37,469 nt of DNA from a virus (Duplodnaviria; Caudoviricetes), in the IMG/VR virus record IMGVR_UViG_3300031772_000118, positions 1 through 37,469 of that record, one strand, 5' to 3'. The notes beneath the pieces are model-generated. The model saw only the letters and a list, made by a program, of their open reading frames with translations. It was not told the origin of the DNA and searched no databases. A program made the position numbers and the translations under genes. Shown in pieces: positions 1-37,469 of the stretch. Every line of letters starts with the position of its first letter. The first letter of the stretch is position 1.

Positions 1-127
1 ACAAGACCATAAGTGTTCTAAACAGAAGAGGGCGTGATAATGGTGTTACAATAGAATATGCCAAAAACTTAACTGGATTCAATTTAACGCTAGATGATAG
101 CAACTTAATAACTAGAATAAAAGCGTT
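1..127. repeat. 127-bp terminal direct repeat (identical to 37343-37469); circular-contig overlap
   Basis: acaagaccataagtg...taaaagcgtt occurs at both ends. It lies inside a CDS, and 127 is a common assembler k-mer, so the unit genome is about 37342 bp. Confidence 0.95.
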
Positions 128-2405
128 TGCAAAGTATACTCCGGAAGGCGGAGAAGAGACGAAAATATATTCTAATCCTAAATATGTAGATTCACCTTTA
201 GTAGGAAACTATGAAACGCCTTATATAACTACGCTTGACTTTTCAGATAAATTTAAAGATAACGAAATTCCTACAAGTGAGAAGCTTAAGAGTTTAGCAG
301 AAAAATATTTTAGGGATACAAAATGCGACATAGTAAAGCAAAACTATAAAATAGACTTTATTCCTCTATCGAAATGCGTAGGGTATGAAAGTTTAGACGA
401 TAAAATAAGTCTATGCGATGAAGTAACAATAATAAACAAAATGTATAATATTACGACACAAGCAAAGGTTATAAAAAGCAAATTCAATGTTTTGTTAGAT
501 AGGTTAGAGCGTTTAGAACTTGGAGAAGCTAAAACTACTTTAGGTGATGTTATAGGTGGTAGTGGAGGTCAAGCGGGTCCACCAGGGAAAGATGGAGTTG
601 ATGGAAAGCCTGGAGCAGACGGGAATATGGGTGATTTCCCTAATTCTCTTCCTAATACTCCTATTCTTCACAGTAAAGTATATGGATTCTCTAACGTTGA
701 ACTTAGTTGGACATTTGAAAATGAAGTTTATTATTCTTATGAATTATATGCTTCTAGAGAAAAGAATTTCACTCCTAACACTTTTAATTTATTGTTTGAG
801 GGTCAAGCAAGTACATTCTTAAATCAATTGGAACCCAATGAAACTTGGTATTATAAGATTTGCGCGGTAAACTCACACGGTGAAAGAACACAGTTTTCTA
901 ATGAAGTTGAAGTTAATACTGTAAAAATAGAGGATTTAAGTAATTATGTGGGGAGTGCTGCAATAGGTGATGCTCTTATAGGCGAATTGAATTTAGGCCG
1001 TGGTTGGTTTGGCGAACTTAGAGGGAACTACATCGACGCAAAGCAACTGAGTGTAACAGATGGAAACGGGAAAAGAACACTTGATATAGATAGCTTTGGT
1101 AATGTGAATTTAGATGTTTCTAGCTTCAAGATTAGAAACGAGAGCGTATTTACGCAAAATGAAGTTAATAGTAAACTTGCAGAGATTGAAACGACAACTG
1201 ATTCGATATCAAGTAAAGTATCACAAGTTGAGAGTACAACAAATACAATCAACGGAAAGGTTAATTCTCATGAAAGTAGGATTGCAAGTGCAGAACAAAA
1301 AATAACGCCTAGTGCTATTATAAATACAGTTTCAAAAACTATTGACGACAAAGTTGCTGTTGTTAGCAATGATGTAACTGAACTCAAACAGTCAAGTGAA
1401 GATTTTCAGTTTAGTGTAGAAACAACTAGCAGGCAAAATCTGTTAGTCAACTCCGAGGGGGTAGGCGTAGACAATTGGGCAGGATTTAAATACAATACAG
1501 ATAAACGACATTCATTCGTAACTTTAAATCAAAACGATAATTTTTCATTCAAAGACCCTATTACAAATACATTTGAATTATCAATAGCAGGTGGTGGAGA
1601 TATTGCAGTAGGGAGTGAGTTTGGGGTAGTTCAAGTAATACCAACACAGATTGGGCAGAAGTACAATTTTTCAACTTTAGTACGAGGACACAGATGTGCA
1701 ATGTATATGAAAGTAAGAAGTGCAGATATGACTGTTTTGGCTTCAAAGAGTTTTCTTCCTAGTTCTGATTTTTTTGAACTTCATGATATTTCATTTGTAG
1801 CAAAAGAGACTAATACAAGAATAGAGATAGGAATGGAAAACGGATTCTCAAGTCCTTATCTTTGGTTTGCTAAGCCTATGGCTAATCTAGGCGCAATCTC
1901 TAAATATATGTGTGGTAATAGAGGTTTATACCAAGGTATAACAAAAATAGATGCAAATGGAGTTAGATGTGACTTTGAAGATGGAACTTATGCGAGCATA
2001 GGTCGTAGCGGATTAAGATACTATAAAAATGGCATGAATAAACCTTATCAATATATAACATTTAACACTAAAATAGCACAGATTAGGAATGGATACTGGG
2101 CACACGTTCAACTACCAGACTTCTTCAAAGGTAAACAAATAAATCAGGATTTCCAACTGTTAGTTACACTAGGAGCATATGATTTGAATAAGCACGTTAT
2201 AGGGAGTACCATGGGAGCTTTAAGAGTAGCGTTTGCAGAGTGGAGGGACTGGAATTCTAGCGAAGCAGTTATCCAAGTAAGACCATGTTTCCAAAAGATA
2301 GGAATTTCCACTGGAACTCTATTCGGTTGGGACGCTGCAAGCACAAGCCCTAATGGAACAGCTAATGAAGGAGTAGGAGATGTAATAATTTATGCGCAGA
2401 TGTAG
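3..2405 (+). CDS. Tail tip (Tal-like) / receptor-binding protein, C-terminal part; the gene starts at 36844 and wraps the contig junction (about 967 aa in total)
   Basis: The frame is open from nt 3 into the 441 ORF and continuous with the 36844 ORF across the overlap. It contains a collagen-like GQAGPPGKDGVDGKPGADG stretch, an FN3-like segment (LSW..YELY..WYYKICAVN), a coiled-coil region and a carbohydrate-binding-like C-terminal region. Confidence 0.9.
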   Translation, partial: KTISVLNRRGRDNGVTIEYAKNLTGFNLTLDDSNLITRIKAFAKYTPEGGEETKIYSNPKYVDSPLVGNYETPYITTLDFSDKFKDNEIPTSEKLKSLAEKYFRDTKCDIVKQNYKIDFIPLSKCVGYESLDDKISLCDEVTIINKMYNITTQAKVIKSKFNVLLDRLERLELGEAKTTLGDVIGGSGGQAGPPGKDGVDGKPGADGNMGDFPNSLPNTPILHSKVYGFSNVELSWTFENEVYYSYELYASREKNFTPNTFNLLFEGQASTFLNQLEPNETWYYKICAVNSHGERTQFSNEVEVNTVKIEDLSNYVGSAAIGDALIGELNLGRGWFGELRGNYIDAKQLSVTDGNGKRTLDIDSFGNVNLDVSSFKIRNESVFTQNEVNSKLAEIETTTDSISSKVSQVESTTNTINGKVNSHESRIASAEQKITPSAIINTVSKTIDDKVAVVSNDVTELKQSSEDFQFSVETTSRQNLLVNSEGVGVDNWAGFKYNTDKRHSFVTLNQNDNFSFKDPITNTFELSIAGGGDIAVGSEFGVVQVIPTQIGQKYNFSTLVRGHRCAMYMKVRSADMTVLASKSFLPSSDFFELHDISFVAKETNTRIEIGMENGFSSPYLWFAKPMANLGAISKYMCGNRGLYQGITKIDANGVRCDFEDGTYASIGRSGLRYYKNGMNKPYQYITFNTKIAQIRNGYWAHVQLPDFFKGKQINQDFQLLVTLGAYDLNKHVIGSTMGALRVAFAEWRDWNSSEAVIQVRPCFQKIGISTGTLFGWDAASTSPNGTANEGVGDVIIYAQM

Positions 2406-2422
2406 CAGAAAGGAGATTTTAT

Positions 2423-2653
2423 ATGTTAATAATTTACTTTAAGAGCGATGGAGAAATCCATCAAGTAGCAACAGGTTATAAAACTATGGAAGAATTTTAT
2501 GGAAGAAGAGCTAAAGAATTCAGAATGATATTTGATAGTATTTGTGTAGAGGAAAATAACTATTTGTTTAATAACTTTAGCGATTTCTATATAAATCAAG
2601 GTAGATTAAGAGCTAAAAACATTGAGATATTAGAGTTATTAAGATGTGAATAG
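2423..2653 (+). CDS. Small hypothetical protein following the tail fibre gene (possible chaperone)
   Basis: 76-aa ORF with a strong RBS (aaaggaga); function inferred from position only. Confidence 0.6.
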   Translation: MLIIYFKSDGEIHQVATGYKTMEEFYGRRAKEFRMIFDSICVEENNYLFNNFSDFYINQGRLRAKNIEILELLRCE

Positions 2654-2728
2654 TTGATACAACTAAATATTATTATGTTATAATTAGTTAGGGAGTAAAT
2701 TCCCTAATTTTTTTTATGAGGTGGATAT

Positions 2729-3373
2729 ATGTATATAGGTTTAGATTATGGTCATGGTTTTGGTGATGTTGGAGCGGTAGGGCAATCGGGTCAAAGAGAG
2801 GACCTTTTAACTAGAGAGTTAGGACACAAGGTTAAAAGCTTGTTGGAAAAAGAAGGGCATAGAGTTTTAGAAATAGCTTTAGGTACTAATTTAAGTAATA
2901 GATGTAAGTTTGCTAATGATAATAATGTGGATTTAGTTGTATCATTACACTTCAATGCTTTCAACAAAAGTGCAAACGGAACGGAAGTACACATATATAG
3001 TGCTACAAGCAAATCTAAAACGTATGCAGAGAGAGTGAACAATAACATAGTTAACGCTATTAATACTAAAAATAGAGGCGTTAAAGTAAGTAATTTCGCT
3101 ATGCTAAGACAAACAAATGCACCTAGCTTACTTATAGAAACTTGTTTCATTGATAGTAGAGAAGATATGCAGAAATACGACGCCGAAAAAGTTGCAAAAG
3201 CTATCGTAGAAGGTCTATTAAATAAACCTATTATAATAGAAGGAACTCAAACAGAGTGCAACGATATTCACAGAGTTAAAGTGGATGGAGTTCAAATTGG
3301 GGCTTATAAGAATCATGTTAGTGTTGTTAACATTGTTAAGGATAATATAGGAAAGCATATAGAAATTAAGTAA
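2729..3373 (+). CDS. Endolysin, N-acetylmuramoyl-L-alanine amidase (Amidase_3)
   Basis: Zn-amidase motifs LDYGHG, E, SLHFNA and LIETCFID; short C-terminal cell-wall-binding-like region; RBS gaggtg. Confidence 0.92.
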   Translation: MYIGLDYGHGFGDVGAVGQSGQREDLLTRELGHKVKSLLEKEGHRVLEIALGTNLSNRCKFANDNNVDLVVSLHFNAFNKSANGTEVHIYSATSKSKTYAERVNNNIVNAINTKNRGVKVSNFAMLRQTNAPSLLIETCFIDSREDMQKYDAEKVAKAIVEGLLNKPIIIEGTQTECNDIHRVKVDGVQIGAYKNHVSVVNIVKDNIGKHIEIK

Positions 3374-3378
3374 TTAGG

Positions 3379-3400
3379 AGAGGGTAAAACCTCTTTTTTT
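3379..3400 (+). terminator. Intrinsic terminator after the endolysin
   Basis: AGAGG-GTAAAA-CCTCT followed by a T-run. Confidence 0.75.
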
Positions 3401-3427
3401 GTTGTCTAATATAACTATTACTAAAAA

Positions 3428-3815
3428 AAAAGTAACAGCTCAAAACATACTTTCTGCAAGTTATGAATTTAATAAAGTCATAACTGTAATTAAGAATGAG
3501 CCTATAAGCCAATCTTCAAGTAAGGTCCTTGAGGAACTCACTTGCGAAATTGTAAGAATAAATGTAACATTAACTCAATTTGAAAATACTAAATTCAAAA
3601 ACAAGATATTTAATGATTATAGATTGTCTTTAAGGATTGCAAGTCATTTAGCTATGGTAAGCAAATGCGCTAGAGGTAATGAAGCTAGAGATTACTTCTA
3701 CGAATGTGAGCAACAACTAATAAAGCTAACAGAATCAAACTTAAAACTATGCTCTATGCTTTTAACTCACAAAGATAAATTAAACCTAACAAAAGTAACA
3801 GCTCGAAACAAGTGA
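3428..3815 (+). pseudogene. AntA/AntB antirepressor fragment (silent cassette) flanked by 20-bp direct repeats
   Basis: Encodes DYRLSLRIASHLAMVS..GNEARDYFYECEQ but lacks the N-terminal SARELH motif and an RBS. 3705-3795 matches 4294-4384 at 88/91 nt. AAAAGTAACAGCTC(A/G)AAACA occurs at 3428-3447 and 3791-3810. Confidence 0.7.
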
Positions 3816-3915
3816 TTATTTTTATGATGTAGAACAACAATTTTAGCATTACTTATTTACAAGATAGACAATTCATGTTATACTTAGCATATAAAAGAAA
3901 GGGAGGTAACATTAT

Positions 3916-4620
3916 ATGTTATTACAAGAATTAATAAGAATAGATGAAAGAGGGCAAAGATTTATAAGTGCCAGGGATTTGCACGAGTGGATATGTGTAT
4001 CAGACAATTTCAGTAGATGGCTCGACGGTAGTCTATATTCTGCAAGATGGGGATTTAAAAAATTCGTTTTAAGAGAAGAAAAATGCCAAGAAACTAGTAA
4101 ATATGCTAGAGAAGGGTCACGCCCCCTTACTATGAAAGCGAAGGAAGTTTATGTGAAACTTGCAAAAAACAAAGGGACTACTTTCGAAAGGAAGTTATTC
4201 AAGGATTATGAATTAAGTTTTGAATTAGCTAAAAACTTAGCGATGGTCAGCGGTTCAATAAAAGGACAAGAAGCTAGGGATTATTTCATTGAGTGTGAGC
4301 AACAACTAATAAAGCTAACAGAATCAAACTTGAAACTAGGTTCTATGCTTTTAACTCACAAAGATAAATTAAACCTAACAAAAGAATTATTTTACCCAAT
4401 CCTTGAGCAACTAGGAGTATTGATAACTAAAAAGAATGCAGTTCATCAGATGATAATTAAAAGTATATTCGGTAAGTATGAAAATGTAAACAAGCTTACT
4501 ATGATAACAGAAGAAGATATAGAAAACTATAAGAAATTAGCTATAAACTTACAAAAAGATACAGTTTACTTTGAAGACAAAAATCAAATTACAGTTTGGG
4601 ATATAATAAAAGAAATATAG
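3916..4620 (+). CDS. AntA/AntB-family antirepressor-like DNA-binding protein
   Basis: Motifs ISARDLHEW..NFSRW and DYELSFELAKNLAMV..GQEARDYFIECE; own promoter (TAGACA..TG.TATACT) and RBS ggaggt. Confidence 0.85.
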   Translation: MLLQELIRIDERGQRFISARDLHEWICVSDNFSRWLDGSLYSARWGFKKFVLREEKCQETSKYAREGSRPLTMKAKEVYVKLAKNKGTTFERKLFKDYELSFELAKNLAMVSGSIKGQEARDYFIECEQQLIKLTESNLKLGSMLLTHKDKLNLTKELFYPILEQLGVLITKKNAVHQMIIKSIFGKYENVNKLTMITEEDIENYKKLAINLQKDTVYFEDKNQITVWDIIKEI

Positions 4621-4691
4621 ACAATGCAAGTAAATAAATGGTAAAATAAGATTAGATATTAATTTATCTAATCTTTTTTTGAGGTGAAAAT

Positions 4692-4976
4692 ATGAATATT
4701 AATGATTTTATAAAAGTAGAACTTATGATAGTTATACCAGTTTTAATCTATCTAGGTAGTGTTCTAAGACAATCAGAATACATTGAGAACAAACATATAC
4801 CAATCGCATTAACAATTGTTTCGATAGTTGTGTGTGGCCTTTATTTAGGTGCTACTATGAATATATCTAATTCTAAAGAAATAGCTATGTTTTTATTCAG
4901 TGCGATAACCCAAGGGTGCGTGACAGGACTAGCTAGTTGCGGTGGGTATGAAGCATTTAAACATTTGAAAAAGTAA
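4692..4976 (+). CDS. Holin (3 TM; Firmicute phage holin family)
   Basis: Three hydrophobic segments, motifs KHIPIAL and AITQG..GLAS.G.YE, basic C-terminus. Confidence 0.8.
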   Translation: MNINDFIKVELMIVIPVLIYLGSVLRQSEYIENKHIPIALTIVSIVVCGLYLGATMNISNSKEIAMFLFSAITQGCVTGLASCGGYEAFKHLKK

Positions 4977-4986
4977 AGGAGTTAAT

Positions 4987-5226
4987 ATGAGTGATAGAAT
5001 AGACTTACTAGAGAAAAGAATTAACAATCTAGAAGCAAAAATCAATCATATGGATAAGGTGGGGGCGGTTACACAGGAGCAAATAAAACAAGTTCTTGAT
5101 ATTTCTTTAGAGTTGAGGACTGACATTAAAGCTATAAACAATAAGCCGAATCTATATTGGGACAAGATAATAATGTGTATTATAGGAGCAGGTGGAACGT
5201 TTATAGCAGGGTTTATATTTAAATAG
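4987..5226 (+). CDS. XhlA-like lysis accessory membrane protein
   Basis: N-terminal coiled coil plus a single C-terminal TM helix; lies next to the holin. Confidence 0.6.
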   Translation: MSDRIDLLEKRINNLEAKINHMDKVGAVTQEQIKQVLDISLELRTDIKAINNKPNLYWDKIIMCIIGAGGTFIAGFIFK

Positions 5227-5240
5227 AAAGGTGTGTTAAC

Positions 5241-5522
5241 GTGGAAGATAATAAAATAGGTAAAATTCAATTGGCTACTAACGAAACAATCAAAAGCATG
5301 ATGGAGCATCAAAGGCAGCAAGGGAAGATGTACAAGAATATGATGTTTGCATTACTAGTAGGATTTATATTGAATACTTGTATTTTAGTGGGTGGAATAT
5401 TGTACTTCTTTAGTGCTTATAGTGTAGAAACAGAGGACGTGTCGGTTACAATTGAAGGTGAAGAGGCTGTATACAATGGTATTATAGGAGATAATAACAC
5501 TTGCATTGGTGGTGAAGAATAA
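5241..5522 (+). CDS. Single-TM membrane protein with an acidic C-terminus
   Basis: GTG start with RBS aaggtg; hydrophobic segment MMFALLVGFILNTCILVGGILYFF. Confidence 0.7.
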   Translation: MEDNKIGKIQLATNETIKSMMEHQRQQGKMYKNMMFALLVGFILNTCILVGGILYFFSAYSVETEDVSVTIEGEEAVYNGIIGDNNTCIGGEE

Positions 5523-5578
5523 TGGCAAAAATTAAAATAAAGAAGCGTAAAGTAAAAATAAAGAAGAAAAGGAAGTAG
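5522..5578 (+). CDS. 18-aa highly basic micropeptide MAKIKIKKRKVKIKKKRK (not in the ORF track)
   Basis: The ATG overlaps the upstream TAA (TAATG coupling), ggtggtg lies upstream, and it fills the gap to the next gene. Confidence 0.5.
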   Translation: MAKIKIKKRKVKIKKKRK

Positions 5579-5582
5579 TTAT

Positions 5583-5843
5583 ATGGATAAAGGGGATATT
5601 AAAAAGGTGCTGCAATGTCCTAGTCGAGATTTATTAGAACTTGCTTTGCATCTTGTCAATTTAAAGGATAAAGAATATCAAGCTATTTTGACATGCGATA
5701 TAAAAGGATATACAGAAGAAGAAACAAGCAACAAGTTACTATGCAGCAAGAAAAGTATTCAGAACTGGAGGAAGAGCGCTTACAAAAAGATGGGAAAAGT
5801 TTGGGAAAGCAACAAATTAATAGAAACAATGTTGGAGTTATAG
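5583..5843 (+). CDS. Sigma-70 region-4-like HTH transcriptional regulator
   Basis: LKDKEYQAI..GYTEEETSNKLLCSKKSIQNWRKSAYKKM fits the region-4/LuxR-type HTH pattern. Confidence 0.7.
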   Translation: MDKGDIKKVLQCPSRDLLELALHLVNLKDKEYQAILTCDIKGYTEEETSNKLLCSKKSIQNWRKSAYKKMGKVWESNKLIETMLEL

Positions 5844-5950
5844 AAATATAATTCCTTTTCTTTTATACCTAAACATGAACAATATTTACTAAAGCTCAAT
5901 TAATGTTCGTACCAATACGTACAATTTTGACATATTCACAGTTTGTTAAC

Positions 5951-6080
5951 TTCTGATAAAAAGGGGTGTTTTTTTCAGAAATGCAAAATGGCATCTAGCC
6001 CAGTCTGTCACAAGCCTAGAAGGTGTTTTTTTGAGAGTTGAAAATCATTTTTGACTCTATATAAAAGAAAAAAATAAAAA
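5951..6080 (+). repeat. Dispersed ~130-bp intergenic element, copy 1 of 3
   Basis: TTCTGATAAAAA, TCTAGCCC, GTTGAAAATCATTT and ACTCTATAT..AAAGAAAAAAATAAAAA at offsets 0/43/86/103. Confidence 0.85.
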
Positions 6081-6192
6081 AGTAAAAAGTAAAAACACGA
6101 AAGCGAATTACAGATTATAAGATTGAGAGTGTTAAAACTAAACTACTATTACTCCTCATATAAAGAACGAAGTTAGGGCATGAAAATATGTA

Positions 6193-6298
6193 TTGACTTT
6201 GTCAAGATATAATGGTGTACCATTATTAGTGGTAGAGTTCATGTCGCGAGACAGAATACTACTACCTCTTAATATATTTATCAAGAGGATTTTTTTTG
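6193..6298 (+). other. Structured intergenic element: two palindromes, a GNRA-capped hairpin and a terminator-like hairpin
   Basis: TTGAC-TTT-GTCAA; ATAATGGT-GT-ACCATTAT; TGTC-GCGA-GACA; CCTCTT..AAGAGG-A followed by T8. Confidence 0.45.
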
Positions 6299-6360
6299 CG
6301 AAAGAATTAAATCAAACAGAAGAGTTTAATCTATTCTTTATTTTTTTATAATTAATGTAT

Positions 6361-6389
6361 TGACAAATATAAAATAAGATGATACTATT
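6361..6389 (+). promoter_or_regulatory. SigmaA-type promoter
   Basis: TTGACA-17-TACTAT with an extended TG. Confidence 0.7.
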
Positions 6390-6468
6390 AAAACATAGCA
6401 AGGGAAACAGTTCAACAGAACGACACACAACAAGATATAAGAGGTTTCAACAAAAGGAGAGTGAATAT

Positions 6469-6708
6469 ATGGATGAACAATTAAAAGGGCTTAAAACTAA
6501 TTATAACGCTTTACTGGATAGGATAAACAAAGCATTAGATTATTTCGATAATCAATCAATAGTAGATGAACTTTCGGAAGAACAGCTAAAAAAGATGATT
6601 AAAAAGTACAACGAGTACCAAGATTTTAGAATAAAGAATTTGAAAAAAATAGAAGAACAGCAGATTGTTTCGGATGAAGAGATAGTGTTTGGATTAAAAG
6701 GGGTGTAG
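6469..6708 (+). CDS. Hypothetical coiled-coil protein
   Basis: Start reassigned to ATG 6469 (RBS aaggag); the longer 6379 start overlaps the promoter. Confidence 0.65.
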   Translation: MDEQLKGLKTNYNALLDRINKALDYFDNQSIVDELSEEQLKKMIKKYNEYQDFRIKNLKKIEEQQIVSDEEIVFGLKGV

Positions 6709-6711
6709 AGA

Positions 6712-6858
6712 ATGAAAAAGATTAAAGTATTAAAAGAACTAAAAGAGATATGTGTAAATCATTGTGACTTTTGCAACTACTATATAGAGTGCAACAAGGT
6801 TTGCAAGGGGAATAATACACCAGTAGAACAATTGAAAGAAGAGGGAATAGAATGTTAG
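6712..6858 (+). CDS. 48-aa Cys-rich small protein (not in the ORF track)
   Basis: MKKIKVLKELKEICVNHCDFCNYYIECNKVCKGNNTPVEQLKEEGIEC; RBS aggggtg; 6 Cys. Confidence 0.55.
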   Translation: MKKIKVLKELKEICVNHCDFCNYYIECNKVCKGNNTPVEQLKEEGIEC

Positions 6859-7013
6859 AAATTAGAGCGGGATTTAGCTTGGCTATGGTAATAGCTTTTG
6901 TATCAAGTATGAGCAAACAAACAATGGAAGGAAATATAGCTGGTATACTATTTGTAGGACTTGCTATACTGCCTTTCATAGGAAATATAATAAGAAAATT
7001 AAAAAGGTGGTAA
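6852..7013 (+). CDS. 53-aa two-TM membrane protein (not in the ORF track)
   Basis: MLEIRAGFSLAMVIAFVSS..GILFVGLAILPFIGNIIRKLKRW; RBS gaggg; overlaps the upstream stop. Confidence 0.55.
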   Translation: MLEIRAGFSLAMVIAFVSSMSKQTMEGNIAGILFVGLAILPFIGNIIRKLKRW

Positions 7014-7018
7014 TAAAA

Positions 7019-8296
7019 ATGAATAAAGATTTAGAAGTAGTCAAAAAGGATGGTTGGGCGCTAAAACATGTGAAAGAACAAACAGAAGAAATTTGCTTAG
7101 AGGCAGTCAAAAAGGATGGTTGGGCGCTAAAACATGTGAAAGAACAAACAGAAGAAATTTGTCTAGAGGCAGTCAAAGAGAATGGTTGGGCGCTAGAATA
7201 TGTAAAAGAACAAACAGAGGAAATATGTTTAGAGGCAGTCAAACAAGATGGTAATATTTTGAAATATGTAAAAGAACAGACATTAGAAATTTGTCTAGAG
7301 GTAGTCAAACAGGAAGGTTTGGCGCTAAAATATGTGAAAGAACAAACAGAGGAAATGTGCTTAGAGGCAGTCAAAGAGAATGGTTTGGCGCTAAAATATG
7401 TGAAAGAGCAAACAGAAGAAATGTGTTTAGAAACAGTCAAACGGGATGGTTGGGCGCTAAAATATGTGAAAGAGCAAACAGAAGAAATTTGTCTAGAGGC
7501 AGTCAAACAGAATGGTTGGGCGCTAGAATATGTAAAAGAACAAACAGAGGAAATTTGCTTAGAGGCAGTCAAACAGGAAGGTTTGGCGCTAAAATATGTA
7601 AAAGAACAAACAGAGGAAATGTGCTTAGAGGCAGTCAAACAGAATGGTTGGGCGCTAGAATATGTAAAAGAACAAACAGAGGAAATTTGCTTAGAGGCAG
7701 TCAAACAGGAAGGTTTGGCGCTAAAATATGTGAAAGAACAAACAGAGGAAATTTGCTTAGAGGCAGTCAAACAGGAAGGTTGGGCGCTAAAATATGTGAA
7801 AGAGCAAACAGAAGAAATGTGTTTAGAAACAGTCAAACGGGATGGTTGGGCGCTAAAATATGTGAAAGAGCAAACAGAAGAAATTTGTCTAGAAACAGTC
7901 AAAGAGAATGGTTTTGCTTTAGTACTTGTAAAAGAACAGACATTAGAAATATGTTTAGAGGCAGTCAAACAAGATGGTAATATTTTGAAATATGTAAAAG
8001 AACAGACATTAGAAATTTGTCTAGAGGTAGTCAAACAGGATGGTAATGCTTTGGGATATGTAGAAGAAAAATATCTTAATGCTGTTAAAGAAAAATTAGG
8101 ATTAATACACTTGAGAAGAAATAAAAGACACAGAAGTTTGACAATAGATAAGAAAACTAAAAAATGTTGGATAGGTTGCCAACACGGAATCTCTATTGAA
8201 GAACTAAGATATAGAATATTAAACGAAGATGGTGGGCTTGAAAGGAATAAACATAGACAATATTACTTAGATTTCCTAGAAGAAAATAATTTATAA
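7019..8296 (+). CDS. DUF4116-like 22-aa tandem-repeat protein with a conserved C-terminal domain
   Basis: About 16 copies of CLEAVKxxGxALxYVKEQTEEI; start at ATG 7019 after aaggtgg. Confidence 0.85.
   Translation: MNKDLEVVKKDGWALKHVKEQTEEICLEAVKKDGWALKHVKEQTEEICLEAVKENGWALEYVKEQTEEICLEAVKQDGNILKYVKEQTLEICLEVVKQEGLALKYVKEQTEEMCLEAVKENGLALKYVKEQTEEMCLETVKRDGWALKYVKEQTEEICLEAVKQNGWALEYVKEQTEEICLEAVKQEGLALKYVKEQTEEMCLEAVKQNGWALEYVKEQTEEICLEAVKQEGLALKYVKEQTEEICLEAVKQEGWALKYVKEQTEEMCLETVKRDGWALKYVKEQTEEICLETVKENGFALVLVKEQTLEICLEAVKQDGNILKYVKEQTLEICLEVVKQDGNALGYVEEKYLNAVKEKLGLIHLRRNKRHRSLTIDKKTKKCWIGCQHGISIEELRYRILNEDGGLERNKHRQYYLDFLEENNL
7031..8070 (+). repeat. 66-bp coding tandem repeat, about 16 units
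   Basis: Recurring ttagaggcagtcaaa...gcgctaaaatatgtgaaagaacaaacagaagaaa with 66-nt periodicity. Confidence 0.95.
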
Positions 8297-8424
8297 GTTG
8301 ATTATTAGAGGGTGCTTAGGCGCTCTTTTTTTGCAAACAATTAGTAAACAGTTATGCAAGAATATAACAGGTGTCATTACAATATGTTATAATAAGATAT
8401 AAGATAAATAAAGGAGTGTTAATT

Positions 8425-8577
8425 ATGAATATAAGAACATTGATAGGGCGATTAGAAGTTACAGATAATATAAGTGTGGAAGAGTTTAAGGTGATATACA
8501 AAGAAGTAGAGCAGATGCAAAAAGATTTAAATCAAGTGCAAGATTTGCTTGTAAAAAAAATGAGAGGTATAAAGTAA
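8425..8577 (+). CDS. Small hypothetical protein
   Basis: ATG 8425 with RBS aaggag, downstream of a TG.TATAAT promoter. Confidence 0.55.
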   Translation: MNIRTLIGRLEVTDNISVEEFKVIYKEVEQMQKDLNQVQDLLVKKMRGIK

Positions 8578-8578
8578 T

Positions 8579-9622
8579 ATGTTAGAAGTTTTTGAGAGCA
8601 GAAAAGGTCACAAGATAGAAGTTAAAATTGACAAAGAAGAAATATTTACAGAAGTTGAAAGCGTTGCTAAAGGCTTAGGTTTAACTAGAGAAAAGAACGG
8701 AAAAGAATATGTTAGATGGGATAGGGTAAATAGTTATTTAAAAGAGATTACCCAATCGTGGGGAAACGGAAAAGAGATTACCCAATCGTGGGGAAAAGGT
8801 GATTTGATAACGGAAAGTCAATTTTACTTGCTTGCAATGAAAGCTAATAATGATATAGCTAGAATATTTCAAACTTGGGTATGCGTTGAAGTGTTACCAA
8901 CTCTAAGAAAACAAGGTTGCTATATTTCAAGTAGCATAACAGAAAAGCAAATAAAAGAAGCTAAGAAGTATCTAGACATCACTCAAATAAAGAAGATAAT
9001 GAAAACTTGCTTACCAACTGACTTAGAGCATAATTACAAATTAGCAAAAGTTGGACTAGGCAGAAGAGGAAAAGAACAACTAGATTACGAGGTTATAAGA
9101 ATACTAAGGAATAGAGTTGTTAGTATAGAAGGACAAGACTTACTATACAAGATAATAGATAAGAGAAATAAAGCACTAGATAGGAAAGTTAAGAAGATTG
9201 ATAAAGTAGTATTGGTTTTAGAGGAGAATATAAAGTTAATCCTTCCTTCTGAAACAGAATATACAGAAGTGGAAACATATGGGTTCAGTGTGAATGCAAT
9301 GTATATAGCTAGAAAAGAATACGAAGAAGTTAAAATGAGAAGAAGTGCAAAATATAACAATTGGCGCAATAACTTTCCATTTGAGCAACTGCCTAATGTA
9401 GACCATATAGACTTCACCAAAAGAGTTAATGTGTGGCTAGAATTTGACCACTTGAAAAAATTCGACTGCCATAATCTGCACAAGAGTATAATTGATACAG
9501 CGTGTAAGCACTGGGGGGTGAATGATAATAATGTTCAGCTTATGAGGTGTGTTACTAGGAAGTATGTTAAAGACGTTAAAGATGCTAGGATTTATATATG
9601 CATAAAGCAAGGAAAGTGTTAA
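8579..9622 (+). CDS. Bro-N antirepressor-like protein fused to a C-terminal RusA-like domain
   Basis: Bro-N motifs VAKGLG..YVRWDRVNSYL..ITESQFYLLAMKANN..FQTWVCVEVLPTLRKQGCY. The C-terminus SVNAMY..W..DCHNLHKSIID..NDNNV resembles the RusA DxDNxxK..DD motif. Confidence 0.75.
   Translation: MLEVFESRKGHKIEVKIDKEEIFTEVESVAKGLGLTREKNGKEYVRWDRVNSYLKEITQSWGNGKEITQSWGKGDLITESQFYLLAMKANNDIARIFQTWVCVEVLPTLRKQGCYISSSITEKQIKEAKKYLDITQIKKIMKTCLPTDLEHNYKLAKVGLGRRGKEQLDYEVIRILRNRVVSIEGQDLLYKIIDKRNKALDRKVKKIDKVVLVLEENIKLILPSETEYTEVETYGFSVNAMYIARKEYEEVKMRRSAKYNNWRNNFPFEQLPNVDHIDFTKRVNVWLEFDHLKKFDCHNLHKSIIDTACKHWGVNDNNVQLMRCVTRKYVKDVKDARIYICIKQGKC
8741..8796 (+). repeat. In-frame 30-nt tandem duplication (KEITQSWGNG KEITQSWGKG)
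   Basis: aaagagattacccaatcgtggggaaa at 8741 and 8771. Confidence 0.9.
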
Positions 9623-9778
9623 TATAAAAGCAGAAAAGTTTGAAGAAGTATAAAACCTTCTTCTTTTTTAAAAAAAATGTATTGACAACGCGTAACTAGA
9701 ATAGTATACTTAATTTATAGTAAAAGAAGGAAAAGAAACAAGTACTAATTTAAAAAAAATAAGAGGTGGTAGTTAATT

Positions 9779-10669
9779 ATGAGTAAAAAATATGAATTAT
9801 TAGAAAGAGAAGAAAATGGATTGTGTAGAGTGAAAGCTTTAAGAGATTTTAAATTTGTAAAAGCTGGAGATATAGGCGGACATGTAGAAAGCGAATATAA
9901 TTTAAGTCATGAAGGGGATTGTTGGGTATATGCAGATGCAAGAGCATATGGAAACGCAAGAGTATATGGAAACGCAGAAGTGTATGGAAATGCAGAAGTG
10001 TATGGAAATGCAGGAGTAGGTGGAGGCGCTCATGTATATGAAGATGCAGAAGTATATGGAAACGCAGAAGTACATAGAAATGCAAGAGCATATGGAAACG
10101 CAAGAGTATATGGAAACGCAGAAGTGTATGGAGATGCAAGAATATATAGAGATGCAGAGGTATATGGAGATGCAGAAGTAAGTGGAAATGCAGAAGTAAG
10201 TGGATATGCAAGAGCATATGGAGATGCAGAAGTATATGGAAACGCAAGAGTATATGGAAACGCAGAAGTGTATGGAGATGCAAGAATATATAGAGATGCA
10301 GAAGTGTATGGAAATGCAGAAGTGTATGGAAATGCAGAAGTAGGTGGATATGCAAGAACATATGGAGATGCAGAAGTATATGGAAACGCAAGAGTATATG
10401 GAGATGCAGAAGTAGGTGGAAATGCAAAGATAAATAATGGTAGAATTATTGGAATCGTAAATTGCGAGTATAAAAAAATAAACTTTATACAGTGTTCGCA
10501 AAGAATTATTACAATTTACACAGATTTGGAAGATGTTGTAAGATGTAACATAGGATGCCAACTCGAAATGACATTATTCGGATTGAAACGAAGAATGATT
10601 GAAGATGGTGGAATGAATGCACACAGACAAGAATACTTAGATTTGATGACTATGTTTACGAAATCTTAG
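9779..10669 (+). CDS. Hexapeptide-repeat (left-handed beta-helix) phage protein
   Basis: N-terminus RVKALRDF..VKAGDIGGHVESEYNLS..CWV, then more than 25 VYGNAE/VYGDAR repeats (18-nt period, about 9922-10430) and a C-terminal IGCQ domain; own TTGACA-17-TATACT promoter. Confidence 0.85.
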   Translation: MSKKYELLEREENGLCRVKALRDFKFVKAGDIGGHVESEYNLSHEGDCWVYADARAYGNARVYGNAEVYGNAEVYGNAGVGGGAHVYEDAEVYGNAEVHRNARAYGNARVYGNAEVYGDARIYRDAEVYGDAEVSGNAEVSGYARAYGDAEVYGNARVYGNAEVYGDARIYRDAEVYGNAEVYGNAEVGGYARTYGDAEVYGNARVYGDAEVGGNAKINNGRIIGIVNCEYKKINFIQCSQRIITIYTDLEDVVRCNIGCQLEMTLFGLKRRMIEDGGMNAHRQEYLDLMTMFTKS

Positions 10670-10786
10670 AACTAATTAGGAGCTGAAAGGCTTCTTTTTT
10701 TATGCCCTAAATATGCTATTTTATTTAGTCGCGCTGAAGCAAACTAAACTATATAATTAAAGTATAAAGAAAAAGGGGTGTGAGAA

Positions 10787-11215
10787 ATGTATTATCCTAA
10801 TCAACAATACAATCCTTACGATGCTAATATGATAGCACAGCAAAGACTTCAACAAATGCAACAAGCTTATCAACCGCAACAAATGCAACAACAAGCACAA
10901 ACGCAACAAGTTCAACCGACTGCACCGACTGTGAATTGTAAAATAGTGACTGGTTTAGATGAAGCAAAAGCAAGTACGATAACATTTGATGGTCAACCAA
11001 ATTTATTCCTTGATACGACAAATAACTTAATTTATATAAAAAAACTTAATATGGATGGAACGGTAGGTACTTACACATATAAACTAGATGAAACTCCTAA
11101 TGCACAAGTACAAACTGATTATGTCAGCAAACAAGAATTTAACAATTTGCAAGAAAAGATAAGTAAATATGAAGTAATGTTTAACGAATTAATGGGAGGT
11201 AATAAGAGTGAATAA
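10787..11215 (+). CDS. Gln-rich hypothetical protein, first gene of the accessory module
   Basis: YNPY/Q-rich low-complexity N-terminus, small beta domain (IYIKKLNMDG), C-terminal coiled coil; RBS aggggtg. Confidence 0.8.
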   Translation: MYYPNQQYNPYDANMIAQQRLQQMQQAYQPQQMQQQAQTQQVQPTAPTVNCKIVTGLDEAKASTITFDGQPNLFLDTTNNLIYIKKLNMDGTVGTYTYKLDETPNAQVQTDYVSKQEFNNLQEKISKYEVMFNELMGGNKSE

Positions 11216-11510
11216 TATACTAGGAAACTTATTCAGCGGAATGGGTAGTAATAACATACTAGGGAACCTAATGGGTGGTGGAAATAATCCTCTATCTATG
11301 ATAATGGGAATGATGGGAAACGGTGGATTGAATCCACAAGGCTTAATGAAACAATTTGGAAACGACCCTAACTTCCAGCAAGCACAACAAATGCTAGGGG
11401 GTAAAAATCTACAAGAGCAACAACAAATAGTTATGAATTTAGCCAAAGAAAGAGGCATCGATGTAAATCAACTTCAAAATATGGCTAAACAATTCGGTAT
11501 CAAGCTTTAG
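11208..11510 (+). CDS. Met/Gly/Asn/Gln-rich small helical protein
   Basis: Duplicated NNILGNL; NP..QQAQQML..IVMNLAKERGID; overlaps the upstream stop. Confidence 0.8.
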   Translation: MNNILGNLFSGMGSNNILGNLMGGGNNPLSMIMGMMGNGGLNPQGLMKQFGNDPNFQQAQQMLGGKNLQEQQQIVMNLAKERGIDVNQLQNMAKQFGIKL

Positions 11511-11546
11511 GGCTTTATATAAATATATTTATAGGAGGTAGCTAAA

Positions 11547-12188
11547 ATGGCTATGGCAGAAGGAATGGGTGTAATGCCTGTATACAATTTAGACGGTAAC
11601 AAAAACGACGGAGGAATGGGTGGTAATGGATTTATCTGGATTCTATTCTTATTCGTGCTTTTAGGCTTTGGAAAAGATGGTTTTGGTGGAGGAAATGGTT
11701 CTCAAAACGCTTCACAAATATCAAATGACTTCTTAAGTAATCAAGTAGGGCAAGGGTTCGCTCAAGTAACAAACCAAAACTTCGCTACACAAAAAGACAT
11801 ATACCAAGGATTCGCGGGAATAGGAAATGCAGTTTGTGATTCTACTTTTGCGTTAAACAACTCTATTAAAGATGGAAATTACGCATTAATGTCAAAATAT
11901 GCAGAATGTTGTTGTGAGACAAATAGAAATATCGACAGCGTTAGATATGAAGCAGAGAGAAATACTTGCGCTATAACAAACGCTATACACGCTGATGGAG
12001 AAGCTACAAGAGCGTTGATGAATGCTAATACAATGCAAGATTTAAGGGATAGATTGACTAGTGCAGAACTTGGGTTAAGCCAACAAGCGCAAACAGCTAA
12101 TATAATTTCTCAAATAAAACCTTGTCCAATTCCTGCATACCAAACTTGCAATCCATGGGCAGCGCCTAGCGGTTGCGGAGTATGCTAA
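11547..12188 (+). CDS. Gly-rich TM plus coiled-coil plus Cys-rich protein of unknown function
   Basis: GGNGFIWILFLFVLLGFG, ECCCETNR, PCPIPAYQTCNPW..GCGVC; RBS aggaggt. Confidence 0.85.
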   Translation: MAMAEGMGVMPVYNLDGNKNDGGMGGNGFIWILFLFVLLGFGKDGFGGGNGSQNASQISNDFLSNQVGQGFAQVTNQNFATQKDIYQGFAGIGNAVCDSTFALNNSIKDGNYALMSKYAECCCETNRNIDSVRYEAERNTCAITNAIHADGEATRALMNANTMQDLRDRLTSAELGLSQQAQTANIISQIKPCPIPAYQTCNPWAAPSGCGVC

Positions 12189-12365
12189 TTTTGTTAGAGC
12201 GGACCCGTTATGTACCAGAAAAAAAAATATAAGGTAGCATTAGGAACGGACCCCGTTCATTATTCTTTAAGATATCTTGTTAAATGTAGTTCTAAGAATT
12301 ATACATTAACTAGCATTTCTAATGTTAAAGCTACAAGAGGAGTAATAACAGAAGTTGAAGAATAA
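12187..12365 (+). pseudogene. Possible 3' remnant of a deleted module gene
   Basis: NFVRADPLCTRKK, then a frameshift in an A9 run, then YKVALGTDPVHYSLRYLVKC..EVEE*; no start codon or RBS. Confidence 0.3.
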
Positions 12366-12549
12366 CGAAGTAGAACTGTTGACATTATTTACAAGCTTTC
12401 TTAGTGTCTTGAACTATTCTGAAAACTTAAAACAAACATCTAATGATGATTTGATGTCAGAACTCAAAGAAAATCACGATACTAAGTTAGTCAAAATAAT
12501 AGAGCAGAATGATAAGATAATAGAATTATTGAGGGGGTTAGCAAAATAA
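12355..12549 (+). CDS. Small hypothetical protein (hydrophobic N-terminus, coiled coil)
   Basis: TTG start after gaggag; coupled to the next gene by TAATG. Confidence 0.6.
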   Translation: MKNNEVELLTLFTSFLSVLNYSENLKQTSNDDLMSELKENHDTKLVKIIEQNDKIIELLRGLAK

Positions 12550-12917
12550 TGGATATGATGAAATTGAGAGAAATTAACGATAAGATAATAGATAAAGCAG
12601 CAATGAAGATTGAAATGTCAATCGATAAAGGGGATTTTGACTGCGAATGTTTTGAAGTGCTAAGCGATGCTATAAACACAAAACACAAGTTGCACGCTAT
12701 TGAAAAAGAGGGAAAAGCTAAAGAATATAAAGCTATGTCTATGGAAAATAAAGGGAAAACAGAATTTGAGGAATATGTGTGGAAGGTTATAAACAAAGGG
12801 GAATATGACCTACACGACATTATGATTATCTTAAGTGAACATATGGAAGATATAAAAATACTTCAGCCGAGGTTTTACGACAAAGTTATGATGAAACTAA
12901 AGGAGTTATGCAAATAA
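12549..12917 (+). CDS. Hypothetical alpha-helical protein
   Basis: 122-aa ORF, translationally coupled within the operon. Confidence 0.75.
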   Translation: MDMMKLREINDKIIDKAAMKIEMSIDKGDFDCECFEVLSDAINTKHKLHAIEKEGKAKEYKAMSMENKGKTEFEEYVWKVINKGEYDLHDIMIILSEHMEDIKILQPRFYDKVMMKLKELCK

Positions 12918-13429
12918 TGAAAGATTATGCAAAAACAGAAGGTTTGAAACTTATGCAAAGAGCTTTAGACACATTTGCACATGGAGAAATGCAACATGAT
13001 GTTTGGTCAAGAAAAGCACATATGATGAATATGCAAGGTCTTAAAAGATGGCATAAACTTCAATCAGAAGAGGATAGATGCAGTAGAATTCACTTACAAC
13101 ATTATATAATTGACATGTTTGGGGTTAACTTAGAACCTAAATGGGACTATAAGGAAATAGAAAGTGATACACTTGAAAAACTTATAAATGATTATTTAAA
13201 TTGGGAAATAAGTGTTTATTCTGAACTTGCTAATTTAGGAAATTCTTTAATGCTACTTGAAATGCCTTGTGAAGCAGCAATGGTATCAGGACCTATCAAG
13301 AGTGTCAGAAAAGAGATAGAGAAAGCCAGAAGAATGCTAAATGATTATGAGTATGTAAATTGGGATAAGGCTTATATTAAGCTGCAAGACAAGAAACTTC
13401 ACGACAGAGTTAAATGTATGGAAAAGTAA
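12908..13429 (+). CDS. Ferritin-like four-helix-bundle protein
   Basis: GEMQH..MQGLKRWHKLQSEED..HLQHYIID and WEISVY..KEIEKA resemble ferritin helices with E/H metal ligands; followed by a terminator at 13434-13460. Confidence 0.6.
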   Translation: MQIMKDYAKTEGLKLMQRALDTFAHGEMQHDVWSRKAHMMNMQGLKRWHKLQSEEDRCSRIHLQHYIIDMFGVNLEPKWDYKEIESDTLEKLINDYLNWEISVYSELANLGNSLMLLEMPCEAAMVSGPIKSVRKEIEKARRMLNDYEYVNWDKAYIKLQDKKLHDRVKCMEK

Positions 13430-13485
13430 TGTTAGGCTAGGGTAAAACCTAGTCTTTTTTCATACTTTAAATTAATTGACAATAA

Positions 13486-13818
13486 GATGAAGAGTTTTGG
13501 TTTAGTGCTAGTGAAGTTGGTGAAATAGTCGGGTATACTCAAGCTAATATAAGTAAATTAGTAGCTAAAGTTGATGAAGATGAAAAAGTTAAATCTATGA
13601 TAGATAGAAAAGTAGTTTCTAATACTACATTAAAAGGTATTCCAAAACGGAATATCGCAAGTGAAGTGGGTAACAAACAATACAGATGGTTCTTGTCAAA
13701 AGATGGTTTATACGAATTGCTTTTCCTAGGTAAGAATGATAAATGCAAAAAGTTTATGAGAGCAGGAGTAGTTACAGATTCTATAAAAAGAAATTCTTCA
13801 CAAAGCAATTGGTGCTAG
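13486..13818 (+). pseudogene. Bro-N domain remnant
   Basis: The in-frame upstream extension DEEFWFSASEVGEIVGY..VDEDEK..WFLSKDGLYELLF..KCKKF is preceded by TAA with no start or RBS, and is truncated after KKFMR. Confidence 0.65.
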
Positions 13819-14041
13819 AGTTGAATTGCGTAAGTATTGAAGAAATAGAATTGGTTGAAAAATAGATAGTAGAATAACAGATATGAAGGGGAATTAAGAG
13901 GTGTAAAAGCTTCTTTTTCAATACCCAAAAATAATTTTAAAAAACTTTCTAAAATGTATTGACAATGTATTTGAGTGATGTTATTATTAGTACATAAACA
14001 AGAACAAAACAAAAAAACAAATTAAAAAGGTGGTAATTAAC

Positions 14042-14239
14042 ATGAATAAACTAAACAAAGTAAAAAAATCATTAGAAAATAAAACAGAGGGAACAAGTAA
14101 TTTCATAACAGTAACAACTAATACAGACGCTAGACACAGTGGGAAATACGCTATAAAGAATTTAGCTACAAACAACACAACATCAAAAAGCTATAATACG
14201 TTAAAAGAGATAATAGAAGAGTTCGAACTTACAATATAA
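14042..14239 (+). CDS. Hypothetical early protein
   Basis: ATG 14042 after aaggtgg; promoter TTGACA-17-TATTAT at about 13959-13987. Confidence 0.65.
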   Translation: MNKLNKVKKSLENKTEGTSNFITVTTNTDARHSGKYAIKNLATNNTTSKSYNTLKEIIEEFELTI

Positions 14240-14351
14240 AACTTAGAGGGTTAGCCCTCTTTGCTTAATGAAGCCACCTAGCCAAGCTAGTGTAGACAGT
14301 CACAAGCCTGTATGAAAATTCAGAGTGAGCAAATGTATTAGAGGTGTGGAA

Positions 14352-14600
14352 ATGGAAAGAATAAAGGTTACAATAGAAACGGAAAGATACATGACTAGCT
14401 ACAAAAGGATAGACTTAATAGCTTACAGAGAGAAAGATTATACATCTTATGACAACATAGAAGAAGCTATGAAGTTAGCTGAAGCTTTAAAAGAAAACCC
14501 AAGTCTTTATTTCGTAGAAAGAAAAGGCAAGTTGATTAGCATTAAATTAGAAAGAATAACGGAAGAATATGAATATAATTTTAGGAGCGCGTTAATATGA
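14352..14600 (+). CDS. Hypothetical protein
   Basis: ATG 14352 after gaggtg; overlaps the erf start. Confidence 0.6.
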   Translation: MERIKVTIETERYMTSYKRIDLIAYREKDYTSYDNIEEAMKLAEALKENPSLYFVERKGKLISIKLERITEEYEYNFRSALI

Positions 14601-15202
14601 ATAGAAGCGAAAGTATTAAAAATTTAGCAGTAGCATTAGCAAAGTTTAACGGGAAGGTTAGCAGTATAAGCAAAGACGCTAAAAATCCATTTTTCAAAAG
14701 TGATTATGTAACTTTAGACAAACTTATAATAGCAACTAGACCATTGTTACAAGAAGTAGGACTTAGTGTTATGCAATTCCCAGTTGATAGAGATGGGATG
14801 GTAGGAGTGCAGACTTTGTTATTACACGAAAGTGGTGAGTTCATAGAAGGCAATGAGTTCTACTTGAAACCTGCAAAGAACGACGCACAGGCATATGGTA
14901 GTGCAGTTACTTATGCTAGAAGATATACTTATCAATCAATACTTAATCTAAATACTAGTGATGACGATGATGGTAATTATGCTACTTATGGAAGCGACAA
15001 AAAGCCTGGTAGTTCTAATCAGCCAGGCGAACTTACAGAAAAACAACTCGAAGAATTGTTTGCAATAGCTAGTAGAGCAGGAGTTACAATCCAACAGGTA
15101 AAAACAGTGGCATGGAGAGATTACAACGTCAAGAGCTTAGAAAAATTAAACAAGATAGAATACAATGAATTGTGTACGAGATTAGAAACTAAGAAAAAGT
15201 AA
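14597..15202 (+). CDS. erf: ERF-family single-strand annealing recombinase
   Basis: Signatures KDAKNPFFKSDY, QAYGSAVTYARRY and DDDG. Confidence 0.9.
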   Translation: MNRSESIKNLAVALAKFNGKVSSISKDAKNPFFKSDYVTLDKLIIATRPLLQEVGLSVMQFPVDRDGMVGVQTLLLHESGEFIEGNEFYLKPAKNDAQAYGSAVTYARRYTYQSILNLNTSDDDDGNYATYGSDKKPGSSNQPGELTEKQLEELFAIASRAGVTIQQVKTVAWRDYNVKSLEKLNKIEYNELCTRLETKKK

Positions 15203-15243
15203 TATTTGGGGCTTATATGCCTCTTAAATAAAGGAGAATAGAT

Positions 15244-15564
15244 ATGAGGTACAAATTTACAGATAAAGAATTAAAGCAAATACAGGACAGTATAGTGATT
15301 ACAGTAGACACACGAGAACAAACAAACGATCATATAACTAAATGGTTTGATAAGTCTAAGATTGAGCATAAGAAAGTTAAAAATGACTTTGGGGATTATA
15401 GTTGTTATATTCCCAAGAACGAATCATTAGGAATAATAAGAGATATTTACTTAGATAGATGCATTTCAATAGAAAGAAAAGCTAATATTGATGAATTGTG
15501 CGGCAACTTAAAAGACAATGCTAGTAGCCTAAAGAGATTTGCCGGAACACTGCAGTTTGTTTAG
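15244..15564 (+). pseudogene. ERCC4-domain nuclease, probably C-terminally truncated
   Basis: VDTREQ, GDYS and IERK motifs are present, but the ORF ends about 25 aa after ERK and lacks the rest of the domain. Confidence 0.6.
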
Positions 15565-15650
15565 AGGTGTAAAAACATATTTTTCATATGTGTTGACAAT
15601 TGTAAATACATTGTGTTATAATGAGGTATAATCATTTAGGAGGAAAAATA

Positions 15651-16046
15651 ATGAATAATGTAATTTTAACAGGAAACTTAACTAAAGATATAGAAATAAA
15701 ACAAACGAGTACAACAGTGGGCAAATTCGGTTTAGCAGTAAAAGGGTACAAGCAAGATGAAGTAAATTTCATAAATTGTGTGTGTTTTGGGAAAACAGCT
15801 GACATAATGAGCCAATATCTAACGAAAGGTTCTAAAGTTTTAGTAGAAGGAAGTATAAAAACAGGTAGTTATGATAACGAGCAGGGACAAAAAGTATACA
15901 CAACTGATGTTATAGTGAATAGATTTGAGTTCATTGGAGCAAAACAAGATAACAATTCGAATAAGACTGGCAATTCATTTGATAGATTCAATAACTCTAA
16001 AGTTGACGATATGATGCCAGTTGATAATGGGGACATTCCATTTTAG
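15651..16046 (+). CDS. ssb: Single-stranded DNA-binding protein
   Basis: MNNVILTGNLTKD, FINCVCFGKTA, KGSKVLVEG and an acidic tail ending DIPF; start at ATG 15651 after ggagg. Confidence 0.95.
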   Translation: MNNVILTGNLTKDIEIKQTSTTVGKFGLAVKGYKQDEVNFINCVCFGKTADIMSQYLTKGSKVLVEGSIKTGSYDNEQGQKVYTTDVIVNRFEFIGAKQDNNSNKTGNSFDRFNNSKVDDMMPVDNGDIPF

Positions 16047-16057
16047 GAGGAAGAAAG

Positions 16058-16189
16058 ATGATTAAAGAAACTTGGTTACAAGTGAGACTGACTAAAGGGC
16101 AGAAAGAGAAACTTAGAAAAGCAGCTAAAGAAAGAAATATAACTATAAGTGACATAATAGTTGAATTTATAGACAATTTAGAGGTGTAA
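16058..16189 (+). CDS. 43-aa ribbon-helix-helix regulator (not in the ORF track)
   Basis: MIKETWLQVRLTKGQKEKLRKAAKERNITISDIIVEFIDNLEV fits the RHH pattern; RBS aggagg. Confidence 0.7.
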   Translation: MIKETWLQVRLTKGQKEKLRKAAKERNITISDIIVEFIDNLEV

Positions 16190-16278
16190 TAGCCTCTTTT
16201 TTTTATTGCAAAAATAGTAGACAATAAACATATTCTTATGGTACAATATAATTACAAAGAGAAAAGGAGGTAGTTATT

Positions 16279-16908
16279 ATGCTACTAAGTGAATTAATAA
16301 GAAAAGATGAACAAGGGAATCAATATGTAAGTGCAAGAGAGTTGCATAAATGGTTAGGAAACAAAAAGAGATTCAGCAATTGGGATGACCAAGTTTTGTC
16401 AAACCCTAAATTTAAGTTTGTGGCTATGACTGACTTTGTTCATAGTAACCTAGAGGTTACAATAGGAAAAGGGAATAAAAGGATATTCAAAGATTATAAT
16501 ATGACTTTAAGGATGGCGTCTCATGTTTCGATGGCTACATTGCTAGATAAAGGAATTGAAGCAAGGGATTATTTTTATAACGCAGAGCAAGAACTAGCAA
16601 CACAAAGAGAAAACAATTTAAAAGCTTTTGCTCAACTGTTCAAACATGCAAATAAATTAAAGTTTACAAAAGAAGAATTATATCCCATCTTAGATTTACT
16701 TGGAATAAAAAGGTCGGAAAGAAGAAATATACATGACACTATAAAAAGAAAGCTAATAGGTAAATATGAAAATGTAACCTTGATAGATGACTTTAGTTCA
16801 GAAAGTTTTAAGAGGGACTATGCTGAATTCGCATTGAAAGAAATAAAAGTTAATGAAGATATAATAAATGATTTTGTTCAATTAAGTTTTGAAAATCTAG
16901 AGGTGTAA
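16279..16908 (+). CDS. AntA/AntB-family antirepressor-like protein (paralog of 3916-4620)
   Basis: VSARELHKWL..RFSNW and DYNMTLRMA..GIEARDYF; C-terminus homologous to the 3916 gene (KL..TKE..YPIL). Confidence 0.85.
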   Translation: MLLSELIRKDEQGNQYVSARELHKWLGNKKRFSNWDDQVLSNPKFKFVAMTDFVHSNLEVTIGKGNKRIFKDYNMTLRMASHVSMATLLDKGIEARDYFYNAEQELATQRENNLKAFAQLFKHANKLKFTKEELYPILDLLGIKRSERRNIHDTIKRKLIGKYENVTLIDDFSSESFKRDYAEFALKEIKVNEDIINDFVQLSFENLEV

Positions 16909-16997
16909 TAGCCTCTTCTTTTTAAAACTAATGTATTGACATTGTAAATATAGAATGATATTATAATAAAAGAAAGATAAAAGAGGGGTTAGTTAAT

Positions 16998-17552
16998 ATG
17001 AATGAAACAAAAATGTTTGAAGAGAATAAAGGGCTTATAATGTTTACGGCTAAAAAGTACAATCTTGTTGCAAAATGTTACAATTATCTACTATTCGATA
17101 TAGATGATTTGTACGCATCTGGGAGTATTGGACTATTGAAAGCTATAAGGAATTTTGATGAATCTAGAGAAATTAAGTTTAGCAGTGTGGCAGTTTCTTA
17201 TATACTAAATGAAATAAGAAACGCTTATAGAAACACATTGAAAACTACAAATAAATCTAGGATGCAATTCAACAATAGCGTTATTAGTATAAACTCTTAT
17301 GTTTCTAAGAGTGAGGCGGATTGTGACTTTTCGGAAGTGATTGGGAAAGATGATGACGCGCTAGGGATTAGCGAGACGATAGACATTCTAAACAGATGCT
17401 TAGAAAGAGAAGAGTTAGAAATAGCTACATTAAGAGCAGAGGGTATAAGTAGCAGAGAAATAAGTGAAATATTGGGAATAAGCGTTTCGTTTTTATATCA
17501 AAAGTTTAACAATATAAAAGGCAAAGTAAGAGGAGAGTTATGTCATGAATAG
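16998..17552 (+). CDS. Sigma-70-family sigma factor resembling sporulation sigmas (SigE/F/G/K-type region 2)
   Basis: DDLYASGSIGLLKAIRNFDESREIKFSSVAVSYILNEIR, plus a region-4 HTH SREISEILGIS. Confidence 0.85.
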   Translation: MNETKMFEENKGLIMFTAKKYNLVAKCYNYLLFDIDDLYASGSIGLLKAIRNFDESREIKFSSVAVSYILNEIRNAYRNTLKTTNKSRMQFNNSVISINSYVSKSEADCDFSEVIGKDDDALGISETIDILNRCLEREELEIATLRAEGISSREISEILGISVSFLYQKFNNIKGKVRGELCHE

Positions 17553-18534
17553 TTTGATAAGAAAAGGCGTAAAAGAAGTTAGTGTATTTGATGCAGGGCT
17601 ATCACAAGAACTTGCAGAAAAGCTTATATTAAGTAAAGCGAGAATAAGAGAGTTTTACGATGCAAACAAAGGGAGAGTACATTGCTCATTTAGTGGAGGA
17701 AAAGATAGTACAGTTTTGCTTCATCTTTGTAGGTTAGTAGAGAAAGATATAAAAGGTGTTTGGTGTGATACTAGGATGGAATATCCGGGTGTTGCTAAGT
17801 TCGCAAAATCAGTTGATAACATAGAAATAGTTAAAAGCAAAACGACATTTCATCAAATATTAATGAGATATGGATATCCTGTTATTTCGAAGAAAATAGC
17901 TAGAATGGTGTATGATAAACAGAATCCAACTAACAAAAATAAAAGAACTAATGAACTTAGTGATTCAAAATTTTTTGAAGGTGATAAAGGGACTATAAGG
18001 AATAGTTTCTACCTTTCGGACAAACACAAGCACTGGGTTGATAGTGAGTTTAGATTAACAAATAAATGCTGCTTGCTCATAAAAGAAAAACCTCTTATAG
18101 ATTATGCTAAGAAAACTGGCGAAGGTGTTATAATAGGAATGTTAGCAGAAGAGAGTAGGAATAGAAAAAAAGCACTTGAAAACGGATGCATCAATTGGAA
18201 AAAGAATACTTGCAATCCTTTACGCGAATGGACAGAACAAAATATATTAGAATATATAAGCAAAATGAAATTAAGATACGCTAGTGATTACGGATGTCTA
18301 GTATACCAAAATAGAAAGTATGAATTTACGGGGGAGCAAAGAACGGGGTGTATGGGGTGCTTAATGGGCAATCCAAAAACAGTACACGAAAGGCTTGATA
18401 GAATGGAAAAGACTTACCCAATGCATTTCAAGGCTCATATAGAAGGGGGTGAGTTCAAAAGTGGAAAGTTATATCCCAAACAAGGATATGGTTACAGAAA
18501 GTTGCTTAAATATATAGAACAACAATACAAATAG
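17545..18534 (+). CDS. Phosphoadenosine phosphosulfate (PAPS) reductase-family protein
   Basis: PP-loop SFSGGKDS, and KCC..K.KP and RTGCMGC Fe-S-type cysteines. Confidence 0.85.
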   Translation: MNSLIRKGVKEVSVFDAGLSQELAEKLILSKARIREFYDANKGRVHCSFSGGKDSTVLLHLCRLVEKDIKGVWCDTRMEYPGVAKFAKSVDNIEIVKSKTTFHQILMRYGYPVISKKIARMVYDKQNPTNKNKRTNELSDSKFFEGDKGTIRNSFYLSDKHKHWVDSEFRLTNKCCLLIKEKPLIDYAKKTGEGVIIGMLAEESRNRKKALENGCINWKKNTCNPLREWTEQNILEYISKMKLRYASDYGCLVYQNRKYEFTGEQRTGCMGCLMGNPKTVHERLDRMEKTYPMHFKAHIEGGEFKSGKLYPKQGYGYRKLLKYIEQQYK

Positions 18535-18657
18535 TCAAAAAAAGAATGTATGTGGTATTATCTATGTACATTCTTTTTTTACATTTAATTGTATTGACGT
18601 TTGATATTAAATGAATTATTATAAGTACATAAGAGATAAGAGATAAGAGGTGTTAGT

Positions 18658-21063
18658 ATGATAACAAGTGTAAAAGAGTTTAATGAAAGTGTAAGTATAA
18701 GAGAAGTAATTGAAGTGCTTGCAGGTGCTGATATAAACGCAAACGGAGGTGTGATATGCCCATTGCACGGAACTAGCAACAGAAAAAAGAAATTCAATGC
18801 TAGTATAAAAGAGGACAAGAATACTTTTCAATGTTGGACTAAGAATTGTACAGATGGAGCAGTAAGGAGTTTCACTTTCGCAGATAAATGGTGCAGAGAA
18901 AAGTTAAGTATGGATAATTGGAAGGCTATATATAAGTTTTTAGATGAAAAGTTTGGTACAAGTTTATATAAAGAAATAAAAGGTGTAGTTTTAGAAAAAG
19001 AACTTAAAGAATATACGCAAGAGATAACAGTTAAGAAATATTGTTCAGAAGCTGAAAGAGATATATTCTGCAACTTACTAGATGATAAGATATCAGTTTT
19101 AGAAGCGGGAACAGGAGTTGGAAAAACTAGAGCTATCGCCGAACTTTTCAAAAATTCAATTAAAGATTTAAAAGCGTTTGGAATAGATAAAATAATATTT
19201 ACTACTCCGAGGTCATCAATAGTTGAAGAGATAAGCGAAGAGTATAATTACACTAAGTTCTATAAAAACGACTTAGAATTACCTATAGGCGATTTTGTAG
19301 TATCTACTACTCATAAGGCTAGAGTACTGAATGAAGAACTAGGAGAAAAAGTCAAGCTATGCGCTAATGATATAACATATAGAGATAGCTTGAAATATGT
19401 GCTTATTATAGACGAATGTCACTTGTTGATAACATCAAAAAACATAGTAGGTTGTATGAGAGAATTAGACAAACTTATAGAAAATGCAGAATTTGTATTA
19501 TTTACAAGTGCTAATGCAGAACATTTTTACAAAGCGTGCAAAGACTTATACGGCATAAAAGGATATTACAATATTGAAAGAGAAAATAAGATATATAACA
19601 CAAATAAATTCACAGTTATAAGAAGTAATAGAGATAGAGAAGCTAAAAGGGAGCAACTTATAAGAATTATAAAAGAAGAAGTTGATACAAATAAAGTTTT
19701 CCTTGTCTATAATAATATTTCAGAACTGAAAGAAATAGAAACAGAACTTAATAACGCTAGAATACTATCTAAAGTTGTTTGCAGCGCTAATAAAGAAGAT
19801 AACGAAACAGTAGACGTATATAATGCTATAATCAAGCAAAGTGTCTTAAAATGTACTGTAACGCTTTGTACGAGTGTAGTCGATACAGGTGTAAATATAA
19901 AGCAAGGTGAAGGAATAACGACAATATTAGTTCAATCTAGACAAAATATTGATGATGTTACAATAACACAGACTTTTGCTAGAGTAAGAAATGAAGCTAG
20001 TGAAAAAGTTGATAACAGAGCAATACTAATGTTAGATAATATTAAGAATAGAGAAGAAAGACACGACAAACTAAGCAAACTTGATAATTTTAAGAGGTAT
20101 TATGATGAACTTGCTGCAACTGCATGCACTAACTTTAATATGCACATGCTTAACAACTATGATATAGAAAGTTATATTGAATATAATCTAGTTTGGGACT
20201 TCTTAAGTGATAATAACATGTATTCTAACATAGCAGCACTCATGTATGTGAAAGCAGATGAATTCAAAGAAAATCCTCGTATGATAGTTGATACAACAGT
20301 GGTTTATAATAGAGCAAGGATACAACACTTAAGTGACAACTATTACAACGATAAATTCATTAAGAAACTTACAGAAAGTGTTAATTATAGAACTATTGAA
20401 TTTATAGAGGTAAATGAAGAGATTAAAGTTAAGAAAGCAGAAGTCAATACAAGCTTCAGTGAAGCGTTAGTGAGTCTAGCGGAAGATGAAGACGAGTTTG
20501 AAGCAACTTTAACAAATAGATATATAGAAGATAGCGAAGATTATAAAGAAAACTTTTGGTTAGAAGTAATGGAAGATGAATTTGCAAAGAAATTCAATGA
20601 ATTAGACAAGAGAATATTTGCAATGAAGAAGATATTAAGTAAGAGCAGAACTAATGTTGACGTTGTAGAGTATGCAAAGAATATGTACAAAGCTTATACT
20701 TTAGAGAAACCTCGTTTCATTATTGATCGCATAAGAGAAATAGAGTACCCAATTTACAATACATTGTATAGCCAAAACGGAAAAGATTACAAAGGCGTAG
20801 GAGATAGCTTGTATGAATCTATTAGAGATGTTTTTGACTTAGCTAGCAGTAAATCATACAAGATAACTTCAAAGGCATTACAGAACACAGTAGAAGAGTT
20901 TCTTATCAAAGATGGAGCAACTTTCTTGGATGGAAAATGGGTAAATAGAAAGGGCAAAAAGATAAGAGTTAGCAGCAAATTAAATGAAGTAAAAGATACA
21001 ATAGATAAGATTTATAATGTATCAGACAAAGGATATTTAAGCAGCTTAAAGGTAGTGGGGTAA
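18658..21063 (+). CDS. Replication protein: CHC2-like Zn finger plus SF2 helicase (origin-binding-protein-like)
   Basis: CPLH..CWTKNC; Walker A AGTGVGKT; DECH; TSAN; CTSVVDTGVNI; QTFARVRN. Confidence 0.8.
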   Translation: MITSVKEFNESVSIREVIEVLAGADINANGGVICPLHGTSNRKKKFNASIKEDKNTFQCWTKNCTDGAVRSFTFADKWCREKLSMDNWKAIYKFLDEKFGTSLYKEIKGVVLEKELKEYTQEITVKKYCSEAERDIFCNLLDDKISVLEAGTGVGKTRAIAELFKNSIKDLKAFGIDKIIFTTPRSSIVEEISEEYNYTKFYKNDLELPIGDFVVSTTHKARVLNEELGEKVKLCANDITYRDSLKYVLIIDECHLLITSKNIVGCMRELDKLIENAEFVLFTSANAEHFYKACKDLYGIKGYYNIERENKIYNTNKFTVIRSNRDREAKREQLIRIIKEEVDTNKVFLVYNNISELKEIETELNNARILSKVVCSANKEDNETVDVYNAIIKQSVLKCTVTLCTSVVDTGVNIKQGEGITTILVQSRQNIDDVTITQTFARVRNEASEKVDNRAILMLDNIKNREERHDKLSKLDNFKRYYDELAATACTNFNMHMLNNYDIESYIEYNLVWDFLSDNNMYSNIAALMYVKADEFKENPRMIVDTTVVYNRARIQHLSDNYYNDKFIKKLTESVNYRTIEFIEVNEEIKVKKAEVNTSFSEALVSLAEDEDEFEATLTNRYIEDSEDYKENFWLEVMEDEFAKKFNELDKRIFAMKKILSKSRTNVDVVEYAKNMYKAYTLEKPRFIIDRIREIEYPIYNTLYSQNGKDYKGVGDSLYESIRDVFDLASSKSYKITSKALQNTVEEFLIKDGATFLDGKWVNRKGKKIRVSSKLNEVKDTIDKIYNVSDKGYLSSLKVVG

Positions 21064-21169
21064 AACTTACTATCTTTCTTTATTTATTAAAACACGAACA
21101 TTAATTAAGAAAATTCTAAAAACATTCGCAGCGACACGTACGATTTTTGGTTATTGAAGTTTTCTTCAT

Positions 21170-21300
21170 TTCTGATAAAAAAAGGCGTTCGCGTCAATTC
21201 GACAAAACCTAGTCTAGCCCTTGCTATGACAAGTCTAAGACCATGTTGGGTAGCAGTTGAAAATCATTTGTTACTCTATATATAAAGAAAAAAATAAAAA
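21170..21300 (+). repeat. Dispersed ~130-bp element, copy 2 (immediately downstream of the helicase gene; candidate origin)
   Basis: The same four motif blocks at the same offsets as copies 1 and 3. Confidence 0.85.
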
Positions 21301-21401
21301 CACAAAGTGCAAAAGACGAAAGACAGATGACAGACAAAAATACTTCATCCACTCATAGAAATTTTTTGGGCATGTTTTTTTAAAAGAATTATATCAATGT
21401 A

Positions 21402-21431
21402 TTGACATTAGCTAACTGCAAGTGTTATAAT
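21402..21431 (+). promoter_or_regulatory. SigmaA-type promoter
   Basis: TTGACA-18-TATAAT with an extended TG. Confidence 0.75.
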
Positions 21432-21459
21432 AAGTTATAGTATTAATCAAGGAGGAAAA

Positions 21460-21561
21460 GTGAAGATATTAAGATTTAAAGGATTTGCAATTTGTAAAAG
21501 ATGCTCTAAGGTAGTTGATGATTACGGCGAAGAAAGGTTTAGAGGACTTTGTTACGAGTAA
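21460..21561 (+). CDS. 33-aa CxxC peptide (not in the ORF track)
   Basis: GTG start after aaggagg; MKILRFKGFAICKRCSKVVDDYGEERFRGLCYE. Confidence 0.4.
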   Translation: MKILRFKGFAICKRCSKVVDDYGEERFRGLCYE

Positions 21562-21574
21562 AGGGGGTGTTAAG

Positions 21575-21781
21575 ATGACAAGAGATTTGTTTGTAAAGAC
21601 ATACAACGGAATATTAGAAAGAGATGACACGGTAGAGATAGAACACAATGGGAAGATTTACAGAGTCGGAGAAGGCAGAGCAAGAATAGAACTACAAGAT
21701 GATTGCTTTGATGTGTATGTAGGGAATAGTCATATAATAGAGATAGCATATAGTGAATTAAAAAAGGGGGATATTTATTAA
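21575..21781 (+). CDS. Hypothetical protein
   Basis: ATG 21575 after agggggtg. Confidence 0.6.
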   Translation: MTRDLFVKTYNGILERDDTVEIEHNGKIYRVGEGRARIELQDDCFDVYVGNSHIIEIAYSELKKGDIY

Positions 21782-21963
21782 TGAGTAAATTTAAATTTGG
21801 AGATAAGGTTATAGAAAAAGATAGCAGGAGAGAATATACAATAAGAGAAGTTAAGAAGTTTAACGATGGAAATGTTCACTATACAATGAGAGAAATATCA
21901 AGCGAGTATGAATTTATAGATGAAGATATCGAATTAGTAGAAAGGAGAGAGTTATTTTCATAG
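21781..21963 (+). CDS. Small SH3/KOW-like protein (MSKFKFGDKV)
   Basis: KF.xGD.V start motif, shared with the 26028 gene. Confidence 0.6.
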   Translation: MSKFKFGDKVIEKDSRREYTIREVKKFNDGNVHYTMREISSEYEFIDEDIELVERRELFS

Positions 21964-22111
21964 CAAAGAACGAATATAAGAACAAAGTAGAAGGCTTAGA
22001 CGTTATAGCAAATTGGTGCGAGAGAGTAGTAATTAAATAGTACAGAAAGGTTAGGAGTAATGACAATTCCTAGCCTTTTGTGTTATAATTAGGTATAAAG
22101 GAAGTGATAAG

Positions 22112-22507
22112 ATGGAAGAGAAAAAAAGAGGTAGAGGGCAAGCTAGAAAGTTTGAAAGTGCTGAAGAATTTGAGAATACCTTTAATGAATATATAGAATA
22201 TTGTGAACTCAATGAAAGAATGGTTAATATAGCGGGTTTTTGTAGATACGCTAGAATGACACGAGAAACATTCTATAATCAAAAGGAATATTACTTTGAC
22301 ACTTATATGTATATTCAAGAAACAATCGAAGATGAGACTCTTAACGACAATAAGAGAGCAACTCCAATAGTCATGATGTACTTAAAGAATAAGTTCAACT
22401 ACAAAGACAAGATTGAAACAGAAAACACTAATACAAATACAAACAAGAATTACGATGTTAGTAACTTAACAGATGAACAACTAGATAAAATATTAAAAGG
22501 TGAGTAA
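22112..22507 (+). CDS. terS: Terminase small subunit
   Basis: GR..KFESAEE, NIAGFC..MTRETFYN HTH, MYLKNKFNYKDK; directly upstream of terL. Confidence 0.8.
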   Translation: MEEKKRGRGQARKFESAEEFENTFNEYIEYCELNERMVNIAGFCRYARMTRETFYNQKEYYFDTYMYIQETIEDETLNDNKRATPIVMMYLKNKFNYKDKIETENTNTNTNKNYDVSNLTDEQLDKILKGE

Positions 22508-22552
22508 AACCCCTTACACCCAAACTAAAAGTAAGAAAAGGAGGTGGTTTTG

Positions 22553-23956
22553 ATGAAGATGATACCAAGAGATATTTTAATAAGAAAGGCTAAACAAGAA
22601 AAAGCTAAAAGGAATTTTTATTACTATTGCAAATTAATGCACCCTAATTTCTATAATGAAAAGAGGGGGTTTTTGGAAATATTATGTGATAAACTTCAAG
22701 AGTTTTATTTTAATGACGATGAATTTATGTTGGTAAATCTTCCTCCGTAGCCACGACATGGGAAGTCATTCAGCTGTCAAAACTTTGTAGAATGGATATT
22801 AGGACAGAATCCTATTGAAAAGATTATATCGGCATCTTACGGACACGACTTATCAAAGACTTTCTCTAAGAAGTGTAGAAACGCAATAGAAGAGGCAGGC
22901 CTTGACGATAGGATAGTATATAGTGATGTATTCAACAATACTAAAATAAAGTTCGGTAGTGCCGAAGCCACCAAATGGCAGACAGACGAATCAACTCAAA
23001 CTAACTACCTAGCAACATCACCAACCGGGAGTGCGACGGGGTTTGGTTGTACTTTTATGGTAGTAGATGACTTGATTAAAAATGCTTATGAAGCTAACAA
23101 CGAAACAATATTAGAAGGGCATTGGAACTGGTTCACGAATACTATGCTATCTAGACGAGAAGGCAAGAAAAAGGTGCTAATAGTTATGACTAGATGGTCT
23201 AGTAAAGACTTAGCTGGAAGAATAATAGAATACTGTGAAGAAGAAAACTTATCTTATTCTCATGTGAATTTCAAAGCAGAATTAGGGAGTGGCGACATGC
23301 TATCCGATGATATATTTAGTGCTAAAGACGCAGAGAAGGCTAAAAAACTTATGGGTGAAGATATATACAGTGCTAACTATAATCAAGAGCCTATCGACTT
23401 AAAAGGTAGCCTATACAGTAATTTACTGACATATGAAGAGTTGCCAAGAGATAAAATTATTACAATAGATAACTATACTGATACTGCCGACAGAGGACAA
23501 GATTATTTATGCTCGATTGACTACGCTATTGATAGACAAGGTTATTGCTATATACTAGATGTTATTTACACGCAGGAATCTATGGAAACGACAGAAGAGA
23601 AAGTTGCAGCGATGATAACTAAGGATTTTGTTAATTTTGCTCACATAGAAAGTAACAATGGAGGAAGAGGTTTTGCTAGAAATGTTAAAGAGTTGTGCTT
23701 AAAGAAGAACAATAGGCATACATCAATTAAACCGTTCCATCAGAGTAAAAATAAAGAGTCTAGGATATTAACGGGAAGCACAGGCGTAATGCAAAATATA
23801 CTATTCCCAAGCAAGTGGAAACAACTATTCCCAGAGTTCTACAAGAGTGTTATAAGCTATCAGAGAACTGGTAAAAATAAGCATGATGACTCAGTGGACA
23901 CGCTAACTGGAGTATATGAGAAAAGTGAAAAATACAGAAAAGGTAAAAGGAGATAA
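22553..23956 (+). CDS. terL: Terminase large subunit with an internal in-frame TAG (22748-22750)
   Basis: The 22544 and 23057 ORFs share a frame with only one stop between them. Motifs: VNLPP*PRHGKS (Walker A), MVVDD (Walker B), VMTRW, YNQEP, TDTA and KHDDSVD (nuclease). Confidence 0.9.
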
Positions 23957-23957
23957 T

Positions 23958-24281
23958 ATGAAGACTGCAAATATATTAGGAGAAGAGTATAAAATATCAT
24001 TTGACGATAGTGGTTATTGCGATGAAAGTAGATTAGCTGGTTTCTGCGACTATCTAAAGAAAGAAATAAAGCTAAATGAAACTGAAATAAAGAAATGTGA
24101 TGCGCCTAATATCTACCAAAAAGAAATTGAAAGGCACGAGATAATACACGCTTTCTTGAATGAAAGTGGTTTGAGATATAGTAGTATTGATGGTTGGGCT
24201 GTTAATGAGGAGATGGTAGATTGGATAGCCCTACAATTACCAAAAATATTTAAAGCGATGAAAGAGGTTGATGCAATATGA
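23958..24281 (+). CDS. Putative Zn-metallopeptidase-like phage protein
   Basis: HEIIHAFLNESGL (HExxH) and EEMVDWIA; ATG 23958 after aaggag. Confidence 0.65.
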   Translation: MKTANILGEEYKISFDDSGYCDESRLAGFCDYLKKEIKLNETEIKKCDAPNIYQKEIERHEIIHAFLNESGLRYSSIDGWAVNEEMVDWIALQLPKIFKAMKEVDAI

Positions 24282-25687
24282 GAACATATCAAGATTTTAT
24301 AGAAGCAACAAATAAAGAAAAATTTATAGTTGAAACAATTAGGGAATTTAAAAGTTCCCTCTTCTTCGAACAAGCACAGACAAGTAGACGTTACTACGAA
24401 GGTATGAACGATATACTTGATAGAATGCAGTACTTCTGGGCAAGCGTAAGAGGAAAAGGAAGTTACTTAGATGGAGACTTATCGTTAGATAAACCAATTA
24501 AGCAAGTTGATAATTTCAAAGCGAATAATACAATATCGAACAACTTCTATAAGAAAATAGTCATGCAAGAAAAGAGCTACTTACTTGCAAACGGAGTACA
24601 GTTAGAAGAAGAGTTCCAAGGCAAGATTAAGAAACTAGACCAAAAACTACAAGAAGTAGGAGAGAATAGTTTGTTAGATGGAACAAGTTTTGTATATTGC
24701 TATAAAGATAAGAAAAATAAGTTTAAGATACAACCATTCACAGGGCTAGAATTCATTCCTCTGTATGATGAAAAGACGAGCAACCTAATGGCAGGTATAA
24801 GGTTTTATCAGATTGACGAAACAAAGCCTATGTGGTGCGAATTGTACGAAGTTGACGGTATCACTGAATATTCTATAATCAAAGATAAAGTTACGCTTAC
24901 GCAAGAGAAGAGGGCATATAGCGTTATAGTAGGGAAAGATTTATTAGGAACTAGAGTAACAGGTGGAAAGAATTGGAGTGAGCTACCTATCGTTGAAGCG
25001 AAGTCAGACAAGAGAGGTAAGCCGAGATTAAGCCATTCACTTAAAACAAAGATAGATTTATACGACATAATACTTTCTGATTTTGGAAATAATCTTGAAG
25101 ATAGCCAAGACGTTTACTGGGTGTTGAAGAATTACGGCGGGCAAGATATGGGAGAATTCTTATCAGACTACAAGCACTATAAAACAATAAAAGTTGATGA
25201 TGAAGGCTCGGCAGACGCGCACACAATAGATGTACCTTATCAAGCGAGGGAAACCGCACTTAATTTGCTCAGAGGCATGGTATATGATGAAGCTATGGCA
25301 GTTGACATGACGTTGTTAAGTGGCGGAAGTCTTACTACTACACACATAAAAGCTAGCATGAACGACTTAGAGCTTAAAACAGATGCTTTTGAGCAACAGT
25401 TGGTAGAAGTAGTAGATGATATACTAGAATTTTATGAGGAATATATAGGTAGTATGGGAACAGAAGTAGACAACGATTATCAGATTGATTTCATTCGAAG
25501 AACGTTAATAAACGATACCGAAACAATTGACAACATACTAAAGTGCAGCACTGATTTGGACTTAAGAACTAGGCTAGAACTTAATCCTCTTATTGACAAT
25601 AGAAACATTGATAAGATTATTGATGCTGTTGAATTAGAAGGACAAGATAGATTTAGCGTTGACAAAGAAATAGTAGAAGAGGTATAA
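24278..25687 (+). CDS. Portal protein (SPP1 gp6-like)
   Basis: 469 aa after terL; motifs RYYEG..DI, NNFYK.IV.Q..SYLL.NG, IDLYD...SD..N. Confidence 0.88.
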   Translation: MRTYQDFIEATNKEKFIVETIREFKSSLFFEQAQTSRRYYEGMNDILDRMQYFWASVRGKGSYLDGDLSLDKPIKQVDNFKANNTISNNFYKKIVMQEKSYLLANGVQLEEEFQGKIKKLDQKLQEVGENSLLDGTSFVYCYKDKKNKFKIQPFTGLEFIPLYDEKTSNLMAGIRFYQIDETKPMWCELYEVDGITEYSIIKDKVTLTQEKRAYSVIVGKDLLGTRVTGGKNWSELPIVEAKSDKRGKPRLSHSLKTKIDLYDIILSDFGNNLEDSQDVYWVLKNYGGQDMGEFLSDYKHYKTIKVDDEGSADAHTIDVPYQARETALNLLRGMVYDEAMAVDMTLLSGGSLTTTHIKASMNDLELKTDAFEQQLVEVVDDILEFYEEYIGSMGTEVDNDYQIDFIRRTLINDTETIDNILKCSTDLDLRTRLELNPLIDNRNIDKIIDAVELEGQDRFSVDKEIVEEV

Positions 25688-25742
25688 TAAAGTATACTAA
25701 TTAACGCACCTTTTTTGGGAGGGTAAAACCTCCTTTTAATAC

Positions 25743-25816
25743 GCAAATATAGCCAAGTGGTAAGGCAAAAGTCTGCAAAACTTTGACCGCGGGTTCGAAT
25801 CCTGTTATTTGCTCCA
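25743..25816 (+). tRNA. tRNA-Cys(GCA)
   Basis: Acceptor stem GCAAATA/TATTTGC, D-arm GCC..GGC, anticodon arm AAAGT-CTGCAAA-ACTTT, T-arm GCGGG-TTCGAAT-CCTGT, U73 discriminator and encoded CCA. Confidence 0.92.
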
Positions 25817-26027
25817 ATATATACTCAACGCAATGCACTATGTGCGGAAAGTCAAGTTTTTTAAGGATAGACATAATTGCTGTCGCTTGATGGAGTAGAT
25901 ATAATATTGTACAACAACGAATTAGAATAGCTTTATAGTTATTCTTTTTTTCGTTCAATAGAAGTATTGACAACAACAATATTTAAATATTATAATAAGG
26001 TATAAATAAATTTAGGAGGTAGTTAAT

Positions 26028-26621
26028 ATGAGTAAGTTTAAAGTTGGAGATGAGGTAGAAATGATAAGGAATCCAAAAAATCATAGCATGTTTGAAGTTG
26101 GAGATAAAATGGTTATAAGAAAAATAGAACTTAGGGATAGTGGTTATATTTGTTGGTTCGAAGGTATAAACGATTTTGGTATAAATGAGGATAGTTTAAA
26201 ACTAGTAGAATCTAAGAAAACATTCACAATTCAAGAGGTTTTAGTAGAAGAGAATGTAGGTAAGAAGTTTGAGTTTAGAGACTTAGTATCATATGAATTA
26301 AACAGTTCTTTAGACTTAATAGATGAAAGAGGTTATTCAATAAAAGAGAACTTCAATTTAAAAGGTATAGTTGAAGGAACATTCACACTAATAGAAGGAC
26401 TAAAACAATTCACAGAAGAGATTGACTTTAAAGAAGCTTTCAAGAGGCTGTGTGAGGGCGAGGAAGTTAAGTTTGAGATTGGAAATGATTATTATGATAT
26501 ATTCATAATAGAAGACGGAGTGTTGATGTTTTATTCTGATTCAATAAATGCATTTAAAGAAATATCTGATGCATTTAAAGCTATTTCACATGATAAATAC
26601 AAAAAGTACTACAAAAAATAA
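26028..26621 (+). CDS. Hypothetical moron protein (MSKFKVGDEV N-terminus)
   Basis: Own TTGACA-18-TATAAT promoter at about 25966 and a downstream terminator (aagagtgtca..tggcactttttt); inserted in the head module. Confidence 0.75.
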   Translation: MSKFKVGDEVEMIRNPKNHSMFEVGDKMVIRKIELRDSGYICWFEGINDFGINEDSLKLVESKKTFTIQEVLVEENVGKKFEFRDLVSYELNSSLDLIDERGYSIKENFNLKGIVEGTFTLIEGLKQFTEEIDFKEAFKRLCEGEEVKFEIGNDYYDIFIIEDGVLMFYSDSINAFKEISDAFKAISHDKYKKYYKK

Positions 26622-26676
26622 ACAAGAGTGTCAGAAATGGCACTTTTTTTGGTATAATAAATTAAGAGGTGATATT

Positions 26677-26991
26677 ATGGAAATTATTAAATGTGATGAA
26701 TGCTTAATTTTTAAAAACTGGAGCAAAATACTATTTAAACAGACTATAAAAATAGATAAGAATAGAACTTATATAAAAGTTGAAGCTAAAGAAAATATAC
26801 TTCACTTGATATTAAATGTTTTGTTGATGCCTTTAGAATTAATTATAGATGGTTTTAACTCAACTACTGTGAAAAGGAATTTATCTAGAAGTGGTTATTC
26901 TCAAATAATACAAAGAAATAAATATAACGAGAAAACTTTCTTACAAATAGAGGAGGAATTAGATGGACTATATGAAAAAGAAAACAGATAA
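26677..26991 (+). CDS. Hypothetical protein with one hydrophobic segment
   Basis: ATG 26677 after gaggtg. Confidence 0.55.
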   Translation: MEIIKCDECLIFKNWSKILFKQTIKIDKNRTYIKVEAKENILHLILNVLLMPLELIIDGFNSTTVKRNLSRSGYSQIIQRNKYNEKTFLQIEEELDGLYEKENR

Positions 26992-27847
26992 GCGTTTAAA
27001 AACACTAGAACGCGATATAAAGAAGAATTTCAATGAAGCATATAAGAAATGCGAGGTAGATTTAAAGAAGATACAGGCTAAGTTAGATATTACTGATGAT
27101 GCTATAAAAAGAAGAAACTTAGTTATGCAATCAAAGAGAGTGCAAGGCTTAATGGATAATATGGTAATTGATATTCATAATGCTAGTAAGATAGCAGCTG
27201 CAACTATTAATAATGAAACTATTTCAATGGTAAAGGATAATTATTTATACACTCTTTATGATTTAGAGCAACAAGCAGGTGTTAATATGAACTTTAGTGT
27301 TTATAATTCTAGGACTTTAGCAGAAATAACAAAGAAAGATAGTTCGGTTTTTACTAAGTTAGCATTGGATGGTGTTAAAGATAAAGGAATAATATACAGA
27401 AGATTACAAGGACAACTTACACAAGGGCTTTTATTGGGTGAAAGCATTAGAGATTTATCTAAGAGAATACAAGGAGTAGTTGATAAATCTTCTAATGATT
27501 GTGTAAGAATAGCTAGAACTGAAACTACTAGAGCAGAAAATCAAGGAAGAATAATTGGAATAAATGAAGGCTCTTCAATGGGATTGGAAATTAAAAAGCA
27601 ATGGATAGCAGCGGTTGATGCAAGAACAAGGGATACACATAGAAGTGTACACTTAGAGATAGTTGGGAAAGATGATGCCTTTGAAAATGGACTAGAGTTT
27701 CCAGGAGACCCTCGAGGCGGAGCACGCGAAGTTTGTAATTGCAGGTGCAGTGTAGTTGGTGTACTAGGTGAGTATTCTGATGAAGAAAGAAAGCTAAATG
27801 AAGCATTAAAGAAACAATCGTTTGAGGAGTGGTCTAATGAGTTATAA
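26963..27847 (+). CDS. Minor head protein (MuF / SPP1 gp7-like)
   Basis: RIARTETTRA, KQWIAAVDARTRDTH, FPGDP..EVCNCRC. Confidence 0.92.
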   Translation: MDYMKKKTDKRLKTLERDIKKNFNEAYKKCEVDLKKIQAKLDITDDAIKRRNLVMQSKRVQGLMDNMVIDIHNASKIAAATINNETISMVKDNYLYTLYDLEQQAGVNMNFSVYNSRTLAEITKKDSSVFTKLALDGVKDKGIIYRRLQGQLTQGLLLGESIRDLSKRIQGVVDKSSNDCVRIARTETTRAENQGRIIGINEGSSMGLEIKKQWIAAVDARTRDTHRSVHLEIVGKDDAFENGLEFPGDPRGGAREVCNCRCSVVGVLGEYSDEERKLNEALKKQSFEEWSNEL

Positions 27848-28443
27848 AACAACAGGGTTTAGAGTAGAGATACAAAAAAACAATAGAAAGTTAGTCGATT
27901 TAGAACTTATAATGAAGAAGAGGAAGATATTAAAAGCGTGGGGTATCAAATGGCAGGAACTTGTTACAAAAGTAATTACTATAAAGAAGATAGTTGATAC
28001 TAGTAGATTAAAGAACAGTATGAATTATTATGTAACCCTTAGTAATGTTCATGTTGGAACTAATGTTAAGTATGCTGTGTAGAATGATGCACCTTTATAC
28101 AGTGATGTATATCGAATAATCGAGCAAAATCGGTGAAGGCTAAGTTTGATAATATGCTAATACCGAGGTAATTTAGTTGATAGCAAAAGGCAACTAAACA
28201 CCGTAGAGCGTAGCAAGTGAATAAATATAATCTTGCCAAGAGTGTTCGACAACTCAACGAGTTGATGATGTACGCCGACCTTATAGGAAACTATAAGAAG
28301 CAGAGGATAAAAAGCCTTTGCGATAACAAAGTGATCATGAATTAGGAACTAGCAAAGTAGGGCAAAGGGAGTTCTTAAAGCCCTCTATCGTAAAGTTTAG
28401 TGGTTCTTATGAGAAGATAGCTAAATCTATATTAGAAGAATAA
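27837..28443 (+). CDS. HK97-gp10-like neck/tail-completion protein, spliced: exon 1 27837-28080 plus exon 2 28334-28443 (117 aa)
   Basis: VDTSRLKNSM motif; joining the exons gives VGTNVKYAVYHELGTSK..FLKPS, the family consensus YAxYxExGT. Confidence 0.85.
28081..28333 (+). ncRNA. Group I self-splicing intron, ORF-less, 253 nt
   Basis: The 5' exon ends in U and the intron ends in G. P1 GUGU/GCAC has the U.G pair at the splice site. P10 AUGAU/AUCAU; P3 UCGAGCA/UGUUCGA; P4 UCGGU/ACCGA; P7 GCGUA/UACGC; P9 CUAUAG-type GAAA-capped hairpin near the 3' end. Confidence 0.9.
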
Positions 28444-28474
28444 AAAGAGCGTGTAGGCTTATCTACACGCTTTA
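28444..28474. terminator. Bidirectional terminator between convergent genes
   Basis: A-run, then AGCGTGTAGG-CTTA-TCTACACGCT, then T's. Confidence 0.75.
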
Positions 28475-28482
28475 ATTGGTCA

Positions 28483-28668
28483 TTAGAATGATATTTCATA
28501 ATCTTTGAACGTTAAAAGATTGTTATTTTCTCCTATCGCCATATATATTAGTTCTTCTTCGCTAACCACAAACCCACTTATTTCCACCACACATTCTTTA
28601 TATCGTTCGCACTCTATTGCTACCCTTTCCCCAATCCTGTATCTGTGTTCAAATGTTGTTGTATTCAT
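28483..28668 (-). CDS. Small SH3-like hypothetical protein
   Basis: MNTTTFEHRYRIGERV..; RBS ggtggag on the minus strand. Confidence 0.65.
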   Translation of the reverse strand: MNTTTFEHRYRIGERVAIECERYKECVVEISGFVVSEEELIYMAIGENNNLLTFKDYEISF

Positions 28669-28874
28669 ATTAACTCCACCTTTCTTATTTTTAATCTATT
28701 TTCTTTCTTATCATGATAAACCCTTAAATACAAATTTTCTTTTAATACTTCTTTCATTAATCTTTCTGTAAGTTGCAAATTATTTATAGCGCAAGCTTTG
28801 CTCACCCATGATGTTGCAACGTTCTTACTATGCGAGTAAATGAGTTTTGCAATTTCTTCTTTATATTTCTTCAA
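28665..28874 (-). CDS. Hypothetical protein
   Basis: TTG start after aaggag; minus-strand promoter TTGACA-17-TATTAT at about 28924-28896. Confidence 0.65.
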   Translation of the reverse strand: MKKYKEEIAKLIYSHSKNVATSWVSKACAINNLQLTERLMKEVLKENLYLRVYHDKKENRLKIRKVELI

Positions 28875-29208
28875 AAAATCAACTCCTTGTATTTATAATA
28901 ACATCTTGCAAATACATTGTCAATACCTTTGTTATAAAAAAATAACCTAACATTTCTGATAGGCTATATCTATATGAATAAGGAGGTATTAATTAAAGGG
29001 GGTTATGTACTTATTATAGCATTAATAGTTTTATTATGTCTACTATTTTGCTACTATTTTGCTATATTCTAATTTCTTATTTAATTTTAATTTAATTAAA
29101 CTTTTCATAATATCTATATTTTGTTAGTTTAATTCATAATAATATACATCTTTTTTTATAAATATACGCTAAGTAAACGATTAAATGTATAAAAATGTGT
29201 AGTGACAC

Positions 29209-29339
29209 TTCTGATAAAAAAAGGCATTCCTTTCAGTTCGACAAAATGGCATCTAGCCCAGTAGCACCAACGTCTAGAGGTACTTTCGGTGAAGGTTGAA
29301 AATCATTTGTTACTCTATATATAAAGAAAAAAATAAAAA
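29209..29339 (+). repeat. Dispersed ~130-bp element, copy 3
   Basis: The same motif blocks and offsets as copies 1 and 2. Confidence 0.85.
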
Positions 29340-29521
29340 CTTTAAAAAACTGTATGCATAAATTTATGCAGAATATATATAAAACAAAACGAAGTAAATC
29401 ACTCTTCACAGAAAACGAAGTGAAGGGCAGGTGCTTTGAACATTGGCCAAAAGTATTGACGAGTAGTTACTAATGATATAATATATAGTTATAGCAAAAA
29501 AAAATAAAGGTGGTAATTGAT

Positions 29522-29836
29522 ATGAGAAAAATAATAATAGGTAGTTTTTTAATAGGGGCATCATTTTTGATAGCTGGGTGTGGAACATCTAAAGAAGTTA
29601 AGGAAATTAAATCAGAAGTTAATGATATGAGTTTGTTTGAAAAGCACGACGCGATTACAATTAAACTTGCAACAGAAGAAGGATATATAGCTAATGATGA
29701 TATAAACGCTCTTATAGAAGAGTTTGAACGAATAGAGACTAAACAGTCTATGATATTAGCAGAAAGCTTACAAGCGTTGTTAGATGAAGATAAAGAGCTA
29801 TCAGAAGAGTTATATTTCAGTGCTATGTTAGATTGA
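29522..29836 (+). CDS. Lipoprotein (possible superinfection-exclusion moron)
   Basis: MRKIIIGSFLIGASFLIAG-C signal peptide and lipobox, acidic mature domain, own TTGACG promoter. Confidence 0.75.
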   Translation: MRKIIIGSFLIGASFLIAGCGTSKEVKEIKSEVNDMSLFEKHDAITIKLATEEGYIANDDINALIEEFERIETKQSMILAESLQALLDEDKELSEELYFSAMLD

Positions 29837-29969
29837 ATTGTTTTAAAAGAATAGGAACATCGCTTGCACACAATTGTAGACAATACAAGCTATTATCTGT
29901 TATAATTTAGGTAGTAGCTTTTTTGTGCTTAAAACACAATAAAAATTTAGGAAGGCGAGGTATGTTAGA

Positions 29970-30497
29970 ATGAATTTAAAGGCAATATTAAGTAAAGCAG
30001 GCATCACTGAAGATATAGACGAGATTGTAGACAATATAAAAGGTGAGATATGTACAGAATTTGTAAGTAAAAAACAATATGCTAAGAAGAACGAGAGAGT
30101 TGACGAACTTGAAGGTAAGTTAGCAGATTTAGAACTAAGTCAAAAAGATAATTACAAAGAAAAGTACGAAGCTTTAGACCTAGAATTTAGCGGCTATAAA
30201 AATAACTTAGAAGTTGAGAAAAACAACAGTATTAAAAATGGTGTACTAGTCGAACACTTAAAAAATAGTGGAGTAAATGAAAAGTTGATACCTCTTCTAT
30301 CAAAAGAATTTGACGTTAACGAGATAGAATTGGAAGATAATAAAATAAAAGGTTGGGAAGATAAAATAAAGCCCATTCAAGAAGCTTATAAAGATTTCTT
30401 TACAGTTTCTGAAGAACAAGGGCAAGGCATTAGCTTACCGCCTGCAAACAATAATACAACAGCAGAAGACCCATTTTTACTAGGGTTTAAAAGCTAA
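29970..30497 (+). CDS. Capsid scaffolding protein
   Basis: Charged coiled coil, FVSK..Y, C-terminal DPFLLGF; directly upstream of the major capsid gene. Confidence 0.8.
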   Translation: MNLKAILSKAGITEDIDEIVDNIKGEICTEFVSKKQYAKKNERVDELEGKLADLELSQKDNYKEKYEALDLEFSGYKNNLEVEKNNSIKNGVLVEHLKNSGVNEKLIPLLSKEFDVNEIELEDNKIKGWEDKIKPIQEAYKDFFTVSEEQGQGISLPPANNNTTAEDPFLLGFKS

Positions 30498-30515
30498 TTC
30501 AAAGGAGAATTGATT

Positions 30516-31352
30516 ATGGCAATAAATTATGCAAGTAAATATTCAAGCAATGTACAAGAGAAATTCACAGAGAAAGCGGTAAGTAACGCTATTTCAAATA
30601 ACAATTTAGATTTCAGTGGAGTTAACGCAGTAACTGTTTATTCAGTAGGAACTGCCCCTATGAATGATTACTCTATGAGTGGTGATAGCAGGTATGGAAC
30701 GGCGGCTGAACTTCAAAACACTATACAAACATTAACAATGTCTAACGATAGAGGTTTTACTTTTACTATTGACAGAAGAAATTACACAGATTCTCAGATG
30801 GTAATGGAGAGCGGCAGAGCTTTGGCAAGACAGCTTGAGGAGATAGTAATACCGGAAGTTGAGAAATACAGATTCTCGAAAGTATTGGCAGCTACAACTC
30901 CAGTTACTACTGCTATAACATCGGCATATGATTCGTTTTTAGATGGAACAACAGCATTAGCTGAGAAGAATGTGCCTTTAGAATTATTAGTAGCGTTTAT
31001 AACGCCGGCTTTTTACAAAATGGTAAAACAAGACGCGGGGTTCATTAAGTCTTGTGATATAGCTCAAAATATGCTTTTAAAAGGACAAATAGGCGAGCTT
31101 GATGGAGTGCCTTTAGTCCTTTCTACTGAAAGTATCTTAGGTGAAAATGTTAAGTTCATATTAGCACATAGAGGAGCTTTAGAGGTTGCCCAAAAGATTG
31201 AAGACTATAAAATTCACAATAATCCCCCTGGAATAAGTGGATGGTTAGTAGAGGGTAGAATGTATTATGATGCTTGGGTATTGGACAAGATGAAAGATGC
31301 AATATATGCACATGTTGTAGCGAGCGCAAAAGTTTCGAGAACATCTAAATAG
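30516..31352 (+). CDS. Major capsid protein
   Basis: MAINYASKYS..V.EKF, FTFTIDR, V.PEVEKYR, KGQIGELDG, PPGISGWLVEGR.YYDA.V, typical of Firmicute siphophage major capsid proteins. Confidence 0.9.
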   Translation: MAINYASKYSSNVQEKFTEKAVSNAISNNNLDFSGVNAVTVYSVGTAPMNDYSMSGDSRYGTAAELQNTIQTLTMSNDRGFTFTIDRRNYTDSQMVMESGRALARQLEEIVIPEVEKYRFSKVLAATTPVTTAITSAYDSFLDGTTALAEKNVPLELLVAFITPAFYKMVKQDAGFIKSCDIAQNMLLKGQIGELDGVPLVLSTESILGENVKFILAHRGALEVAQKIEDYKIHNNPPGISGWLVEGRMYYDAWVLDKMKDAIYAHVVASAKVSRTSK

Positions 31353-31423
31353 CTTCCACTTAAATTTCATATAAAAGAATAAGCACTCTTAAATGGGTGC
31401 TTTTTCTATAAAAAGGAGATAAA

Positions 31424-31888
31424 ATGATAGAAGAAATTATGAATGAATGCAATAATTATTTTGCTATAAAAAGAGGAGCAGGAACATTCAAAATAGAAGA
31501 TAATAAACTTTATGTGAATAGTAAATGTGTTAAAGAACAGTACGTACTTATACAAGGTTCTGTAATGAATGACGGGGTTTACAAGGTGTTAAATGTTGGA
31601 GAAGACTATATAAGCTTAAATGAACTTACAAATGAAGAGTTCAATGGGTATATATTCTTACTGGCCGTACCTAAGCAATTTAAAAAACTTGTTATGGAAA
31701 TTGAAGAATTCAAATCAAAGAACAAATCAACTGTTGTTGTTTCAGAAAGTTTCGGTAATTACTCAAAAAGTGTAGCTACTGATAAAGATGGAAATGTTCA
31801 AAGTTGGCAAGGGGTGTTTAAGAAGCAGCTAAACAAGTACAGAAAAATATATAGTGACTTAGAGAGTTTTGATAGGGGGCGTTATTAA
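31424..31888 (+). CDS. Head-tail adaptor
   Basis: NYF..GSVMNDGVY, SESFGNYS, WQGVF..LNKYRK; follows the major capsid gene. Confidence 0.7.
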   Translation: MIEEIMNECNNYFAIKRGAGTFKIEDNKLYVNSKCVKEQYVLIQGSVMNDGVYKVLNVGEDYISLNELTNEEFNGYIFLLAVPKQFKKLVMEIEEFKSKNKSTVVVSESFGNYSKSVATDKDGNVQSWQGVFKKQLNKYRKIYSDLESFDRGRY

Positions 31889-32229
31889 TGGCTTTAGAGG
31901 ATTTTTTTGAGAAGCTAGTGCTATTAGAAAGAAAGGTAATTTCAGATGGTATGGGGGGGTTTGAGGAAACTTATGGTGATGGTATACAGTTTCTAGGGGC
32001 TGTTAATACAGACTCTTCTATTGAAATGAGGTTAGCAGAACAAAATGGACTTAAAAGCGTTTACACTGTTACGATAGATAAGAAATTACCGGTTAAGTAT
32101 CACGACATCGTAAAGCGCGCGAAAGATAATAAATTATACAGAATTACAAGTGATCCAAATGATAGCGAAACTCCATCTTTTTCTGACTTGAATTTCAAGC
32201 AAATGTCGGCAGAAAAATGGACAATATAA
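31888..32229 (+). CDS. Head closure / head-tail joining protein (SPP1 gp16-like)
   Basis: SDGMGG..Y..G..F and YRITS motifs; position. Confidence 0.75.
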   Translation: MALEDFFEKLVLLERKVISDGMGGFEETYGDGIQFLGAVNTDSSIEMRLAEQNGLKSVYTVTIDKKLPVKYHDIVKRAKDNKLYRITSDPNDSETPSFSDLNFKQMSAEKWTI

Positions 32230-32264
32230 CGCACGAAATGATATAATGAAAGTGAGGGTTTTTG

Positions 32265-32627
32265 ATGGGACGATTTTCTGACTTATCTAAGGCTTATTAT
32301 GGCTATTTTGCAAGTGTTATGAATAGCTTCTTAGTTGATACAGTGCCTAACGATGTTGTTTTTCCTTATTTGACTTATGAATTAGTAGACGGAGAGCTCG
32401 AAGATAACTTACTTATGACAGTAAGGATTTACGATAAGTCTACAAGTGTTAAAACACTAACAGAATGCGTTGATAAGATAGAGCAACACATAGGCAATAA
32501 TTTAATCGAAGTGAATGAAAATAACTACTTTACGGTTTACAAGGGAAGTCCATTTGCTCAATATTTCAATGATGTCGAGGGTGGAATTAAAAGTGTGTAT
32601 ATCAATTTACAAATAAATGTATATTAG
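32265..32627 (+). CDS. Tail terminator / completion protein
   Basis: VP....FPYLTY motif; lies before the major tail gene. Confidence 0.7.
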   Translation: MGRFSDLSKAYYGYFASVMNSFLVDTVPNDVVFPYLTYELVDGELEDNLLMTVRIYDKSTSVKTLTECVDKIEQHIGNNLIEVNENNYFTVYKGSPFAQYFNDVEGGIKSVYINLQINVY

Positions 32628-32641
32628 AAAGGAGAATAAAT

Positions 32642-33244
32642 ATGGGAATTTTGAATGGTTTAAGAGCTGATAGCGCTAAGAATTTTCAATTAGACGCAGG
32701 TATTTTAGTCAAAAATATAAAAGATTTTAGCGATATAACGAAAGGTGAATTGCTAGGAGCAACAAGTGGGGGAGGTAGTTTTACCGCGATTCCAGAACTG
32801 AGAAATATATTTGAGGATATCGATGGTGCTAGAGGGAAATATGCAGAAGGCGACGTAATTGATAATTGGGAAACTAAGCTTTCGGCTACACTTAAAGAAG
32901 TTACGAAAGAAAATATAACATCAGCTTTAGTCGCTTGCGATGTGGTTGTAGGTAGTGGAGAAAGCGCTACATACGATACAATACAAGCTAGGAACGAAAT
33001 AAAAGATACTGATTATATAGAAAACATATGTTGGTGTGGAACTCTTAAAGGAAGTACATCTCCTATTATAATAGAGCTAAAAAACGCTATAAATGAAAAA
33101 GGTTTTGAACTTGCGTTCACAGATAAAGGAACTGGAGGTATTGCGGTTGAGTTTGCAGGTAGATTTAAATTAGCAAATCCTAACAATGTTCCATTTACAA
33201 TACATTATCCTAAAACAAAAACAGCTCTGAATCAAAAAAAATAA
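32642..33244 (+). CDS. Major tail (tube) protein
   Basis: QLDAG, LGATSGGGSF, IDG; 200 aa, upstream of the chaperones and tape measure gene. Confidence 0.85.
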   Translation: MGILNGLRADSAKNFQLDAGILVKNIKDFSDITKGELLGATSGGGSFTAIPELRNIFEDIDGARGKYAEGDVIDNWETKLSATLKEVTKENITSALVACDVVVGSGESATYDTIQARNEIKDTDYIENICWCGTLKGSTSPIIIELKNAINEKGFELAFTDKGTGGIAVEFAGRFKLANPNNVPFTIHYPKTKTALNQKK

Positions 33245-33265
33245 TCAAAAAAGGTGGAAAAAAAT

Positions 33266-33613
33266 ATGAAATTAAGTGAAATGAATAACGACAAGGCTTT
33301 TGACACAATAATAGAAATAACTCCATTTTTCGCCAATATACTAGAAGATGAAAGACTTCTCTCTATATGGTACGACAAAGTTGATGTAACTGGTTTAGAC
33401 GAAAAACAAGGGAAGATAAAAGGTGCTACAAAGGGATTCAGTAACATCATGAAAATAGCACCTCTTCTATTGAAGGCTCACAGGGAAGATATTTTCAGTA
33501 TACTTTCGATAGTAAATGAGAAAAATGTTGAAGATATTAGAAAACAGAATCCTATTGAAACGGTGAAACAGCTTAAAGAACTATGGGAAGATAGAAAACT
33601 TCTAAATTTTTAG
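33266..33613 (+). CDS. Tail assembly chaperone (gpG-like)
   Basis: Lies between the major tail and tape measure genes; ends in the slippery sequence A-AAT-TTT before TAG. Confidence 0.8.
   Translation: MKLSEMNNDKAFDTIIEITPFFANILEDERLLSIWYDKVDVTGLDEKQGKIKGATKGFSNIMKIAPLLLKAHREDIFSILSIVNEKNVEDIRKQNPIETVKQLKELWEDRKLLNF
33604..33610 (+). other. Programmed -1 ribosomal frameshift site
   Basis: X-XXY-YYZ heptamer A AAT TTT; the -1 frame (TTT TTA GCT ATA CTA AAG ATG) runs open into the 33625 ORF. Confidence 0.75.
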
Positions 33614-33624
33614 CTATACTAAAG

Positions 33625-33918
33625 ATGATAGGCATAGATAGAACACTATTACATTTAGCCAGTATATCAAGGTCTATGTCTTTAGGAACTCTAGTTAGGG
33701 TGTTGATAGCCAAGGAAAAAGATTATCAACTTGAATGGACTTACAAAAGACACATTGCTCAAAGCAATTGGATAGTTGCGCAATGCAATTCTAATAACAA
33801 AGAATTCAAGAGTTTTGAAGAAATGTACGATATTATAATAGGAAATACAAAAGAAGACACTAGAAATGCAAAAGATATAATAAAAGAAACTTACGCAAAG
33901 TTTGGGGTAGAGGTTTAA
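33625..33918 (+). CDS. gpT-like extension of the tail assembly chaperone
   Basis: In the -1 frame relative to the upstream ORF, with no RBS of its own. Confidence 0.7.
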   Translation: MIGIDRTLLHLASISRSMSLGTLVRVLIAKEKDYQLEWTYKRHIAQSNWIVAQCNSNNKEFKSFEEMYDIIIGNTKEDTRNAKDIIKETYAKFGVEV

Positions 33919-33959
33919 ATCCTTTGCCCTATTTTTGTAAAAAAAAGGAGTGATGAAAA

Positions 33960-36467
33960 ATGAATTTATTTGAGTTGGGCGCTATATTAGGTTTAGACAC
34001 TACTAAATTCAATGATGGGCTTGACGATGCAGAAAAAAAGTCAAATAAAAGCGGAGGTCAGATAGGCAGCGCAATAAACAAAGGTATGAAAGTAGTAACG
34101 GGTGCTTTAGTCGTAGGCGCGACCGGGTCAATAGCTTTTGGAAGTAATTTTGAAAGCTCTATGTCACAAGTTGCAGCAACGATGGGAATAACAGCGGATA
34201 AAAGCAATAAGGATTTCAAGATATTAAGTGATGCAGCTAAAAACGCAGGTTCAACAACTAAATTTAGTGCAAGTGAAGCGAGTGACGCTTTAAACTTCTT
34301 AGCACTAGCGGGGTACGATGCAAGCACTGCTGCTTCAACACTTCCAACTGTCTTAAATTTGGCTAGTGCGGGAGGTTTAGACCTTGCTTATGCCTCAGAT
34401 TTGGTTACAGATAGCATGAGTGCGTTAGGACTGCAAACTTCTGATGCTAATAAGTTTGTCGATGAACTCGCTAAGACTTCACAAAAATCAAATACTGACG
34501 TGGGACAGCTTGGGGAAGCTATACTAACGGTAGGGGGAACTGCAAAAACTCTAGCTGGTGGTACTGTCGAACTAAACACACAATTGGGTATTCTTGCTGA
34601 TAACGGAATAAAAGGAGCAGAAGGAGGAACGGCTCTAAGAAATATAATACTTTCATTATCAGCACCGACTGACGCAGCTGCACTCGCGATGAAAAACATG
34701 GGACTAGAAGTACACGACGCTAACGGAAATATGAGGAGTACAAACGATATATTCACAGACTTAGATGGAATATTATCAACTATGACACAAAAAGAACAGA
34801 CAGAAGTTTTGAACACTATATTTAACAAAGTTGACTTGAAAAGTGCCAATGCACTACTAGCGGGGAGTGGAGATAGATTTAGAGAATTGAGTGGTCACAT
34901 AACAGACTCGGACGGTGCAGCACATGGAATGGCTGACACGATGTCTAACAATTTAGCGGGTTCATTCAAGAATTTCATGTCTAAAGTTGAAAGTTTAGGG
35001 ATAGCTATTTATGAAAAATTTCAAGTCCCTCTTACTAATGCAGTGAATAAAGGAATAGAAGTGCTAGGAGACATTACAGCTAAGTTTGAGAATGGAGATT
35101 TAGAGGGTACAATAACTGGAATAGGAGTTTCAGTTGGGATTCTTACGGGGTTATTTGTCTCATTGAAAGCGGTTCAAATAGGTCAAGCGGTATTAACTTG
35201 GATAGCTAACTTTGTTAGTTTAGCATCTACACAGGGTATTGTCACTGCTGCGCAGTGGGCTTTAAATATTGCTATGACTGCAAACCCAATAGGAATTATA
35301 ATAGTGGCAATCGGCGCTTTAATAGGTGCTTTAGTAGCGTTATTTGTTTTCAATGAAGATTTTAAGAACATGGTAATAGGAGCATGGGAAGCTATAAAAG
35401 AAGCGGGTGTTTTTGTTTGGGATTGGTTAGTCAAGACTTTCACTGAAACAATACCTCAAGCTTTTACTGATATGTATGTTTGGTTTACAGAATTACCTAG
35501 CAAGATAGGAGAGTGGTTCAATCAAGCTTGGGAGAAAACTAAGCAATGGGGAATAGATATGTGGAATAGTGCTATCGAAACTGGTACTAACTTCATTAAT
35601 TCAATTGTCGAATTCTTTCAAACATTACCCGAGAGAGTCGGAGAATTCATAGGTTACACACTTACAAAAATAGTTGTTTGGAGTATTGAAATGTGGGCTA
35701 AAGCTAGAGAGATGGCTAGTAAGTTTGTAGAAAATGTAATAACGTTTTTCAAGGAATTGCCCGGTAAAATATGGACTTGGGTTACAAATACTTATAATAA
35801 AGTTGTAACTTGGGGAAGTAATATGTTGGCTAAAGCTAGGGAAACAGGAAGTCGATTTGTAGAAAATGTAATAAACTTCTTCAAAGAGTTACCTGGTAAA
35901 ATATGGACTTGGCTATCAAACACAATACAAAAAGCAGCAACTTTTGTTACAGAAATGGGGAATAAAGCTAAAGAAGCTGGGAGAGAATTTACAAAGTTCA
36001 TAGTCGATGGAGTGAAAGGCTTACCTGACAAATTTTTTAGCATAGGTTCAGATATTGTAAAAGGTGTTTGGAATGGTATAACTGGTATGGGAAAATGGCT
36101 TACAGACAAGGTTAGTGGGTTTTTCGGTGGTATAGTAAGTGGCGCTAAAAAGGCTCTAGGGATACATTCTCCTTCTAGGGTTTTCAGGGATGTCATAGGT
36201 AAACAGATTCCGGCCGGAGTTGAGGTTGGAATTGAACAAGGTATGCCGGGACTAGAGAGAACTTTAGACAAAGAAATGTTTGGGCTTACACAAGGCTATG
36301 ACTTTAACGCTAATATGAGCCAAACAGGACAAAATACACCTAAAGATGTTAAAATAGAATTAAGAATAGAGAACTTTGTGAACAATACAAAGGCTGATAT
36401 TGAAGAGATAACAGAACAAATTGCTTTCTCTATTGAAAAGAAAAGATATGCACTAGGAGGTATATAA
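33960..36467 (+). CDS. Tape measure protein (TP901 family core)
   Basis: FESSMSQV.ATMG, TKFSASEA..AL..LALAG, GIKGAEGGTALRN, ANPIG TM region, W/F-periodic repeats, LGIHSPSRVF. Confidence 0.95.
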   Translation: MNLFELGAILGLDTTKFNDGLDDAEKKSNKSGGQIGSAINKGMKVVTGALVVGATGSIAFGSNFESSMSQVAATMGITADKSNKDFKILSDAAKNAGSTTKFSASEASDALNFLALAGYDASTAASTLPTVLNLASAGGLDLAYASDLVTDSMSALGLQTSDANKFVDELAKTSQKSNTDVGQLGEAILTVGGTAKTLAGGTVELNTQLGILADNGIKGAEGGTALRNIILSLSAPTDAAALAMKNMGLEVHDANGNMRSTNDIFTDLDGILSTMTQKEQTEVLNTIFNKVDLKSANALLAGSGDRFRELSGHITDSDGAAHGMADTMSNNLAGSFKNFMSKVESLGIAIYEKFQVPLTNAVNKGIEVLGDITAKFENGDLEGTITGIGVSVGILTGLFVSLKAVQIGQAVLTWIANFVSLASTQGIVTAAQWALNIAMTANPIGIIIVAIGALIGALVALFVFNEDFKNMVIGAWEAIKEAGVFVWDWLVKTFTETIPQAFTDMYVWFTELPSKIGEWFNQAWEKTKQWGIDMWNSAIETGTNFINSIVEFFQTLPERVGEFIGYTLTKIVVWSIEMWAKAREMASKFVENVITFFKELPGKIWTWVTNTYNKVVTWGSNMLAKARETGSRFVENVINFFKELPGKIWTWLSNTIQKAATFVTEMGNKAKEAGREFTKFIVDGVKGLPDKFFSIGSDIVKGVWNGITGMGKWLTDKVSGFFGGIVSGAKKALGIHSPSRVFRDVIGKQIPAGVEVGIEQGMPGLERTLDKEMFGLTQGYDFNANMSQTGQNTPKDVKIELRIENFVNNTKADIEEITEQIAFSIEKKRYALGGI

Positions 36468-36841
36468 TGATTAGTTTTACTTATAACAATATCAATAGTA
36501 GAGATATAGGACTTTTAGTAGTTGATAGTGACCATACTAGAGGATTTAATAAAGATTTAGAATTTGTAAAGGTGCCGGGCAAAACTGGTGACCTTATCAT
36601 AGACAATAAGACTTATTCAAATAAATCTATAACAACTAATTGTAAGATAAAATATAAATATCCAGTAAGCGAACTTATAAAAACACTTGAAAACTGGTTA
36701 CAATCAGATAGTAATTATAAGAAATTAGAATATAGTGATGGAATTATAGTAGAAGCAGTGTGCTATGAAGTTTTAGAAGTTATTAAAATAGCAGAAGGTT
36801 TCTATAGTGTGAGTATTAAATTTAATTCAAAGAAGGTGTAG
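36467..36841 (+). CDS. Distal tail protein (Dit), short form
   Basis: FTYNNINS.D.GL and VPGKTGDL motifs; lies between the tape measure and Tal genes. Confidence 0.75.
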   Translation: MISFTYNNINSRDIGLLVVDSDHTRGFNKDLEFVKVPGKTGDLIIDNKTYSNKSITTNCKIKYKYPVSELIKTLENWLQSDSNYKKLEYSDGIIVEAVCYEVLEVIKIAEGFYSVSIKFNSKKV

Positions 36842-36843
36842 TT

Positions 36844-37469
36844 ATGGATTTAAAGGTGTTAGATGGAAAAGGTAAAGAGTTGGGGGTATTAACTTCTACT
36901 CTCAATGCTTTTGTTACAGAAGAAAGAAACGGAATGTTTGAACTAGAGTTAGAGCATTTGGTGAATAAAGCTGGATATGAACATTTAGTTAGAGGAAATA
37001 TAATAGTCTGCAATACTAGTGATACTATTAAAAATCAGCAATTCAGAATATACAGAGCGTCGAAAGCGATGGCAGGTAGGGTTGTTGTTAACGCAAGGCA
37101 TATAAGTTTTGACTTGGCTAAAGACGTTACTGAAGGCTTAGATATTAAGAATCAGTCGTGCGAATATGTGCTTAATCAATTATTTAGAAATTCTCAATTT
37201 TCGACAGATTACAAAGGATATTCAGATGTTATAAACGCTCAAGACTATAAAATTGGAGAAGAGAATATACTAAGAGCAATAGGCGGGGTTAAAGGCTCTA
37301 TCTTAGATACGTTCGGAACTGGTGCAGAGTTATTGAGGGATAACAAGACCATAAGTGTTCTAAACAGAAGAGGGCGTGATAATGGTGTTACAATAGAATA
37401 TGCCAAAAACTTAACTGGATTCAATTTAACGCTAGATGATAGCAACTTAATAACTAGAATAAAAGCGTT
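36844..37469 (+). CDS. Tail tip (Tal-like) protein, N-terminal part (continues at 3-2405; missing from the ORF track)
   Basis: ATG 36844 after aaggtg; MDLKVLD..VTEERNGMFELEL..QQFRIYR..ARHISFDL..GSILDTFG; open to the contig end. Confidence 0.9.
   Translation, partial: MDLKVLDGKGKELGVLTSTLNAFVTEERNGMFELELEHLVNKAGYEHLVRGNIIVCNTSDTIKNQQFRIYRASKAMAGRVVVNARHISFDLAKDVTEGLDIKNQSCEYVLNQLFRNSQFSTDYKGYSDVINAQDYKIGEENILRAIGGVKGSILDTFGTGAELLRDNKTISVLNRRGRDNGVTIEYAKNLTGFNLTLDDSNLITRIKA
37343..37469. repeat. 127-bp terminal direct repeat (copy of 1-127)
   Basis: Identical to the start of the window. Confidence 0.95.

Follow-up and report, generated by a model that had tools for sequence, protein, structure and literature searches.

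The window analysed here, a stretch of 37,469 nucleotides, is a whole phage genome of ~37.3 kb and the sole contig of G000, and its 127-nt terminal repeat identifies it as a closed circle. Profile matches reveal a gene set of Firmicutes type, with terS, terL, portal, head, tail, lysis and replication genes; nearly all genes of the window lie on one strand. The gene for the large terminase, terL, occupies one frame from the ATG at 22553 to 23956 and is interrupted only by the TAG at 22748-22750, which stands inside the Walker A motif: positions 22739-22765 read CTT CCT CCG TAG CCA CGA CAT GGG AAG (L-P-P-stop-P-R-H-G-K), and the frame is open for 71 codons upstream of the stop and for 401 codons downstream of it (Table 1). 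With the stop read as X, the translation gives a full-length match to terL family phrog_30251 (E 2e-158, residues 7-451), and phrog_8148, a 64-aa family labelled 'terminase small subunit', matches the N-terminal piece (N-piece) of terL alone. A search across the contig found no second terL. The P-P-stop-C-Y-N word occurs a single time in the window, both strands having been checked, and no further stop between synonymous codons was found in any real gene of the window, the two other candidates being antisense.

Table 1. Features of the terS-terL locus and of the gap within terL
Feature	Position	Strand	Basis or remark
terS, small terminase subunit, 131 aa	22112..22507	+	phrog_606; Pfam GP3_package, E 2e-10
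terS-terL spacer, 45 nt, with strong ribosome-binding site at 22539-22547	22508..22552	+	likely scar of a lost HNH gene
terL 5' part, 65 codons, ending L-P-P	22553..22747	+	phrog_8148; likely a cassette-borne copy of the 5' end of the gene
Second Pro codon CCG, putative take-off codon	22745..22747	+	sequence; CCA/CCG in relatives
In-frame TAG, first half of the 6-nt gap	22748..22750	+	sequence; TAG 48, TAA 6, sense 0 in 54 viral contigs
CCA, putative landing triplet, second half of the gap, presumed undecoded	22751..22753	+	CCA, CCT, CCG, CTT or CTA in relatives
terL 3' part, R-H-G-K-S to end: remaining ATPase and nuclease domain	22754..23956	+	profile matches; L001 model compared with solved large terminases
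59-nt block up to the gap, for which X9 and X11 have no difference listed	22694..22752	+	contig comparison

The site was compared in the contigs X1, X9 and X11, the small-share sediment runs X2-X5 not covering it. Logan contig X1 (depth 95) is identical to the window over 1901 nt around the site, but as X1 is possibly the source of the window record it does not count as independent evidence. X9 and X11 (depth 46 and 11), which come from two samples of another study, retain the six bases with no alignment gap and are changed at 4-5 positions within the 16 nt downstream of them. These contigs speak against an assembly slip as the source of the gap. Relatives fetched with the C-terminal half (C-half) of the protein read x-P-P-[R/Q]-x-x-K in 43 of 43 cases, two codons shorter and with no insert, the nearest of them being the intact L001 at 80% identity. 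In 40 intact proteins at 23-79% identity to L001 the 12-residue motif is free of indels throughout, and its Pro preceding the Arg/Gln is invariant in all 40; among 120 near homologs, 119 are free of indels in the motif and one is without the region, while 111 have the same motif. An earlier note on this DNA had described terL as split by Pro-stop-Pro inside Walker A, and the lesion as two extra codons relative to the family motif; the first point is confirmed by the sequence and by the single terL in the complete genome, the second by the uniformly shorter relatives. In a model of the intact L001 protein the motif forms a loop between strand and helix, and a fold search with this model retrieves solved large terminases; a sequence search of the PDB found no terminase. 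We conclude with high confidence that the gap is real, conserved and functional. The best fold match of the L001 model is 8dgc, a terminase bound to the defence sensor Avs3, and one may speculate that reduced TerL output might matter for defence sensors of this kind.

Distribution of the gap among phage terminases

Viral contigs were scanned for N-x-P-P-NNN-P-R-H-G-K with any middle codon allowed. All 54 matches have a stop at the middle codon (TAG 48, TAA 6, sense 0); as 52 of them come from one Veillonella-type clade, they do not represent 54 independent events. When TGA and TGG were also permitted at this codon, neither was found in terL. A metagenome scan that covered 43 of 64 parts returned 34 terL matches, one of them the window's own record, and each of these likewise carries a stop (TAG 30, TAA 4). 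In a junction-blind set, consisting of the 80 loci nearest a Veillonella C-half, 46 have an insert, always with a stop, and 34 are intact; the carrier sets of 54, 34 and 46 partly overlap. Chance matches outside terL were removed before counting (87/121 in the metagenome scan and 13/67 in the TGA/TGG-permitting scan; 4/8, 2 of 4 new ones and 1/2 in further scans). The pattern scans required CCN after the stop, so that other landing triplets were missed and are not bounded by these numbers. Longer Pro-to-Pro gaps were sought at 1-30 nt with the CAT codon only, and the 22 matches all lie outside terL.

Beyond these sets, the gap is found in prophages of Aerococcus (with CCT as take-off codon), Veillonella (two) and Peptoniphilus, in each case as the genome's only match, and in the distant terminases L343 (43% identity) and L331 (25% identity). 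Two largely overlapping random samples with ~400 Clostridia genomes yielded no new carrier and 13 other matches, as did 401 genomes of the Aerococcus order (no new carrier, 13 other matches); one clostridial family (341 scored genomes, 31 places) contributed a single new carrier, L521, and a second clostridial family (121 genomes) none. In all, at least seven lineages carry the gap. CCN-stop-CCN, the conservation of which in related phages had been named as a check for this locus, recurs in further lineages; the gap sequence varies and includes CTT and CTA. On a quick tree of 43 C-halves, which leaves out the dairy phages, L331 and L521, the gap needs six gains or losses, at least five of them forced by well-supported branches, and the window's sister is the intact L001.

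Of the 120 best-matching short relatives of the N-piece, 68, forming 19 groups at 70% identity, have x-P-P as their last residues and a further 12 have P-P-R, with the reservation that the query favours x-P-P ends, that some ends are maybe contig ends and that the DNA is unread for most. Other short terL N-pieces, known as protein only, end with P-P-R-H-R (P0292, P0295, P0299, P0305, P0306 and P0363) or P-P-R-H (P0017, P0319 and P0346), and a further four (P0312, P0359, P0369 and P0399, again protein only) read P-P-R-H-R and are then out of frame. Such pieces, stopping or leaving frame after the Walker A His, suggest that further gap or +1-shift geometries may occur in the family. The terL of phiCD119 (L346:201-1746), elsewhere split into ter1/ter2, was considered as a candidate and rejected, its Walker A being intact. 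The terL of phiCDHM19 (L348:443-2842) encodes 799 aa, compared to ~460-470 aa in relatives.

The gap is also present in cultured dairy phages. The junction of phage 49801 has 56 matching GenBank records, 20 of them at least 95% identical, GenBank and RefSeq copies being counted twice. In all nine dairy junctions read, the third triplet is a Leu codon, CTT or CTA: CCG TAG CTT in Tuc2009, 49801, D2950, CHPC926, 98203 and 98204, TAG CTA in 9874, and TAA CTT in D6890 and D4840. CHPC926, 9874, Tuc2009 and 49801 have one terL each, with one TAG, and TerL is an essential protein. In the part of PMC4493119 consulted, TerL was not among the proteins mutated. CHPC926 is reported to yield 2e9 PFU/ml (PMC5311409, Table 3), phages 49801, 98101-4 and 98202-4 to have been plaque-purified twice and sequenced 50-558 fold, and Tuc2009 to form plaques (both PMC5301393). 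Plaque-forming carriers are found among phages of two host genera, with Lactococcus lactis and Streptococcus thermophilus as hosts. Across 58 distinct genes of Veillonella type, dS lies at 0.8-1.06, while dN/dS amounts to 0.081 before the stop and 0.046 after it; the split terL of Veillonella type is under purifying selection.

Cultured carriers are annotated as having a 64-residue small terminase followed by a large terminase. PHROG 8148 and the 64-residue 'TerS' of Tuc2009, 9874, CHPC926, 49801 and the 981xx/982xx phages correspond to the N-piece of TerL (L469-L474, L494-L496), and the true terS of the dairy carriers is the upstream gene labelled unknown, hypothetical or transposase. These annotations call for correction, the annotated TerL of most dairy carriers being without its Walker A. 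The GenBank TerL of Tuc2009 is marked 5'-incomplete and begins right after the stop, from which it can be seen that the missing start had been noticed.

Proposed decoding across the gap

The best explanation of these observations, and one that we regard as quite likely on the basis of the sequence comparisons, is that ribosomes hop over TAG-CCA to yield a normal Walker A, and that the gap is the 3' end of a homing cassette. The ribosome would stall at Pro-Pro with the stop in the A site, upon which peptidyl-tRNA-Pro would detach from CCG, move on by six bases and pair anew with CCA, translation continuing at CGA. Nine bases would then give one proline and the product would possess the normal P-P-R-H-G-K-S loop, whereas ribosomes that terminate would release a 65-residue fragment. 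This peptidyl-tRNA-Pro hop giving L-P-P-R-H-G-K-S had been put forward in the earlier note; it finds strong support in the sequence comparison, from which we infer the hop itself. The exactly matched landing codon that was part of the same proposal is, on the other hand, unneeded, as follows from the CTT/CTA triplets of the plaque-forming dairy phages. The take-off codon in Veillonella-type genes is CCA or CCG in 58 of 58, and here too CTT or CTA serves as third triplet in 2 of 46 loci. Because a Leu codon may stand where the protein needs Pro, the landing triplet is probably not decoded. We take all landing triplets, of the Pro and the Arg type (see below), to be cognate or one G:U pair off for the take-off tRNA, the anticodons being those of general knowledge, and a landing triplet that pairs with the take-off tRNA is what a P-site hop predicts. 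Landing on CUU or CUA needs a G:U pair at the middle codon position, which counts against the hop; re-pairing in the P site is described as quite permissive (bioRxiv 10.1101/2022.08.31.505936).

The stall signal is plausibly the motif's own Pro-Pro. According to work cited in bioRxiv 10.1101/751305, bacteria under-use Pro-Pro-stop, and termination at it stalls in E. coli; the same preprint reports no effect of a C-terminal proline on expression in Mycoplasma pneumoniae. All seven Pro-type lineages have CCC or CCT as first Pro codon, apart from a few CCA loci, as compared to 13 of 48 intact representatives. No conserved stem-loop or Shine-Dalgarno-like helper was found at the loci analysed, and unassisted stop-hops are described as low-level events (bioRxiv 10.1101/2024.12.09.627546), which counts against the hop. 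We think it reasonably probable that this natural in-frame stop-hop is the smallest working bypass element, consisting of a stop and one near-cognate triplet, that it has been made repeatedly by homing endonucleases targeting Walker A, that RNA structure is unneeded because Pro-Pro stalls, and that it has gone unrecognised in laboratory phages such as Tuc2009, whose 64-residue 'small terminase' would be the termination product.

The hairpin with the stop at its apex, as proposed in the earlier note, is indeed the predicted fold (-5.6 kcal/mol), but it is not exceptional compared to synonymous shuffles (z -0.6, p 0.27) and is not conserved in detail. A conserved take-off stem-loop is absent from the 10 loci analysed (core z -1.3 to +0.7 against synonymous shuffles). 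Low z values came up in 2 of 40 folding tests (L331 5' side, L169 wide window) and are not common to lineages, other lineages folding differently. A 4-bp CCRU/AYGG pairing is possible in most lineages; it is codon-forced and is broken in 14 of 245 redundant loci. No shared anti-SD match was found near the site in 8 loci.

A sister form of the gap, of 7 nt and frame-changing, is situated one codon later in the same loop in two clostridial prophages, phiCT9441A (CGA-TAA-T-CGC, L347:1690-1735; also L349) and L521 (CGA-TGA-C-TGC, L521:1679-1725). As the frame changes, readthrough would be unable to rescue these forms, whereas a hop would keep the Arg. In both cases the second frame contains an AUG upstream, a possible restart that counts against the hop. 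GenBank splits the phiCT9441A gene in two.

The alternative that survives best, though improbable, is leaky termination, in which a near-cognate tRNA reads the stop and TerL with two extra P-loop residues is active enough. Such readthrough fits with the gap being in frame, with the C that follows the stop in every 6-nt lineage, which is a weak termination context, and with an AlphaFold model having Gln at the stop that folds normally overall (pLDDT 92.5). Yet one base change would turn the stop into a sense codon, and none is found in the 54, 34 and 46 partly overlapping carriers; since the stop is kept although a single substitution would open the frame, the two-residue-longer loop is probably useless. 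The absence of motif indels from 40 diverse intact proteins and from 119 of 120 near homologs, the use of both TAG and TAA, and the frame change in the 7-nt forms equally argue against readthrough, and the local model confidence with the insertion (85, versus 96-97) may point, weakly, in the same direction.

We judge it very improbable that terL is a gene in pieces, with the 65-residue piece and a separately started C-terminal chain assembling into TerL. Free-standing homing endonucleases are known to fracture genes (T4 39/60, nrdA; bioRxiv 10.1101/2022.08.31.505936), annotators split these very genes, and the 7-nt cases offer their second-frame upstream AUG. Genes with the 6-nt type, however, have no start codon between the stop and the Walker A lysine, their first in-frame start varies by lineage (~100 codons on in the window, 9-55 in others), no assembly tails have been added, and a restart in L521 would place Cys at the loop's Arg position.

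Hardly credible, too, is removal of the six bases from the RNA, either as a micro-intron or by trans-acting splicing. A group I micro-intron obeying the U/G boundary rule had been offered as an alternative at the outset, but the U before and the G at the end of CCGUAG hold in the window alone: among 58 Veillonella-type genes the preceding base is C in 50 and the stop is TAA in 8, so the boundary bases are not kept and the proposal fails. The same cut in CTT alleles would turn the invariant Pro into Leu, splicing gives no reason to retain an in-frame stop, and a conserved fold is absent. A search of the genome for intron RNA families found none, nor was the group I set of U before, G at the end and core encountered. 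Among the public runs with the window sequence no RNA run is listed, and these runs are silent on expression.

We consider a dead gene or assembly error, with carriers depending on a helper's terminase, highly improbable: the window is one uncultured contig, but independent contigs, purifying selection and plaque-forming carriers in two host genera speak against decay, and so do the truly decayed terL copies L362 and L491, which have several stops each, L362 being without the insert. Reassignment of TAG (code 15) or its suppression by a tRNA in the window phage has a negligible probability in spite of the TAG recoding reported for gut phages (bioRxiv 10.1101/2021.08.26.457843), because in the window TAG ends 19 of 50 genes and the only tRNA is Cys-GCA, which implies the standard code, because neither avoidance of TAG, nor many in-frame TAG, nor a CUA tRNA was found there, and because relatives use TAA too.

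Origin of the gap and relation to known bypass systems

In 49801, D2950, D4840 and 98203 a NUMOD4-HNH gene separates the split terL from the true terS; it is shortened in 98204 and D6890, and only remnants are left in Tuc2009 and 9874. L521 has an intact HNH gene, 61% identical, upstream of its 7-nt gap, and the 11 phage records of GenBank whose HNH is at least 60% like the L521 protein are, all 11 of them, carriers annotated with a split terL. L343 contains a different HNH at the same position before its split terL, and a search with this protein found itself and one locus without terL among its ORFs. The intact phages P335 and TP901-1C have no HNH and their terS overlaps terL. Compared to these two, dairy carriers are 58-66% identical in the 180 nt leading up to the gap and 90-96% in the 60 nt that follow, and between the window and L001 protein identity is 58% in the N-piece and 81% in the C-part, intact pairs at that distance averaging 75% (range 52-83%). 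The terS overlap is present in 44 of 49 representatives of the intact alleles, and 9 of 10 scored carriers (5/6 lineages) have a spacer instead. X9 has 612 extra nt in the terS-terL spacer, which brings it to 657 nt and is known by length alone; the HNH-bearing spacers of L521 and 49801 measure 657 and 637 nt, respectively. The window has no HNH gene and no detectable HNH remnant, and L331 has neither HNH nor spacer, which counts against a cassette. No HNH was seen in the Veillonella clade, with its dS near 1.

The HNH gene directly upstream and the similarity to intact alleles that resumes at the gap point to a homing cassette like that of T4 MobA/gene 60. It is likely that a mobile cassette brought in the gap as its 3' end; ahead of it the cassette would have comprised the gene of an HNH homing endonuclease, a new ribosome-binding site and a diverged copy of the 5' end of terL. 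By analogy, the nuclease would no longer find its target in a conserved Walker A disrupted by the gap, and the carrier would be protected; both the cleavage by the nuclease and the immunity of the gap allele we infer from this parallel. The window phage likely lost the nuclease gene and kept the gap. Spread of one cassette over all hosts was considered and rejected, for the N-pieces of different carrier lineages do not cluster, and the cassette has probably been rebuilt several times. A homing-endonuclease cassette accounts better for the origin of the gap than does the throttling of TerL considered in the earlier note. That the gap outlives the nuclease may be due to lasting immunity, to the rarity of clean deletion or to useful throttling; that it persists after nuclease loss by tying TerL supply to release-factor, EF-P or tRNA-Pro status we regard as a tentative and rather unlikely idea. 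In Veillonella phages, comparison of L412 with L424 and L426 reveals a 5' terL segment (~-240 to +300) swapped as a block between gap-bearing and intact clades. Small HNH proteins of the HK97 gp74 type are needed for cos cleavage. Such a cofactor role was considered for the HNH proteins found here and rejected, these being NUMOD4-HNH proteins of 188-191 aa that are deleted in Tuc2009 and 9874, with CHPC926 appearing pac-type as described in PMC5311409.

The terL gap resembles the gene 60 bypass and the MobA cassette in its working but is not a member of that system. In T4 gene 60 a 50-nt bypass occurs together with the MobA HNH cassette (bioRxiv 10.1101/2022.08.31.505936, citing Bonocora et al. 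2011). As there, the take-off codon is followed by a stop, in the window and in all carriers, and the landing triplet, directly before the resume codon, pairs with the take-off tRNA, the non-synonymous triplets needing one G:U. Shared as well are an upstream HNH, present in relatives and absent from the window, the nuclease being often lost and the gap kept, a diverged copy of part of the host gene, with DNA identities of 67-81% in T4 and 58-66% in the present case, and an element that ends at the landing codon. In contrast to gene 60, with its gap of 50 nt, the terL gap measures 6 nt in frame, or 7 nt in the sister form; no take-off stem-loop, mini-SD or AU-rich stretch was found here; Pro or Arg is involved and not Gly or Asp, and a landing triplet may deviate by one G:U at position 1 or 2. 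The host gene is a terminase of Firmicutes phages and not a topoisomerase of T4-like phages, the nuclease is NUMOD4-HNH or phrog_374 HNH, and the host gene is not otherwise split.

In synthetic E. coli stop-hops, as in terL, matched codons flank the stop and nine bases give one amino acid (PMC5009743). Those hops are reporter-made and low-level, whereas the terL arrangement is natural, conserved and situated in an essential gene; the section of this 2016 review that treats hopping knows of no natural in-frame case. UUA-led candidate bypass has been described for Streptomyces phage phiHau3 and two prophages (PMC10732093). Like the sites described here, these are short gaps (7-10 nt) within a conserved region of the large terminase of a phage, with bypass deduced from intact homologs, but they are led by a hungry UUA codon, change the frame, are proposed to be regulatory, occur in 3 of 100 genes and concern another terminase, and the account given in PMC10732093 describes no homing endonuclease. 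A stop and not UUA leads the gap in all carriers read. The byps of Magnusiomyces mitochondria are inserts skipped in translation that also tolerate an imperfect landing match, and differ in their length of 27-55 nt, in having an unused sense codon in the A site and in their mitochondrial ribosomes (PMC5009743; bioRxiv 10.1101/2022.08.31.505936). A literature search of mostly open papers, with supplementary ORF tables outside its scope, found no account of this terL gap.

Very few cases of natural programmed bypass are known, and the terL gap is a candidate with exact in-frame stop-hop geometry, in an essential gene under purifying selection and in at least seven lineages. If true, it would be a natural case of a decoding trick described so far in synthetic test genes only, it would show the minimal signal for a ribosome hop as well as the looseness of P-site re-pairing, and homing endonucleases would gain a general route into conserved motifs, beside introns and inteins. 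Culturable carriers and near-identical intact controls (P335, TP901-1) make the hop testable.

The remainder of the window contains several further features. The tRNA-Cys(GCA) gene is at 25743-25816, between portal and head genes. No integrase was found in the window (20 + 14 + 13 proteins scanned). Three anti-repressor-like genes (3399-4620, 8579-9622 and 16279-16908) are accompanied by a similar 138-aa ORF, and a sigma-factor-like gene (16998-17552) is followed by a PAPS-reductase-like gene (17545-18534). At 10787-13429 there are five Gln-, Gly-, Met- and Asn-rich genes that match no Pfam family, and next a 173-aa protein of phrog_17879. A DUF4116 repeat protein of 429 aa and a YdcK-type beta-solenoid of 296 aa, both repeat proteins (7007-8296 and 9779-10669), have similar C-terminal tails resembling E-x-G-G-x-x-x-x-x-H-R-Q-x-Y-L-D.
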